From: Methanocaldococcus indicus
Lineage (GTDB): Archaea; AGJL01; Methanococci; Methanococcales; Methanocaldococcaceae
Length of the DNA: 64,000 bases
Reading direction: 5' to 3'
NCBI RefSeq assembly: GCF_049554935.1
Contig: NZ_CP186926.1
Location: 352,001 to 416,000 of the forward strand
Shown: in pieces, positions 1-64,000 of the stretch
Layout of the letters: the number at the start of each line of letters is the position of its first letter
Numbering within the stretch: the first letter of the stretch is position 1
Notes under the pieces: generated by a model
The model's input: only the letters and a program-made list of their open reading frames with translations
What the model was told of the DNA's origin: nothing
Database searches by the model: none
Translations under genes and position numbers: made by a program

Positions 1-126
1 TTGGGAATATTCCATGGAGCTGTTTTAGGAGGAATGTTTATATTCTCATTAATATTCTCTATAATCTTTGGAGCTATCTTAGGGGCTATTGGTGGAGTAT
101 TGTATGCCTTTATTAAGTCAAGATAA
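1..126 (+). CDS. 3' end of a small membrane protein (DUF5518-like), truncated by the window edge
   Basis: Frame 1 open from base 1: LGIFHGAVLGGMFIFSLIFSIIFGAILGAIGGVLYAFIKSR then TAA at 124-126; Gly-rich hydrophobic helices. Confidence 0.6.
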   Translation: MGIFHGAVLGGMFIFSLIFSIIFGAILGAIGGVLYAFIKSR

Positions 127-586
127 TCTACATAAGTCATATATTATTTTTTTAGTATTCTATCTTTTATTTTATATTGGAATATTTTTAGCTCCTTTTA
201 TGATGAATATTAACCCAGATATTGGATTGTTGATATATGCAATATACAAACCAATATGCCATCAACTCCCTGAAAGAAGTTTTTTTATATTTGGACATAA
301 AATGGCTGTATGTGCAAGATGTTTTGGTATATATACAGGAGTACTATTTTCTTCAATAGTTTATCCTATTGTTAAGAGGTTAGATGATTTCAATATTCCT
401 GATAAAAAGTATCTTATTCTCTCTTTACTACCTATGGCAATAGATGGAGGAACTCAACTAATTGGTCTAAGAGAAAGCTTTAATATTTTAAGATTTATAA
501 CTGGGTTTTTAGCAGGCTCAGTTGTAGTATTTTATATATATCCAATTTTTTTAAAGATATTAAATAAAAAAATAATGAGGAAATAG
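89..586 (+). CDS. DUF2085-family membrane protein
   Basis: CHQLPERSF...CARCFGIY and DGGTQ motifs with several TM segments; true start may be slightly downstream. Confidence 0.8.
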   Translation: MVEYCMPLLSQDNLHKSYIIFLVFYLLFYIGIFLAPFMMNINPDIGLLIYAIYKPICHQLPERSFFIFGHKMAVCARCFGIYTGVLFSSIVYPIVKRLDDFNIPDKKYLILSLLPMAIDGGTQLIGLRESFNILRFITGFLAGSVVVFYIYPIFLKILNKKIMRK

Positions 587-587
587 C

Positions 588-1502
588 ATGATTTTAGTTA
601 CTGGTGGTGCTGGATTTATTGGGAGTCATATAGTTGATTTATTAGTTGAAGAAGGTTATGATGTTGTTATTATAGATAATCTAAAAACAGGAAATAAAAA
701 TAACATAAACCCAAAGGCAGAATTTGTAAATGTAGATATAAGAGATAAAAATTTAGACAAAAAAATTAATTTTAAAGATATTGATACAATTATTCATCAA
801 GCTGCTCAAATAAATGTAAGGAACTCAGTTGAAAATCCTATTTATGATGGGGATGTAAATATTTTGGGTACTTTAAATTTGTTAGAGAATATGAGAAAGT
901 ATGATATAGATAAAATAATTTATTCTTCTTCAGTTGCAATTTATGGAGACATTAAATATCTTCCAGTTGATGAAAATCATCCTATAAATCCACTATCTCC
1001 TTATGGATTAAGCAAGTATGTTGGTGAAGAGTATATTAAATTATATAATAGATTATATGGAATTGAATATGCTATTTTAAGATACTCTAATGTATATGGG
1101 AAAAGGCAAGACCCAAAAGGAGAGGCAGGAGTTATATCTATCTTTATTGAAAAAATGTTAAAAAATGAGAGTCCTACAATCTTTGGAGATGGAAACCAAA
1201 CAAGGGATTTTGTTTATGTGAAAGATGTTGCAAGAGCAAATTTATTAGCATTAGATTGGAAAAATGAAACTGTCAATATAGGAACTGGAAAAGAGACATC
1301 AATAAATGAGTTATTTAAAATTATTGCTAATGAATTAAATTTTAAAAAAAGTCCTATCTATGATAAACCAAGAGAAGGAGAAGTTTATAGAATATATTTA
1401 AATATTGAAAAAGCTAAAAAATTGAACTGGGAGCCAGAAACTACACTAAATGAAGGGATTAAAAAAGTCATAGATTGGTTTAAATGCAAATATTTAAAAT
1501 AA
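588..1502 (+). CDS. galE: UDP-glucose 4-epimerase / NAD-dependent epimerase
   Basis: TGGAGFIGSH NAD-binding motif, YGLSK catalytic motif, GDGNQTRDFVYV. Confidence 0.85.
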   Translation: MILVTGGAGFIGSHIVDLLVEEGYDVVIIDNLKTGNKNNINPKAEFVNVDIRDKNLDKKINFKDIDTIIHQAAQINVRNSVENPIYDGDVNILGTLNLLENMRKYDIDKIIYSSSVAIYGDIKYLPVDENHPINPLSPYGLSKYVGEEYIKLYNRLYGIEYAILRYSNVYGKRQDPKGEAGVISIFIEKMLKNESPTIFGDGNQTRDFVYVKDVARANLLALDWKNETVNIGTGKETSINELFKIIANELNFKKSPIYDKPREGEVYRIYLNIEKAKKLNWEPETTLNEGIKKVIDWFKCKYLK

Positions 1503-1633
1503 TGGATTATAGAAAAGTTTATATACAAGTTATACATATTTTATAGGATGCATTTCCATAATAAATATTTAATGAAATAATGTTCATAATATATCTACTA
1601 TTTTTGCTCTTTTTATAACTATTTTGTTGAGGG

Positions 1634-1876
1634 ATGATATTGAAAGTTACAGAACATATCTTAGTTCCTAAACATGAAATAGTTCCAAAAGAAGAAGTAG
1701 AAGAGATTTTAAAGAAGTTTAATATTAAACTACAACAACTACCTAAGATATTTGAAGATGACCCTGTAATAAAGGAAATTGGGGCTAAGGAAGGAGATGT
1801 TATTAGAATTATAAGAAAAAGTCCAACTGCTGGAGAGTTTGTAGCTTATAGATTAGTTATAAAAAGAATTATCTAA
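1634..1876 (+). CDS. rpoH: RNA polymerase subunit H (Rpo5)
   Basis: HILVPKHEI...LPKIFEDDP...RKSPTAG; first gene of the rpo operon. Confidence 0.97.
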   Translation: MILKVTEHILVPKHEIVPKEEVEEILKKFNIKLQQLPKIFEDDPVIKEIGAKEGDVIRIIRKSPTAGEFVAYRLVIKRII

Positions 1877-1894
1877 AAATTTTGGTGGATATCC

Positions 1895-3385
1895 ATGAAA
1901 AGTTTAGTTAAAAGCTATTTTGATAACCATAAATTGAATGAGCACCAAATAGAGTCATATAATGATTTTATTGAGAATAGATTACAAAAAATAATTAATG
2001 AATTTGGATATATAGATACTGATATAAAGAACTATAAGATTAAATTAGGTAAAATTAGGGTTGGACAGCCAATAATTAAAGAAGCTGATGGTTCAGTTAG
2101 AAAAATAACTCCTATGGAGGCAAGAATTAGAGATTTAACATATTCAGCTCCAATATATTTAGAATTAATTGGAATTGAAGAAGAGAACGGAGAAGAGAAA
2201 GTTATTGAGACAATTGAGGTTTATATTGGGGAGCTACCTGTTATGTTAGGTTCTAAAATTTGCATACTACATGGAAAATCTGAAGAGGAGTTAATAGAAT
2301 TAGGAGAAGACCCAAAAGACCCATTTGGCTATTTTATAATAAATGGAACTGAAAGAGTTCTAATAACTCAGGAAGATTTAATACCAAATAGAATAATTTG
2401 TGAATTTACAGAAAAGAATAATAAAGAAATTGCATTATCAAAAGTATTCTCTGTTAGACATGGATTTAGAGCTTTATGTACTGTTGAAAGACATCCAGAT
2501 GGATTGTTGTATGTAACTGGTCCAGGATTATCTGGAAATGTCCCATTGGTTGTAGTAATGAGAGCACTTGGAGCTGAAACAGATAAAGATATTATTGAAG
2601 CTGTAAATGACCCAAGATTTGCAGTTGAAATATTATTAAATATCCAAGAGATTAGAGAAGAGTTTGGAGTAAATACTCAAGAAGATGCATTAGAATATAT
2701 TGGTAAAAGAATAGCTCCAAATCAATCAAAAGAATACAGAATAAGAAAAGCTAAGAGTGTATTAATGAATAACTTCTTACCTCACTTAGGTGTTAGAGAA
2801 GAAGATTTTATTAAGAAAATTAAGTTCCTTGGAATAATGACAAGAAACACATTAGAGTTGTATTTTGGATATAGAGGGGAAGATGACAAAGACCATTATG
2901 CATTTAAGAGAGCTAAATTAGCAGGAGATTTATTAGAGGAGTTATTTAGAAGTGCATTTTCCCAATTAACTAAGGATATAAAATATCAGCTAAGTAAGCA
3001 AACACTAAGAAATAAAAAACCATCTATAAAAGCAGCTGTAAGAAGTGACATAATAACTGATAGAATTAAGCATGCAATGGCTACTGGAACATGGGTAACT
3101 GGAAAGACTGGAGTTAGTCAGTTGTTAGATAGAACAAGTTATTTGGCTACAAACTCTCAATTAAGAAGAATTGTCTCACCACTTTCAAGAAGTCAGCCAC
3201 ACTTTGAAGCAAGAGAACTACATGGAACTCACTGGGGAAAAATATGTCCATCTGAAACTCCAGAAGGACAAAATTGTGGATTAGTTAAGAACTTTGCACT
3301 GATGGCTAAAATCACAAGAGATGAAGATGATAATGTTGTTATAGAATTCTTAAAGAAATTTGGAATTAAAGAATTTAATATTTAA
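1895..3385 (+). CDS. rpoB2: RNA polymerase subunit B'' (Rpo2N)
   Basis: GYFIINGTERV, HGTHWGKICPSETPEGQNCGLVKN. Confidence 0.97.
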   Translation: MKSLVKSYFDNHKLNEHQIESYNDFIENRLQKIINEFGYIDTDIKNYKIKLGKIRVGQPIIKEADGSVRKITPMEARIRDLTYSAPIYLELIGIEEENGEEKVIETIEVYIGELPVMLGSKICILHGKSEEELIELGEDPKDPFGYFIINGTERVLITQEDLIPNRIICEFTEKNNKEIALSKVFSVRHGFRALCTVERHPDGLLYVTGPGLSGNVPLVVVMRALGAETDKDIIEAVNDPRFAVEILLNIQEIREEFGVNTQEDALEYIGKRIAPNQSKEYRIRKAKSVLMNNFLPHLGVREEDFIKKIKFLGIMTRNTLELYFGYRGEDDKDHYAFKRAKLAGDLLEELFRSAFSQLTKDIKYQLSKQTLRNKKPSIKAAVRSDIITDRIKHAMATGTWVTGKTGVSQLLDRTSYLATNSQLRRIVSPLSRSQPHFEARELHGTHWGKICPSETPEGQNCGLVKNFALMAKITRDEDDNVVIEFLKKFGIKEFNI

Positions 3386-3408
3386 ATTAAATATTTAAAG
3401 GGATTATT

Positions 3409-5270
<1,862 letters not shown>

Positions 5271-5274
<4 letters not shown>

Positions 5275-7958
5275 TTCTTGAAAATTTAAAAAAATATGCA
5301 GTCAATAAAGAACTAAAAGAGATTACCTTTGGACTGTTATCTCCAGAGTATATTAGAAAAATGTCAGTAGCAAAAATTGTAACAGCAGACACTTATGATG
5401 AAGATGGTTATCCTATTGAAGGAGGTTTAATGGATTTAAGGTTAGGAGTTATAGACCCTGGATTAGTTTGTAAGACATGTGGAGGAAGAGTTGGAGAATG
5501 TCCTGGACATTTTGGACATATTGAATTAGCTAAGCCAGTTATTCATGTTGGATATGCAAAAACTATTTACAAAATTTTAAAAGCTGTATGTCCATACTGT
5601 GGAAGAGTAACACTTCCAGAAACAAAGAGAAAAGAGTTCTTAGAAAAGATGGAGTTATTAGAGACAGAAGGAGGTAACAAGTGGGAAATTTGTGAAGAAA
5701 TATTTAAAGAAGCTGCAAAAATTGCAATTTGTCCATACTGTGGAGAGGTAAAGTTTGATGTAAAATTTGAGAGACCATATACATACTATAAAATTGAGGA
5801 AAATGAACAAAAGAAATTAACTCCTGAGGATGTAAGAGAAATTTTAGAAAAAATTCCTGATGAAGATTGTCCTTTAATTGGGATTAATCCAAAAACAACA
5901 CGTCCAGAGTGGATGGTTTTAACAGTTCTTCCTGTTCCTCCTGTAACTATGAGACCCTCTATTATCTTAGAAACAGGAGAAAGAAGTGAAGATGATTTAA
6001 CACACAAATTAGTAGATATTATAAGAACTAACAATAAAGTAGAGATGTGTATTGAGACAGGTTCTCCAAATGTAATTTTAGATGACCAGTGGGACCTCTT
6101 ACAGTATCATGTTGCTACATACTTTGATAATGAACTATCAGGAATGCCACCAGCTAAACATAGAAGTGGAAGACCTCTAAAAACTTTGGCACAAAGATTA
6201 AAAGGTAAAGAGGGAAGATTTAGATATAACTTAGCTGGAAAAAGAGTTAATTTCTCTGCAAGAACTGTTATATCCCCAGACCCATGTTTAAGTATAAATG
6301 AAGTTGGAGTTCCAGAGGAGATAGCCAAAGAATTAACTGTTCCAGAAAAAGTAACAAAATACAATATAGAAAAAATTAGACAACTAATATTAAATGGCCC
6401 TCATAAACATCCAGGTGCAAACTATATAATTGTTAAAAAGAGAGGTAGAGATGGCTCATACAGTGAATATAAGATTAAATTAGAAAATGAAAATATAAGA
6501 AAATACTGGGCAGAGAATATAAAAGAGGGGGATATAGTAGAGAGACATTTAATGGATGGAGATATAGTATTATACAATAGACAGCCATCATTACACAGAA
6601 TGTCTATAATGGGTCATAGAGTTAGAGTTCTGCCATATAGAACATTTAGGCATAATTTATGTGTTTGCCCACCCTACAACGCGGACTTTGACGGAGATGA
6701 AATGAATTTACACGTTCCACAAACAGAGGAAGCAAGAGCAGAAGCAGAATCTTTAATGTTAGTTGAAAAACACATTCTTTCTCCAAGATATGGAGGTCCA
6801 ATAATTGGGGCAATTCATGACCACATTTCAGGAGCATATATACTAACATCAAAATACTTCACAAAGGATGAAGCAACCTTAATTTTAAGAGCTGGAAATA
6901 TCAAAGATGAATTAGAAGAACCAGATAAAGTAGAGAATGGAGTTGAACTATATTCTGGAAAAAGATTATTTAGCAAAGCACTACCAAAAGGACTAAATAT
7001 AAGATTTAAGGCAAGAATTTGTAGAAAATGTAAAGAATGTAAGAAAGAAGAATGTGAATATGATGCCTATGTTGTCATTAAAGATGGTGAGTTAATAAAA
7101 GGAGTTATTGATAAGAGTGGTTATGGAGCAGAGTCAGGGATATTACTACATGCTATTGTTAAAGAATTTGGATATGAAGCAGGAAGAAGGTTTTTAGATT
7201 CTGTAACTAAGATGGTTATAAGAACTTTAATGTTAAGAGGATTCTCTACTGGTATAGATGATGAAGACGTACCTAAAGAGGCATTAGAGGAGATAGAGAA
7301 AGTTTTAGATGAAGCTGAGAAAAAAGTAGAAGAAATTATTGAGAAATACAAAAGAGGGGAATTAGAACTTCTCCCAGGACAGGACTTAGAGCAATCAAGA
7401 GAGACATATATTAAAAACATTTTAAGAGAAGCAAGGGATAAAGCAGGGGAGATAGCAGAGAGATATTTAGGAATGGATAACCAAGCTGTTATTATGGCAA
7501 GAACTGGGGCAAGAGGTAACATATTAAACTTAACACAAATGGCTGCATGTGTTGGACAGCAATCTGTTAGAGGAGAAAGAATATTTAGAGGTTATAGAGA
7601 TAGAGTTTTACCACACTTTGAAAAAGGTGATTTAGGAGCAAGAGCTCATGGATTTGTTAGAAGTAGTTATAAAAAAGGATTATCTCCAACAGAATTCTTC
7701 TTCCATGCTATTGGAGGTAGAGAAGGATTAGTTGACCAAGCAGTTAGAACTGCTCAATCTGGATATATGCAAAGAAGATTAATTAATGCACTTCAAGATT
7801 TAAAGACAGAGTTTGATGGAACTGTTAGAGATTCAAGAGGAGTTATGATTCAATTTAAATATGGAGAAGATGGAGTAGACCCAATGCTCACAGATAGAGG
7901 AAAAACAGTAGATATAGATAGAATCATAGACAAAATTAAAATGAAATACTCCAACTAA
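5271..7958 (+). CDS. rpoA1: RNA polymerase subunit A' (Rpo1N), no intein
   Basis: Uninterrupted [18 protein letters not shown] catalytic motif; [10 protein letters not shown]. Confidence 0.97.
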
Positions 7959-8041
7959 ATTTCTTAATTTTTCTAAATCTTTTTTAAAATTTTAAAATTA
8001 AAAATAACTAATTAACATAAATAATATAGAAAGTGATAATC

Positions 8042-10174
8042 ATGGATTTAAAAGAAAGAATAGAACAACTACCAATCCCAAAAAAGTTAAGAGAAGAGTT
8101 ATATGAAAAATTAAGTAAAGAAAAAGATTTAACTGATGAGATGATAGAAGAGATAATAAATGAAGTAGTTAATAGATACTATAATGCTTTAATTGAACCA
8201 TATGAAGCTGTTGGAATTGTTGCTGCTCAATCTATTGGAGAGCCAGGTACTCAGATGTCTCTACCTTATGAAGAAAAGATAATTATTAAAGAAGGAGATT
8301 ATATAAAAGCTGTTGAAATTGGTAAGTTAGTTGATGAAATGATTGAAAAATATGGTTTTGAGAAAATAGGAAATAGTGAAGTTTGTGACTTGCCTATTGA
8401 TATCTATGCTTTAAGCTTAGACCAAGATGAAAAAGTACATTGGAAAAGAATTATTAGTTGTATTAGACATAAACACAATGGAAAATTAATAGAGATTAAA
8501 ACAAAATCAGGTAGAAGAATAGTAGCTACTCCATACCATTCATTTGTTGTTAGAAAAAACAATATAATAGTCCCTGTTAAAGGAGAAGAGTTAAGAGTCG
8601 GGGATAGATTACCAGTTGTAAGATATGTTCCTGCTAACTGTGTTGAATATGTGGGAGATATAAAACTTAACTATGATGTTGGTTATAACAACAAATTTGA
8701 AAATATTGAAGAATTTATTTTAGGGGCAAATAAAGAGTTTGTAAAAGGATTTTTAGATAAAATTAAGAAAGATAAAATTGTTGGAAATAAAGAATATATA
8801 AATTTAATAGCCTTACTATTTTCAAGATTTGGAATATACACAATTAAGAAAAAAATTAAAGATAAATATATTCTATTAGTTGAAGATTATGATAACACCT
8901 ATGTTCCATCTATTGGAGATAGTTTCTTAAATTTAGGAAAGTTAGTAGGATATCCAGAAGTAATATTAAATTATTACACTAAAAAACAAAAAATTAAAAG
9001 AAAAGTTTTGAGAAGACATTTAAAAAGATTTGAAGAGTTGGCTAAAATAAAAGGAGTTGATATATTTAAATTAAATGATTATTGGTTGTTAAAGAAGGCA
9101 GTTGATAGTGATGTTGTTTGGGATAAAATAGTTGAAATAAACTATATAGATTATAATAAAAAATATGTCTATGATATAAGTGTTGAAGGGTTAGAGACAT
9201 TTACAACCTTTGAGGGAATATTGACACACAACACAATGAGAACCTTCCACTATGCTGGGGTTGCTGAGTTAAACGTTACATTAGGTTTGCCGAGAATGAT
9301 TGAGATAGTAGATGCAAGAAAAGAGCCATCAACACCAATAATGAAAATCTTCTTAATGGAACCTGAGAATAAAGAATTAGCTGAAAGAATAGCTAAGGAA
9401 ATAGAAAGTTTAACATTAGAAAATGTCTCTAAAAATATTGGTATTGATTTATGGAAAGAAGCTATAAAAGTTGAATTAGATGAGAAAATCTTGGAAGATA
9501 GAGATTTAACTGTTGATGAAATTGTTGAAGCTATTAGAAAAAAAGTTAAAGTTAGAATAGATATTGAAGGTTACACATTATATTTAAGAATTAAAACACC
9601 TTCTATAAAAGCATTAAGAAAGAGAATTCCTAAAATTAAGTCAATACATTTAAAAGGAATTCCAGGAATTAAGAGAGTTCTTGTTAAAAAGGAAAATATT
9701 GATGGAAAGGAAGAGTATGTTCTATATACACAAGGTTCTAACTTAAAAGAGGTTTTAGAAATTGAAGGAGTTGATTATAGAAGAACTACAACTAACAATA
9801 TAATTGAGATTCAAGAAGTTTTAGGAATAGAAGCTGCAAGAAATGCAATAATAAATGAGATGAAATCAACATTAGAAAATCAGGGGCTTGAAGTAGATAT
9901 AAGACATTTAATGTTAGTTGCTGACATGATGACAGCTGATGGAGAAGTTAAACCTATTGGAAGACATGGAGTTGCAGGAGAAAAAGGTTCTGTATTAGCA
10001 AGAGCTGCATTTGAAGAAACTGTTAAACACCTATATTCAGCTGCTGAAAAAGGAGAAGTTGATAAATTAAAAGGAGTTATTGAGAATGTTATAGTTGGAA
10101 AACCTATATTCTTAGGAACTGGTTGTGTTGAGTTGTTAATTGATAAAGAGTATGAAGAAGGTAAAAAAGAATAA
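8042..10174 (+). CDS. rpoA2: RNA polymerase subunit A'' (Rpo1C), intein-containing
   Basis: AAQSIGEPGTQM / TMRTFHYAG split by an insert; LARAAFEET; ATG at 8042 chosen over GTG at 8033. Confidence 0.96.
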   Translation: MDLKERIEQLPIPKKLREELYEKLSKEKDLTDEMIEEIINEVVNRYYNALIEPYEAVGIVAAQSIGEPGTQMSLPYEEKIIIKEGDYIKAVEIGKLVDEMIEKYGFEKIGNSEVCDLPIDIYALSLDQDEKVHWKRIISCIRHKHNGKLIEIKTKSGRRIVATPYHSFVVRKNNIIVPVKGEELRVGDRLPVVRYVPANCVEYVGDIKLNYDVGYNNKFENIEEFILGANKEFVKGFLDKIKKDKIVGNKEYINLIALLFSRFGIYTIKKKIKDKYILLVEDYDNTYVPSIGDSFLNLGKLVGYPEVILNYYTKKQKIKRKVLRRHLKRFEELAKIKGVDIFKLNDYWLLKKAVDSDVVWDKIVEINYIDYNKKYVYDISVEGLETFTTFEGILTHNTMRTFHYAGVAELNVTLGLPRMIEIVDARKEPSTPIMKIFLMEPENKELAERIAKEIESLTLENVSKNIGIDLWKEAIKVELDEKILEDRDLTVDEIVEAIRKKVKVRIDIEGYTLYLRIKTPSIKALRKRIPKIKSIHLKGIPGIKRVLVKKENIDGKEEYVLYTQGSNLKEVLEIEGVDYRRTTTNNIIEIQEVLGIEAARNAIINEMKSTLENQGLEVDIRHLMLVADMMTADGEVKPIGRHGVAGEKGSVLARAAFEETVKHLYSAAEKGEVDKLKGVIENVIVGKPIFLGTGCVELLIDKEYEEGKKE
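8258..9232 (+). mobile_element. Intein (325 aa) in RpoA''
   Basis: Starts SLPYEE, block B ATPYHSF, ends VYDISVEGLETF...THN followed by Thr; removal restores GTQM-TMRTFH. Confidence 0.93.
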
Positions 10175-10175
10175 T

Positions 10176-10238
10176 AGGGCTCAGTTGCGGGAGTAGTCAT
10201 CATTAAATATCAGATAGCGAAATTATCATCATTGCCCT
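10176..10238 (-). ncRNA. Box C/D methylation guide sRNA
   Basis: Minus strand: AGGGC-A-ATGATGA(C)-TAATTTCGCTAT-CTGA(D')-TATTTA-ATGATGA(C')-CTACTCCCGCAA-CTGA(D)-GCCCT; all four boxes, two 12-nt guides, 5-bp terminal stem. Confidence 0.92.
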
Positions 10239-10262
10239 TTATTATTTTTTCTGAGGATTTTT

Positions 10263-10820
10263 ATGCTAACTATTTATATAATTGGAATTTGTATTGTTAT
10301 TTATATACTAAAATTATTTTTTCCACAGATTTTTATTTACTTAGCTTTTTGGCCACAATTATTTATTAAATATCCTTGGCAAATAATAACAAGTATTTTT
10401 GTTCATTCAACTATAACCCATCTATTATTTAATATGTTTGTCTTGTTTATTTTTGGTTTATCTCTTGAAAGATTAATTGGTAGTAAAAGATTTTTATTTT
10501 TATTTTTAGCATCTGGGATTTTTGGAAATATTGCATATCTATTTTATTCTATACTTACAAATTCTTATTTTCCTGTTGTTGGAGCATCAGGTGCAATTTA
10601 TGGAATTTTAGGAACATTAGCTATTTTAAAACCAGATATGAAAGTTGTTATCTTCCCTCTACCAGTTCCTATATGTATTAGATGGGTAATTTTAATATTG
10701 ACATTAATTGATATAATTCTGTTACCATATTCAGAGAAGGATAGAATAGCTCATGTATCTCATTTATCAGGTTTATTGTTTGGAGTAGCTTATGGATATT
10801 ATTTAAAAAATAAGTTTTGA
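10263..10820 (+). CDS. Rhomboid family intramembrane serine protease
   Basis: HLLFNM, GASGAIYG catalytic Ser, AHVSHLSG catalytic His. Confidence 0.92.
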   Translation: MLTIYIIGICIVIYILKLFFPQIFIYLAFWPQLFIKYPWQIITSIFVHSTITHLLFNMFVLFIFGLSLERLIGSKRFLFLFLASGIFGNIAYLFYSILTNSYFPVVGASGAIYGILGTLAILKPDMKVVIFPLPVPICIRWVILILTLIDIILLPYSEKDRIAHVSHLSGLLFGVAYGYYLKNKF

Positions 10821-10827
10821 TAGATAT

Positions 10828-11088
10828 TTATTTATTTTTTAGTTCTTTACATATTTTTTTTAAGAGTTCTAATTTATTCCCCTGATAATCTATCTCTACA
10901 CAACCACAAACATCCCAGTGTTGTCTTGGATACCTTTTATCTCTATAAATCTTCACATTAAATCCCATTCTCTCCAAAGCTTTTGCTATTTTATCTACTC
11001 TTGGATTTTTTATGGCTAAATTTTTTGGAACTTTTCTTCCTTCTTTTCTTGATTTTTCTTTATCTATATATGCTGGCCAAATAATCAT
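10828..11088 (-). CDS. srp19: Signal recognition particle protein SRP19
   Basis: IIWPAYID...SRKEGRKVP...YPR. Confidence 0.93.
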   Translation of the reverse strand: MIIWPAYIDKEKSRKEGRKVPKNLAIKNPRVDKIAKALERMGFNVKIYRDKRYPRQHWDVCGCVEIDYQGNKLELLKKICKELKNK

Positions 11089-12054
11089 TCAAATCCACCC
11101 TGCTTTTTTAAATATATATCCAATTGTTAATAAAAACAAAATCATAATTGAAAAAATTATCCAGAAACCTTCTGGTGAATTTATTAAAGGCATATATTGA
11201 AAGTTCATTCCAAATATTCCAGTTATCCACATAGGAACAGCAAAAACAGTAGTAACCATAGTTAGTATTTTCATTATTTGATTCATTTTTATATTTTCTA
11301 ATGATATTGCAGTATCCATCATTGATGTTAAAAATTCTCTAAATGTAGATGTCATATCTATTAGTTGGAGAGTGTCATAATAGAGTTCTTCAAAATTTTC
11401 TTTATCTTCTTTTGTAATTATTGGTAAATACTTTCTTTTTAATAGTAAGAGGACATCTCTATTACCAATTAAAGATTTGTGGAAATAAATCAAAGTTTTT
11501 CTTAATTCTAAAATTTCCTCTATTATAGCTTTATCAAATCCTTCCAAAATTTTGTCTTCTAATATTTCTAATCTATCTTCAAACTCTAACAAAATTCTTG
11601 AGTAGCTTCTTGTTATCTCACTTAATATAACATATAAAAAATGTCCTACATTTTTAAAAATAGATTTTGGTTTTTTTTCTAATATTATATTTACAATTCT
11701 ATCAATAGATTTAATTTTGTTTTTATGGATAGTTATAACGATATTATCTTTTAAAAAAATTCCTAATGATGTTGTTGATATTTCTTCCTCATCTTCAAAC
11801 AATGGAGTTTTATAAACAACTAAATAGAAATCTTCATTTTCCTCTACTCTTGGAACTTCTTGTTCATCTAAAACATCTATAAAATCTGAAACAGGAATAT
11901 TTATTTTTTTAGACATTTTTATTAGTTCTTCATTCTTGGGATTATAACAATCCATCCATATTAACTTATATTTTGAAAAATCATCATTTAAGTCAATTTC
12001 AATAACATTATCTATATCATCTATCCCCAAAACTTTAATCATACTTTTACCCAA
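11089..12054 (-). CDS. corA: Mg2+/Co2+ transporter CorA
   Basis: GMN signature (FGMNF) and two C-terminal TM helices. Confidence 0.93.
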   Translation of the reverse strand: MGKSMIKVLGIDDIDNVIEIDLNDDFSKYKLIWMDCYNPKNEELIKMSKKINIPVSDFIDVLDEQEVPRVEENEDFYLVVYKTPLFEDEEEISTTSLGIFLKDNIVITIHKNKIKSIDRIVNIILEKKPKSIFKNVGHFLYVILSEITRSYSRILLEFEDRLEILEDKILEGFDKAIIEEILELRKTLIYFHKSLIGNRDVLLLLKRKYLPIITKEDKENFEELYYDTLQLIDMTSTFREFLTSMMDTAISLENIKMNQIMKILTMVTTVFAVPMWITGIFGMNFQYMPLINSPEGFWIIFSIMILFLLTIGYIFKKAGWI

Positions 12055-12096
12055 TATTTATTTAGACTATTCATATATTGCCTATTATGGATATTT

Positions 12097-13152
12097 TTAC
12101 CTTTTAAATAGTAAAATTATTGACAATATAATAGTTATAGACACATATAAAACTACATAGATAACAAACCAAACAAAAGCTTCTTTTCCCAATAGGTAGT
12201 TGCATCCAACAATAATAAGCTCTCTTGTTATAAAAATACAAATAAAATAAAATAAATGTTCTTTAAATATACTAATTAAACTCTCATTAGAGTGTAGAAT
12301 TTTATCAATAAACTTACCAATAACTAATGTTATTAATCCCAAAGTTAATGGATTCACAAAATTTAATAAGAACATTGCTACATATTCATTTAGTTTTAAA
12401 CTTGTCTGAACTTGACTGTATGCATAGATAACTCCAACAATGAATATAAAAACTGATACTGATAATGATATAGGGTATATCTTACCAAGCATTAGTTGTT
12501 CATCTTTAATTTTCTCTTTTATTAGTTTTCTAACTCCAGCTCCCTCTGCTAATATATACAATCCTAACAAACCAACAACAATTCTCCAACCTATATCTGC
12601 AAATATAGCATATAATAGCAATGAAAAACCAATGAATGTTAAAATAAGAGGTATATATTCTTCCATTGTCTTTTTTAGGAACTCCTGAATTAAGTAGTAG
12701 GTTGATTCTAATGTCTCACTTTGTTTAACAACTATCCTCTTTTTCCATACTACTATATCCTTTCCTTCAATATACTTTATAACCATCTCATCCTCTTTTC
12801 CATCTGAGACTAAATATATAAAATCTGGATTATATAAGTATATTAAAAAATCAATTTGTTTTTTTATTTTTAATGCACATTCCTCAGATTCCACATTCTT
12901 ATCCCCAGAAATTAAAGCAATTTGTACATTTTCATACTTTGATTTTAGTTCATCATATAACTTTACTCCTCCTAAAATAGAATTTACATCACTATCTCCA
13001 GGGTCTGCTAATCCAAGTTTTATAGCAGCTTTTATATTATCCTCTCTCCCTAAAATAGGTGTTGATAATCCTGCTTTTCTTCCAATATCATCATCTAAAT
13101 CCACAATTAAAACTAAATAATTATCTATATTCATAGTATCATATTGTCTCAT
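12097..13152 (-). CDS. DUF373-family membrane protein
   Basis: VDLDDDIGRKAG...LADPGDSDVN...VSDGKEDE...VVKQS, TM C-terminal half. Confidence 0.85.
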   Translation of the reverse strand: MRQYDTMNIDNYLVLIVDLDDDIGRKAGLSTPILGREDNIKAAIKLGLADPGDSDVNSILGGVKLYDELKSKYENVQIALISGDKNVESEECALKIKKQIDFLIYLYNPDFIYLVSDGKEDEMVIKYIEGKDIVVWKKRIVVKQSETLESTYYLIQEFLKKTMEEYIPLILTFIGFSLLLYAIFADIGWRIVVGLLGLYILAEGAGVRKLIKEKIKDEQLMLGKIYPISLSVSVFIFIVGVIYAYSQVQTSLKLNEYVAMFLLNFVNPLTLGLITLVIGKFIDKILHSNESLISIFKEHLFYFICIFITRELIIVGCNYLLGKEAFVWFVIYVVLYVSITIILSIILLFKR

Positions 13153-13948
13153 AAACTTTTTTTAAAAGTTGAGCATCCCTCTCTAATAATGGGCTTTCAC
13201 ATATTATAGTCCCTTCAACATTAAAATCTTTTAAGGCTTTTAATACATCTTTATAGTTAAAATTAGATAACTCTAAAGGTAAATGTCTAATCTCCCCTTT
13301 TTTTCCATATTCTACTCCTGAAAGGTGGATATGCATATTCTTAATAGATTCTTTCCCTAAAATATTCTCTATTTTTTCCAAAATTTTATAAAACTCATCA
13401 TAGTTGTTAATCTTTCCCAAACTTCTTGCATAGATATGATGAAAATCTACACATGGGAAAAGATTTAAATCATAACATAAATTTAAAATTTCATCTAAAT
13501 CTCCAAATATATTTATTTTCCCAGTATTTTCAGGTCTTAAATTTATATCAATATTTAAAATACTTAAAGTATTTATAACCTCTTTTAAGTTTTCTTTTAT
13601 ATTATTATAAGTTTCTCTTTTACTTTTATTTAGATAATATCCACAATGGAAAACTAAATTTTTTCCTAAATGTCTTAATACTTTTGCAGATTTTATAATT
13701 CTTTTTTTACTTCTTTCCAATTTTTCTAAATCATTTGCATTTAAATTAATATAGTGTGGTGCATGAGCAGAGAAAATAATCTCATCATTAGCATATTTTT
13801 TTAGCATTTTTGCATAATCTTCACTCATATATACTCCATGTATAAACTCTAATTCTAAGGCATTCAAATCTAAACTTTTTAAATATTTTATCCTTTCAAA
13901 TTCATTCTTTTTAGAGGTCCCAGCAGAACCAAAGTTCATTATTTCCAC
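13139..13948 (-). CDS. nfo: Endonuclease IV-like TIM-barrel nuclease
   Basis: HAPHYINLN, RPENTGK, DFHH, HIHLSG, ICESP. Confidence 0.8.
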   Translation of the reverse strand: MEIMNFGSAGTSKKNEFERIKYLKSLDLNALELEFIHGVYMSEDYAKMLKKYANDEIIFSAHAPHYINLNANDLEKLERSKKRIIKSAKVLRHLGKNLVFHCGYYLNKSKRETYNNIKENLKEVINTLSILNIDINLRPENTGKINIFGDLDEILNLCYDLNLFPCVDFHHIYARSLGKINNYDEFYKILEKIENILGKESIKNMHIHLSGVEYGKKGEIRHLPLELSNFNYKDVLKALKDFNVEGTIICESPLLERDAQLLKKVYETI

Positions 13949-15285
13949 TCAAAATTTAATAATGATGATGCAAAATAAGGATTAGCTACACAATGCTGAT
14001 GCATATATCCTGCTAAAACATTTCCTTTAAAGATACCATCATATTGATTAACTATCCCTCTACCTCTCAAAATTTTTAATGAAAAATTATTCTCTTTTAT
14101 ATTTATTAATTTAGAATAGTGAAATTCATGTCCTTTAATAATTTTACCTTTTTTACCTAAACAACAATCTTTTAAGATTTTTGCTTTCACATAACTCAAT
14201 CCTTGGACATTTTTTGTCATTGTAGATGAACAATTTAACAATCCTACCATCTCAGTATTATCTATTTTTTTTGTTAAATACATTAAGCCACCACATTCAG
14301 CATATATTAATCCATCAAATTCTTTCAAAAAATTTATCATATCCTTATTTTTTGACAATTCTTCTTTAAATATTTCTGGATATCCCCCTCCTATGTAGAT
14401 AATATCTGCATCTACTTCTTTATCTTCCAATGGGCTAAAAAACTTTATTTTAGCCTTATTTTCTTTTAAGGCATCAAAATTTATATGATAATAAAAATTA
14501 AATGCTTTATCATAAGCAACAGCTACTTTTTTCTTATTCTCATTTATCTCCCACAATGGAACTTCGTCTATCTCCTCATAGTCTTCATCAGCTATCTCTA
14601 CAATTTTATCTAAATCTAAATACTTCTCTATTAATTTTCCCCATCTATCTATCTCTTCTTTCCTATTTTTTTCATCAGTTGGAACTAAACCTAAATGTCT
14701 CCCTTCAACTTTAAAATTTTCATCTCTTGGAATAAATCCTATAATTTCAATATCTGGGAGATAGTAATTCATGGCTTCCTTTAACTTTTTTATATGCTTT
14801 TCTCCTCTGACAAAATTGAAGATAACTCCTTTTATATTTACATTTCCAAAACTAATAAATCCTTTAATTGTAGCTATTGCACTTCTTGTTATTGACTTTG
14901 CATTTACAATTAAAATAACTGGACAACTTAAAGCTTTGGCAATACTTTCAGAACTCCCAACACTATCAATTGGAGATATTCCTTCATATAAACCTCTAAC
15001 ACCTTCAATAATTGATATATATTTATTTTTAGAATATCTCTGAAAAACAGTTTTTATTTGCTCTTCACTCATAAAAAATGAATCTAAATTTATAGAAGGG
15101 TTGTTAGTTGCTATCTTGTGATAACTTGGGTCTATATAATCAGGTCCTACTTTGTAACCTTGAACATTGTATTTTTTAGATAAAGCTTTCATTATTCCTG
15201 TTGTAATAACAGTCTTTCCAACCTCACTTGATACACCAGATATAAGAACTCTCTTCATACTTTCACTTAAATCCATCTTCTCCAA
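13939..15285 (-). CDS. cfbB: Cobyrinate / Ni-sirohydrochlorin a,c-diamide synthase (CbiA/CfbB)
   Basis: GKT P-loop, [34 protein letters not shown]; CbiA versus CfbB cannot be separated from motifs alone. Confidence 0.82.
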
Positions 15286-15901
15286 TCAATGGAACAAAAG
15301 AGACAGGACAAACTTTTTTTATCTCTACTCTATCTCCTTTTTTCTCAGCAACTATAAGCTCTTGTAAGTATCTACCAATAGGCATAACTAACTTTCCACC
15401 ATCTTTTAACTGCTCAATTAATGCCTTTGGAATTTTTGGACCAGCAGCAGTTACATATATCCTATCATAGGGAGCATATTCTTTGCATCCTAATGTTCCA
15501 TCACCAACTAAAACAATAACATTATCATATCCTAACTTTTTTAAAACTTTCTTAGCCCTTTCAGCCAATTCTGGAATTCTTTCTATACTAACAACTAATC
15601 CATCCTTACCAACTATTTCAGCAACAACTGCTGCATGATAACCAGAGCCAGTACCTATTTCTAAAACTTTCATTCCTGGTTTTAAATCTAACAATTCAGT
15701 CATTAATCCTACCATATGAATAGCTGAGATAGTTTGTCCATAACCAATTTCTAATGGAGTATCTACATAAGCATACTTCTTTAAATGCTCTGGAACAAAC
15801 TCCTCTCTTGGAACTTTTAATAAAGCTTCAATAACTTTTTTATCTTTTATATATCCCTCTCTAATAAGTTTTTCAATAACCCTCTTCTTTTCATCTTCCA
15901 T
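15263..15901 (-). CDS. pcm: Protein-L-isoaspartate O-methyltransferase
   Basis: [28 protein letters not shown]. Confidence 0.95.
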
Positions 15902-16679
15902 AATTTAAGACCTCTAATATATTTTTGTAACCTTCCTCAGGAGTTATAACTCTCCCTCTAACTTCCCTTAAAATTCTTTGTATTGTAAATTTATAACTCT
16001 TGTTCTTTGTATGATAATCTTCTAACATCTTACAACCATATTTTTTATCTACATTTATATTAAAATTTTTTAGAATTTCTCTTTCTTCATTTTTAGTTAA
16101 AGCAAAAAAAGAGTTTATGTTAAATCTAAATAAATTATTATCTATCTTATATAAACTTTGATTACCAAATGCTAATAAATCTCCAAATATAATAAAATTA
16201 GCATTTACACTTTTGGCATAGTTAATAACTGTATTCTCTATTAGTTTATGACATCTACCACATGGATGATATCTATTTAAAAGAGCTTCTTTATATATAT
16301 CTTCTAAATCAATATCAATAAATTTAACTTTAACATTTAATTTTTTTCCAATCTCTTTTATTTCATTTTTATCATTTATTACAGGAGAGTAGCAGGAAAC
16401 CACATCTATATCAAATAGATATTTTGATATTAAAACAGATAAAGAACTATCTATTCCTCCACTAAAAGCTACAACACATTTGTACTCTTTATCATAATCT
16501 ATTTTAAAAAAATCTAAACTAAAATTTTTTCTTTTTTTAATCATTTCTTTTAAAGATTTTATAAAGTTATGTTTAAGTATATTAATGTATTTGTTTATTA
16601 CTCTTTCTGAATTCTCTAATCTTAGTTTTATTAGTTTTTTTGTTAATATCTCTTCAATCATAATTATAATAAACCCCAT
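15891..16679 (-). CDS. PP-loop superfamily ATPase
   Basis: [19 protein letters not shown]. Confidence 0.75.
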
Positions 16680-16790
16680 GGTGATATATAAATAATTTAT
16701 TACTTTTTATTACTTTAATATCATAAGTAGCCCAAAGCTATAAAATTAAGTATTATATTTATATACAACAATTTAATTGGTGAATAAACT

Positions 16791-17969
16791 ATGGATTTTT
16801 TATATACAGACAGTTGGAAAGCTCCATGTCCTTATAACCCAAAATTAGATTTAAAGGACATAATTATTTATGATACAACATTAAGAGATGGAGAACAAAC
16901 ACCTGGAGTTTGTTTCACAAAAGAACAAAAATTAGAAATTGCAAGAAAATTGGATGAATTGGGAATTCCTCAGATAGAGGCAGGATTTCCAAGAGTTTCA
17001 AAAAGAGAAGCTGAGATAGTGAAAGCTATAGCTAATGAAGGTTTAAATGCTGTTATATTAGCATTATGTAGGACTAAAAAGGAGGATATTGATATAGCTA
17101 TTGATTGTGATGTAGATGGAATTATTACATTTATAGCTACATCTCCTCTACACTTAAAGTATAAGTTTAACAAATCTTTGGATGAGATTTTAGAAATTGC
17201 TATTAAAGCTGTTGAGTATGCAAAAGACCATGGATTATTTGTTGCTTTTTCAGCAGAAGATGCTACAAGAACTCCAATAGAAGATTTAATTAAAGTTCAT
17301 AAGAAGGCTGAAGAAGCTAAGGCAGATAGAGTTCATATTGCAGATACAACAGGAGTAGCAACACCACAATCTATGGAGTTTATTGTTAAAAATTTAAAAG
17401 AAAATTTAACCTCTGCTTATATTGGAGTGCATTGTCATAATGACTTTAATTTAGCTTTAATAAATTCAATATATGGCTTAATATCTGGAGCAAAAGCTGT
17501 TTCTACAACAGTTAATGGGATTGGTGAAAGAGCTGGAAATACAGCTTTAGAAGAATTGATAATGGCTTTAACAGTTTTATATGATGTAGATTTAAAATTA
17601 AATTTAGAAGTTCTTCCAGAGTTATGTAAGATGGTTGAAGAATACTCTGGAATAAAAGTTCCAAAAAATAAACCAATAGTTGGAGAACTTGTATTCTCAC
17701 ATGAAAGTGGAATACATGTAGATGCTGTTATAAAAAATCCATTGACTTATGAACCATTTCTTCCAGAAAAAATTGGATTAAAGAGAAATATTATTTTAGG
17801 GAAACATTCAGGGAAAAATGCTATAAGATATAAATTAGAGTTAATGGGCATAAAAGTAGATGAAGATAAATTAAATAAGATAGTTGAAAAGGTTAAAGAG
17901 CTTAGAGAAAGTGGAATAATTATTGATGATAAAAAATTTTTAGAGATTGTTAATAACATTTTAAAATAA
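16791..17969 (+). CDS. aksA: Homocitrate synthase (coenzyme B pathway), LeuA family
   Basis: DTTLRDGEQ, HCHND, HESGIH; no LeuA regulatory domain; N-terminal PYNP extension. Confidence 0.85.
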   Translation: MDFLYTDSWKAPCPYNPKLDLKDIIIYDTTLRDGEQTPGVCFTKEQKLEIARKLDELGIPQIEAGFPRVSKREAEIVKAIANEGLNAVILALCRTKKEDIDIAIDCDVDGIITFIATSPLHLKYKFNKSLDEILEIAIKAVEYAKDHGLFVAFSAEDATRTPIEDLIKVHKKAEEAKADRVHIADTTGVATPQSMEFIVKNLKENLTSAYIGVHCHNDFNLALINSIYGLISGAKAVSTTVNGIGERAGNTALEELIMALTVLYDVDLKLNLEVLPELCKMVEEYSGIKVPKNKPIVGELVFSHESGIHVDAVIKNPLTYEPFLPEKIGLKRNIILGKHSGKNAIRYKLELMGIKVDEDKLNKIVEKVKELRESGIIIDDKKFLEIVNNILK

Positions 17970-17982
17970 TTTTGGTGAGATA

Positions 17983-18357
17983 ATAAAAGTATTAGCAATA
18001 GATATATCTGGAAGACATCACCATGAAGGAAAATTTTTTAGAGTTTATGCAGGAGTTTTAGTTGAGATATTGGCTGATAGAATTGTTCATGTTGAAAAAA
18101 TAGATATCTTAGTAAAAGAAAGTAAAAGTCAGAAGTTAAGAGATATTGTCAATGAGATGAAAGAACTTATCAGCAAATTTGAAGATTTTGATTATATTCT
18201 ATGTGAAAAAGGAGAATTTTTTAATATTGACAATGAAATGCTATATTCAATATTCAAGAAAAAAGTTATATTCCCAAAAACAAGAGGGGAAAAAGAGGCA
18301 ATAAATATAGCTCATCATGTTTCATATTCATTTAGAAAATATTTAATTGGTAGATAA
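17983..18357 (+). CDS. DUF2209-like protein, probably ATA-initiated
   Basis: Frame of ORF 18070..18357 is open upstream as IKVLAIDISGRHH; GGTGA RBS at 17974-17978 then ATA at 17983. Confidence 0.7.
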   Translation: MKVLAIDISGRHHHEGKFFRVYAGVLVEILADRIVHVEKIDILVKESKSQKLRDIVNEMKELISKFEDFDYILCEKGEFFNIDNEMLYSIFKKKVIFPKTRGEKEAINIAHHVSYSFRKYLIGR

Positions 18358-18360
18358 ATT

Positions 18361-19386
18361 ATGAAAGTAACAGTATATGGAGCAGGAAATCAGGAGTTAT
18401 ATATAAATAAATTAAAATTACCAGAGAGATTTGGAGGGGAGCCACCTTATGGAGGGGCAAGGATTGCGATGGATTTAGCTAATGCTGGGCATGATATTGT
18501 TTTATGTGAAGTAAATAAAAATGTTATGAGTGAGGAACTGTGGAAAAAAGTTGATGATGCAGGGGTTAAAGTAGTCAATGATGACTTAGAAGGAGCTAAA
18601 CATGGAGAAGTGCATATTCTCTTTACTCCATTTGGAAAACATACAATAAAACTTGCAAAAAATATTATTGAGCATCTCCCTGAAAATGCTGTTATTTGTA
18701 ATACTTGCACTGTATCTCCAATAGTGCTATATCTTAATTTAGAGTCTTTATTAAGATTAAAAAGGAAAGATATTGGAATTTCTTCATTCCATCCTGCAGC
18801 TGTTCCTGGAACTCCACAACATAAACATTATGTTATCTCAACATCAACACTAAATAACAAACAGTTGGCAACAGATGAACAAATAAATAAATTAAAAGAA
18901 TTGGCAGAGAGTTGTGGAAAAAAACCTTATTTAGTTCCAGCAGATGTAAGCCCTATATTTGCAGATATGGGCGTTTTAGTTACAGCAGTTGCTTTAATTG
19001 GTATTTTGGATTACTACACAGTTGGTAGAAAAGTTATAAAAGCTCCTAAGAAGATGATTGAAAAGCAAATAGTAATGAGTTTGGAAACATTAGCAGCATT
19101 AATTGAGACATCAGGGATAGAAGGTCTATTAAAAGTTTTTGATAAGGAATTGGTTATTAAAAGTGCTGAATCAATGGTTTTATTAGATGAACAAACTGAC
19201 ATAAAATTAGCTATTGAACTGTTAGAGAAAATAGATGGAGATTTAGATAAACTAAAAGAAAAAGGAACAATAAACCCAACAATTCCTGTAAGCTCCCAAC
19301 TATTGATAAATGAGATTATTTCAATTTTGGGAGAAAAAGCTGCTGAAGGTGCAATAAAAAGAGCTATGAAGGGGTTATATGAGTAA
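18361..19386 (+). CDS. H2-forming methylene-H4MPT dehydrogenase-related protein (HmdII/III paralogue)
   Basis: VYGAGNQ.LY, GGEPPYGG, LFTPFG, NTCT, HPAAVPGTP. Confidence 0.88.
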   Translation: MKVTVYGAGNQELYINKLKLPERFGGEPPYGGARIAMDLANAGHDIVLCEVNKNVMSEELWKKVDDAGVKVVNDDLEGAKHGEVHILFTPFGKHTIKLAKNIIEHLPENAVICNTCTVSPIVLYLNLESLLRLKRKDIGISSFHPAAVPGTPQHKHYVISTSTLNNKQLATDEQINKLKELAESCGKKPYLVPADVSPIFADMGVLVTAVALIGILDYYTVGRKVIKAPKKMIEKQIVMSLETLAALIETSGIEGLLKVFDKELVIKSAESMVLLDEQTDIKLAIELLEKIDGDLDKLKEKGTINPTIPVSSQLLINEIISILGEKAAEGAIKRAMKGLYE

Positions 19387-19756
19387 AATAAAAGTTAAAG
19401 ATGTTATGAACAAAGATTTTATAGTTTTTTCTCCTAATGATATTGGAGGAGAAGTTGTAAATTATTTATATAGAGAAAGGAAATCTTATGCTCCTGTTGT
19501 TGAAGACAATAAATTAGTTGGCTGGATAACTGCATTGGATTTATTAGCTGGATGTAAGCACTCAAAGTTAGAAGATTTAATGCTATTAATTGATGAAATT
19601 AAGATTTTAAATGAAAATGATGAGCTAACTGATGAATTAATTGATGAAATGATAAAAAATGAAGTTGTAGCTTATCCTGTAGTTAATGATAATGATGAAG
19701 TTGTTGGGACTTTATCAGTCTTTGATATTATAAAGTATCTAAAAAATAAGGAATAA
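19379..19756 (+). CDS. CBS-domain protein
   Basis: VKDVM...PVV...LVG.IT and PVV...VVG.LS pair. Confidence 0.85.
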   Translation: MSKIKVKDVMNKDFIVFSPNDIGGEVVNYLYRERKSYAPVVEDNKLVGWITALDLLAGCKHSKLEDLMLLIDEIKILNENDELTDELIDEMIKNEVVAYPVVNDNDEVVGTLSVFDIIKYLKNKE

Positions 19757-19888
19757 TTTTACTATTTTTTTTAGATTTTCGTAAAGATAAATTTTTAATT
19801 TTAAATTATAGTTATAAAGACTATTACTAAGTTTTGTTTTTTATTTTAAAACACTGGTCATATATTTAAATTTATTTTGGTGATTATT

Positions 19889-20458
19889 ATGAAAGTATCT
19901 ATAAATATATCATCCAAGAAAGATTATGAAATATACAAAACACTATTTGTTGAAGATAAAAAAGAGATTCCTAATGATAAATATCTTATAGATGATGCCT
20001 TAAAATATCTAAGAAAATATTATGATAAAAACAAAATGCAATTTAGAAGAAAAAGGAAAAAGAGAGCAACAATTCCTGTTGAGTTATTTAAAATATTTGT
20101 CTTAACAACATACAACAAGCTAAAAAACTGTGGTTCTGAGATAACACTGTATGATTTAGGTTATGAATTTGGAAAATCCTTAGATATAAAAACATTTAGA
20201 GAATTAAAAAAATTTTTCTCAGTAAATAATTTAGGTAAAGTTAAAATAATAAAAAGAAAACCATTAACTATTAAAATAGAAGAATGTGCATTTTGTGAAG
20301 ATATTGAAAAAGATGAACCAATATGTTACTTTGATGCAGGTTTATTAGCAGGAATTATAGAAAATATTTTAAATAAGAAGGTAGTTGTAGATGAAGTTAA
20401 ATGTATGGCACAGGGTTATGATGGCTGTTATTTTGAAGTTGAAGAAATAAAGGAATAA
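19889..20458 (+). CDS. V4R-domain protein
   Basis: ECAFC...PICYFDAG...EVKCMAQG...CYFEV. Confidence 0.85.
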   Translation: MKVSINISSKKDYEIYKTLFVEDKKEIPNDKYLIDDALKYLRKYYDKNKMQFRRKRKKRATIPVELFKIFVLTTYNKLKNCGSEITLYDLGYEFGKSLDIKTFRELKKFFSVNNLGKVKIIKRKPLTIKIEECAFCEDIEKDEPICYFDAGLLAGIIENILNKKVVVDEVKCMAQGYDGCYFEVEEIKE

Positions 20459-20460
20459 TT

Positions 20461-21075
20461 ATGATTGAGGAATTGGAAAAAAAATTGAAGCCATTAGGTG
20501 AAGTTAGTTTAATAGGTTGTGGAAGGTTAGGAGTTAGAGTAGCTTTTGATTTATTGGAAGTGCATAGAGGAGGAGTAAAAAAACTTTATATTTTTGACTC
20601 AGCTAAGATAGATGAGAATGACATTATTCATAGAAAATTAGGGGGAAAAGTTGGAGAATATAAGGTAGATTTTGCTAAAAGATTTTTTAATGAGAGAGTT
20701 GAAGCATATAGAGTAGATATAAATGAAGATAATTTAAATTTAATTAAGGGAAATGTAGCTATTATTTGCATAGCTGGTGGAGACACATTAAAGATAACAA
20801 AAAAGATAGTTGAATATTGCTTTAATAACAATATAAAACCTATTGGAACTAATGGAGTTTTTGGTATTGAAGAGAATGTTAAAGTTTCTGATGCAAAATA
20901 TACAAGAGGTCCAGCTAAGTTGCTAAATTTAGATAAAGAAGGTTTTACTGTTGTGGGAACAGAGAGATTTATAAAAGATTTTTTACCAATAACTCCATAC
21001 ACATTAGATGAAATGGCAAAAAAGATAGTTTTAGAGACATTAAAAGTTATTTATGGTAAATATGGATATGTCTAA
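20461..21075 (+). CDS. hcgE: ThiF/UBA-type adenylyltransferase, probable FeGP-cofactor protein HcgE
   Basis: IGCGRLG.R, HRGG, CIAGGD, TNGVFG; lies near an Hmd paralogue. Confidence 0.65.
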   Translation: MIEELEKKLKPLGEVSLIGCGRLGVRVAFDLLEVHRGGVKKLYIFDSAKIDENDIIHRKLGGKVGEYKVDFAKRFFNERVEAYRVDINEDNLNLIKGNVAIICIAGGDTLKITKKIVEYCFNNNIKPIGTNGVFGIEENVKVSDAKYTRGPAKLLNLDKEGFTVVGTERFIKDFLPITPYTLDEMAKKIVLETLKVIYGKYGYV

Positions 21076-22051
21076 TTAAATTCTTATGTATATATATCTT
21101 AAATAAATTTTTTAGCTCTAAATCTAACTTAACAAATCTGTTGTATGCAAAAACAAAGTAGCCATCATCTTTTAGAACATCAATTAAAATGTTTAAAATC
21201 TTTTCAATCTCTCCTTTTTTAGCAGTTGATATACCATAAGGAGGGTCTGTGATAATAGCATCTACCTTGTCAATTCCCAAGTTATTTAAAAACTCTTTTA
21301 TATTTTTTGAATCTAAGCACTCTACTTTTATAACTCTATCTAATAAATTATATTCCTCTAAGTTTATCAAAGTCCCTTTTGCCATTCTCCAATCTATATC
21401 TACTCCAATTAATTTAGCTCCTAATAATCCTGCCTCTATTAAAAATCCTCCTGTCCCACAAAATGGGTCTAAAACAATATCTCCCTCTTTTACTCTTGCT
21501 AAATTTACCATAGCCCTTGCTAACTTTGGCAGAATACATCCTGGATGGAAGAATTTTCTTAAATGAGGTCTATTTTTTTTAAAATATTCTCTGTCTCTTT
21601 GAGCTATAACCTTTCCTAAAATAATTCTATTTCTTAAAAAAACTACTTTTATTAAATTATCTGGATTGCTTAAATTTACTTTTGCATTTGTTTTCTCTTT
21701 AATTATTCTTCCCACTTCTCTCTCAACATCTAAGCTATTTATGTCTTTACAGTATTCCTTATCTAATTTTAGAGTTCTAACTGCAAATGAACCATTTATT
21801 TGAAAATTTAAATTATTTATGTTGTTATAAAATTCATTCAAATTTAAGTTATTGTGGATATATAGAATTTCATGGCTTTCATCTATGTATCCAGCTCTAT
21901 CAACTATCTCTTTTCCATAACTTTCTTTTGTTATTACATATCTTCCTAACCTATGTATTGAATTTTTATAATTATACAATTCTAAAAGTGCTTTTAACTC
22001 TTCATAAGGTAAAGATTTATGCTCACCACTTAGCTTATAACCTACTCTCAT
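21047..22051 (-). CDS. trm11: tRNA (guanine-10-N2) methyltransferase, THUMP + MTase
   Basis: LSGEH, DPFCGTGG, TDPPYG. Confidence 0.87.
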   Translation of the reverse strand: MRVGYKLSGEHKSLPYEELKALLELYNYKNSIHRLGRYVITKESYGKEIVDRAGYIDESHEILYIHNNLNLNEFYNNINNLNFQINGSFAVRTLKLDKEYCKDINSLDVEREVGRIIKEKTNAKVNLSNPDNLIKVVFLRNRIILGKVIAQRDREYFKKNRPHLRKFFHPGCILPKLARAMVNLARVKEGDIVLDPFCGTGGFLIEAGLLGAKLIGVDIDWRMAKGTLINLEEYNLLDRVIKVECLDSKNIKEFLNNLGIDKVDAIITDPPYGISTAKKGEIEKILNILIDVLKDDGYFVFAYNRFVKLDLELKNLFKIYIHKNLIRHIHIYHK

Positions 22052-22055
22052 TTTA

Positions 22056-23207
22056 TCACTTAAAAAATAGAAATTTCAACAAGTTAAATCCAAATTTGTT
22101 TTTTAAATAATCAAAAACATGAGATGTAATTTTTGCCTGTTCTTCAATATCTCCATATTTATTTATATAATCAATAATTTCACTATCTTTTAACTTATTA
22201 AAAATTTTATCTAATGTTTTATTATCTAATCTATATATTATCTTCCTCAACCATAAACCTTTTTTTATATCATCTCCAAAAACTCTCTTCCATTCTCTAT
22301 CATAATTTTTTAAATTTTCTTCTCCATTTAAATAATCTGTTATTATATTTCCAGCAATTTTTCCAGCTAATGTTGAGTAGTATATACCTCCTCCACTTAG
22401 TGGTTTTACATGACATGCAGCATCTCCAACTAATAATAAATTATCTCTGACAGACCTATTTATATATCCTATTGGTAAAGCCCCAGAAGAGAACTCAATT
22501 GGTGTAGCTTTTTTAAGTATATCTTTTGCTACTGGATGATTCTCTATAAAATTAATTAAATTGTTGTGTGCATTTCCTTTGGATAATAATCCTACTCTAA
22601 CTCTATCCTTTCCCATTGGGATAATCCAAATAAAAAAATTTTCTGTATATTTCTTATCAAAGAATATATAGACAAAGTCATCATCAACAGATACATTTAC
22701 AAATTCAAATTGACAGCTTGATAGAATTTCTCTATCTTTATTTTTTATTAAATTAGCTTTTTTTCCTATTGTTGATTTAACTCCATCAGCTCCAACTACA
22801 ACCTTTGGTTTAAAGGTATATTCTTCATCAAAGTGTTTAACTTTAACAATATAATTATTTTTTTCTCTCTCAACTGTTGCATAAGCTTTTAAAAGATAAT
22901 CACATTTTTTAGCAGTTTTTATAGCAATATCTTTATCCATTACTTTCCTTTCATATACATGTGCTTTAATCTCTTTACTCTCAATTTCTAACATACTATT
23001 TTTTGAATATATATAAGCTCCTCTAACCTTATTAACCAATCCTTTTGGAAAATCTAATTCCTTAGCTGCTCTAACACTAATAATTCCTGCACATTGTAGA
23101 GGAGTTCCAATAGATTTATGCTCCTCAACAATTAACACATTTCCCTTAATAAATCTCCCAGTTATTGAGCCAGCAATTCCCCCACCAATAATAACAACAT
23201 CATACAA
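22056..23207 (-). CDS. Geranylgeranyl reductase-family FAD oxidoreductase
   Basis: GGGIAG, GADG, VGDAA...KPLSGGGI. Confidence 0.85.
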   Translation of the reverse strand: MYDVVIIGGGIAGSITGRFIKGNVLIVEEHKSIGTPLQCAGIISVRAAKELDFPKGLVNKVRGAYIYSKNSMLEIESKEIKAHVYERKVMDKDIAIKTAKKCDYLLKAYATVEREKNNYIVKVKHFDEEYTFKPKVVVGADGVKSTIGKKANLIKNKDREILSSCQFEFVNVSVDDDFVYIFFDKKYTENFFIWIIPMGKDRVRVGLLSKGNAHNNLINFIENHPVAKDILKKATPIEFSSGALPIGYINRSVRDNLLLVGDAACHVKPLSGGGIYYSTLAGKIAGNIITDYLNGEENLKNYDREWKRVFGDDIKKGLWLRKIIYRLDNKTLDKIFNKLKDSEIIDYINKYGDIEEQAKITSHVFDYLKNKFGFNLLKFLFFK

Positions 23208-23305
23208 ATCTTCTCACCAAAAATTTAATATTACAAAGCTAATATATTATAGAACAGAATATAAATATTCTGAAAAATCTATTTCTGATAATTTAAATGG
23301 TGAGA

Positions 23306-24340
23306 ATGATGTCAAAAGTAATAACTAAATTCAGTGGTAAAGGTATATTACTAAATCAATATACTTTAAAAAATCCTGCTTTAAAATGGGAAAAATTAGA
23401 GATTATTTTATATGATGATAGTATTGAATTTATATTTCCAAATAAAAAGATGAGAATTAAATTAGAGTATATTGAAGATATTGGTGTAGAACTACCAAGA
23501 AAAGCTATAGAAATTGCAAAATCTGCATTAGAAGATATTACATACCATTCATCCATAATTTTCAATCCACCAGAAATGGAAAAAACAATGGTTGGTTTTG
23601 CTCCTGAAACTTCTATGTATGGTAGAAAACCACTTGATGCATTCTTAAGTAAGTTGTTTTATGTCCTTTTACACAAAAAACCTGTAAAAATACAGTATGC
23701 TGCAATGAAAGGAGGTTCTTTAGACCCAAATGCAAAATGGGAAGATGGGCAACTATACTTTATACAAAAGAAATCATCTGTTGGAGGTAGTAAAGAAATT
23801 TTAGTGGTTGTAGTATTTGAAGAAGAAAAACCTAAGGTATATAATGTATTTACAAATATAGAAGCAATGAGATTAAAAGAGAAAGTTATTGATGGAGAAA
23901 CAGTTGAGGCATTAGAAATTAAACAAGTAAAAAACAATGAAAGTATAACATCATACTTATATACTGATAATAAAACAAGATTATTTATTTTAAGATATTT
24001 AGCAAATCTTACAAAATATAAACATGCTGTAAAAGATTTATTACCAAAATCTGAAGATGAAATAATATCTGAATTTGCTGCTGAGGCATTCTCAGGAGAA
24101 AAAATTAAAAGTGAAATTGAAAAATTAAAACCTGAGGAACAAGAGATTTTAGTAGCTCTATACACTGGAATATCTTCATTAGAACTACCCACTATGTTGG
24201 GAATGGATGTAGATGAAGTAGAGAGAATATTAGATGACTTAATTGATAAAGGTTTATTAAGATTAGTTAGAGTTAGAAAAGAAGTTGAATTAAGTGAGAA
24301 AGGTAGAGCTATAACTAACTACTTAGTTTCCAACTTCTAA
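23306..24340 (+). CDS. CheF-like (DUF439) protein with C-terminal winged helix
   Basis: AMKGG...KWE motif and C-terminal ILVALYTG...L.EKGR recalled as CheF/DUF439 features; not searched. Confidence 0.6.
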   Translation: MMSKVITKFSGKGILLNQYTLKNPALKWEKLEIILYDDSIEFIFPNKKMRIKLEYIEDIGVELPRKAIEIAKSALEDITYHSSIIFNPPEMEKTMVGFAPETSMYGRKPLDAFLSKLFYVLLHKKPVKIQYAAMKGGSLDPNAKWEDGQLYFIQKKSSVGGSKEILVVVVFEEEKPKVYNVFTNIEAMRLKEKVIDGETVEALEIKQVKNNESITSYLYTDNKTRLFILRYLANLTKYKHAVKDLLPKSEDEIISEFAAEAFSGEKIKSEIEKLKPEEQEILVALYTGISSLELPTMLGMDVDEVERILDDLIDKGLLRLVRVRKEVELSEKGRAITNYLVSNF

Positions 24341-24922
24341 ATTATTATTTAATTTTTCTACAAACTTTCCAAATATAATTATAGAATAAAAAGATAACAA
24401 ACCAGAGATATATAAAGAAAATAAATAGATAATTATATTCTTAATAAAGATAGGGATAATTAAAACAAAAAAACTTAGAAGGACTAAGATACTAATTATA
24501 AAATAAGTTATAATCAATTCTTTAAAATATCCTTTTAAATACTCTAAAAATTCTTTTTTAAATAGCACAATCTTATTGTATGTTTTTAGATACTTCAAAG
24601 AAAAAGGTAAAAGTAATAATGTTATTTTAAGTATTATCAATGAGATTATTATTAAAAATACATCAATATAGATATTTAAGAAGTTTTTATTTGCCAATAT
24701 ATATAGTTCAATATCTAAAATTCCAATAAACATCAATATTAATGGAATTAGTATATATAAGAACATAACTACAAATACTTTAATCCCTAAGATAAATCTT
24801 CTAAAAAAATCTATTCTTGGAGTGACATCTATAAGAAAGCTTAAACACCAAAAGTTTAATATTGGAACATTTATGAGAATTCCACCCAATAGCAAGATTT
24901 TTAATAATTTCAAAAAACTCAC
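24323..24922 (-). CDS. Hypothetical multi-pass membrane protein (DUF4013-like)
   Basis: 199-aa ORF with about 5 hydrophobic segments. Confidence 0.55.
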   Translation of the reverse strand: MSFLKLLKILLLGGILINVPILNFWCLSFLIDVTPRIDFFRRFILGIKVFVVMFLYILIPLILMFIGILDIELYILANKNFLNIYIDVFLIIISLIILKITLLLLPFSLKYLKTYNKIVLFKKEFLEYLKGYFKELIITYFIISILVLLSFFVLIIPIFIKNIIIYLFSLYISGLLSFYSIIIFGKFVEKLNNNLEVGN

Positions 24923-24933
24923 CTAAGAAAATT

Positions 24934-25107
24934 ATGATTAAAGATATAGCATTTGAATTAGTAAGTAGTATTGTTATTGGATTGATTGTTGGTTATATAT
25001 TAGCCAAACATTTTAACAACAATATATTTATTCCTATATTTTTTATACTTGGAGTTATTTCTGGATTTTATAGAATTTACAAGTTTGTTAAAAATATTGA
25101 GCAATAA
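24934..25107 (+). CDS. Small 2-TM protein, AtpZ/AtpI-like (57 aa; not in ORF track)
   Basis: MIKDIAFELVSSIVIGLIVGYILAKHFNNNIFIPIFFILGVISGFYRIYKFVKNIEQ. Confidence 0.7.
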   Translation: MIKDIAFELVSSIVIGLIVGYILAKHFNNNIFIPIFFILGVISGFYRIYKFVKNIEQ

Positions 25108-25163
25108 AAATTTTATAATAAAATTTTATATATAATATATAAGACAAAATTTTGGTGATTATT

Positions 25164-25844
25164 ATGAATTTTATAAAATCAAAGAAAGGGGCAATAGGGA
25201 TAGGAACATTGATAATTTTTATAGCGTTGGTATTAGTTGCGTCAATAGCGGCTGCGGTAATTATAACCACAGCAGCAAACTTACAACACAAAGCAGCAAG
25301 AGTAGGTCAGGAATCTACCAAACAAGTCGCAAGTGGGCTCCAAGTTTTAAATGTTTATGGATATACATTTGATAAGCAGAAAATAGATAGAATGCTCATC
25401 ATTGTAACTCCAAATGTTGGAGGAGAAATTGACTTAAGTACTACAATAGTAACAATCTCTAATGGTGTAAAAAAAGTATCCTTAGTTTATTACAACGGTT
25501 CATACTACTATGACTCAGCAATAGAAGGAATTGATGGATTATTTACTTCAACTGTAGCAAATGATAGTGTTTGGACTCCATTAGCTAATGCCATAACAGA
25601 TGATAATGCATACTTCGGAGTTATAGTTATCCAAGATGCAGATGGTTCAACTAATAATACAGCTCATCCAACTATAAACTTTGGAGATAAAGTAGCTTTA
25701 GCTATAGATTTAGATAAAATAGGATTACCAATATATCCAAGACAACATATTTATGGAGAGGTTATTCCAGAATATGGTGCTTCAGGAATTATTGACTTCT
25801 ATGCTCCATCATCATTTAATACAAATGTAGTTGTTTTACAATAA
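25164..25844 (+). CDS. flaB: Archaellin (archaeal flagellin)
   Basis: Class III signal KKG/AIGIGTLIIFIALVLVA, C-terminal GEVIPEYGA...VVVLQ. Confidence 0.95.
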   Translation: MNFIKSKKGAIGIGTLIIFIALVLVASIAAAVIITTAANLQHKAARVGQESTKQVASGLQVLNVYGYTFDKQKIDRMLIIVTPNVGGEIDLSTTIVTISNGVKKVSLVYYNGSYYYDSAIEGIDGLFTSTVANDSVWTPLANAITDDNAYFGVIVIQDADGSTNNTAHPTINFGDKVALAIDLDKIGLPIYPRQHIYGEVIPEYGASGIIDFYAPSSFNTNVVVLQ

Positions 25845-25915
25845 AAATCTTAATTTTTTAATCATTTATTTATTTGATTTTCAATTTAATAAAAATTCTT
25901 TTTTTGGTGTTGTTT

Positions 25916-26782
25916 ATGAAAATTGTTCCATTAGCTTGTGAGAGTTTAGGAGTCAGAAGTATGGCTACTTATGTTGAAACAGATAATTTAAAAATAGTAA
26001 TTGACCCAGGAGTTGCTATAGCTCCAGATAGATACAGATTAGAGCCAAATGAAGAAGAATTTAGAAGATTGAAAGAATTAAGAGAAATAATAAATAAATG
26101 TTGCTTAGATTCTGATATAATAATCATTTCTCACTACCATTATGACCACTACACTCCATTTTTTGATGATATTTATTTGGAATCAAAAGATTATGCCTCT
26201 AAGATATATAAAGATAAAATTTTATTAATTAAGCATCCTGAAGAATTTATAAATGAAAGCCAAAGAAAAAGGGCCAAAGAATTTTTAGAAAATGTTAAAA
26301 ACTTAGCTAAAAAAATAGAGTATGCAGATGGAAAAGAATTTAAATTTGGAAATACAAGGATAAAATTCTCTAAACCAATACCTCATGGAAAAGATGATAA
26401 ATTAGGATATGTTATTATGACCTTAATAGATGATAATAAGACAAAATTTTTACACACATCAGATATTCAAGGAATTCTGTATGAAGATGTTATGGACTTT
26501 ATTTTAAAAGAGAAACCAAATATTATATATTTAGGAGGGCCACCAACATATCTAATGTTTAGGTATGGAAAGAAAAACTTAGAGAAAACAAATAAGTTTT
26601 TAAAGGAAATTGTAGAAAAATTGAATCCTATAATTATTATAGACCATCATCTCCTTAGAGACAAAAAATTTAGAGAGAAGATTGATATTGAGTTTAAAAC
26701 TTCTGCTGAATTCTTAGGAAAGGATAATATTTTATTAGAGGCTTATAGAAAAGATATAAGAAATGGAAAAATAAAGTTTTAG
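25916..26782 (+). CDS. MBL-fold metallohydrolase (UPF0282)
   Basis: ESLGVRSMA, SHYHYDH, DHHLLRD. Confidence 0.85.
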   Translation: MKIVPLACESLGVRSMATYVETDNLKIVIDPGVAIAPDRYRLEPNEEEFRRLKELREIINKCCLDSDIIIISHYHYDHYTPFFDDIYLESKDYASKIYKDKILLIKHPEEFINESQRKRAKEFLENVKNLAKKIEYADGKEFKFGNTRIKFSKPIPHGKDDKLGYVIMTLIDDNKTKFLHTSDIQGILYEDVMDFILKEKPNIIYLGGPPTYLMFRYGKKNLEKTNKFLKEIVEKLNPIIIIDHHLLRDKKFREKIDIEFKTSAEFLGKDNILLEAYRKDIRNGKIKF

Positions 26783-26792
26783 GAGGGATTAG

Positions 26793-28169
26793 ATGTTTAA
26801 ACCAGAGGAGATAATTGAAACTATTAAAATGATTAAATTGGAGAACTTAGATTTAAGAACTGTAACTTTGGGAATATCTTTGTTAGATTGCTCAACTGAT
26901 GATATTGATAAGTTAAAAGAAAACATATACAATAAAATTGTTTCTTCAGCTGAAAATTTAGTTCCAGTATGTATAAAAGTAGAAGAAAAATATGGTGTCC
27001 CAATAGTTAATAAGAGGATATCTGTAACACCAATATCATTAATTGTTGGGAGAGCTATAAAAGATTTTGAATATGAAGAAAGAATAAAATGCTTAGTTGA
27101 GATAGGAAAAACATTAGATAAAGCAGCTAAGGAGGTAGGTGTTGATTTTTTAGGGGGATATTCTGCATTAGTTCATAAAGATTCTACTTTTGCTGATAAG
27201 GCATTAATTGATTCTATTCCATACATGATGGAAAAAACTGAAAGAGTGTGCTCTTCTATAAATGTTGCTTCTACAAAAACTGGAATAAATATGGATGCTG
27301 TAAAGAGGATGGGAGAAATAATAAAAGAGACTGCATATAGGACAGAGAAAGCTATTGGTTGTGCTAAACTTGTTGTATTTGCAAATGTTCCTGAAGATAA
27401 TCCATTTATGGCTGGAGCATTTCATGGAGTTGGAGAAGGAGACAAGGCTATAAATATTGGAATATCTGGACCAGGAGTTGTTAGGGCAGTTGTAGAAAGA
27501 TTAAAAGATGCTGATTTAGGAACATTGGCAAATGAAATTAAAAAGACAGCATTTAAGATTACAAGAGTTGGAGAACTAATTGGTAGGGAAGTTTCTAAAG
27601 AACTAAATGTTAAATTTGGAATAATTGATTTATCATTAGCTCCTACACCAGCAAAAGGAGATAGTGTAGCTAATATCTTAGAAGCTATGGGATTAGAGAA
27701 ATGTGGAACACATGGAACAACAGCAGCATTAGCTTTATTAAATGATGCTGTTAAAAAAGGAGGAGCTATGGCAACAAGTTATGTAGGAGGTTTAAGTGGA
27801 GCTTTCATCCCTGTAAGTGAAGATAGTGGGATGGTAGAGGCAGTTAAAGCTGGGGCTTTAAGTTTAGATAAGTTGGAAGCAATGACTTGTGTATGTTCTG
27901 TTGGTATAGATATGGTAGCAATTCCAGGGGATACTCCAGCAACAACAATATCAGCAATTATAGCAGATGAGATGGCTATTGGAGTTATAAACAACAAGAC
28001 AACTGCTGTGAGAATTATTCCTATTCCAAATGCTAAGGAAGGAGATGAAGTAGATTATGGAGGATTGTTAGGGAAAGCTATTGTTATGAAAGTAAATAAA
28101 TATTCTTCTGAGAAGTTTATAAAAAGAGGAGGAAGAATTCCAGCACCAATACAAGCATTAACTAATTAA
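26793..28169 (+). CDS. UPF0210 / DUF711 (PFL-like) protein
   Basis: [43 protein letters not shown]. Confidence 0.9.
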
Positions 28170-28192
28170 TAACTAATTAATAGAGTGAGAAT

Positions 28193-29614
28193 ATGGAACT
28201 ATTTTTTAAACTTAAAGAAAAAATAAAAGAAAAGGATGTTATAACTCCAAAAGAGATGGCTATAATTGATGACAATGCAGAATACTTAGGAGTTAGCAAA
28301 CTACAACTTATGGAAAATGCTGGAAAGGCAGTTTATGATGAAATTAAAAATATTAATAAATATCCTATTATCTTCTGTGGGACTGGAAACAATGGAGGAG
28401 ATGGTTTTGTTGTTGCAAGATTTTTGAATAGAGGAGAAGTTATTTTATTGGGTAAGGAAGAGGATATAAAAACTTATGAAGCAAGAGAAAACTTCAAAAT
28501 ATTAAAAAATCTTTCTATCTTTGGAAATATAAAAGTTAGGGAAGTTAAACAACTTAATGAGTTAGAAGATATATTCAAAAGGTTAGAAAAAGATGATATT
28601 TTAGTTGTTGATGCTATGCTTGGTACTGGTGTTAGAGGAGAATTAAGAGAGCCATATAAAACTGTTGTTGAAAAAATAAACTTATGTAAAGAAAAAAACA
28701 AAAATTTATATGTTGTAAGTGTTGATATTGAGACAGGAGATTTAAAATCTGATTTAGTTGTAACTTTCCATAAGAAAAAAACAATTAACAAAAAAGAGCC
28801 TGTTGTTAAAGAGATAGGCATTCCAAAAGAAGCTGAGTATATTGTTGGTTTTGGAGATTTAAGAGCTTTAAATAAAGAAAGAGGCAAACATAAAGGAAAG
28901 AATGGAAAGGTATTAATTGTTGGAGGAAGTAAGGATTATTTTGGAGCTCCTATTTTATCTGGATTAGTAAGTTTAAAATTTGTTGATTTAGTTGGGATTT
29001 TCTCAGTTAAGAAGGTTATAGAAAAAATAGAGAATCCACAATTTATTTGTTACTCAGTTGATGATGAGTATCTCTCAGTTGATTGTTTAGATTATCTCTT
29101 AGATATTTCTAAAAAGTATGATGTTATTGTATTGGGAAATGGTTTAGGAATTAATGAAAAAACTAAGGAATTTGTAAATAAATTCTTAGAGGAAACCAAT
29201 AAAAAGGTTGTTATTGATGCAGATGCTATAAAAATGATTGATTATGAAAAATTTGAATTTGAAGATAGATTTATATTTACACCACATAAAAAAGAATTTG
29301 AATATATAAAATTTAATATTGAAGAGCTTTATTCAACAATACTTTTAAAAGGTGAAAAAGATATAATATTTAACTGTGAAAATATAAAAATAAATATAAC
29401 TGGAAATTCTGGACTTACAAAAGGAGGAACTGGAGATGTTTTAGCTGGATTAACTGGCTCATTATTTGTTAAAAATGATGCCTTCCTTTCTGCATGTTGT
29501 TCAGCATTTATATTGGGATATGCTGGTGATTTATTATTAAAAGAAAAAGGATACAACTATACAACTTTGGAAGTTATTGAAAAGATTCCTAATGTTATAA
29601 AGTTGTTTATGTGA
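28193..29614 (+). CDS. nnr: Bifunctional NAD(P)H-hydrate epimerase/dehydratase
   Basis: LMENAG, GNNGGDG, HKG.NG, TPHKKEF, GGTGDVLAG. Confidence 0.92.
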   Translation: MELFFKLKEKIKEKDVITPKEMAIIDDNAEYLGVSKLQLMENAGKAVYDEIKNINKYPIIFCGTGNNGGDGFVVARFLNRGEVILLGKEEDIKTYEARENFKILKNLSIFGNIKVREVKQLNELEDIFKRLEKDDILVVDAMLGTGVRGELREPYKTVVEKINLCKEKNKNLYVVSVDIETGDLKSDLVVTFHKKKTINKKEPVVKEIGIPKEAEYIVGFGDLRALNKERGKHKGKNGKVLIVGGSKDYFGAPILSGLVSLKFVDLVGIFSVKKVIEKIENPQFICYSVDDEYLSVDCLDYLLDISKKYDVIVLGNGLGINEKTKEFVNKFLEETNKKVVIDADAIKMIDYEKFEFEDRFIFTPHKKEFEYIKFNIEELYSTILLKGEKDIIFNCENIKINITGNSGLTKGGTGDVLAGLTGSLFVKNDAFLSACCSAFILGYAGDLLLKEKGYNYTTLEVIEKIPNVIKLFM

Positions 29615-29618
29615 AAGT

Positions 29619-30476
29619 ATGAAAGCTGATTTACATATTCATTCTAAGTATTCTGGTGTTGGAGGATATTGGAAATTAAAATATTTGGATTCAGTTGAAG
29701 AACCAAGAACAATATTAAAATATGCTAAAAAGAAAGGTTTAGATGTTATTGCTGTAACTGACCACAACACTATAAAAGGAGGAATAGAGACAAAAAAATT
29801 ATCTAAGGAGTTTGGAATAGATGTTATTGTTGGTTCAGAAATAATGTCAAAAGATGGAGAGATAATTGGGCTGTTTTTAAATGAAGAAATACCAAAAGGA
29901 TTATCTGCTGAGGAAACTATTGAATTAATTAAAGAGCAAGGAGGTTTAGCTATAGCACCCCATCCATATAGCCCAATATGCAAAGCGTTGGGAGACAAGA
30001 TTTTTGAGTTAGATTTGGATGGAGTTGAAGTGTTTAATGCATATCATAGAGATGGAATAATAAATAACATTGCATTAAGTAAAGTTATAAAAAACTATCA
30101 TAAAAAGCCATTTGCATTTATTGGAAGTAGTGATGCACATATATCTAAAATGATAGGTAATGCATATACACTATTTGAGGGAAATTCAGTAGATGATTTA
30201 TATAAAGCTATAAAGAATAGAAGAACATCATTTTATGGAAAACCAACACCTCTTCATCAAATAATATTATGGAGCTATAAGGTTGTATATGAAGGAGAGA
30301 AAAAGCTTTTAAAATCTTTTATATTGGAGGAAAATATAAAGTTCTATAAAAAAGTTTTAGGAGTTGTTAGTGGAGCTATATATTTAACAACACCACTCCC
30401 TATAATATCAGGAATTTTAGGGAATTACTACTTAAAATGGAAAGCTAAAAGAGTATTTTCAAACCTTACTCTTTAA
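29619..30476 (+). CDS. PHP-domain metal-dependent phosphoesterase
   Basis: DLHIHS, TDHN, PHP, SSDAH. Confidence 0.88.
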   Translation: MKADLHIHSKYSGVGGYWKLKYLDSVEEPRTILKYAKKKGLDVIAVTDHNTIKGGIETKKLSKEFGIDVIVGSEIMSKDGEIIGLFLNEEIPKGLSAEETIELIKEQGGLAIAPHPYSPICKALGDKIFELDLDGVEVFNAYHRDGIINNIALSKVIKNYHKKPFAFIGSSDAHISKMIGNAYTLFEGNSVDDLYKAIKNRRTSFYGKPTPLHQIILWSYKVVYEGEKKLLKSFILEENIKFYKKVLGVVSGAIYLTTPLPIISGILGNYYLKWKAKRVFSNLTL

Positions 30477-31164
30477 TAATTTCTACACCATATCTAACAA
30501 CATTGTCATTCATTAAGTATTCTCTATACTCACAAATCTTTCTTAATGTAGTTAATATTTTCCAGGAATATTCTCTATCAACTAATGTATTTAAAAATGC
30601 TCTAATATCATAAGAATTTTTTATAGTATATTTATCATAACAATCAGTTGAGACAACAACAGGAGTATCATATTTTTTAGCTAATTTTAGATTTCTTCTA
30701 AAAAATATGAGTTGTCTTGCTCTTTCATATGCATCTTTTTTTAATAGATATCCAAAATTTATCTCAATAGCTACTCTATGCTCACTGGCAAATCTTGCTA
30801 AAACATGGTCTATTCCACTATCTAATCTATTTAATTCAGGAGTTGAAAGAATATCAACATCATGCATCTCTACTGCATATCTGTTTATATCTAAGTTTCC
30901 TCCTTCAACCATTACAATATGACACTTATCTCTAAACTTTTTTACTTTCTTTCTAAGTTCTTTCTTTTTTTCAGCTCTTATCTTTACTCCACAATACACT
31001 TTTAAGTTTAATCTCTTAGCTATTTCACTAACTTCATAATATTTGTCTTTGGAAAAATCTTCACAATACTGATAATAAACAAAACCATTCCAATTAAATT
31101 TTTTAAATAGTTTTAAATCTTCCTCATTATTTAAAGTATTTATGTCCATTACCATTATTACCAT
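30466..31164 (-). CDS. rnp3: Ribonuclease P protein component 3 (Rpp30)
   Basis: GGNLDINRYAVE...VDIL...GIDHVLA...VAIEIN. Confidence 0.9.
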   Translation of the reverse strand: MVIMVMDINTLNNEEDLKLFKKFNWNGFVYYQYCEDFSKDKYYEVSEIAKRLNLKVYCGVKIRAEKKKELRKKVKKFRDKCHIVMVEGGNLDINRYAVEMHDVDILSTPELNRLDSGIDHVLARFASEHRVAIEINFGYLLKKDAYERARQLIFFRRNLKLAKKYDTPVVVSTDCYDKYTIKNSYDIRAFLNTLVDREYSWKILTTLRKICEYREYLMNDNVVRYGVEIIKE

Positions 31165-31402
31165 TGTTAATGCTCTCTACTAAATTTAATAAATATTTAA
31201 GATGTCCATTTTGGTCAATATAGAACATAATTTTATCTACAATATCATTATCATAATTTTTTAACAATCTATATATAATTAATGCTTTTAGACAATTGGA
31301 TTCTAAATTTTTGTCTATATATGCTATTTGTTTTATTAGTTTATCTATAACTATTATTTCTTCTAATTCATTTTTACCATTAGGGTCATTATCACATAAC
31401 AT
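31127..31402 (-). CDS. Hypothetical protein
   Basis: 91-aa ORF preceded by a GTGA-like RBS; no recognisable motif. Confidence 0.5.
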   Translation of the reverse strand: MLCDNDPNGKNELEEIIVIDKLIKQIAYIDKNLESNCLKALIIYRLLKNYDNDIVDKIMFYIDQNGHLKYLLNLVESINNGNNGNGHKYFK

Positions 31403-31561
31403 TGTATCACAATAAATAATTATGGTAAGTCATCATTAATATAATTTATTTGCAATTTTCTATATAGATGCTTATGTAGGTTTTTGTAGAAACTCTATTG
31501 CACAATATATATTAAAATATTTATTAAAATTGTAAATATGTGTATATTAGATTTACTAATA

Positions 31562-32614
31562 TTATGTGTGGATATTAAATTTTATATTATGTCCATACAA
31601 AAACAATAAAGCTGAGGCAGTAAGTTTTTTACTTTTGTTTGTATATTTTTTACCATTAATTTCTATTGAAAATTTTTTGTTATCAACAATATCAACATCA
31701 AAGAATATATTTTCAAACTCTTCAAATATTGCATCTTTTAATGGATTAAAAGTTTTTAACTCTTTATATGTGAGCTCTTTAACAATAAATCCAGTATATC
31801 CATGGAGTGAGTTAATAACTCTCAGTAATCTAATATCATCTTCCATAACTTTCTTATCTAACTCAATACTCTTCAATTCTTCAATAGTTTTATATATTTT
31901 ATTTTGTGTAGTTTCCTTATATTTCTTTATAATGCTTTCTAAATTTTTATTATTAAGAAATTTTTTTTCATTCTTTATTATTCCTTTTTCCTTTAATTTT
32001 TTGGCTATTCTTCTTCTCCAACCAAATCCAACATTTTTTAATGTTAAGTTCTCTCCCAATATATATGATGTTAAAAATCTTCTTTCATCTTTTGAGTAAT
32101 GTTCAATAATCTCTTTAATATTTTCATTTTTAGGAGAGAGATATATATGGTATCCTCTATTACCACTAAAAACTATTTTTATATCTTCTTCATCAAATCC
32201 AAAGTCAGGAAATAAAAACTCTTCAATTAAATAAAGAGTTTGCTTTTTTCCTTCTTCTAAGCAATATTTGCATATCCAATTGTCATCATGATTACATCTC
32301 TTAGTTTTCTTAATATCCAAATCAAAGGCAATCTCTCTTCTAATAACTCCCTTCTTATCAGCACCACCTGAATTAGAAGGATATCTCATTATTGCCAATG
32401 ATTTATATATATGATAAGGAACAATATTTAAAATCCAACTTTTATATTCTTTCTCATTTTTAAAAGATATGTTTCTATTATCAACTTTATTCTTTTTTCC
32501 ATATCCAAATTCTCTATACTCAATAAACTCTGGAACTTCTAAAATATTGTTTTTTATAGCATATAGATAATATTTTTTATACAATCTGTTTATTATATTC
32601 TCCATAAATCTCAC
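31562..32614 (-). CDS. priS: DNA primase small (catalytic) subunit
   Basis: REFG, FDLD, C-H-C-C Zn motif, FSGNRGYH, RLLR...SLHG. Confidence 0.93.
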   Translation of the reverse strand: MRFMENIINRLYKKYYLYAIKNNILEVPEFIEYREFGYGKKNKVDNRNISFKNEKEYKSWILNIVPYHIYKSLAIMRYPSNSGGADKKGVIRREIAFDLDIKKTKRCNHDDNWICKYCLEEGKKQTLYLIEEFLFPDFGFDEEDIKIVFSGNRGYHIYLSPKNENIKEIIEHYSKDERRFLTSYILGENLTLKNVGFGWRRRIAKKLKEKGIIKNEKKFLNNKNLESIIKKYKETTQNKIYKTIEELKSIELDKKVMEDDIRLLRVINSLHGYTGFIVKELTYKELKTFNPLKDAIFEEFENIFFDVDIVDNKKFSIEINGKKYTNKSKKLTASALLFLYGHNIKFNIHT

Positions 32615-32616
32615 AG

Positions 32617-33624
32617 GTGAAAATTTTGATTTTAGGTTTAGATATTGGTGGAGCTAATACTAAAATAACTCTCTTAGATAATAACTCTTATCATATAGAA
32701 TCTAAATATTTGCCTTTTTGGAAAGATAAGGAAAAATTAAAAGATATTTTGAAAGATTATAATCCTGACTATGTAGGATTAGTTTTTACAGCAGAATTAG
32801 CTGATTGCTATAAAACAAAAAAAGAAGGAGTTTTAGATATTATAACCAAAATCAAAAGTGTATTTAATTGCCCAATATATATTTTAGATGTTAATGGTAA
32901 TTTTTTAACACCTGAGGAAGCTATAAAAAACTATTTAAATGTTTCTGCGAGTAATTGGGTTGCATCAGCTAAATTTATCTCTGAATTTGTTAAAGAGAGT
33001 TGTATATTTGTAGATATGGGCTCAACAACAACAGATATAATTCCCATAAAAGATAAAAATATATTAGCTGAAAAAACAGATTTAGATAGATTGATGAATA
33101 ATCAACTCCTCTATGTAGGGACTTTAAGGACTCCACTACATTTTTTAGCTAATAAAATAAAATTTAGAAATAGATTAACAAATATATCCTCTGAATATTT
33201 TTCAATAACAGCAGACATTTCCTTAATTTTAGGTAAGATATCTATTGATGATTATACATGTGATACTCCTGACAATGGAAAAAAAGATTTAGATGGATGT
33301 TTAACAAGATTAGCAAGGGTTTTATGTGCTGATAGAGAGTTAATATGTGATGATGAACTAATTTACTTGGCAAAAACCTTTTACAATAAACTTATAAACC
33401 TAATTAAAGAGGAAGTAGATAGTAATATAAAGAGATATAATATAGATGATATAGTTATAACTGGTTTGGGAGAGGAGATATTAAAAGATGCTTTAAAAGG
33501 ATATAATATAGTATCAATAAAAGAAAAATACAATAAGGAGGTGTCATTAGCTTTACCAAGTTTTTCTGTTGCTAATCTATTAAAACTATTTCTTGATTCC
33601 AAAGAAGTTAATCATTCCAATTAA
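32617..33624 (+). CDS. mfnF: Hydantoinase/oxoprolinase-family protein, probable methanofuran synthesis MfnF
   Basis: [41 protein letters not shown]. Confidence 0.75.
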
Positions 33625-34821
33625 TTCCTCAAAAGCTTTAATTTCAAATTCAATGGCTTCCTTTTTTGAATAACTGCCACTAATTTCTCCATCTAATGTT
33701 AAGCTTTCTACTCCCCTAACAACTATCCTATCTTTTCCATCCCTTCTTAAAATTTCCTCAGCTACATTTGTATGGACAAATGCATTAGCGGGAATAAAGA
33801 CAGTATCTTTAACCTCTCTTAAATCTATTTTTTCTAAATCTTTGGATGTTATTAAATCAGCTATATCTTTATTAACTTTAACAACATTTACATCAGTATT
33901 TTCAAATATTTTATTTAAGTAAGGATAAGCTATCTTTCCTGTTATTATAGTTGCTTCTCCTTCAACTTTATCTCTCAATTTTTCTAAAATTTTTTCTTCC
34001 TTTGCAATAGCAAATGGTGTATTTGTTACTGGGTCATATAGAGGAGTTCCTGAAACTCTTATATAATCTCCAAATTCTTCATAAACTTTCTTAACAATAT
34101 TTTTAAATTCTTCAACTGAATGTGTCTTTAAACCTTCAATTATTGGGGCATTTCCTAAAATTAAGCCCTGTTCTTCTGTATTTGCAAATCTCATTAATAT
34201 AACTGCCTTAGCTCCCCAATCTACTAAATCACTTATAGTCTTAAAAAGTTCTTCTCCATCATTTACTCCTGGAATAACAATTATAGCACAATGAACTTCA
34301 CAATTTTCACAAAAATATTTTAAGCATTTTAAAGCTGTTTCAGCATTTTTATCATTCATCCATTCTTTTCTTAACTTTGGATTTGTTGAAAAGACAGAAA
34401 AAGTGACTTCATCAACACCATAATCAACTAAATTTTTTGCTATCTCTTCATTATTAAAACCTTTGCCAGATGTATAACCTAAATGGATTTTTAAATTAAA
34501 GTTAGATATTGCTTTACATAAATCTTCCAAAAATGGATAACAACTTACATCCCCTCCAGCTGTTAAAGAAACTTTTTTATATCTCTTAAAAATTAAAGAA
34601 CTTTGTAAATTCATCAAAACCATAGGAATTGGTAAAAAATCTCCATTAATTTCTCTAACTGAGTATGTACAGTATTCACAACCTACTGTAAATTGGCAAT
34701 ACTTACAACCTAAGGGATATAAATTATTTTTATCTAACTTTCTAAAATAGCAAAACTTACAAAATCCATTGCAATTAACTCCTGGCTCCCCTTTTAAGTC
34801 TAATAATAACCTACTCTCCAT
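33586..34821 (-). CDS. mmp10: Methanogenesis marker 10 radical SAM protein (MCR arginine methyltransferase)
   Basis: [14 protein letters not shown], second Cys cluster [30 protein letters not shown]. Confidence 0.88.
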
Positions 34822-34864
34822 ATCTATCCCAAGAAATAAAAAATTAAAAATTAAATATTATAAT

Positions 34865-35962
<1,098 letters not shown>

Positions 35963-36045
35963 TTAAGATTAAACTTAAAAAATTAAATAATTATTGTAAA
36001 TGAAAATGAATTATAGAAATAATAAAAATAATAAAATCAAGTTAA

Positions 36046-37137
36046 ATGGGAATTTTTATGCTAATAAAGTCCAAATTTTTAGTTGGTGAAGATTTTGAAA
36101 TTAAAGAGGGAACTATAATTATTGAAGATGGAGAAATTAAAGGATTTACAAATGAAAAGGAAGATTTAAAAGTTAATGGACTATTTATTCCGGGAGTAAT
36201 AAATGCTCATACTCACATAGCAGACAATATAATAAAAGATATTGGTGTTAATAAAACTTTGGATGAATTGGTTAAGCCTCCAAATGGACTAAAACATAAA
36301 TATTTAAAAGTTCTCTCAAATGAAGATATAAAAAGAGGGATTTTATATGGATTAAAAGATTTAGAAGATTTTGGTGTTAAAATTTTTTGTGATTTTAGAG
36401 AAAATGGATTAGATGGAGTTAAACTTTTAAAAGAGTGTTTGAATAAGAGTAAAGTCAAAGGAGTTGTTTTAGGAAGACCATCAAGCTTAGAAGAATGCAA
36501 AGAGATATTAAAGATAGCTGATGGTATAAATTTAAGTGGTGCAAATGAAAACTCAGATAATTTTCTAAAAGCTGTTTATAAAGAATGCTTAAAAAACAAT
36601 AAACTTTTTGGGATACATGTAGCTGAGCATAAAGAAGCAGTAGAATTTAGCTTAAAAAAATATAATAAAACTGAATTAGAGAGATTAATTGATTTAGGAG
36701 TTATACCATCATTTATAGTTCATGGAGTCCATCTTACAGATAATGATATTTCTATCTTAGAAGAGAAAAATATTCCTATTGTATTATGTGTTAGAGCAAA
36801 TCTATATTTAAATGTTGGGATACCTAATTTAGAGAAATTAAAAAATTTAACTCTTGGCTTAGGAACAGATAATTTTATGATAAACTCTCCATCTATATTT
36901 AGAGAAATGGAATATATTTTTAGATTGTATCATTTAGAACCAAAAGAAATTTTAAGAATGGCTACTATAAACAATGCAAAAATATTAAATCTTGATAAAA
37001 TAGGATTAATTGAGGAAGGATACAAACCAATCTTTACTATTATAAAAGAAAATGCTTTTTTATTTAGTAAAGATATTGTTGCTTCATTGTTTAGGGTTGA
37101 AAAAGGAGATATTATAAATCTTAATATAATATATTAA
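36046..37137 (+). CDS. Metal-dependent amidohydrolase/deaminase
   Basis: NAHTH, HVAE, VHG, GTDN. Confidence 0.85.
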   Translation: MGIFMLIKSKFLVGEDFEIKEGTIIIEDGEIKGFTNEKEDLKVNGLFIPGVINAHTHIADNIIKDIGVNKTLDELVKPPNGLKHKYLKVLSNEDIKRGILYGLKDLEDFGVKIFCDFRENGLDGVKLLKECLNKSKVKGVVLGRPSSLEECKEILKIADGINLSGANENSDNFLKAVYKECLKNNKLFGIHVAEHKEAVEFSLKKYNKTELERLIDLGVIPSFIVHGVHLTDNDISILEEKNIPIVLCVRANLYLNVGIPNLEKLKNLTLGLGTDNFMINSPSIFREMEYIFRLYHLEPKEILRMATINNAKILNLDKIGLIEEGYKPIFTIIKENAFLFSKDIVASLFRVEKGDIINLNIIY

Positions 37138-37192
37138 AATTAATTATACCTATAAGTATTTATTTTAGATTGTTAGGAAATTTATAATATAA

Positions 37193-38209
<1,017 letters not shown>

Positions 38210-38269
38210 ATTTTATTATCTATTTTTTAATTTTTTAATTATATATAGTTATATAGCAGATGGTTAGAT

Positions 38270-38698
38270 ATGGATATATTAAATAAGTTAAATATAAAAA
38301 TTGATGAACTCATTGATAGTGCTTTAATGTTGTATGTTGGAGAAAAGAATGAGATTCCAAAAGTTAAAGAAAAGTTAGAGAAAATTATTATAGATAGTTT
38401 AAATAATCCAAATGTATCAGTTTTATTGATAGCTGCTTTTTTATTAGATAAAGAAGGAAAAAAAGGGAACCTTCCATTTAATTATCATGATGACCCAAAC
38501 TATATTTATGTTGATGAAGTTATTGGCTTAGCTATTGCAAATGAAATAGCAGGGACAAAAGCTATATTTAATTTTAGATTCTATGATAAGCATAAACCTG
38601 GAGTTATTGGTAAGTTGGATAGAGAAGGTTATATGTTTTTAGATGATGCAATTGCTGGATTGTTGGCTGGATGTATGAGCAAAGTATTTGAAAAATAA
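38270..38698 (+). CDS. cobZ: PgpA-like protein / alpha-ribazole phosphatase CobZ
   Basis: DP...VDEVIG, AGTKAIFNF.FYD..KPG, FLDDAIAG. Confidence 0.7.
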   Translation: MDILNKLNIKIDELIDSALMLYVGEKNEIPKVKEKLEKIIIDSLNNPNVSVLLIAAFLLDKEGKKGNLPFNYHDDPNYIYVDEVIGLAIANEIAGTKAIFNFRFYDKHKPGVIGKLDREGYMFLDDAIAGLLAGCMSKVFEK

Positions 38699-38717
38699 AA
38701 ATTTTTGGTGAAAAAAT

Positions 38718-40025
38718 ATGCTAAAAGCAATAGAGAAGTTTTTTGAGTTTGAAAAGTATAATACTAATATAAAAATTGAGACATTAGCAGGACTAACAAC
38801 TTTTATGACTATGGCTTATATTATCTTTGTGAATCCAGCAATACTTTCAAAGACAGGAATGGACTTTGGAGCTGTTATGGTTGCTACTTGCTTAGCATCA
38901 GCAATAGCTACTTTTATAATGGGTGTTTATGCAAGATATCCTTTTGCCTTAGCACCTGGAATGGGATTAAATGCTTATTTTACTTATGGAGTTTGTTTAG
39001 GGATGGGAATTGATTGGAGAGTTGCATTAGGAGCAGTCTTTATTTCAGGTGTTTTGTTTGTTATTTTAACATTAACAAAAATTAGAAGTTGGATTTTTAA
39101 TGTTATTCCTAATGCTATTAAGTATGGAACTGCTGTTGGTATTGGATTGTTTATAGCTTTTATAGGGTTAAAAGCTGCTGGAATTATTGTAGCAAGTAAA
39201 GCAACTTATGTTACATTAGGTAATCTTTTAAATCCAACAACAGCATTGGCAATGTTTGGGATATTATTAACAGCTATCTTAGTTAGTAGAAATGTTATAG
39301 GAGGAATACTATTAGGAATAATAATAACTTCTTTAATAGGGATGATTTTAGGATTATCCCCATTCCCTGATGGAATAGTTTCTTTACCTCCTTCAATTGC
39401 TCCAACATTTATGAAATTAGATGTTATTGGAGCTTTAAATTTAGGATTATTAACAATTGTCTTAGCTTTCTTCTTTGTTGATTTGTTTGATACATTAGGA
39501 ACATTATCAGCATTAGCCTCTCAAGCAGGATATTTAGATAAAGATGGAAAATTACCAAGAATAGAAAAAGCTTTAATGGCAGATTCTACTGGGACTGTTG
39601 TAGGTTCAATATTAGGAACTTCAACTGTAACAACATATATAGAATCTGCCTCTGGAATTGCTGTTGGTGGAAGAACAGGATTTGTTGCAGTTGTAGTTTC
39701 AATATTGTTCTTATTGTCAATATTCTTTTATCCATTAGTTAAAGCAATTCCAGAATATGCAACAGCATCAGCTTTGGTTATAGTTGGAGCTTTAATGATG
39801 AAGGCAATAAAATACATTGATTTTGATGACTATACAGAGGGAATTCCTGCATTTATAACACTCTTAACAATTCCTTTAACATTTAGTATTGCAAATGGTT
39901 TAGCTCTTGGATTTATTTCATATGTTGTCCTAAAAGTATTTACTGGGAAATACAAAGAGGTTCATTGGTTAGTTTATATCTTAGCAGGAATATTTGCTTT
40001 AAGATTTATTTATCTTGGTCATTAA
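38718..40025 (+). CDS. NCS2/AzgA-family purine permease
   Basis: AGLTTFMTMAYI, APGMGLNAYF, YIESASG, GGRTG. Confidence 0.93.
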   Translation: MLKAIEKFFEFEKYNTNIKIETLAGLTTFMTMAYIIFVNPAILSKTGMDFGAVMVATCLASAIATFIMGVYARYPFALAPGMGLNAYFTYGVCLGMGIDWRVALGAVFISGVLFVILTLTKIRSWIFNVIPNAIKYGTAVGIGLFIAFIGLKAAGIIVASKATYVTLGNLLNPTTALAMFGILLTAILVSRNVIGGILLGIIITSLIGMILGLSPFPDGIVSLPPSIAPTFMKLDVIGALNLGLLTIVLAFFFVDLFDTLGTLSALASQAGYLDKDGKLPRIEKALMADSTGTVVGSILGTSTVTTYIESASGIAVGGRTGFVAVVVSILFLLSIFFYPLVKAIPEYATASALVIVGALMMKAIKYIDFDDYTEGIPAFITLLTIPLTFSIANGLALGFISYVVLKVFTGKYKEVHWLVYILAGIFALRFIYLGH

Positions 40026-40094
40026 GCTAAATATACTAAAAAAATTTTTATTATCATTTATCATTATATTTTTAATAAAAAATCTGGGTTTGTT

Positions 40095-40505
40095 ATGAGA
40101 GGGCAGATAGCAATAGATGCTATTTTAGCAGTATTGTTTTTGTTATTGGTAAGTACTGTATTATCCTATACAATAATCTTTAACTCAAAAGAGACAACTT
40201 ACTCATTATTAGCAGATAGATTTTCAGATATTGCTGATACTATTGATAACTATATTTTATTATCTTACTCCCAACAAAAAAATATAACAATTGTTTTAAA
40301 ACCTGTTGGAACTTTAACTTACTCAGTTTATATTAAAAATTATGTTATTGATGTTGATAGTCCCATATACATTAAAATTGTTCCTTATGAAGATGGAGTA
40401 AAGTTAGAGAATGTTAATACCTCAACAATAGATGTAGGGAATAGAGTTGTTATAATTCACAATAGTATAAACATATCAAAACCTTTAAAGGTTAAGATAT
40501 ATTAG
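40095..40505 (+). CDS. Class III signal peptide (pilin-like) protein
   Basis: MRG/QIAID followed by a hydrophobic helix. Confidence 0.75.
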   Translation: MRGQIAIDAILAVLFLLLVSTVLSYTIIFNSKETTYSLLADRFSDIADTIDNYILLSYSQQKNITIVLKPVGTLTYSVYIKNYVIDVDSPIYIKIVPYEDGVKLENVNTSTIDVGNRVVIIHNSINISKPLKVKIY

Positions 40506-41850
40506 CTATTGTTCTTACATATCCTCCTCCATCTCCAACAGGGACAGTTTGTCCATTTTTTCCACAGTATCCAATATTCAGCTCAAAATCCTTAGTTACT
40601 GCATCAACTTTAAATAATATGTCTAAAATCTCTCCACTTAATCCAGCATCTCTTAAATTATCTCTTAATTCACCATTTTCTATTAATCTTGCTTCAACTG
40701 CTGAAAATTGGAAAATACCTTTTCCAGTATCTACTTGTCCTCCTCTTGAACCAATTAATAAAATTCCATTCCTTGTATCTTCTATTAACTCATCTAAATT
40801 CCAATCTCCTGGTTTTATGTAGGTGTTGCTCATTCTAACAATTGGTTTATTTAATCCTTCTGCTCTACCATTTCCTGTTAATTCAGCATCTAATCTTCCA
40901 GCTGTTTCTCTACTATGCAAATAACTCTTTAATATACCTTTTTCAATAATTACAGTTTCTTTTCCTTTAACACCTTCATCATCATATTTATATGAGCCAA
41001 AACCATCTTTTATAGTTGGGTTATCTATGATAGTTACATATTCACTACCTACTTCTTCACCTAATTTATCTTTAAATACACTATCATTTTGTAAAACCAA
41101 ATCTGCTTCAGCAGCATGTCCAACAGCTTCATGTATAAATACTCCTGCTAATTCTGGATTCAATATAACTTTAAACTCACCTTTTGGGCATTTTTTAGCA
41201 TTTAATAATCTTAAAACTCTATCTTTTGCCTCTTTTGCTTTATTTAGATAGTTGTCTAAAATTATTTTAAAATCAACTCCTCCAACTCTTTCAGAGGAAA
41301 ATTGTAAATTTCCATTTTCCTCTGCAACACAATTCATTCCTAAATAACATCCATATTTTATACTTTCAATACAGCTCCCTTCACTGTTTAAAAAAATCTT
41401 TTTGGAGTAGCCATCAGAATAACTGACAGTTACACTTTTAATTTTATCATCTTTTAATTCACTATATGTATTAAATAAAATCTCTTCTTTATCTTTGATA
41501 TCCACATCAGTAGGTTTTATTTTTCCGGAAATTTCATATTTATCTTTTATAGCTTTATATTCTTTAAATTTTACCTCTTTATTTGAGTATTCATTTGATA
41601 GTTTTGCCATCTTATAAGCTTTCTCAATTAGTTCATTTATATTATTTATTTTATTTGAAAGAGCAAAACCCCAACCATTTTTATACAAAACTCTTACAGA
41701 AACTCCATAACTTACTCCTGAACTAATCTCCTCAATATTTCCATCTTTTAATATCAAATTATTACTTTCAGATTGAGCTATTCTAACATCTACATAATCC
41801 CCAATATCTAAATTTATCTTATCTATATCTATGTTCATAAATCTCACCAA
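40492..41850 (-). CDS. tldD: TldD/PmbA-family metalloprotease
   Basis: HEAVGH..EAD, DDEG, RMSNT, CGK.GQ.VPV. Confidence 0.92.
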   Translation of the reverse strand: MVRFMNIDIDKINLDIGDYVDVRIAQSESNNLILKDGNIEEISSGVSYGVSVRVLYKNGWGFALSNKINNINELIEKAYKMAKLSNEYSNKEVKFKEYKAIKDKYEISGKIKPTDVDIKDKEEILFNTYSELKDDKIKSVTVSYSDGYSKKIFLNSEGSCIESIKYGCYLGMNCVAEENGNLQFSSERVGGVDFKIILDNYLNKAKEAKDRVLRLLNAKKCPKGEFKVILNPELAGVFIHEAVGHAAEADLVLQNDSVFKDKLGEEVGSEYVTIIDNPTIKDGFGSYKYDDEGVKGKETVIIEKGILKSYLHSRETAGRLDAELTGNGRAEGLNKPIVRMSNTYIKPGDWNLDELIEDTRNGILLIGSRGGQVDTGKGIFQFSAVEARLIENGELRDNLRDAGLSGEILDILFKVDAVTKDFELNIGYCGKNGQTVPVGDGGGYVRTIANIS

Positions 41851-41911
41851 AAAATAATATAATCTAATTTTAAAAATATCTTTTTAAGATATAAGATTTA
41901 AGTGATTACTT

Positions 41912-42631
41912 ATGGACTCTTTTGAAAAGCTTAAAGATAAGTATAAAGGAAAAAGGATAGTTTTAGCATATTCTGGTGGAATAGATAGCTTAGTTTTAGC
42001 TATCTTATTGAGTGAAGTAGCTAATATTCTAAATGTATTCATAAAAACTCCCTATATATCTAACTATTCATTAAAAAATGCTATAAGGTTAGCAGAAAAA
42101 TACAAATTAAATCTTAGAGTAATTAATATAAATGAAATAATAAAAAATGATAAATATAGATGTTACTATTGCAAGAAGATGTTTTTTGAAACTTTAAATG
42201 AGATAAAGGATACTGAGAACCATGATTTAGTTGTTGATGGAACTAACTATGATGATATATTTGAAGATAGAAAAGGTTTAAAAGCTAAGGAAGAGTTAAA
42301 TGTAGTTTCTCCCTATGTAGAATTTAAAATTAGGAAAAGAGATATTTTAGATTATGCCAAAAACAACAATATTGAAATTCCTCCAAAAGAAACATGTCTA
42401 TTAACAAGATTTTATAGAGAGGTAGATTTAGAGGACATAAAGAAAGTTGAAATCTTAGAGGAGTTTTTAAGAAATTTTACAGAAGGAGCTATAAGGTTAA
42501 GAGATTACATAGATTATTGTATATTAGAAGTAGAATATCCCGAAGATATATTTAAGAATAGAGATAAGATTTTAAATCATTTAAAAAAATACTATAAGAA
42601 AGTTTTACTAAACTTAGAAAAATATCAATGA
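41912..42631 (+). CDS. LarE-like PP-loop ATP-dependent sulfur transferase
   Basis: AYSGGIDS, RCYYCKK, DGTN.DD..EDR.G, CLLTRF. Confidence 0.75.
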   Translation: MDSFEKLKDKYKGKRIVLAYSGGIDSLVLAILLSEVANILNVFIKTPYISNYSLKNAIRLAEKYKLNLRVININEIIKNDKYRCYYCKKMFFETLNEIKDTENHDLVVDGTNYDDIFEDRKGLKAKEELNVVSPYVEFKIRKRDILDYAKNNNIEIPPKETCLLTRFYREVDLEDIKKVEILEEFLRNFTEGAIRLRDYIDYCILEVEYPEDIFKNRDKILNHLKKYYKKVLLNLEKYQ

Positions 42632-42734
42632 ATTTAAATTATTTTTAATAATCCGTATAATTTTAATAGTATTGAGCTTTATAATAATTTACTTTTAAAA
42701 ACTATCAACCTACATATATTTGAAGGGGATTTTT

Positions 42735-45359
42735 ATGGCTAAAAAGAAGAAAAAAGAAACACCTAAATTAAGATGTCCTATTGTGAGTGTTTTAGGACAC
42801 GTTGACCATGGAAAATGTGTCCATCCTAAAAGTAAGATTTTAACAAAATATGGAGAAATAGAAATAGAGGAATTATTTAACATAAGTAATGAGATTGTTG
42901 ATAAAGACAATAAAAAAATTATTAAAAAGTTAGATATTGATGTTTATTCATTAGATAAGGATGGAAAAGTTAAAGAAATAAATTCATTGTATATTTGGAA
43001 ATTGAGACATGTTGGAAAATTAGTTAAAGTAAAAACAGAAAATTATGAGGTTATAACCACATTAGAACATCCATTCTTAACAAATTTAGGTTGGAAAAAA
43101 GGAGAATTTTTAAATGTTGGAGATTACATTGCAACAATAAAAAATGATACTGAAGATTATCCAATATTTGAAGATTTAAAGAGATTAAGGATTTTATTTG
43201 GATTAACAAAGGAAGAGGTAGATATAGAGAATTATAACAAAATTGAAAATGGGGAAATTGTCCCAAACAAAAGTATTATAGAAGAGTTCATTAAAAACCT
43301 AAATCCTAAAAATTTAGATGAAAAAATTAGAGTTTTAGAGAGTTTGGATAAAAGTAGTAAATACTATAAGGAGTTTTTAGAAGATGGTTTAATAGAAAAT
43401 GATAATTTAACTGAATTAGGAAAAGAAGCTCTTAATATATGGAAGAATAAGGAGTTTGGAGAGGAAGATAAAGAATATATCTTAAATTTAGTTAATAATA
43501 TATCTTTTGATAAGATTGAAGATATTGAATTTATAGATTATGATGGATATGTCTATGATTTATCTGTGGAAACAGAGAACTTTATAGCTAATGGTGTAGT
43601 TGTTCATAATACAACTCTATTAGATAAAATAAGAAAAACAAAAGTTGCTAAGAGAGAAGCAGGTGGAATGACTCAGCATATTGGAGCAAGTGAGATTCCT
43701 ATTGATGTAATAAAGAAGGTTTGTGGAGATTTATTAAAGATGTTAAAAGCTGATTTAAAAATACCTGGAATTTTGATGATAGATACTCCTGGACATGAAG
43801 CTTTCACTTCTCTAAGAAAAAGAGGAGGTGCTTTAGCAGATTTAGCTATTTTAGTTGTAGATATGAATGAAGGATTTATGCCTCAAACACATGAAGCTTT
43901 AAATATATTAATGCAGACAAAGACGCCATTTGTTGTAGCAGCTAATAAGATTGATTTAATTCCAGGTTGGAACTCTAAAGAAGATTATCCTTTTATATTA
44001 AACTTCAATGAAAAAGTTCAACATCCTAATGCATTAACAGAATTTGAAATTAGATTGTATGAAAATATTATAAAACCACTCAATGAGAAAGGATTTGATG
44101 CAGATTTATATTCAAGAGTTAAAGATTTAACTAAAACTGTCTGTATAATTCCTGTATCTGCTAAGACAGGAGAAGGTATCCCAGATTTATTAATGATGGT
44201 TGCAGGACTTGCACAGAAGTTTTTAGAAGAGAGATTAAAGTTGAATGTAGAAGGTTATGCAAAAGGGACAATTTTAGAAGTTAAAGAGGAGAAAGGTTTA
44301 GGGAAAACAATTGATGTAATTATTTATGATGGTATTGCTAAGAGAGGAGATTATTTAGTTGTTGGTTTGCCAAACAATGAAGTTTTAGTTACAAGAGTTA
44401 AAGCTCTTTTAAAGCCAAAACCTTTGGATGAAATGAGAGACCCAAGAGATAAGTTTAAGCCAGTTAATGAAGTTGTTGCAGCTGCTGGAGTTAAAATAGC
44501 TGCTCCTGATTTAGATAAAGTTATTGCTGGATGTCCTATAAGGATTGTGCCAAAGGATAAGATAGAGGAGGCAAAACAGGAGGTTATAAAAGAGGTTGAA
44601 GAGGCAAAGATAGAAGTTGATGATGAAGGAATCATAGTTAAAGCAGATACATTGGGTAGTTTAGAGGCATTATGTAATGAATTAAGAAAGGCAGGCATTA
44701 AAATCAAAAAAGCAGAGGTAGGGGATATATCTAAAAAGGATGTTATTGAAGCAGCATCATATCTACAAGATAATCCATTATATGCAGTTATAGTAGGATT
44801 TAATGTTAAGATTCTCCCAGATGCTGAAAAAGAGTTAGAAAAACACAAAGGAGTAAAGATATTCTTAGACAATATAATTTATAAGATTGTAGAGGATTTA
44901 ACTGAATGGATAGAGAAAGAAAAAGAAAGAAGAGAAAGAGAAGAATTTGAAAAATTAATAAAACCAGCAATAGTAAGAATATTGCCAGATTGTATATTTA
45001 GACAAAAATCTCCTGCTATCTGTGGAGTTGAAGTTTTAGAAGGAACATTAAAAGTAGGAGTGCCATTAATGAGAGAGGATGGTATGGAGTTAGGATATGT
45101 TAAGGAAATTAAATATAGGAATGAGAATGTGAAAGAAGCAAAAGAAGGACAAGCTGTCTCTATATCAATAGATGGGAGATGTACATTAAAGAGGCATGTA
45201 GATGAAGGAGACATAATGTATGTTAAAGTTCCTGAAGAGCATGTTAGGAAGTTGTATCATGAATATAGAGATAAGTTGAGAGAAGATGAAAAAGAAGCAT
45301 TATTAAAATATATGGAATTAATGCGGAAATTAACAGGAAATATATTCTGGGGAAGATAA
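42735..45359 (+). CDS. infB: Translation initiation factor aIF5B (IF-2), intein-containing
   Basis: GHVDHGK / TTLLD split by an insert; DTPGHEAF, NKID. Confidence 0.96.
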   Translation: MAKKKKKETPKLRCPIVSVLGHVDHGKCVHPKSKILTKYGEIEIEELFNISNEIVDKDNKKIIKKLDIDVYSLDKDGKVKEINSLYIWKLRHVGKLVKVKTENYEVITTLEHPFLTNLGWKKGEFLNVGDYIATIKNDTEDYPIFEDLKRLRILFGLTKEEVDIENYNKIENGEIVPNKSIIEEFIKNLNPKNLDEKIRVLESLDKSSKYYKEFLEDGLIENDNLTELGKEALNIWKNKEFGEEDKEYILNLVNNISFDKIEDIEFIDYDGYVYDLSVETENFIANGVVVHNTTLLDKIRKTKVAKREAGGMTQHIGASEIPIDVIKKVCGDLLKMLKADLKIPGILMIDTPGHEAFTSLRKRGGALADLAILVVDMNEGFMPQTHEALNILMQTKTPFVVAANKIDLIPGWNSKEDYPFILNFNEKVQHPNALTEFEIRLYENIIKPLNEKGFDADLYSRVKDLTKTVCIIPVSAKTGEGIPDLLMMVAGLAQKFLEERLKLNVEGYAKGTILEVKEEKGLGKTIDVIIYDGIAKRGDYLVVGLPNNEVLVTRVKALLKPKPLDEMRDPRDKFKPVNEVVAAAGVKIAAPDLDKVIAGCPIRIVPKDKIEEAKQEVIKEVEEAKIEVDDEGIIVKADTLGSLEALCNELRKAGIKIKKAEVGDISKKDVIEAASYLQDNPLYAVIVGFNVKILPDAEKELEKHKGVKIFLDNIIYKIVEDLTEWIEKEKERREREEFEKLIKPAIVRILPDCIFRQKSPAICGVEVLEGTLKVGVPLMREDGMELGYVKEIKYRNENVKEAKEGQAVSISIDGRCTLKRHVDEGDIMYVKVPEEHVRKLYHEYRDKLREDEKEALLKYMELMRKLTGNIFWGR
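42816..43610 (+). mobile_element. Intein (265 aa) in the aIF5B P-loop
   Basis: Starts CVHP, block B TTLEHPF, ends VYDLSVETENFIANGVVVHN followed by Thr. Confidence 0.93.
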
Positions 45360-46145
45360 ATGATAATTCCTGCCCACATTACAGGATTTTTTACAATACA
45401 TAAGGAAAAAATTCCTATAAAATCTGGCTCTACAGGGGCTGGAATAACATTAGATAAAGGAGTAGAGATTAGATTAGAAGATGGGACTGGAAAGATATAC
45501 TACAATGATAAAAGAGCTGATATATGTCCTGTAAAAAAGATTCTAAAAGAGGAAACTGAGAATATATTTGATGTGTATTTTTACTCTCCTTTCCCCTTAG
45601 GTAGTGGATTAGGAATGTCTGGGGCATGTAGTTTAGCATTAACAAAAATTTTAAAGTTACCTATTGAAAAGGCTCATATTGCAGAGGTTGAATGCAACAC
45701 TGGATTAGGTGATGTTATAGCCCAAGCTATTAAAGGATTTGTTATTAGATTATCTCCAGGATTTCCTACTGTTGTTAAGAGAGTTCCTGTAAGAGTGGAA
45801 GATTATTATATAGTTTTAGAAATTTTAGGAGAAAAAGAAACAAAAGATATTCTAACTAATCCAGAACTTACAAAAAGAATAAATTTAAGTGGAGACTTAT
45901 GCTTAGATGAACTGTTGTTAAATCCAACATTAGAGAACTTTATAAAACTATCTTACAGATTTGCTAATGAAACTAATTTAATAGATGATGAGATAAAAGA
46001 GATATGTGAAGATTTAAATAAGATTTGTTTAGGAGCTTCTCAGTCTATGCTTGGAAAAACTGTATTTTGTATAGTAAAGAAAGGACAGTTAAAAGATGTC
46101 TTATCTATCTTAAAGAATCCTATTGTTTGTAAGATTTCTCAATAA
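45360..46145 (+). CDS. pok: Pantoate kinase (GHMP family)
   Basis: PAHITGFF, GSTGAG, PLGSGLGMSGA, TGLGDV, SQSMLG. Confidence 0.88.
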   Translation: MIIPAHITGFFTIHKEKIPIKSGSTGAGITLDKGVEIRLEDGTGKIYYNDKRADICPVKKILKEETENIFDVYFYSPFPLGSGLGMSGACSLALTKILKLPIEKAHIAEVECNTGLGDVIAQAIKGFVIRLSPGFPTVVKRVPVRVEDYYIVLEILGEKETKDILTNPELTKRINLSGDLCLDELLLNPTLENFIKLSYRFANETNLIDDEIKEICEDLNKICLGASQSMLGKTVFCIVKKGQLKDVLSILKNPIVCKISQ

Positions 46146-46221
46146 TGATTTAATTTTTTATTTTTAAATGCATATCTATATATTTAAATTAATCAATAAA
46201 ATACTAAATATAATAAAATAG

Positions 46222-46296
46222 TGCTCCGGCCGGGATTTGAACCCGGGTCGCGGGCTCGAAAGGCCCGCATGATTGGCCGGGCTACACCACCGGAGC
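46222..46296 (-). tRNA. tRNA-Glu(TTC)
   Basis: Minus strand GCTCCGG...anticodon arm CGGGC-CTTTCGA-GCCCG...GGTTCAAATCC...CCGGAGCA; CCA not encoded. Confidence 0.97.
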
Positions 46297-46306
46297 AAAA
46301 AAATAG

Positions 46307-46381
46307 CGGACCCGGGGGGATTTGAACCCCCGACCCCCGGCTTAGAAGGCCGGTGCCCTATCCAGGCTAGGCTACGGGTCC
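46307..46381 (-). tRNA. tRNA-Arg(TCT)
   Basis: Minus strand GGACCCG...CCGGC-CTTCTAA-GCCGG...GGTTCAAATCC...CGGGTCCG; tandem with tRNA-Glu. Confidence 0.97.
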
Positions 46382-46411
46382 TTACAAGAAGAGCAATGTA
46401 TAGAAATAGTA

Positions 46412-46434
46412 AAACCCCTATAAATATTTTTCGT
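46412..46434 (-). promoter_or_regulatory. BRE/TATA promoter of the tRNA-Arg/tRNA-Glu pair
   Basis: Minus strand CGAAAAA-TATTTATAG about 35-50 nt upstream of tRNA-Arg. Confidence 0.6.
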
Positions 46435-46441
46435 TAATTAA

Positions 46442-46768
46442 TTATTTTATATATTCTACTTTCTTTCCTATAAGTTCATTTAAATTAATATTTTTAGACT
46501 TAAACTCTAACATAGCTGTTGAATATTTTTTACACTTATAAAATCTCCAAGGTTTTAATGTTGTAGTTTCAACAACAATATCATTATCTATAAAAAGAAT
46601 ATCAATAGGGTAAAAAACAAAAAAAGTATGAACTGATATCTTCCTTCTTTTATATAGAAATAATAATCCTTTATCTTTAATATCTCTAAACATTAAGCCA
46701 AAAGCTCTTTTTATAAAATTATCTGCTACTTCAACATCAAACACTAAATTATCAATTTTTATTTTCAT
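46442..46768 (-). CDS. DUF192-family protein
   Basis: [24 protein letters not shown]. Confidence 0.85.
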
Positions 46769-47591
46769 AAGTATCTCTTTTGTTATTGTATGGAACTGGG
46801 ATATAATAGACAGATGGTCTATTTGTCTTAGGTTGAGGATAGAGCTCTAACAATTTATATACTTTCTTTGGAACATTAGTATCAATATCTATTCCCAACT
46901 CTCTCAACTTTTTAACAGTTAAAGGATAGTCATGTGTCCATCTTCCCTCTGTTAAAATTCTTGCCAACTTTTTTGCTTTTTTATCATCAAATTTATCTTT
47001 TAATAGGTTATATACAAAATCTTCCATTTGTGAAATAGCCTTCTTAGCTATATCTACTAAAATAAGTGTTTCATCACTCAATTTTTCTCCTTTTTTATAG
47101 TATGTTTCTAATATTGATGCTGCTGGATACTGTCCAAGTTGAGGGTCAACTGGCCCAAGAACTGCATTTTTATCCATAATTATTTTATCTGCTGCCAAAG
47201 CTATTAAAGTTCCTCCACTCATTGCATAGTGTGGAACTATAACCCTTGTCTCAGCTTTATGTTCCTTTAAAGCTAAAGCTATTTGTTCAGCAGCTAATGC
47301 TATACCCCCAGGAGTATGAATAATTAAGTCAATTGGCATATCATCAGGTGTTAATCTTATAGCCCTTAAAACTTCTTCACTATCCTCAATAGTTATATAT
47401 CTATAAATAGGAATTCCAAACAAAGAAAGAACTTCCTGCCTATGAATCATAGCTATAACTCTACTTTTTCTCTCTTTTTCAAGTTCTTTTATACATCTCA
47501 ATCTCTTCATTATTCTATATCTCATCATCATCTCAGGATACAAAAAGAGAAAGAAAAAGAAAATAAAAAAGAAAAAGTCAAAACTTGCCAA
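46752..47591 (-). CDS. SDH-family ClpP-fold serine protease
   Basis: HTPGG, AMSGGTL, GPVDPQ, WTHDYP; N-terminal membrane anchor. Confidence 0.88.
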
Positions 47592-47602
47592 TTATCTCAC
47601 CT

Positions 47603-47800
47603 TTATTTTAAGCTAACTGATATAACATAGTATATAATAATTAGAATAGCTATACCTAAAAACATATAGTTTAATCTCATCATTCTTTTTCTTCTTTTTA
47701 TATACTCTAATCTACACTTTTCAGAACAAAAAAGTTGGTCTGGGGGAATAGATATACCACAATTTAAACAATGTCTATGTTTCTCAACCATAACAATCAC
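47603..47800 (-). CDS. DUF2116 Zn-ribbon membrane protein
   Basis: HRHCLNCG.SIPP...FCS.KC plus C-terminal TM helix. Confidence 0.87.
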   Translation of the reverse strand: MIVMVEKHRHCLNCGISIPPDQLFCSEKCRLEYIKRRKRMMRLNYMFLGIAILIIIYYVISVSLK

Positions 47801-48471
47801 TCAATAACTGTTCCATCACTTTCTCCTTTAACAGCTTTTAATAGTTCTTCTGGTTCTCCTTTTACAACAACTGTCTTTATTTTAGCCCTTTCAATAATTT
47901 TAGCAGCTAAAGGGTCAATAACAGAAGAACTTCCAGCTTTCAGGGAAGAGGAAATAGCAATATTAACAAGTTCTTCAAAACTCAACTTACTGTATTTTTT
48001 AGCATCTTTAAATTTTTTTGGGTCTTTGTTATAGACACCATCAACATTAGTCCCAATAACTAACAAATCAGCATTAATAAACTCTGCTAATCCAGCAGCA
48101 ACTGCATCAGTTGTATGAGCTGGATGAGTTCCTCCTAACACAGGAATTTTTCCAGTAGATAAGATTATTTCAGCTTCTTCAAAATTTGTAGGAATCTTTT
48201 TTATACTATAATCATTTAGAGCAATAGCCAATATTAATGCATTTAATCTTGTAGAAAGTATTCCCAAAGTATCACACAGAGAATCATTAGCATTTAACTC
48301 TCTTGCTAATCTTATATAATCTCTTGCTGTCTTTCCTCCACCTACAACAATAGCAATCTCATGACCTTCATCTTTTAATTTTTTAAAAACCTTTGCATAT
48401 TCTTTTATCTTTTCTGATGATGGATTTTCAGGCATTATAACAGAGCCACCTAAATCAAAAACTATCCTCAA
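47797..48471 (-). CDS. pyrH: Uridylate kinase
   Basis: LGGS, VVGGG..AR, GGTHPAHTTD, NVDGVY..DP. Confidence 0.94.
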   Translation of the reverse strand: MRIVFDLGGSVIMPENPSSEKIKEYAKVFKKLKDEGHEIAIVVGGGKTARDYIRLARELNANDSLCDTLGILSTRLNALILAIALNDYSIKKIPTNFEEAEIILSTGKIPVLGGTHPAHTTDAVAAGLAEFINADLLVIGTNVDGVYNKDPKKFKDAKKYSKLSFEELVNIAISSSLKAGSSSVIDPLAAKIIERAKIKTVVVKGEPEELLKAVKGESDGTVIE

Positions 48472-48559
48472 TGTTTCACCTTATAATAATCCTTAGTTTC
48501 TTTTTATTATAAAATGGTTTAGAACTTTTAATATATTTACTTTGTAATAATTTATATAT

Positions 48560-49003
48560 TTGGATAACAATTATCACGCTAAAAATTTTTATTTTTTGAT
48601 TTTATTGGGTTTTAGTTGATTATTTTCAATTTAGAGGATTTTTAGGGAAATTCAGAGGGGTCTGTATTTTGAATATTTTATATATTCTAATTATATAATC
48701 TATTGAGATTTTTAGGTGTTTTATGTCGTTCCTTTTAATATTTGAAAATCTCCAATAAATAGAGTTGATTTTTTAATATAAAAAATTTTTAATTGAAAAA
48801 TATGGAATAGAAAGATTTTTATAAAAGTTCAAAGGTATATAAATGAATAGGGAAACCTACCCTTCAAAAAATTTTTATGTAGAAAAGCTTATATATGAGA
48901 AGGTCGTTAATGTTATTATGTCTAAAATGTGCCAATAAGCCCTTTTTGTTTCATAAATATTTTTAGAGAATGTCGTTAATGTTATTATGTCTAAAATGTG
49001 CCC
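48560..49003 (+). promoter_or_regulatory. CRISPR leader with BRE/TATA-like element
   Basis: Long AT-rich non-coding stretch abutting repeat 1; GAAAAGCTTATATA near 48882-48895; left boundary approximate. Confidence 0.7.
48903..49002 (+). repeat. 31-bp direct repeat flanking a 38-bp insert at the end of the leader
   Basis: GTCGTTAATGTTATTATGTCTAAAATGTGCC at 48903-48933 and 48972-49002. Confidence 0.95.
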
Positions 49004-49367
49004 GCTAAAATCGTGCCTCTTGGAGGATGGAATTTTTATTTTAGAGTGTTTAATATATCATCTGATTACGAGCTAAAATCGTGCCTCTTGGAGGATGGAA
49101 TATTTTGCCACTTCTGAAACTCTTAACCCAAATAACCGCTAAAATCGTGCCTCTTGGAGGATGGAATTTATAATAATCATATTAAGAAGATGCAGAAGAA
49201 TGTCTTAAAAATGCAGAGTACTTGGAGGATGGAATTTATAATAATCATATTCTTCCTTTTTCTCCCATGCTAAAATCGTGCCTCTTGGAGGATGGAAACT
49301 TTTTTATTAAATTTATAGGATGTGGAGTTAGATTTGCGCTAAAATCGTGCCTCTTGGAGGATGAAAA
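49004..49367 (+). CRISPR. CRISPR array, 5 full repeats plus one partial repeat; no cas genes in window
   Basis: About 30-bp repeat GCTAAAATCGTGCCTCTTGGAGGATGGAA(T/A) at 49004, 49072, 49138, 49269, 49338 (last degenerate); half repeat at 49221; internal hairpin CCTC-TTG-GAGG; spacers of 33-39 bp. Confidence 0.95.
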
Positions 49368-49406
49368 TCACTTTTTTTTATTTTAAAAAAACAAATGTGA
49401 GTATAA

Positions 49407-50045
49407 ATGAAAGTTGCTATTTTATCAGAAGGTAAATATGGATTGAGAGCATATAATAACATTAAAGAGAAATTTCCTACTGATTTTTTAATTGTGAAGT
49501 ATTATGGAGATGTTGATATAGAGATTGATAAAGATATTATTAAAAAATTAAAAGATTATGATTTATTTATTTTATATTTAAATCCAAATTTATCCTATGA
49601 GATTGTTGAAAAAATTAAAAAACTAAATCCAAAAGCTTATGTTATATTAGGATTTTGGGGTGGAGAAGGTTTTAAGAGGCAAATTGAAAAGTTTGGTAAT
49701 TGTATAGCTCCTAAACTTTTATGTGAGTTAGATGAAGAATATTTAAAGAACTATATTGATAAGTATCCTCAACTAAAAGAGTTTTTAAAATACTTTGGAA
49801 AGCCAAAAATAGAAGTGAAACTTAAAGATAATAAAATAGTTGATTATATAGTAATTAGGGACTCTATTTGTGGCTCTGCCAAGGAAGTTATTAAAGAGTT
49901 TTTAGGTAAAGAGTTTAATAAGATAGATTTAGGTTTGAGATTACAACATTTCTGTGTTGCTGGAAAATGTGACATTTTTAAAAAAGAAGAGAGTAAAAAA
50001 GCAAAAGCTGGAAAAATTTTTGTTGAAAATATAGAGACTGTTTAA
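49407..50045 (+). CDS. DUF166-family protein
   Basis: GKYG.RA, P..LCEL, FGKP, V.R.S.CGS, LQHFC. Confidence 0.75.
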   Translation: MKVAILSEGKYGLRAYNNIKEKFPTDFLIVKYYGDVDIEIDKDIIKKLKDYDLFILYLNPNLSYEIVEKIKKLNPKAYVILGFWGGEGFKRQIEKFGNCIAPKLLCELDEEYLKNYIDKYPQLKEFLKYFGKPKIEVKLKDNKIVDYIVIRDSICGSAKEVIKEFLGKEFNKIDLGLRLQHFCVAGKCDIFKKEESKKAKAGKIFVENIETV

Positions 50046-50761
50046 GATACAACAATATATTTAATTACTTGTTTTATAACATCTAAAATCTTTTTTGTTG
50101 TTATATATGATATAGCTTCATCATGATACTCTATATCTACATACTCCTCCAAAATTTTAGCTCTTCTTTTAGCTAACTGAATAGCTACTAAATGCTCCAC
50201 AGCATAACCTTCTCCAAAATACATATCTCTTAAAAATTCAGCTTTGATAACTCTAAAACCACACTGTATATCTCTAAAAATATAAATTTTTTTTACATAA
50301 AGGGATATCAGTAAAGATATTAAGAGAGAAGCTAAAAAATTAGAAATCTGCCTATAAAAAGGAATATTTTTATATCTTCTAATACCAAAAACTGCATCTG
50401 CATCTTTTATTTTACTTAAAAGCTTTGGAATATCTTTTGGCTTATGCTGATAGTCCCCATCCATAAAAACTATATATTCATATCCCAAGGATAATGCTAA
50501 ATTAACACCTTTCTCAATACTCTTAGCTTTTCCAAAATTTTTTTTATTTTTTAATAAGAAAACCTTTATTTTAGAGTTTTTTTTATAATCTTCAACTACT
50601 TTATAAGTTTTATCTTTTGAGCCATCATCTACAACTATAACATCTATCTTAATCTTTTCTAAATCATTTAAAACTTTTAAAATATTTTTTTCTTCATTGT
50701 ATGCTGGAATTACAACAACTGCCTTATGTGGTATATTCTGCATTGATTTTGACATATTCAT
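50042..50761 (-). CDS. Glycosyltransferase family 2
   Basis: VIPAYNEE, VDDGS.D, DGDYQH, DIQCGFR. Confidence 0.9.
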   Translation of the reverse strand: MNMSKSMQNIPHKAVVVIPAYNEEKNILKVLNDLEKIKIDVIVVDDGSKDKTYKVVEDYKKNSKIKVFLLKNKKNFGKAKSIEKGVNLALSLGYEYIVFMDGDYQHKPKDIPKLLSKIKDADAVFGIRRYKNIPFYRQISNFLASLLISLLISLYVKKIYIFRDIQCGFRVIKAEFLRDMYFGEGYAVEHLVAIQLAKRRAKILEEYVDIEYHDEAISYITTKKILDVIKQVIKYIVVS

Positions 50762-51890
50762 AACTTAAATCACAGCCATAGAATTTTTCCTCAACATCAC
50801 CAACTTTTAAGTCAATAATTATCTTAATTTTTTTATTTTTTATTATGTTTTCAGCTTTTTTTAGTATTTCTCCCCCAACTGCCAATGGCTCATTATTTTT
50901 AACTAAATAAACATCTTCTTTATAGTTAGAGAGAATAATATCAATATCTTTAAAATCTGCCCCACTGTATCCAACAGCTGCTAAAATTCTTCCCCAATTT
51001 GGGTCATTACCAAAAAGAGCTGTTTTAACTAAAAGGGAATTAATAACTGCTTTTCCAGCTTTTTTAGCATCATCTACATTTTTAGCATTTTTTATAACAA
51101 CTTCTACCAACTTAGTTGCTCCTTCACCATCTTCAACTATCTTCTTAGCTAAATAGTCCATAATTTCATATAAAGCTTTTTTAAATTCTTCTTTACATTC
51201 ATTATAATCAATTCCACACTCTCCATTAGCTAAAATAAAAACTGTATCATTTGTTGATGTATCCCCATCCACAGAGATGTTATTAAATGTCTTATTTACA
51301 CATTCATCAGTAACCTCTTTTAATTCCTCTCTGTCTATCTTTAAGTCAGTTATAATGAAGCATAACATAGTTGCCATATTTGGATGTATCATACCAGCTC
51401 CTTTTGCTATTCCTAAAATTTTAACCTCTTTACCATTAATATTTAAGCTCTTAGCTATATACTTAGGAAACTTATCTGTTGTCATTATAGCCTTAGCAGT
51501 ATTCTCAACATTACTCTCCTTCTTAACTAAATTAGAAACTCTATAAACTAAATCTTTTAATTTTTCAATATTTGCATCTCTACCAATAACTCCTGTTGAA
51601 GCTATTAATACATCATCTTCATTAACATCTAAATATTTTGAAACATCTTTTATCATTTCCTTACATGCCAATAAACCATTTTTGTTGTAACAGTTTGCAT
51701 TACCACTATTTGCAACTATAACTCTAAATTTGTCCTTCTTTTTTATTAACTCTTGAGAAATTAAAACAGGATAAGCCTTTACTCTATTTTGTGTAAAAAC
51801 TCCATAACCTACTGCCTCTTTTTCAGAGTAAATTATTGATAAACCATAATCTTCTTTAATTCCATTCAATTTAAAACCTTTTGGAATCAT
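50724..51890 (-). CDS. argJ: Ornithine acetyltransferase ArgJ
   Basis: NSGNAN, STGVIG, AKGAGMIHPNMAT, DGDTSTND, DGEGATK. Confidence 0.96.
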   Translation of the reverse strand: MIPKGFKLNGIKEDYGLSIIYSEKEAVGYGVFTQNRVKAYPVLISQELIKKKDKFRVIVANSGNANCYNKNGLLACKEMIKDVSKYLDVNEDDVLIASTGVIGRDANIEKLKDLVYRVSNLVKKESNVENTAKAIMTTDKFPKYIAKSLNINGKEVKILGIAKGAGMIHPNMATMLCFIITDLKIDREELKEVTDECVNKTFNNISVDGDTSTNDTVFILANGECGIDYNECKEEFKKALYEIMDYLAKKIVEDGEGATKLVEVVIKNAKNVDDAKKAGKAVINSLLVKTALFGNDPNWGRILAAVGYSGADFKDIDIILSNYKEDVYLVKNNEPLAVGGEILKKAENIIKNKKIKIIIDLKVGDVEEKFYGCDLSYEYVKINAEYTT

Positions 51891-52327
51891 TCTTTCTTAA
51901 CCTCCATTAGAGCTATTTTTTCTAAAACTCTCTCAACAGTAGAACCATATCCTTTAATTTTGAATATATTTCTTATAGCCTTTTCTTTTTCTTCATTTAA
52001 ATCTAAAACAGAGTTATCTACTTCTCCACCAACAATATTATGGATTTTTTTAAATGTTTCTTCATCTTTACAAACAACACATATATCTCCATCTTTTGCT
52101 CCAAATATCCTTATTGCTTCATTTATCTGCCTTCTCCCAGAAGCTCTTACTAATATCTCCATCCAAAAATCTTTTGCTATATTTTTTTTAGTTTTTGCTT
52201 GATATATAGCTTGTAAGATATGCCTCTCTGTCGCTATAAATTTTGCATTTAAAAGTTGTTTCTCCTTTATATTAAATACTTCATCTTTTATTTTAGCCCC
52301 TCTTATTCCTCTAATTATCATACTCAT
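51887..52327 (-). CDS. cgi121: KEOPS complex subunit Cgi121
   Basis: EILVRASGRRQINEAI..FG, VLEKIAL. Confidence 0.88.
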   Translation of the reverse strand: MSMIIRGIRGAKIKDEVFNIKEKQLLNAKFIATERHILQAIYQAKTKKNIAKDFWMEILVRASGRRQINEAIRIFGAKDGDICVVCKDEETFKKIHNIVGGEVDNSVLDLNEEKEKAIRNIFKIKGYGSTVERVLEKIALMEVKKE

Positions 52328-53089
52328 TCACATTTTTATATTTAAATTATTCTCATCAACTATTTTAACATCTTTCAAACTTTTTAAACCAAAGTTTTTG
52401 GCAGTTTTTTCTATACCAAGTTCTTTATCAGTATTTACATAAACAACATAAGCATCTAACTCCTTAATTCCTAAGTTATAGGCAGCAACTGCTCTATGAT
52501 GCCCATCCACTAAAATATATTTATCATTATTATTTCTTTTAATTACAATTATTGGCTCAGCTAAACCTTTTTTTATCTCATAGATTCTACCTAAGTATTC
52601 ATCATAATCTATCTTATTTTGAGTAGGGAGAAGTTTCTCAACTTCAACCTTTTTCCTTTCAACTTTCACATCATAACCCAATGTTTTATATGTCTTTATT
52701 ATATTTTCTAATTTTTTTGGTGTTGTTTTTTCTATTTGAGACCTAATAACATCCATATTGGATATAATTCCCAATAAATTGTTATTTTCATCTACAACAG
52801 GTAGTTTTGAAAAACCAGTTCTAAACATAATCCTTCCAACATTCATAATATTTTCATTTGGATGTGTTACAACCATATTCTCTCTTTTTGTCATTATATT
52901 CTCAACTTTTTCATTTTCATCCACTCCTACAATATCTCTAACTGAAACTATTCCAACTAACTTACCATCCTCCACAACAGGAAAAGAGCCATGTTTTGTC
53001 TTTTTTATTAGTTCAATGACATCTTTAACAGTATCATCTTTTGATAGTGTATAAACCTTTTTTGTCATATACTCATAAACCTTTGTCAT
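52328..53089 (-). CDS. CBS pair + ParB/Srx-like domain protein
   Basis: Two CBS motifs then PTQ...EPIIV...LVDGHHR. Confidence 0.87.
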   Translation of the reverse strand: MTKVYEYMTKKVYTLSKDDTVKDVIELIKKTKHGSFPVVEDGKLVGIVSVRDIVGVDENEKVENIMTKRENMVVTHPNENIMNVGRIMFRTGFSKLPVVDENNNLLGIISNMDVIRSQIEKTTPKKLENIIKTYKTLGYDVKVERKKVEVEKLLPTQNKIDYDEYLGRIYEIKKGLAEPIIVIKRNNNDKYILVDGHHRAVAAYNLGIKELDAYVVYVNTDKELGIEKTAKNFGLKSLKDVKIVDENNLNIKM

Positions 53090-54231
53090 AATAATTCCTC
53101 ATTTATTTTTTCTTTAACAATATTATAAATCTCTCTAATAGTTAAATTATACTTTTTAGATAATTTTTTTAGGTCTTCAAATTCAGGTTTTATGTTGATT
53201 ATTTCATTATCTATACATGAAACTTTAATTCTAACATTTTCATCTAACACTTTTATTGTTTTTGTATATCTATCAGCCTTAAATCTATCTGAATAAAAAA
53301 CTCTAACTCCAATAGTCCCTGTTTCTTTCATTATCTTTTTTGCTGTTTCATAAGCTTTTTCTCTACTAACTATTGCTCTAATAATATATCCTGGCCTATT
53401 TTTTTTCATATATGTAGGAATAAAATGCAAATCTTTAACATCTAAAACCTCAAACAAGTTCCCTAAAATTTCTCCTGTTGTGTCATCAACATTACTCTCT
53501 AAGATTGCAACTTTTTCAATATTTTCCTTTTTAATTTTAAAAACTCTTAAAACATTTGGAATATCTAAATCTTTCTCTCCTGCACCATAAGAAACTTTTA
53601 ATATTTCAAAATCCCCACTTATTATCTTAGGATTTATATATTTTATTATAACAGCTCCTGTAGGTGTTGTTAGTTCCCCAAAATTTTTGTCTGAAAAGAA
53701 TACTTTAAAATTTTTTAAGAGCTCTGCAACAGCAGGAGGAGGAACTGGGTAAGTTCCATGCTCAATATCTATGAAACCATTTCCTAAGTTTATTGGTCTA
53801 TAAAAAGAATTATCTTTTAAGTTCAATTTATTTATAATATAGCTTGCCCCTACTAAATCCACAACAGTGTCATAACTTGCCAATTCATGGAAATGAACAT
53901 CTTCCAAATCAACATTATGAATTTTACTTTCAACCTCAGCTAAGGTTTTTAGCATAGTTAGAGATGTCTTTTTTATATTATTTTCAATATTTGAATTTTT
54001 TATTAAATTATATATTTCTTTATAGTTGTAGTTCCATTCATCATAATAATTAATTATTAGTTTATTAGCCAAAATCCCTCTCTTATTTACTTTTACAATC
54101 TCTAAATCAACATCTACAACTTTTTTTATTGTTAAAAATAGTTCTTCTTTATCTATATAATCACAAAAAGCTGAAATAAACATATCTCCACTAATACCAC
54201 AAAATGGGTCAATTATAAACATAACATTCAC
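53086..54231 (-). CDS. larC: Nickel insertion protein LarC family
   Basis: GISGDM, VHFHE, HG.YPVP.PA, ELTTPTGA, MKKNRPG, ETGTIGVR, KPEFED. Confidence 0.9.
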   Translation of the reverse strand: MNVMFIIDPFCGISGDMFISAFCDYIDKEELFLTIKKVVDVDLEIVKVNKRGILANKLIINYYDEWNYNYKEIYNLIKNSNIENNIKKTSLTMLKTLAEVESKIHNVDLEDVHFHELASYDTVVDLVGASYIINKLNLKDNSFYRPINLGNGFIDIEHGTYPVPPPAVAELLKNFKVFFSDKNFGELTTPTGAVIIKYINPKIISGDFEILKVSYGAGEKDLDIPNVLRVFKIKKENIEKVAILESNVDDTTGEILGNLFEVLDVKDLHFIPTYMKKNRPGYIIRAIVSREKAYETAKKIMKETGTIGVRVFYSDRFKADRYTKTIKVLDENVRIKVSCIDNEIINIKPEFEDLKKLSKKYNLTIREIYNIVKEKINEELL

Positions 54232-54305
54232 ACTGAAATAAATAATTTTTAATAATTATTTTTATAATAATTTTATATGATTTTTTATTTTTAGTGTGAT
54301 ATAGT

Positions 54306-56009
54306 ATGTTATGGAAGGATGTATGTGAAATTTTTAGAAATATAGAAAATACTACCAAGAGATTAGAAAAAAGAGCACAATTTATTAAGTTAATTGACAA
54401 AGTAAAGAATCCAGAGGATTTAAAGAGGATATGTTATATTACTATTGGAAGAGTTTTTCCAGAGTGGGATGAGAAGGAGTTAGGAGTTGGAGAGAAACTT
54501 TTAATAAATGCAATAGTCTCATCAGGAATAAATAAGGATAAACTCTTAAAAGCTATTCATGAGACAGGAGATATAGGATTAGCAGTTGAAAAATTAAAAA
54601 AAGAGAAGAAGGGAACAAATCTACTATTTTATCAACCTCTAACAGTTGAAGATGTTTATAAAACATTAAAAAGAGTTGCAGAAATTGAAGGAGAAGGTTC
54701 TCAAAAGAAAAAATTAAGGTTAATAAGTAGTTTATTTGTTAGAGCTAATCCTTTGGAAAGTAGATACTTAGCAAGGTTAATTTTAGGAGATATGAGAATA
54801 GGAATGAATGTTCCAACTATATTGGAAGCACTCTCAATATATTACAATGTTCCAAAGGAAAAGTTAGAGAAGATTTACTCTGTTGTTAATGATATTGGAT
54901 TATTAGCTGAAAAGTTGGCTAAAAATGAATTAGATGAATCTTTAACTATTCAAGTTTTTAGACCAATAAAACCAATGTTGGCTCAACTAACTCCATCAAT
55001 TGAAGAAGCTCTCTTAGAGATGGGAACAGCTCAGTTTGAAACTAAGTATGATGGTGCAAGAGTGCAAATACACAAAAAAGATGATAAAGTCAAAATTTAC
55101 AGTAGAAGGTTGGAAGATATAACTAACTCTCTTCCTGAGATTGTTAATGAGTTTAAAAAGCTTCCTGGAGAGTTTATAGTAGAAGGTGAATGTGTAGCTA
55201 TTCAGGAAGGTAGGCCAAGACCTTTCCAAGATATTTTAAGAAGGATTAAAAGAAAGTATGACATACATAAAATTTCAAAGGAAATAAATTTAAGAGTTTA
55301 TTTATTTGATATTCTCTATAAAGATGGAAAGTCCTATATTGATATACCTTTTAAAGATAGAAGAAAAGCATTAGAAGAGTTTGTAGGTTATGAGAATGAT
55401 TGGAAGAAAGACAGAGAAAAGATTGAAAAAGAGCTTAAAGAACACAAAATAATTGATATATCTTATAAGTTAGTTACTAATAAAGTGGATGAGGCAAGAG
55501 AATTCTACAATTGGAGTTTAGATATAGGACATGAGGGAGTTATGATTAAAAATTTAAAAGCTCCTTATACTCCTGGAAGTAGAGTTAGAACAATGTATAA
55601 GTTTAAACCAACATTGGAGAATTTGGATGTTGTTATTATAAAAGCTAAGAAAGGTATGGGTAAGAGAAAAGATTGGTATGGCTCTTTTGAAATTGCTGTA
55701 AGAGATGAAGAAGGGAATCTCTATTCTATTGGACATGTTGGAACTGGATTAAGTGAGGAAGATTTAGAGATGTTAAAAAAGGAAATTGATAAAATTATAT
55801 TAGAGGATTTAGGAGATGAAGTAGTAGTAAAGCCAGAGATTGTTTTAGAGGTTGCTTATGAAGAGATACAGAAATCTGATAAGTATAAAGGAGGATATGC
55901 TCTAAGATTTCCGAGAGTTGTAAGATTTAGATTTGATAAAGGGAAAGATGATATAAACACATTGGATGATGTAAAACAGATATATGAAATTCAGAGGAGT
56001 AGGAAATGA
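54306..56009 (+). CDS. lig: ATP-dependent DNA ligase
   Basis: KYDGAR, EGVMIK, LRFPR. Confidence 0.97.
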   Translation: MLWKDVCEIFRNIENTTKRLEKRAQFIKLIDKVKNPEDLKRICYITIGRVFPEWDEKELGVGEKLLINAIVSSGINKDKLLKAIHETGDIGLAVEKLKKEKKGTNLLFYQPLTVEDVYKTLKRVAEIEGEGSQKKKLRLISSLFVRANPLESRYLARLILGDMRIGMNVPTILEALSIYYNVPKEKLEKIYSVVNDIGLLAEKLAKNELDESLTIQVFRPIKPMLAQLTPSIEEALLEMGTAQFETKYDGARVQIHKKDDKVKIYSRRLEDITNSLPEIVNEFKKLPGEFIVEGECVAIQEGRPRPFQDILRRIKRKYDIHKISKEINLRVYLFDILYKDGKSYIDIPFKDRRKALEEFVGYENDWKKDREKIEKELKEHKIIDISYKLVTNKVDEAREFYNWSLDIGHEGVMIKNLKAPYTPGSRVRTMYKFKPTLENLDVVIIKAKKGMGKRKDWYGSFEIAVRDEEGNLYSIGHVGTGLSEEDLEMLKKEIDKIILEDLGDEVVVKPEIVLEVAYEEIQKSDKYKGGYALRFPRVVRFRFDKGKDDINTLDDVKQIYEIQRSRK

Positions 56010-58366
56010 AGTATATAAATCATCCTCTAATAAAACCAAACACATTAGAAGCAAGATTATATCAGCAGTTGATAGCAGCTAATGCACTAAAAAGGAATAC
56101 CTTAGTTGTTATTCCAACAGGTTTAGGAAAGACAGCAATAGCTGTTTTAGTTATAGCAGGAATTTTAACAAAAAAAGATGGGAAAATTTTAATCTTAGCT
56201 CCAACAAGGCCATTAGTTGAGCAACATTATAGAAGATTAAAAGAGATTTTAAATATTGATGAGGATAAAATTGTAGCTTTAACAGGAAAAATTTCACCAA
56301 AAAAAAGAGAAGAGATTTACAAAAAAGCTAAAATTATTATAGCTACTCCCCAGGTTATTGAGAATGATATTCTTTCAAATAGAATAAATATAGATGATTT
56401 TATCTTACTTATAGCTGATGAAGCTCATCATACTGTTGGAAATCATGCCTATGCATTTGTAGCTAAGAAATTTAAGGATAAATGTCACATATTGGCTTTA
56501 ACAGCCTCTCCTGGAAGTGATATAGAAAAAGTTATGGAGATTTGTGAGAACTTAAATATTCAGCATATTGAAATGAGAGATGAAGATGATGAGGATGTTA
56601 AACCATATATAGCTAAGGTAAAGCTTTATCCAATTAGGATAGAACTACCTAATGAATTTAAAAAAGCACTAAAATTATTAGATAAAGCAATAAAAGAAAG
56701 ATTAAAATTTTTAAAAGAAAATGGAGCAATAGACACCATTCAAATAACAAAAACAGAATTAATTGAATTAAATCCTAAACTTTTTGCTTATGATGATTCT
56801 ATAAAGTATGATTTGATTAGAGTATGTTCAGAGGCATTAAAATTAATGCATGCTAAGGAACTCTTAGAGAGTCAAGGGAAAAGTATCTTCTTAGATTATA
56901 TTGAAAAATTAAAGAACAATAGAAGTAAGTCAGCAAGGGCAATAGTTAATGATGAAAATGTAAAACAAGCTGTCTTATTATTAAAAAAATCAAATGTTGA
57001 GCATCCTAAACTAAATAAAGTATTAGAACTAATTAAAAAAATCTTAAAAAAGAATCCAAATGAAAAAATAATTTTATTTACACAATATAGAGCAACTGTT
57101 GAGAAACTCTTAGAACTATTAAATAAAGAAGGAATAAAAGCTATAAGGTTTGTTGGACAATCCAACAAGGAAGGAAAAGGAATGAGCCAAAAAGAGCAGA
57201 TAGAAGCAATAGAAAAGTTTAAGGAGGAAGGAAATGTCTTAGTTTCAACAAGTGTATCTGAGGAAGGGATTGATATCCCATCTGTTAATTATATTATTTT
57301 TTATGAACCAGTTCCATCTGAAATTAGATTAATCCAAAGAAGAGGAAGGGCAATGAGAGGAGAGGGAGGGATTTGTTATGTCCTCATAGCCAAAGGGACA
57401 AGTGATGAGGCATATTATAGAGCTTCTCTATATAAAGAAAGAGCAATGAAAAGAATATTAAGGGAAATTTATAAAGAAATTAAAAATAGATTAGAAGAGA
57501 AATATGGAAAATTAGAAGAAAGTAACATTCAAGAAGATAAAGAATCCAATAAAGAAGATAAAAAAGACAATGAAGAGAGCCATAATAAAATTAACAATGA
57601 AATAAAAGAAGAGAAAAAAGATGAAATAAAAAAACCAAAAACAATATTAGATTATTTAAAAATTGCTGAAAAAAAGAGCAAGGAGAAAGAAAGTATAGAG
57701 AGTGAGAATAATATTATACTAACTAAAATAGATAACAAAAAAGAGAAAAAAGCTAAAATTATAGTTGATGTTAGAGAAAAAGGAATAGCTAAATATTTAT
57801 CAGATAAAGTAGATGTGGAAATAAAAACTCTTGATGTTGGTGATTTTGTTTTAAGTGATAGGGTTGTAGTTGAAAGAAAAACAGGAGAAGATTTTATAAA
57901 TTCTATAATTGACAAAAGGTTATTTAATCAGCTAAAAGAACTAAAAAGATATGAAAAACCTATTTTAATTATTGAAGGAGATTATAAAAAAAGATTGCAT
58001 GAAAATGCTATAAGAGGTGCTATTTTATCTATTATATTAGATTACTCAATTCCAATTATATTTACTAAGGATTTAGATGAAACTATATCTTATTTAGTTC
58101 AAATAGCTGAAAAAGAACAAATAAAAGAAAAAAGACCTATTTTAATAAGAGCTGGGAAAAAACCAATGACTCTAAAAGAGAGACAGGAGTTTATTGTCCA
58201 ATCTCTCCCAGAAGTTGGTGGAGCATTGGCTAAAAATCTACTTAAACATTTTAAAACTGTTGAAAATGTCTTTACAGCTAAGGAAGAGGAATTAATCAAA
58301 GTTGAAGGAGTAGGAAAAGAAAGAGCTAAAAAAATTAGAGAAGTTTTAACTGCTGAATATAAATGA
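56006..58366 (+). CDS. hef: Hef helicase/ERCC4 nuclease
   Basis: PTGLGKT, DEAH, QRRGR helicase motifs; GDF...ERKT nuclease; HhH tail. Confidence 0.93.
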   Translation: MKYINHPLIKPNTLEARLYQQLIAANALKRNTLVVIPTGLGKTAIAVLVIAGILTKKDGKILILAPTRPLVEQHYRRLKEILNIDEDKIVALTGKISPKKREEIYKKAKIIIATPQVIENDILSNRINIDDFILLIADEAHHTVGNHAYAFVAKKFKDKCHILALTASPGSDIEKVMEICENLNIQHIEMRDEDDEDVKPYIAKVKLYPIRIELPNEFKKALKLLDKAIKERLKFLKENGAIDTIQITKTELIELNPKLFAYDDSIKYDLIRVCSEALKLMHAKELLESQGKSIFLDYIEKLKNNRSKSARAIVNDENVKQAVLLLKKSNVEHPKLNKVLELIKKILKKNPNEKIILFTQYRATVEKLLELLNKEGIKAIRFVGQSNKEGKGMSQKEQIEAIEKFKEEGNVLVSTSVSEEGIDIPSVNYIIFYEPVPSEIRLIQRRGRAMRGEGGICYVLIAKGTSDEAYYRASLYKERAMKRILREIYKEIKNRLEEKYGKLEESNIQEDKESNKEDKKDNEESHNKINNEIKEEKKDEIKKPKTILDYLKIAEKKSKEKESIESENNIILTKIDNKKEKKAKIIVDVREKGIAKYLSDKVDVEIKTLDVGDFVLSDRVVVERKTGEDFINSIIDKRLFNQLKELKRYEKPILIIEGDYKKRLHENAIRGAILSIILDYSIPIIFTKDLDETISYLVQIAEKEQIKEKRPILIRAGKKPMTLKERQEFIVQSLPEVGGALAKNLLKHFKTVENVFTAKEEELIKVEGVGKERAKKIREVLTAEYK

Positions 58367-58504
58367 ATATATTAATATAATATATTTTTATAAATATATA
58401 TTGAAATATTCATATTTATAGTGACATATTAACTTTTTGATTTGAAAAAAATCAAAAGCTATAAATAAAATGATAATAAGAGCTACTATTTAAGAGGTGA
58501 TAAG

Positions 58505-58819
58505 ATGAAAAATAAAGTATTCTATGGAGAAGGAATTAAAGTTGTCAAAGAACAAAGACCTGATGTATATGAAATTATAGCTAAACTAAATGATACTGTT
58601 TATTCTGGAAAAGTTTTAGATTATAAAACTTTAAAGTTAGTTGCTATTGCTATAGTAGCAGCTAAGTGTGATGAAAAAGCAACAGAAAAACAGATGAAAA
58701 GTGGAATGAAAGAGTTAGGGATTACAAAAGAAGAGATTATGGATGTCTTAGGGATTGTTCTATTAACAAGTGGAGTTCCTGCTTATGTAAAAGCTATGAA
58801 GATACTTGAAAAATTATAA
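58505..58819 (+). CDS. Carboxymuconolactone decarboxylase/AhpD-like protein
   Basis: LDYKT.KLVAIAI...GITKEEI....L.SG.PA. Confidence 0.85.
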   Translation: MKNKVFYGEGIKVVKEQRPDVYEIIAKLNDTVYSGKVLDYKTLKLVAIAIVAAKCDEKATEKQMKSGMKELGITKEEIMDVLGIVLLTSGVPAYVKAMKILEKL

Positions 58820-58833
58820 ACATTGTAAGAGTT

Positions 58834-59190
58834 ATGAATTACTTCCACAAAATTAACAGACTAAAAGAAGGAACTGATTTTGAGAAAAAACATACATCAT
58901 TTATTGATTGTAGAGATTCAGTAAAAGCAGATGAAATTTTTGAAGTAAGAATATATACAGAAGTTGAGCATCCTATGGAAGATAACCATTATATTCAGTG
59001 AGTAGAACTATTTATGAATGATATTTACTTAGGAAGGGCTGAATTTACCCAATTTTTAAAGCCAGAAGTTGTTTTTAAAGTAAAAGCTCCAAATGAAAGT
59101 CATAAAGGCAAATCTTTTAAATTAAGAGCTTTAATGAGATGTAACCTATATGGTGTTTGGGAATTTGAGAAAGAGGTTAAAATAGAATAA
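58834..59190 (+). pseudogene. sor: Superoxide reductase (neelaredoxin) pseudogene
   Basis: EKKHTS...HPMEDNHYIQ*VEL...CNLYG; in-frame TGA at 58999-59001 replaces the conserved Trp, and the His ligand of CNxHG is Tyr. Confidence 0.88.
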
Positions 59191-59267
59191 ATTCATAAAA
59201 TTTTTGACGAATTTAGAATGATAAATTAAATATATTAGTAATCTACAAACCATATTTTGGTGATAAG

Positions 59268-59426
59268 ATGGCAAAATATCAATGTATGTGTGGATGGATT
59301 TATGATGAAGATAAAGGAGAACCTTCTCAAAATATTCCACCTGGGACTAAATGGGAAGAACTACCAGATACTTTTAGATGTCCTCAATGTGGATTAGGGA
59401 AGAATGCTTTTAGAAAGATAGAATAG
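59268..59426 (+). CDS. rub: Rubredoxin (52 aa; not in ORF track)
   Basis: [52 protein letters not shown]; GGTGA RBS. Confidence 0.95.
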   Translation: MAKYQCMCGWIYDEDKGEPSQNIPPGTKWEELPDTFRCPQCGLGKNAFRKIE

Positions 59427-59446
59427 ACATTAAAATTGATGTAACT

Positions 59447-59722
59447 ATGATAACAACAAACCATCCATTAAGTGAAGCTTTAAGAGATATTCAAGAGTTT
59501 AAGTTAAGATTAGCTGAATACTTCAAAGATAAGGATGTTTTTCCAATTAAAAATAGAACAGAATTAGCTAATGCTTTACCATGTGGAATATCATTACCTT
59601 GTGGAGACATTGAAGCAGCAGAATTGGTTAAATTATTAACTGATAATGACTTTCCAATTAAAGATGTTGAAGATTTAGTTATGAAGTTAGCAAATAAATG
59701 CTTAATTGAAAAGAAAGAATAA
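59447..59722 (+). CDS. MTH865-family protein
   Basis: FPIKN..EL.NALP.G....C...A.ELVKLL...DFP. Confidence 0.8.
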
Positions 59723-59732
59723 AGGTGAAATT

Positions 59733-60413
59733 ATGTGTGAAGAAATGAAAGAATGCTGCAAAGTTGTTATAGGACAAAAATTCCCAGAAGTAGAGGTTAA
59801 GACAACTCATGGAGTTATAAAATTACCAGATTACTATGTAGAGAAAGGGAAATGGTTTGTATTATTTAGTCATCCAGCTGATTTCACTCCTGTTTGTACA
59901 ACTGAATTTGTAGGATTCCAAAAAAGATATGACCAATTTAGAGAGTTAAACTGTGAATTAATAGGTTTAAGTATAGACCAAGTATTTAGCCATATAAAAT
60001 GGGTAGAATGGATAAAAGAAAAGTTAGGAGTAGAGATTGAGTTCCCAATTATTGCTGATGATATGGGAGAATTGGCTAAAAAGTTAGGAATGGTATCTCC
60101 TTATAAAGGAACAAATACAGTAAGAGCTGTATTTATAGTTGATGATAAAGGAGTTATAAGAGCTATCATCTATTACCCACAAGAAATAGGTAGAAACTTA
60201 GATGAAATAGTAAGAGCTGTTAAAGCCCTACAAACCTCTGACAAGTATGGTGTAGCTACACCTGCAAATTGGCCAGAAAATGATTTATTAGGTGATAAGG
60301 TTATTATACCACCAGCTTCAAGTATTGAAGAGAAAAAGCAAAGAGAAGAAGCTTGTAAAAAAGGAGAAATAGAATGTTATGACTGGTGGTTCTGCTATAA
60401 AAAATTAGAATAA
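59733..60413 (+). CDS. Peroxiredoxin (archaeal Prx6/AhpC type)
   Basis: [26 protein letters not shown]. Confidence 0.95.
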
Positions 60414-60452
60414 TTTAATAATCATTTCCTTCAAAAAATTATATTTTGGGGT

Positions 60453-60683
60453 ATGGGCATGGTTGAGTTGAATATAGTTAGTAAAAAAGAAGAAAAAAAG
60501 GAATTAAAAAAATACAGATGTAGAGTTTGTGGATGGATTTATGACCCTGAAAAAGGAGAGCCTTCCCAAAATATTCCACCTGGGACTCCTTTTGAGGAAT
60601 TGCCAGATAGTTTTAGATATAGTTTTAGATGTCCTGTTTGTAGAGGAAATGTAACAAAAGAATACTTTGAGCCAGTTGAGTAG
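60453..60683 (+). CDS. rub: Rubredoxin with a 4-aa internal duplication
   Basis: [10 protein letters not shown]...PGT.FEELP...CPVC. Confidence 0.88.
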
Positions 60684-60707
60684 AAATATTATAATATTTG
60701 GGATACT

Positions 60708-60797
60708 ATGAAAAAAACTATTTTAAATCTTTTAAAAGCTTATGTGGGAGAAAGTTTAGCAAGAAATAGATATACTTGTTATGCAAAGAATAGCTAA
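60708..60797 (+). pseudogene. rbr: Rubrerythrin 5' remnant
   Basis: MKKTILNLLKAYVGESLARNRYTCYAK then +1 frameshift (GCA AAG A ATA GCT AAG) and stop; rest of the gene absent. Confidence 0.85.
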
Positions 60798-60799
60798 GC

Positions 60800-60913
60800 T
60801 TAGAAAATAATTCTTTAAAAGATAAATTTGAATTCTTATTAGAGAATGATTTATTTGGACATATAAGTTTAAAGAAATATTTGGATGAAGGTTACCAAAT
60901 TATAACCTTTTAA
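60800..60913 (+). pseudogene. 3' remnant of a probable DsrE-like gene
   Basis: Startless frame LENNSLKDKFEFLLENDLFGHISLKKYLDEGYQIITF*; the GY.IITF ending resembles DsrE-family C-termini. Confidence 0.5.
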
Positions 60914-60951
60914 ATATTTTTTAAGATAATTAAATAATTTGGTGAAGATAT

Positions 60952-62121
60952 ATGATAAGAAAAATAAAAGAGAATATTTATTTTGTTGGAGCAATAGATT
61001 GGGATGTTAGGAATTTTCATGGATACAATACAGACAATGGGACAACATACAACTCTTATTTAATTTTAGATGAAAAAATAACTTTAATTGATACTGTTAA
61101 AGACCATAAAGCTGATGAATTAATCAACAACATAAAAAAATTGGTTAATCCTAATGATATTGATTATATTGTTATAAATCATGTTGAAAAAGACCACTCT
61201 GGGGCACTTCCTGAGTTAATGAAAATAACTAATGCAAAGATAGTAACAAATGATAAAGGAAAGGAACATTTAGAAGAGCATTACAACACTGAGGGTTGGG
61301 AGTTTTTAGTTGTTGATGATGAAGAAGAGTTAAATATTGGTAAAAGAACTTTGAAATTCTTTAAAACTCCTATGTTACACTGGCCTGAAAATATGGTTAC
61401 TTATTTAATTGAAGATAAAATTTTATTCTCAAATGATGCCTTTGGACAACATTATGCATCATCTCAAAGATTTGACTATGAAGTTAGAGGAGATATATTT
61501 CTCTATGCAAGAGAATACTTTGCAAATATTTTAATGCCTTACAAATTCTTAATAAACAATGTAATTGAAAAGCTCACTAAGTTAGAGATTGAGTATATAG
61601 CTCCTTCTCATGGAATTATCTGGAATAAATATATTGATGATATAATAAAGTATTATATTGATTGGGCTTCTGGAAAAGTTAGTAATAAGGCAGTAATTGT
61701 TTATGATACAATGTATAACTCAACTAAAAAAATGGCTTATGCTATTGCTGATGGATTAATAGAAGAAGGAGTGAATGTAAAAATATACAATTTAACTGAA
61801 ACTCCTGTAAGTAAGATTATATCTGAGATATTAACAGCCAAATATTTATTAGTTGGCTCACCTACCTTAAATAAAAACTTATATCCTGAAGTTGCTAAGT
61901 TTTTAGCATATATGGAAGGATTAAATCCAACAGGAAAAATAGCTGTTGCTTTTGGTTCTTATGGCTGGTATGAAGTAGCAACAGAGAAAATTAAAGAAGT
62001 ATTTAAAAGGTTAAATTATAAAATTGTAGATGATGATTGTTTAAAAGTTAAATTCTCTCCAAAAGAAGAAGATTTAAATAAATTATATGAATTTGGTAAG
62101 AATTTGGCTAAAATTGAATGA
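60952..62121 (+). CDS. fprA: FprA flavodiiron protein (F420H2 oxidase type)
   Basis: [30 protein letters not shown], flavodoxin domain TMYNST...FGSYGW. Confidence 0.93.
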
Positions 62122-62125
62122 TACT

Positions 62126-62791
62126 ATGAATCTAAGATATTCCTCTGGAAATGTTGTAAATGAAAAAGTCCATAAAATTGGTGTTATTGCATTAGGTTCT
62201 TTTTTAGAAAATCATGGAGCTGTTTTACCAATAGATACAGATATTAAAATTGCTTCATATATCTCTTTAATTTCTTGTATAAAAACTGGAGCTAAATTTT
62301 TAGGTGTTGTTATTCCATCAACAGAATACAGTTATGTTAAACATGGCATTCATAACTCTGTTGATGATGTTATAAAATATTTAGATTTTATAATTAATGA
62401 AGGAAAAAAGATAGGAATTGAGAAAATTGTTATTGTTAATTGTCATGGAGGAAATATTCTTATAAAAGATAAATTAGAAGATCTAGAGAAGAAACATAAT
62501 GTAAAAATAAAGCTATTAAATTTTCCATTAACACATGCAGGAACAGAAGAGGTATCTATTGGTTATGTTTTAGGGATTTATAAAGGTAGCTTGGAAGAGC
62601 ATAACAACTTTGGGAAGTATCCAGAGGTTGGAATGGTTGGATTAAAAGAAGCAAGAGAGAAAAACAAGGATATAGATAATGAGGCAAAAAAAGTTGAAAA
62701 ATTTGGAGTTAAATTAGATATAAATCTTGGAAAAAAGTTGTTAGATGAGTATATAAATAAAGTTATTAAAGAAATCATCTCTTTTATTTAA
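62126..62791 (+). CDS. arfB: FAPy deformylase (riboflavin/F420 pathway), creatininase family
   Basis: [27 protein letters not shown]...E. Confidence 0.88.
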
Positions 62792-62913
62792 TTTAATATA
62801 ATTATGAGTTATACGCAATCTATTATAAAATTTTTACTATGGGAATAATATATAAAACTTTATATATTATAAAGTTACCTATAATACTCAGAAAACTTTG
62901 GAGGTGATAATAG

Positions 62914-63078
62914 ATGTGTGCCCCAATAGCAGTAACTGCTGGATTAGGAGCTCCAACATTAAGTGCAGTATTACCACAAATAATGGGAATGGTTTTTTTA
63001 ACAATTACTGGAGTATGGGCTATAGTTTCAGCAAAAGTTTCAACTTCAGTAAAATCTGAAGCAGTAGCTACTCAATAA
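62914..63078 (+). CDS. 54-aa hydrophobic MCAP peptide 1 (not in ORF track)
   Basis: MCAPIAVTAGLGAPTLSAVLPQIMGMVFLTITGVWAIVSAKVSTSVKSEAVATQ; strong RBS GGAGGTGAT. Confidence 0.85.
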   Translation: MCAPIAVTAGLGAPTLSAVLPQIMGMVFLTITGVWAIVSAKVSTSVKSEAVATQ

Positions 63079-63120
63079 ATAGCCTTAATTAATTATAAAA
63101 TTTTTTGGAGGTGATAATAG

Positions 63121-63276
63121 ATGTGTGCTCCAGTATCTGCAACAATAGCAGTTAGTTCTTCAACATTATTAACAGCATTTACCTTAGCTCAAGTTTTAGG
63201 AATAGCAGCTATTATAGGAGCTGTTGGATTCATATTTAAAGATGTTTTAAACTCAAAAGTTGCAAATAGATCATAA
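63121..63276 (+). CDS. 51-aa hydrophobic MCAP peptide 2 (not in ORF track)
   Basis: MCAPVSATIAVSSSTLLTAFTLAQVLGIAAIIGAVGFIFKDVLNSKVANRS; same RBS context as peptide 1. Confidence 0.85.
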   Translation: MCAPVSATIAVSSSTLLTAFTLAQVLGIAAIIGAVGFIFKDVLNSKVANRS

Positions 63277-63277
63277 A

Positions 63278-63306
63278 TTTATTTATTATTATTTTTTTAT
63301 TTTTTT
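63278..63306 (+). terminator. Possible oligo-dT terminator between the peptides and the radical SAM gene
   Basis: Two T runs (TTTTTT-A-TTTTTTT) just after the peptide 2 stop. Confidence 0.4.
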
Positions 63307-63318
63307 GAGGTAATACCT

Positions 63319-64000
63319 ATGATATCATTTTTAATAAAACCTAAGATATTACAAGTAGAGGTTACTAATGACTGTAACTGTAATTGTGACATATGTTTAA
63401 GGAATTATTGGAAGAGACCAAAAGGTAGTATAAGTGTTGAAGACTTCAAAAAATTGCCTATAAAAGATTTCAAAGAAGTAGCTTTACATGGTTGGGGAGA
63501 GAGTTTTTTACATCCAAATTTGTTTGAAATGGTAAAGTATGTTAAAAGTTTAGGAGTAAAAGCAAGTTTATGTACAAATGGTACATTGTTAGATGAGAGA
63601 TTAGACGAAGTACTTAATAGTGGTTTAGATGAGATTGCATTTGGAATATTTTCCTTAAAAGGTAAAGAAAAAGTAATATCTAATATAGAAATGCTCATAA
63701 ATGAAAAAGAAAAAAAAGGACTGAAATTAGATACCTACATAGATATAACAATGTTTAGGAGAAATTTAGAAGAGATTCCAGAAATTGTAGAAGCTGGTAT
63801 TAATCTTGGAGTAGATGGAATAGTTCTTCATAGGTTATTTGATTTGTATATAGAAGAGAAATATGGTTTATCCTCAAAAGAGGAAAAGAAATTCATAAAT
63901 GATTTAATAGAGAAATATGGAAAAAAAATAAGAATATATCCTCCTTTACCTCACACAACACCATGTAGAATACTATTAAATTGTATGTTTGTAAGATGGG
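63319..64000 (+). CDS. Radical SAM protein, probably with SPASM/twitch domain; runs off the window
   Basis: MISFLIKPKILQVEVTNDCNCNCDICLRNYW (CxxxCxxC), LHGWGESFLHP, CTNGTLL, ending PCRILLNCMFVRW; GAGGT RBS. Confidence 0.9.
   Translation, partial: MISFLIKPKILQVEVTNDCNCNCDICLRNYWKRPKGSISVEDFKKLPIKDFKEVALHGWGESFLHPNLFEMVKYVKSLGVKASLCTNGTLLDERLDEVLNSGLDEIAFGIFSLKGKEKVISNIEMLINEKEKKGLKLDTYIDITMFRRNLEEIPEIVEAGINLGVDGIVLHRLFDLYIEEKYGLSSKEEKKFINDLIEKYGKKIRIYPPLPHTTPCRILLNCMFVRW

Follow-up and report, generated by a model that had tools for sequence, protein, structure and literature searches.

Described cases of off-target spacer integration

In spacer acquisition, Cas1–Cas2 carries out two staggered transesterifications which, once the gaps are repaired, leave a spacer-sized insert bracketed by a duplication of about one repeat length. 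The reaction can reportedly also take place at the wrong site, since Nivala, Shipman and Church are said to have found in 2018 that off-target integration by an overexpressed type I-E integrase creates neo-CRISPR loci in Escherichia coli. Natural cases of a circumstantial kind, in two other species, are credited to the same authors in bioRxiv 148544. The mechanism of staggered integration and gap repair is restated for the type I-B system of Haloarcula hispanica, in which the leader-distal cut is independent of sequence and the duplication becomes 31 bp instead of 30 when repeat bases 16–30 are mutated (Wang et al. 2016, PMC4872114). The Cas1–Cas2 of Pyrococcus furiosus attacks off-target sites in vitro that are paired 30–31 bp apart on opposite strands (Grainy et al. 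2019, PMC6698737). Ectopic acquisition in the middle of the array has also been described in type II-A Streptococcus, as summarized in a later review (Achigar 2017 and 2021; McGinn and Marraffini 2016, via PMC8047081). Most of what is known of ruler-based and off-target integration comes from systems that were engineered or studied in vitro, and our literature search found no description of natural out-of-register integration within arrays, which is no proof of absence.

The locus described here lies in a window of 64,000 nt from the chromosome of Methanocaldococcus indicus, and its structure is best explained as one off-register spacer integration by the type I-B Cas1b–Cas2 of this archaeon, measured by a ruler of about 31 bp; we put the probability of this reading at roughly 0.85. 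The proposal of off-register integration, already made in an earlier note on this DNA, is supported by a spacer-sized insert, a discrete protospacer, a duplication of about repeat length and the presence of cas1b, cas2 and cas4 in the genome. The E. coli loci reportedly share with this event the spacer-sized insert, the repeat-length duplication and the non-canonical site, but they lie outside arrays, whereas the window event is natural, belongs to an archaeal type I-B system, falls within an array at a repeat/spacer junction, and has a known protospacer in the cell itself. H. hispanica is similar in its type I-B system, its 30-bp repeat, a leader-side start defined by sequence and an end that is independent of it; the cases described there are, however, engineered laboratory mutants in which the start is always the leader–repeat junction, and here the events are natural and their registers shifted (PMC4872114). 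The P. furiosus system has the same 30-bp repeat, 37-bp spacers and off-target sites that share features of repeat and leader, but it was studied in vitro on plasmids and strongly preferred to attack at G, a preference not seen here (PMC6698737). The type II-A ectopic events also affected repeats other than the leader-proximal one, and one of them was steered by a leader-like sequence; they were in register and added a full unit, in contrast to the window event, which is shifted by half a repeat and leaves a half repeat behind (PMC8047081). Laboratory work has already revealed the mechanism, and the window event is a clean natural case and not a new kind of event. Nor is the idea of a ruler new (PMC4872114, PMC6698737). 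Off-register integration is a known kind of integrase error that is rarely visible so clearly.

Anatomy of the array and of the duplicated 31-mer

The window contains a small CRISPR array on the + strand (49004–49367) with five 30-nt repeats, none of which is expected in shuffled sequences. Repeats 1 (49004–49033), 2 (49072–49101) and 3 (R3, 49138–49167) are exact, repeat 4 (R4, 49269–49298) has one mismatch, and repeat 5 (49338–49367) is a degenerate terminal repeat with two. The leader is on the left and the degenerate final repeat on the right. The Rfam family CRISPR-DR39 matches four of the five repeats at 30.8–31.6 bits, below its gathering score of 39, and serves as a weak label only. 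Measured from repeat to repeat, the spacings are 68, 66, 131 and 69 nt; 131 nt is the sole outlier, the other spacings being 63–76 nt (26 spacings in six arrays of the window's repeat family).

The long interval between R3 and R4 harbors the 31-mer CTTGGAGGATGGAATTTATAATAATCATATT twice at 100% identity, at 49153–49183 and 49221–49251, around an insert of 37 nt (49184–49220). The duplicated unit is composed of bases 16–30 of R3, which are its final 15 nt, and 16 nt from the start of the old spacer. Both copies are maximal, as the flanking bases differ (T/A before, A/C after). When the insert and one copy of the 31-mer are removed, R3, a 33-nt spacer and R4 are restored. This original spacer is still intact at 49236–49268, but is now preceded only by the 15-nt half repeat at 49221–49235. 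The description of the duplication, the insert and the restored unit in the earlier note proved correct in every detail when the sequence was rechecked. Its statement that the 37-mer is unique holds within the window, where it occurs once, and fails for the genome, which carries an exact chromosomal copy and a plasmid copy matching at 35/37 positions.

The duplication exceeds the repeat length by 1 nt, and its placement differs from that left by the better-known processes. Canonical adaptation duplicates the exact repeat at the borders of the leader-proximal repeat, which is not the arrangement found here. Ectopic acquisition in register leaves a complete new repeat–spacer unit, and here the insert is followed by a 15-nt half repeat only. 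Slippage presents the whole unit twice, spacer included, and the 37 nt occurs once in the array. Finally, neo-CRISPR loci are sited outside any array and this event lies within one. The insert also has the size of a spacer, its 37 nt being the median of the 78 normal spacers of the genome, which range from 32 to 48 nt.

Chance and read support

Exact direct repeats of at least 20 nt at a spacing of 45–95 nt form 78 pairs in the 1.436-Mb genome, and only five of those pairs, at four loci, lie outside CRISPR arrays or leaders. If repeats with at least 29/31 matching bases at a spacing of 55–94 nt are considered, five loci are found outside arrays, three of which are tandem repeats. A chance origin of the 31-bp duplication is excluded.

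CRISPR arrays are rich in repeats, and the genome contains the insert sequence exactly a second time, so a mis-join or a mis-resolved repeat might have brought reads of the source gene, which encodes a HEPN-domain protein, into the array. The support comes entirely from assembled contigs and unitigs, the latter being k=31 Logan unitigs of run X1 at about 25x, possibly built from the same data as the assembly. The unitigs at 49006–49165, 49154–49213, 49191–49250 and 49222–49300 show 0 differences at depths of 25.3–25.9, equal to that of the flanks. One of them (49154–49213) runs from the first copy of the 31-mer into the insert, and another (49191–49250) from the insert into the second copy; since they carry 30 nt on both sides, the two chimeric junctions are present in the reads. 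Every junction, for which the earlier note had suggested a check in raw or long reads, is found in read-derived unitigs at single-copy depth. Moreover, the unitigs were built independently from the reads, with both chimeric junctions at 25.4–25.9x, the HEPN-gene continuation is seen separately in them as a loose end, and the assembled order is the sole linear path through the unitig junctions. An assembly artefact is accordingly considered extremely improbable. The 31-bp repeat corresponds to exactly one k-mer at k=31, and a minority allele without the insertion is therefore compatible with the unitigs and may exist in run X1.

Source of the insert

The insert matches positions 1171348–1171384 of the chromosome (C1) at 37/37, at a distance of 770 kb from the array, and a second copy, at 35/37, is found at positions 9761–9797 of a 22-kb plasmid (C2). 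Identity to the chromosomal copy is confined to the insert and breaks off at its exact ends, and the chromosomal sequence on either side (TATACCA before, TGTTTT after) has no relation to the array. The match is located near the 3′ end of a gene for a 146-aa protein with a HEPN domain (Pfam HEPN, E = 3e-26), a toxin family. This gene overlaps an upstream nucleotidyltransferase gene, and the two are a typical HEPN/MNT pair; the plasmid has a paralogous pair with 59% protein identity, and its 35/37 copy of the insert is located in the paralogue.

A spacer joined from another array had been named in the earlier note as an alternative origin of the 37-mer. It is ruled out as such, given that the sequence sits in the HEPN gene. 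The search of host, viruses and plasmids, also proposed there, returned the exact host copy, 0 exact matches among the IMG/VR viral contigs and, among plasmids, identities of at most 85.7% over 35 nt. This best plasmid match, in a HEPN gene of a Methanocaldococcus plasmid, was rejected as a foreign source, and so were the phage matches, which are short and unrelated. None of 16 genus relatives carries the 37-mer at up to three mismatches. In two metagenome runs (X2 and X3) the protospacer is found in its HEPN-gene context, without the array junction. The insert is a discrete 37-bp piece of gene sequence, and the cell's own gene is its most likely source. The pre-insertion allele, with the original 33-nt spacer, was found in none of the 16 other genomes of the genus (five of them less than 90% complete) and in no metagenome contig.

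The protospacer is flanked on its 5′ side by CCA. In Thermococcales, CCN is a PAM. The earlier note had recommended comparing such a flank with those of normal spacers; protospacers of the latter in the cell's own genome number 0/78, one 25-nt match at 92% being judged a chance match. The 15 spacers of the array at C1:441k have no match in plasmids and phages, and a spacer common to two arrays was found in 0 viral contigs and 0 metagenome contigs. Comparing the C1:441k array with the genus by BLAST gave chiefly matches between repeats, which served to locate the arrays of relatives. A match to a non-array region of the genome is seen for 0/78 normal spacers vs 1/5 off-register inserts, numbers that are small and no proof by themselves. 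The sole perfect self-match among the 78 normal spacers and the five off-register inserts sits in the broken frame. Self-targeting CRISPR spacers have reportedly been described by Stern et al. in 2010. They match the host chromosome perfectly, as the insert does, with the difference that the frame of the insert probably yields no working crRNA.

Cas machinery

The genome carries a cas operon, probably of type I-B, at C1:958–967k, in the order cas6, an IS6 transposase, a 517-aa ORF, cas7, cas5b, cas3, cas4 and cas1b, followed by cas2 on the opposite strand. NCBIfam profiles identify Cas1b (TIGR03641, 449 bits against a cut-off of 304), Cas2 (TIGR01573, 52 bits against a cut-off of 24.5), Cas4, Cas3, Cas5b, Cas7 (Cst2/DevR) and Cas6. 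No NCBIfam match was obtained for the large subunit Cas8b, and the 517-aa ORF that occupies the place of cas8b has no family match. The IS6 element in this operon and a 39-nt insert before cas1 may bear on the large number of off-register events in the genome.

Proposed integration and its consequences

The proposed model has three steps. A 37-bp prespacer would have been cut from the HEPN gene of the cell's own chromosome, the source being observed and the enzyme inferred. Its two 3′ ends would then have attacked sites 31 bp apart on opposite strands, a geometry that is read from the duplication. The top-strand attack would have fallen between bases 15 and 16 of R3, just after GTGCCT, which may act as a mimic of the leader end GTGCCC, and the bottom-strand attack 16 nt into the adjacent spacer, where no likeness to a repeat end is apparent; the order and the specificity of the two attacks are part of the proposal. 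Gap filling would finally have duplicated the 31 bp. In this model the leader-side cut appears to follow the sequence, and a protein ruler of about 31 bp sets the second cut regardless of it. The acquisition had been described as a mid-array one, but R3 may have been the leader-proximal repeat at the time of the event.

The half repeat probably has consequences for processing. For the full repeat a small hairpin is predicted (–5.3 kcal/mol), and for the half-repeat context no RNA structure. Only the 3′ half of the repeat follows the insert, without the 5′ half and the hairpin, so that no Cas6 cut is expected there. The unit between R3 and R4 would then give rise to one long chimeric crRNA whose guide begins with the 16 nt of the old spacer, and neither the old spacer nor the self-matching one would serve as a guide any longer. 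A perfect self-match could be tolerated because the half-repeat frame disarms the self-matching spacer; in other words, the self-derived spacer probably persists thanks to a half repeat that cannot be processed. This would explain concretely how an array can keep a perfect self-match without autoimmunity. Programs that call arrays will list loci of this kind as a single ‘spacer’ of 100 nt.

As the role of Cas1–Cas2 is itself deduced and an IS6 transposase is encoded in the cas operon, it could be argued that another integrase or transposase, or an error-prone repair of a break, in which 37 nt were copied and the flanks duplicated, made the structure. Yet the insert has no terminal inverted repeats when read directly, the events of this kind cluster in arrays, leaders and the cas operon, and the insert sizes fit the distribution of spacers. 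IS elements and casposons leave target duplications that fall far short of 31 bp. A process other than Cas1–Cas2 integration is, for these reasons, rated as very improbable.

Further off-register duplications

The window event is not an isolated one, as at least three further out-of-register duplications of 31 bp (one of them 31–32) are found around inserts of 34–37 nt in the same genome. The registers of the events relative to the nearest repeat start are +15, –23 and –14. In the array at C1:441k, which belongs to a second repeat family, the duplicated 31 bp consist of the final 23 nt of spacer 3 and the first 8 nt of repeat 4, around an insert of 34 nt. In the array next to cas2 (C1:967k, minus strand), they consist of the final 14 nt of the leader and the first 17 nt of the repeat, around 37 nt. 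A further event is nested in the latter, with 31 bp counted from the leader–repeat junction, reaching 14 nt past the broken repeat (32 by maximal match), and an insert of 36 nt. Outside arrays, at C1:965777–965881, 33 bp that extend over the cas4 stop and the cas1 start are duplicated around 39 nt, leaving both genes intact. No source was found in the cell's own genome for the other four off-register inserts, and the 34-nt and 39-nt inserts match nothing in viral contigs or in 40 genomes of the class.

The leader of the window array could carry another event. This leader (48700–49003, + strand) is 79–91% identical to the sequence upstream of 11 other arrays of the genome. It contains an exact duplication of 31 nt, at 48903–48933 and 48972–49002, around an insert of 38 nt that ends at 48971; alternatively, with one G/T mismatch, the copies extend to 37 nt (from 48897 and from 48966, respectively) and the insert is reduced to 32 nt (48934–48965). 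The second copy abuts the GTGCCC|GCT junction with the first repeat. The sequence is present in a single copy in the other five leaders of the window repeat family, and the unitig at 48904–49001 has 0 differences at 24.5x. No source of the leader insert was found in the own genome. Its classification as a further off-register event is ambiguous.

The scan of relatives suggested in the earlier note, for duplications of about 31 bp around spacer-sized inserts, yielded one clear case among 68 array-bearing loci of the genus, which hold about 782 repeats and were scanned as windows of 1–5 kb. In that relative (G004), the first repeat is lacking 6 nt and the duplication reaches 6 nt into the spacer; it measures 31 bp by maximal match and 30 bp if it starts at the canonical junction. 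Events are found at a rate of four to five in 12 arrays with 92 repeats here vs one in the 68 loci with about 782 repeats of the genus relatives.

It might be proposed instead that slippage or recombination duplicated the R3–R4 unit in tandem (R3–spacer–repeat–spacer–R4), and that a stretch of 32 nt, reaching from the end of the first spacer copy through half of the middle repeat, its first, was later replaced by 37 nt from the HEPN gene. Duplications of whole repeat–spacer units do occur in this genome, as repeats of 96 nt and 103 nt at C1:441768 and C1:1004150, and in relatives as well, although they look different from the structure in the window. Two events would be needed, the second of which has no known mechanism, and no microhomology was found between the HEPN flanks and the array junctions. 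The exact 31-bp remainder would also be left unexplained, as would the 31 bp at three other loci and registers. We regard this two-step history as very unlikely.

Under off-register integration, in turn, one finished genome provides a small natural series of four to five events in different registers, one of them with a known source. The series would reveal the stagger that a type I-B integrase produces in vivo where the distal repeat half is missing, and it suggests which sequence attracts the first cut. The Cas1b–Cas2 of M. indicus could serve as a simple system for models of the ruler and of leader recognition.

Length of the ruler

A ruler that works independently of repeat boundaries had been proposed from the window event, and the events at three other registers in the same genome, the candidate one in the leader and that of G004 support the proposal. 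The window duplication is firmly 31 bp, as the match to the protospacer defines its ends independently. The lengths of the other duplications are maximal exact matches, to which chance can add a base, and read in this way they are 31, 31, 31–32, 31 (or 37 with one mismatch) and 30–31, none being 30. From these lengths, a ruler of 31 bp is favoured over a mix of 30 and 31.

A canonical duplication that is itself 31 bp long was considered and rejected: base 31 is inherited only in the array at C1:935k (7/8), and for the base after the repeat the overall identity between adjacent units is 29/80 (permutation p = 0.07). Position 30 of the repeat changes in blocks along arrays, for example between CCCCCAAA and TTTAA, a pattern that fits a base within the copied unit. 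Judged from this pattern of inheritance, most arrays duplicate 30 bp in the canonical reaction. Read directly, the six duplications have no motif in common at their distal ends, and no common motif or G preference was seen by eye at the attacked bases.

Entry site

The leader-side cut seems to have a different basis. The first 15 nt of R3, GCTAAAATCGTGCCT, resemble the final 15 nt of the array's own leader, GTCTAAAATGTGCCC, with 13/15 bases aligned and one gap on each side. Within the array, the leader end is matched best by registers 14–17 of each repeat, and the observed site takes 10th place among 349 positions. Both the canonical junction of the window array and the aberrant site are located one base after GTGCC. 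The leaders of the other arrays end in GTGCCTCCT, three bases longer, and their cut falls 9 nt after the G of GTGCC instead of 6 nt. The resemblance suggests, in an argument made post hoc, that a leader-like motif within the repeat attracted the leader-side attack. Such an entry motif recalls the leader-anchoring idea from type II-A systems (PMC8047081).

A broader reading, which we hold only tentatively and consider doubtful, is that in this lineage only the leader-side cut is read from sequence, through TAAAAT..GTGCC, which the leader end shares with the first half of the family-1 repeat, and that the other cut is placed purely by the ruler of about 31 bp. Each repeat could then act as a decoy entry site, and mis-registration would be a regular and heritable source of variants as well as a safe sink in which self-derived spacers are disarmed. 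If this were true, seed arrays, rebuilt leader ends and new variants of the repeat would arise through mis-registration. It might be exemplified by the nested events in the array beside cas2, an array of variant-ended repeats in a relative (G002) and a leader end that resembles a half repeat.

Out-of-register duplications within and outside the arrays

Duplications lying out of register with the repeats are also found in other arrays of the M. indicus chromosome (C1). An array of the second repeat family carries a 31-bp duplication around a 34-nt insert at C1:441345-441440 (~846-941 of the extracted locus L012), the duplicated unit being made up of 23 nt of spacer and 8 nt of repeat. The array adjoining cas2, on the minus strand at C1:967164-967342 (in L011, the type I-B cas operon region), holds two nested 31-bp duplication events, both upstream of its single full repeat. 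In one of them the duplication spans the leader-repeat junction, and in the other it begins at this junction and extends beyond a broken repeat. The cas2 gene lies immediately downstream of this array, on the same strand, and is convergent with cas1.

Within the same operon region, a 33-bp duplication surrounds a G+C-richer 39-nt insert at C1:965777-965881, its position coinciding exactly with the stop of cas4 and the start of cas1; both genes retain the junction in an intact copy of their own. The structure is a possible off-target integration outside any array. An IS6-family transposase gene (L011:2843-3487; C1:958842-959486) is located between cas6 and the remainder of the type I-B operon.

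Leaders of the arrays

The final 37 nt of the leader of the window's array are present twice (window 48897-49002), with one G/T mismatch and an exact part of 31 nt, the insert between the copies being 32 nt (or 38 nt) long; the leaders of the other five arrays of this repeat family (family 1) have a single copy of this segment. The window's array, in addition, has a leader-repeat junction shorter by 3 nt than the others (GTGCCC followed by GCT, versus GTGCCTCCT followed by GTT). At each of the 12 arrays (window 48985-49003 and C1:441140-441166, for example), the conserved leader closes with ~18 nt (GTCTAAAATGTGCCTCCT) that are similar to nucleotides 1-18 of the family-1 repeat (GTTAAAATCGTGCCTCTT). 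The end of the leader thereby has the look of a half repeat, also where the array belongs to the other repeat family. The same conserved leader precedes the 6-repeat array of the 22-kb plasmid (C2:10740-11400), which lies ~1 kb from the HEPN/nucleotidyltransferase pair of this plasmid.

Spacers, variant repeats and unit duplications

One spacer is common to two arrays of different repeat families (C1:935501-935539 and C1:1004459-1004498). Its copies share the 5' end, with a difference of 2 nt at the 3' end, as would fit a single protospacer captured twice independently, its 5' end being set by the PAM.

In a genus relative (G002), the array at ~1020-1500 of L058 (C1:759000-762000) has a variant repeat, with CTAATA in place of GGAAAT as its last 6 nt, which is carried through at least seven units; the integrase seems to copy a 30-nt length irrespective of the distal sequence, and a changed crRNA tag would be expected. 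In another (G014), the minus-strand array at ~1280-1410 of L035 (C1:520758-523900) has two leader-proximal spacers of just 20 and 18 nt.

Entire repeat-spacer units are tandemly duplicated in M. indicus at C1:441768-441929 and C1:1004150-1004320, with exact repeats of 96 and 103 nt, respectively, and comparable unit duplications occur in several relatives (loci L021, L036, L055, L063, L065, L073 and L076).

What the first reader, a model, noticed from the sequence alone, without database searches (positions are those of the whole stretch)
62897..64000. Tandem MCAP peptides plus radical SAM/SPASM enzyme: candidate undescribed archaeal peptide-modification (RiPP-like) system
Seen: two ORFs below the ORF-track cutoff (62914-63078, 54 aa; 63121-63276, 51 aa) both begin Met-Cys-Ala-Pro. 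Cys2 is their only cysteine. Each has an Ala/Ser/Thr-rich N-terminal half, one long hydrophobic helix and a short polar Lys-containing tail. A co-oriented radical SAM gene (CxxxCxxC, GWGE, TNG, and the start of a second Cys-containing region) begins 42 bp later. Known: SPASM-type radical SAM enzymes next to short Cys-containing ORFs often install thioether (sacti/ranthipeptide) or other crosslinks. Inference: these are paralogous precursors whose MCAP terminus is the recognition or modification site, giving membrane-active or membrane-anchored modified peptides. I do not recognise this as a described methanogen system. The locus is cut by the window edge.
Basis: partly seen in the sequence, partly recalled or inferred. 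Interest (0 to 1): 0.9.

Follow-up and report, generated by a model that had tools for sequence, protein, structure and literature searches.

The report
Conserved Met-Cys peptide / radical SAM cassette
Two tiny membrane peptides that begin Met-Cys-Ala-Pro sit beside a radical SAM enzyme, and this same gene set recurs in many anaerobic archaea and bacteria without a name, so it is probably an undescribed peptide-modification system.

Summary
Both small ORFs (62914-63078, 63121-63276) have strong Shine-Dalgarno sites and one Cys, at residue 2. A radical SAM gene starts 42 bp after the second.

The pairing is not chance.
- In Methanococcales, the peptides and the orthologous enzyme occur in exactly the same 8 of 40 genomes.
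- In 81 loci holding a relative of the enzyme, from archaea and bacteria, 74 carry one to three MCxP ORFs directly upstream on the same strand.
- 16 control loci carry none.

- A ~180-aa membrane protein overlaps the enzyme's 3' end in 62 of 81 loci. Its fold resembles ECF-transporter S components (a lead only).
- A membrane-anchored TPR protein and/or a secreted FmdE-domain protein lies nearby in 62 of 81 loci.
- Metal or metal-chelate uptake genes recur as neighbours.

The enzyme has no RRE. It has only four invariant C-terminal Cys, so it looks twitch-like rather than full SPASM. It scores far below the tungsten-maturase cut-off.

No Pfam or NCBIfam model, database name or searched paper describes the system.

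Best reading: the enzyme modifies the Cys2 N-terminus of membrane-anchored peptides, in an envelope module possibly tied to trace-metal acquisition. The chemistry is untested.

The parts
62854..62868 (+). BRE/TATA-like promoter element (AAAACTTTATATATT), about 45-60 nt upstream of the pepA ATG
   Evidence: Read. The same AAAA(C/G)TTTATATA-like element is present upstream of pepA in 5 of 5 Methanococcales loci printed. That it acts as a promoter is inference.
62900..62907 (+). Shine-Dalgarno site GGAGGTGA of pepA
   Evidence: 16 of 16 orthologous peptide ORFs in 8 Methanococcales loci have (G)GAGGTGA 5-8 nt before the ATG.
62914..63078 (+). pepA: 54-aa peptide MCAPIAVT... with a single Cys (Cys2), one hydrophobic helix and a polar tail
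   Evidence: Orthologues lie upstream of the orthologous rSAM in 8 of 8 loci.
63107..63114 (+). Shine-Dalgarno site GGAGGTGA of pepB
63121..63276 (+). pepB: 51-aa peptide MCAPVSAT... with a single Cys (Cys2), one hydrophobic helix and a basic tail. It belongs to the enzyme-proximal peptide type found across phyla.
   Evidence: In alignment A6, M1, C2 and P4 are invariant in 41 sequences, but those rows were chosen from the MCxP pattern scan, so this holds by selection. An unrestricted listing of small ORFs shows the same start.
63277..63318 (+). T-rich spacer (two T7 runs) followed by a weak SD site (GAGGTAAT) for the rSAM gene
   Evidence: T-runs follow pepB in 5 of 5 Methanococcales loci. 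A role as an archaeal oligo-T terminator or attenuator is inference.
63319..64000 (+). 5' 227 codons of a 274-aa radical SAM enzyme, cut by the window end. It continues to L002:2144, which would be window-equivalent 64143. It carries C19xxxC23xxC26, plus C216, C234, C269 and C272 for an auxiliary cluster.
   Evidence: Beyond the window: membrane protein at L002:2116-2688 (29-nt overlap with the rSAM) and TPR protein at L002:2747-4162.

Best explanation
This is one copy of a conserved, unnamed cassette found in both archaea and bacteria. Its core has three parts.
- One to three ~45-75-aa peptides that start Met-Cys-(Ala/Thr/Val/Ser)-Pro. Each has ~18 uncharged residues, one transmembrane helix and a Lys/Arg-rich tail.
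- A minimal (~260-290 aa) radical SAM enzyme with one Cys4 auxiliary-cluster site and no RRE.
- A ~180-aa polytopic membrane protein that is translationally coupled to the enzyme.

Proposed mechanism (inferred, not shown):
1. The cytoplasmic radical SAM enzyme acts on the leaderless N-terminus of the peptides, at or next to the conserved Cys2.
2. The hydrophobic helix and the coupled membrane protein hold or present the substrate at the membrane.
3. The modified peptide ends up N-out/C-in.
4. Its modified Cys-bearing N-terminus then faces the same side as the TPR domain and the secreted FmdE-domain protein.
5. The assembly serves capture or hand-over of a trace metal or metal chelate to uptake systems.

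Shown here: the genes, their conservation and their strict co-occurrence. Inferred: enzyme-substrate relation, topology and the metal link. Unknown: the chemistry. Candidates are a thioether, Cys oxidation to formylglycine, or epimerisation.
For: Co-occurrence:
- Full-length orthologues of the enzyme (65-72% identity) occur in 8 of 40 Methanococcales genomes, own included. In one of them, G026, the gene is in two pieces.
- The peptide profile hits exactly those 8 genomes, two hits each, all adjacent to the enzyme.
- Of 81 loci with a relative of the enzyme (80 plus the own locus), 74 have 1-3 MCxP ORFs directly upstream on the same strand. 79 have a family peptide somewhere in the locus.
- Of 123 MCxP ORFs in 550 kb, only 4 look unrelated to the family.
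- 16 loci around more distant rSAM paralogues have none in 53 kb.

Translation signals: (G)GAGGTGA sits before 16 of 16 Methanococcales peptide ORFs.

Topology: in 116 distinct peptides there are 31 K+R on the N-side of the hydrophobic core and 430 on the C-side.

Enzyme:
- PF04055 hit.
- CxxxCxxC and C216, C234, C269, C272 are invariant in 21 diverse homologues.
- The nearest solved relatives are twitch/SPASM enzymes, all remote: BlsE, GDGT-MAS, NifB, BtrN, SkfB, MoaA.

Membrane partner:
- Present in 62 of 81 loci.
- 9 of the 19 misses are contig ends and 1 is a run of N.
- Its start overlaps the enzyme's 3' end.
- The ESM Atlas model of it aligns to ECF S components at TM 0.56-0.69. This is a lead only.

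Outward-facing partners:
- TPR protein in 41 loci. It has a short basic N-terminus and one TM helix.
- FmdE-domain protein in 30 loci. It has a signal peptide plus a C-terminal anchor (archaea) or a lipobox-like Cys (bacteria).
- Either one is present in 62 of 81 loci.

Uptake genes as neighbours:
- DUF4198 + CbiM + CbiQ in L040, L092 and L105; CbiM + CbiQ in L061; DUF4198-cluster ORFs only in L093.
- FecCD in L064 and L090.
- Peripla_BP_2 in L064 and L086.
- A TonB-dependent receptor in L085.
- ExbB/ExbD/TonB in L099.
- SBP_bac_5 in L079.

Against: - No modification has been observed. Adjacency does not prove an enzyme-substrate relation.
- No RRE or other peptide-binding domain was detected.
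- The best curated matches of the enzyme are predicted metalloenzyme maturases, not RiPP maturases, though far below cut-off.
- The metal link rests on neighbours in about 11 of 81 loci. I annotated only selected neighbours.
- The own genome has no FmdE domain at all and no uptake genes beside the cassette.
- The membrane protein has no invariant His or Cys.
- It shows no sequence similarity to CbiM, to any PDB chain or to any Pfam family.
- Nine loci with enough sequence lack the membrane protein.
- No riboswitch was found in 12 bacterial loci.
- Loci are related to one another, and L028-L031 probably repeat genomes already counted. The counts therefore overstate independence.
Confidence: 0.5

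Rival explanations
1. The cassette encodes a one- or two-peptide antimicrobial in the manner of the sactibiotics. The peptides are bacteriocin-like precursors modified by the radical SAM enzyme. The small membrane protein gives the producer immunity.
For: - Two paralogous hydrophobic peptides lie beside an rSAM and a small polytopic membrane protein.
- The distribution within Methanococcales is patchy and accessory: 8 of 40 genomes, with different flanking genes.
- ABC-type ATPases lie near the cassette in 5 loci.
Against: - There is no leader peptide. The conserved motif starts at residue 1.
- No protease or dedicated exporter is a conserved neighbour.
- The N-terminal octapeptide is nearly constant from Methanococcales to Chloroflexota. 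That is unusual for fast-evolving antimicrobials.
- The basic C-tail and single TM helix suggest the peptide stays in the producer's membrane.
- The recurrent partners are TPR, FmdE and uptake genes.
Confidence: 0.12
2. The peptides are not substrates. They are small structural subunits of a membrane complex formed with the S-component-like protein. The radical SAM enzyme acts on a small molecule or cofactor that this complex carries or imports.
For: - The enzyme lacks an RRE.
- Its nearest curated and solved relatives act on small molecules or cofactors: BlsE, BtrN, MoaA, NifB, and the NirJ/Ahb and tungsten-maturase models.
- The membrane partner's predicted fold resembles vitamin or metal S components.
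- The cassette neighbours transport genes.
Against: - The one feature shared by every peptide found is Met-Cys-x-Pro at the extreme N-terminus. That looks more like a reactive or recognition site than a packing surface.
- The peptide-enzyme adjacency (74 of 81 loci) is tighter than the peptide-membrane protein adjacency (62 of 81). Nine loci keep peptide and enzyme without the membrane protein.
Confidence: 0.22
3. The enzyme is a tungsten or molybdenum oxidoreductase maturase (TIGR04317-like), and the small ORFs are incidental.
For: TIGR04317 is the best NCBIfam hit (E 9.7e-34, residues 8-270). FmdE-domain proteins are named after a Mo/W formylmethanofuran dehydrogenase operon, and they are frequent neighbours.
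Against: - The score is 117 bits against a cut-off of 380.
- No AOR-type or other oxidoreductase cluster recurs in 81 loci. The four most widespread ORF clusters are the rSAM, the membrane protein, TPR and secreted FmdE.
- The small ORFs are conserved across phyla.
- The FmdE proteins here carry signal peptides, so they are extracytoplasmic.
Confidence: 0.04
4. The small ORFs are chance open frames in AT-rich intergenic DNA.
For: They are short, fall below usual gene-calling thresholds and have no database family.
Against: Evidence:
- strong SD sites;
- conservation across two domains of life;
- only 3 such ORFs in the whole genome;
- none in the control loci;
- pN/pS below 1.
Confidence: 0.01

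Closest known systems
Radical SAM/SPASM-twitch peptide maturases of RiPPs (sactipeptides and ranthipeptides, e.g. AlbA, SkfB, CteB; names recalled)
   Same: A radical SAM enzyme with a C-terminal Cys-rich auxiliary-cluster region is encoded beside short Cys-containing peptides. SkfB is among the solved relatives, with an alignment over profile positions 13-256. AlbA and StsB models hit weakly.
   Different: - No leader peptide. The conserved Cys is residue 2, and it is the only Cys in 84 of 116 peptides.
- No RRE.
- Only 4 invariant C-terminal Cys.
- The peptide carries a transmembrane helix and a basic tail.
- The partners are an S-component-like membrane protein, a TPR protein and a secreted FmdE protein, not a protease or exporter.
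CrpABC of Methanococcus voltae (radical SAM CrpC installs ranthionine crosslinks in the Cys-rich protein CrpA; PMC13692751, abstract and section 8 read)
   Same: It is a radical SAM enzyme of a methanogen (Methanococcales) that modifies Cys in a neighbouring gene product. It has a possible link to metal or sulfur acquisition: the paper notes upregulation on pyrite.
   Different: Per the paper, CrpC belongs to TIGR04463, has an RRE and binds three [4Fe-4S] clusters. Its substrate is a large protein with a 47-residue leader-like N-terminus and ten repeats of a Cys motif. Here the enzyme is 274 aa without an RRE, and the substrates are ~50-aa single-Cys membrane peptides.
TIGR04317, tungsten cofactor oxidoreductase radical SAM maturase (NCBIfam)
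   Same: It is the best curated HMM hit and covers nearly the whole protein.
   Different: The score is 117 bits against a cut-off of 380. No oxidoreductase partner recurs in the neighbourhoods.
Anaerobic sulfatase-maturing enzymes (anSME) and BtrN, the radical SAM dehydrogenases (properties recalled)
   Same: - The target-like motif Cys-x-Pro resembles the start of the sulfatase motif C/S-x-P/A-x-R.
- BtrN is a similar-sized twitch enzyme with one Cys4 auxiliary cluster, and it is among the solved relatives.
- The Cys spacing here is C-x17-C...C-x2-C.
   Different: - The Arg at +4 of the sulfatase motif is absent. Position 6 is S, A, Y or T.
- anSMEs carry a 7-Cys SPASM domain (recalled).
- The match to BtrN covers only the N-terminal ~100 residues.
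- Formylglycine formation here is a hypothesis only.
CbiM/NikM-type ECF S components, whose extra N-terminal helix and N-terminal Met-His bind the metal (structure recalled), and solitary S components such as BtuM (recalled)
   Same: - The membrane partner's predicted fold aligns with ECF S components.
- The peptide is an N-out single helix with a conserved extreme N-terminus.
- CbiM genes starting MHIPDG or MVHISDG lie beside the cassette in 4 loci.
- Peptide plus membrane protein would have the helix count of CbiM.
   Different: - No sequence similarity to CbiM (hhalign probability 0.2).
- No Pfam or PDB sequence hit.
- No fused form was found among the homologues inspected.
- No invariant His or Cys in the membrane protein.

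Membership tests
Radical SAM superfamily (PF04055) | CxxxCxxC cluster motif and a Pfam hit above the cut-off | tested here: met
   PF04055 scores 44.6 bits against a 29.5-bit cut-off. C19, C23 and C26 are invariant in 6 orthologues and in 21 diverse homologues.
SPASM domain (PF13186; two auxiliary clusters) | Seven-Cys motif CX9-15GX4C...CX2CX5CX3C...C (motif recalled) and a PF13186 hit | tested here: not met
   The window's protein has no PF13186 hit at E <= 0.1. Only C216, C234, C269 and C272 are invariant in the C-terminal part. Many more distant homologues do carry a precomputed PF13186 hit. The family is therefore SPASM-related, but this member looks twitch-like, with one cluster. Cluster number needs spectroscopy.
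TIGR04317 tungsten cofactor oxidoreductase rSAM maturase | Score at or above the curated cut-off of 380 bits | tested here: not met
   117 bits.
TIGR04317 tungsten cofactor oxidoreductase rSAM maturase | Adjacent tungsten (AOR-type) oxidoreductase (context recalled) | tested here: not met
   No such ORF cluster recurs in the 81 loci. The most widespread clusters are the rSAM (77 loci), the membrane protein (62), TPR (41) and secreted FmdE (30). Not every neighbour was annotated.
RRE-dependent RiPP maturases | N-terminal RiPP recognition element (PqqD-like domain) | tested here: not met
   Radical_SAM is the only Pfam family above its cut-off. The cluster motif starts at residue 19, which leaves no room for an N-terminal domain.
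Sactipeptide/ranthipeptide precursors | Leader peptide followed by a core whose Cys residues form thioethers | tested here: not met
   The conserved Cys is residue 2 of the primary translation product. It is the only Cys in 84 of 116 distinct peptides. Whether a thioether forms cannot be tested with these tools.
anSME substrates (formylglycine motif) | C/S-x-P/A-x-R (motif recalled) | tested here: not met
   C-x-P is present in all peptides collected, but that holds by selection. It is seen independently. Position 6 is S (75), A (18), Y (14), T (8) or E (1) in 116 peptides, and never R.
ECF transporter S components (membrane partner) | Six-helix S-component fold; membership in PF12822, PF09819, PF07155 or related families | tested here: inconclusive
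   The Atlas's own model (pTM 0.79) aligns to S-component clusters at TM 0.56-0.69, and the tool itself says 'name no family'. No Pfam hit for the window's protein. Only 2 of 40 homologues touch PF09819, with best E 0.66. No PDB sequence hit. My own structure prediction and fold search were not possible.
CrpABC-type system (TIGR04463) | RRE plus full SPASM enzyme with three clusters; large Cys-rich repeat protein as substrate (from PMC13692751) | tested here: not met
   TIGR04463 is not among the 25 best NCBIfam hits shown, out of 34 found. There is no RRE. The substrates are ~50-aa single-Cys peptides.

The most novel reading that the evidence does not exclude
The peptide and the S-component-like membrane protein together form a split analogue of CbiM/NikM. 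The peptide supplies the outward-pointing extra helix and an N-terminal 'hook'. In that hook, Cys2 is made or tuned by the radical SAM enzyme, and its thiolate, with the N-terminal amine, captures a soft trace metal (Ni, Co or similar) or a metal chelate at the cell surface. The outward-facing TPR and FmdE-domain proteins deliver or receive the metal. This would be a ribosomally made, enzyme-modified, membrane-anchored metal-capture site, shared by hydrothermal and sediment anaerobes of both prokaryotic domains.
Probability: 0.15. Interest if true: 0.9.

Novelty: new variant of a known kind. Interest (0 to 1): 0.72.

Why it matters
Radical SAM enzymes paired with short peptides are a known kind of system. 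This one breaks several of the usual rules.
- There is no leader and no RRE.
- The conserved site is the very first residues of the peptide.
- The substrate is itself a membrane protein.
- The fixed partners are an S-component-like membrane protein and outward-facing TPR and FmdE proteins.

The cassette spans Methanococcales, Archaeoglobi, Thermoproteota, ANME-1, Methanosarcinales, Altiarchaeota, Desulfobacteraceae, Dehalococcoidia and others. Every database name is 'hypothetical protein' or a generic 'radical SAM protein'.

If the enzyme does modify Cys2, this defines a new substrate-recognition mode and possibly new chemistry. It would also assign a function to a set of genes common in methane-cycling and hydrothermal anaerobes. 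If the metal link holds, it would be a new route of trace-metal acquisition in organisms whose energy metabolism depends on Ni, Co, Fe and W.

Tried and rejected
No model of my own and no fold search could be made.
- Complex prediction of membrane protein with peptide: the machine was busy three times and the tool was then declared unavailable. Nothing was folded.

**Searches that found nothing**
- Sequencing runs: no RNA holder was listed for window 62800-64000.
- Profile-profile comparison of the membrane protein with neighbouring CbiM proteins gave no similarity.
- The membrane-protein profile against PDB sequences gave 0 hits at E <= 10.
- Pfam on 40 homologues of the membrane protein gave only scattered sub-threshold hits.
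- The ESM Atlas gave no usable hit for pepB and holds no model of it.
- Rfam on 12 bacterial loci at gathering threshold, and on 8 of those 12 at E <= 0.5, found no riboswitch. It found only one tRNA and sub-threshold noise.
- Search for peptide-membrane protein fusions: none appears among the 120 listed homologues, all 143-210 aa. None appears among 6 of the 36 representatives, chosen for their longer length or offset match and read in full.

**Literature**
Six full-text searches found no description of this cassette.
- PMC4158269: I read passages only. They mention radical SAM and TPR arCOGs in archaeal 'dark matter' islands, but not this system.
- PMC13692751: I read the abstract and section 8. 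It describes a different system.
- Supplementary files were not consulted. Supplements of these two papers, for example lists of rSAM-adjacent proteins, might mention the genes.

**Readings rejected**
- Chance ORFs.
- A tungsten-enzyme maturase.
See the rival explanations.

**The sigma-70-type promoter/terminator scan** does not apply to an archaeon, so I did not use it.
Full report
**1. Observation**

The window ends in three co-oriented genes.
- pepA: 62914-63078, 54 aa, begins MCAPIAV.
- pepB: 63121-63276, 51 aa, begins MCAPVSA.
- A radical SAM ORF starts at 63319, 42 bp after pepB, and runs off the window.

Each peptide has one Cys, at residue 2. After it come an uncharged Ala/Ser/Thr/Gly-rich stretch, one hydrophobic helix and a polar tail. 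Both peptide genes are preceded by the same leader, with GGAGGTGA 6 nt before the ATG.

The window is G000:C1:352001-416000. Reading on in the genome gives these genes:
- The enzyme is 274 aa.
- A 190-aa membrane protein starts 29 nt before the enzyme's stop codon.
- A 471-aa protein follows, with one N-terminal TM helix and TPR repeats.
- Further downstream lie an ArsR-like regulator, an HAE3/MMPL-type transporter and a CARDB/NEW3 surface protein. These do not recur elsewhere, so I do not count them as part of the system.

**2. Is the pair real and tied to the enzyme?**

*Within Methanococcales.* Full-length orthologues of the enzyme (65-72% identity) occur in 8 of 40 genomes, own included, across two families. 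In one of them (G026) the gene is in two pieces.
- All eight loci show the same order: two MC-starting peptides, the enzyme, then the overlapping membrane protein.
- (G)GAGGTGA precedes 16 of 16 peptide ORFs.
- A profile of the peptides, searched in six frames, hits exactly the same 8 of 40 genomes, two hits each, and none of the other 32.
- The whole own genome holds only three ATG-started MCxP ORFs of 35-90 aa, two of them this pair.
- pN/pS is below 1 in all 20 pairwise comparisons, range 0.09-0.95.

*Beyond the order.* The enzyme has 799 relatives at E <= 1e-5 among the candidates scored. They are ~260-290 aa long and carry only generic names.

A scan of one genome per species returned 120 confirmed relatives, of which the best 80 were kept. 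They come from:
- Methanococcales
- Thermoproteota and Desulfurococcales
- Archaeoglobaceae
- Methanophagales (ANME-1)
- Methanosarcinales
- Altiarchaeota
- Thermoplasmata
- Hadesarchaea
- Bathyarchaeia
- Desulfobacteraceae
- Dehalococcoidia
- Chloroflexota
- one Clostridia MAG

Counts over these 80 loci plus the own locus (81 in all):
- 74 of 81 have one (56), two (16) or three (2) MCxP ORFs of 35-90 aa directly upstream on the same strand.
- Four of the seven exceptions carry family peptides elsewhere in the locus. In one more (L101) the upstream peptide ORF runs into N. Only L072 and L076 show none.
- Of all 123 MCxP ORFs in these 550 kb, four look unrelated to the family.
- Sixteen loci around more distant radical SAM paralogues of Methanococcales contain none in 53 kb.

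Two caveats apply. The loci are related to one another. L028-L031 probably repeat genomes already counted.

**3. The peptides as a family**

Across 116 distinct peptides:
- Position 3 is A, T, V or S.
- Position 5 is mostly V or I.
- Position 6 is S, A, Y or T.
- Position 7 is mostly V.
- Position 8 is T, S or A.

M1, C2 and P4 are fixed in that count by the search pattern. An unrestricted listing of small upstream ORFs shows the same start.

The hydrophobic core sits at about residues 19-37. K+R number 31 on its N-side against 430 on its C-side. By the positive-inside rule this predicts N-out/C-in. That is an inference.

84 of the 116 have a single Cys. Most peptides from the bacterial loci add a GGC-x-G-x-C segment.

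Two types recur: an enzyme-proximal type like pepB, and a second type like pepA. The MCTPVYVTVK peptides, transcribed divergently in Thermoproteota and Archaeoglobaceae, belong to the second type.

Database relatives are all 'hypothetical protein' without a Pfam domain. Neither Pfam nor NCBIfam has a significant hit for either peptide; the only listing is a 14.7-bit hit (cut-off 148 bits) of pepA to an Na+/H+ antiporter model.

**4. The enzyme**

- Pfam gives only PF04055 above its cut-off.
- The best NCBIfam model is TIGR04317 (tungsten cofactor oxidoreductase rSAM maturase), at 117 bits against a cut-off of 380. Other SPASM/twitch models follow, all far below their cut-offs.
- In 21 diverse homologues the invariant Cys are C19, C23 and C26, plus C216, C234, C269 and C272. 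This is one Cys4 site with spacing C-x17-C...C-x2-C. It is not the seven-Cys SPASM motif (recalled), although many homologues carry a precomputed PF13186 hit.
- The cluster motif begins at residue 19, so there is no room for an RRE.
- Solved relatives are remote and belong to the twitch/SPASM group: BlsE, GDGT-MAS, NifB, BtrN, SkfB and MoaA.

**5. The partners**

*Membrane protein.*
- It is found in 62 of 81 loci and almost always overlaps the enzyme's 3' end.
- Of the 19 misses, nine are contig ends and one is a run of N. Nine are real and come mostly from ANME-1 or Methanosarcinales MAGs; several of these have two TPR genes instead.
- The family is small. Only 36 representatives reach E <= 1e-3 among 1.84 billion proteins.
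- It is unnamed.
- It has no Pfam hit, no PDB sequence hit and no hhalign similarity to the neighbouring CbiM proteins.
- The ESM Atlas's own model of it aligns to ECF-transporter S components at TM 0.56-0.69. I treat this as a lead.

*TPR protein.* Present in 41 loci. It has a short basic N-terminus and one TM helix, so the TPR domain should face outward (inference).

*FmdE-domain protein (PF02663).* Present in 30 loci. It has a signal peptide, plus a C-terminal TM/basic anchor in archaea or a lipobox-like Cys in bacteria.

One or the other of these two proteins is present in 62 of 81 loci, and in 26 of the 31 loci with at least 3.5 kb on both sides. The own genome has no FmdE domain. It has two CbiQ/EcfT genes elsewhere.

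*Uptake genes among the neighbours I annotated*:
- DUF4198 + CbiM + CbiQ in L040, L092 and L105; CbiM + CbiQ in L061; DUF4198-cluster ORFs only in L093
- FecCD in L064 and L090
- Peripla_BP_2 in L064 and L086
- a TonB-dependent receptor in L085
- ExbB/ExbD/TonB in L099
- SBP_bac_5 in L079

**6. How it most likely works**

*Shown:* a strictly co-occurring gene set, conserved in two domains of life.

*Inferred:* the cytoplasmic enzyme acts on the leaderless N-terminus of the peptides, at or near Cys2. Cys2 with Pro4 is the feature common to every peptide found. The translationally coupled membrane protein and the peptide's own helix keep the substrate at the membrane. The mature peptide then exposes its N-terminus on the outer face, beside the TPR and FmdE domains. 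The recurrent uptake neighbours suggest a role in acquiring a trace metal or metal chelate.

*Unknown:* the chemistry. A fully Cys-ligated single auxiliary site, and the likeness in size and Cys spacing to BtrN (recalled), would suit an oxidation such as Cys to formylglycine. A thioether or an epimerisation of the conserved Val/Ile residues is equally open.

Conserved BRE/TATA-like elements lie before pepA, and T-runs follow pepB. This fits high peptide and lower enzyme expression. That too is inference.

**7. Rivals**

- A bacteriocin-like reading fits the two-peptide layout and the patchy distribution. It does not fit the missing leader, protease and exporter, or the near-constant N-terminus across phyla.
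- The reading that the peptides are mere subunits, and that the enzyme acts on a small molecule, cannot be excluded. I give it about 0.2.
- The tungsten-maturase reading fails its cut-off and lacks its partner enzyme.
- Chance ORFs are excluded.

**8. Known or new**

No Pfam or NCBIfam model covers the peptides or the membrane protein. Names are generic. Six literature searches found no description.

The recently described CrpABC system of Methanococcus voltae is a different radical SAM-substrate pair.

I rate this a new variant of a known kind: radical SAM enzyme plus ribosomal peptide. Its architecture is unusual, with a leaderless N-terminal site, a membrane-anchored substrate, a minimal enzyme, and S-component-like and outward-facing partners.

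**9. Limits**

- No structure or complex prediction could be run.
- No expression data were found.
- Supplements of papers were not seen.
- Neighbour annotation was selective.
- The loci are not phylogenetically independent.

Noticed in passing
window 58834-59190 (+): A desulfoferrodoxin/superoxide-reductase-like gene is interrupted by one in-frame TGA at 58999-59001 (...NHYIQ*VELF...). Both halves hit PF01880. I did not resolve whether this is a pseudogene, a read-through or a sequencing error.
   Followed up: partly
L010 / L022 (G026:C1:66053-66882): In one Methanococcales genome the orthologous radical SAM gene is in two overlapping pieces, the second holding one TAG. Its two MC peptides and the membrane protein are intact. 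This may be a decaying copy of the cassette.
   Followed up: partly
L073, L087, L090, L091, L093, L094, L095 (Methanophagales/ANME-1, Methanosarcinales and one Halobacteria-labelled MAG): A cassette subtype carries MC(A/V)PVAVTAGG... peptides, many with a TTWAPML segment. It has one or two TPR genes, sometimes several peptide copies, and in most cases no adjacent membrane partner.
   Followed up: partly
L078-L080, L083, L085, L086, L088, L099, L102, L103 (bacterial loci; L097 and L098 lack the full segment): The bacterial peptides add a Gly-rich GGC-x-G-x-C segment after the MCxP start, giving 3-4 Cys. A lipobox-type FmdE protein (bacterial members of cluster C3) is encoded beside the cassette in most of these loci.
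   Followed up: no
L099:4932-8749: In a Clostridia MAG the cassette is followed directly by DUF3450, two MotA/ExbB, ExbD and TonB genes. This is a complete TonB energising unit.
   Followed up: no
window 59268-59426 and 60453-60683 (+), with 59706-60413 and 60952-62121: By eye only, with no family scan: two rubredoxin-like ORFs share ...C(G)[19 protein letters not shown].... They flank a peroxiredoxin-like ORF and a flavodiiron-like ORF. Together with the CMD-family and MTH865-like genes, this looks like an oxidative-stress gene cluster upstream of the cassette.
   Followed up: no
L002:7625-11374 (-), beyond the window: A 1249-aa ORF reads by eye like a family-B DNA polymerase with a large insertion. 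No tool was run on it.
   Followed up: no
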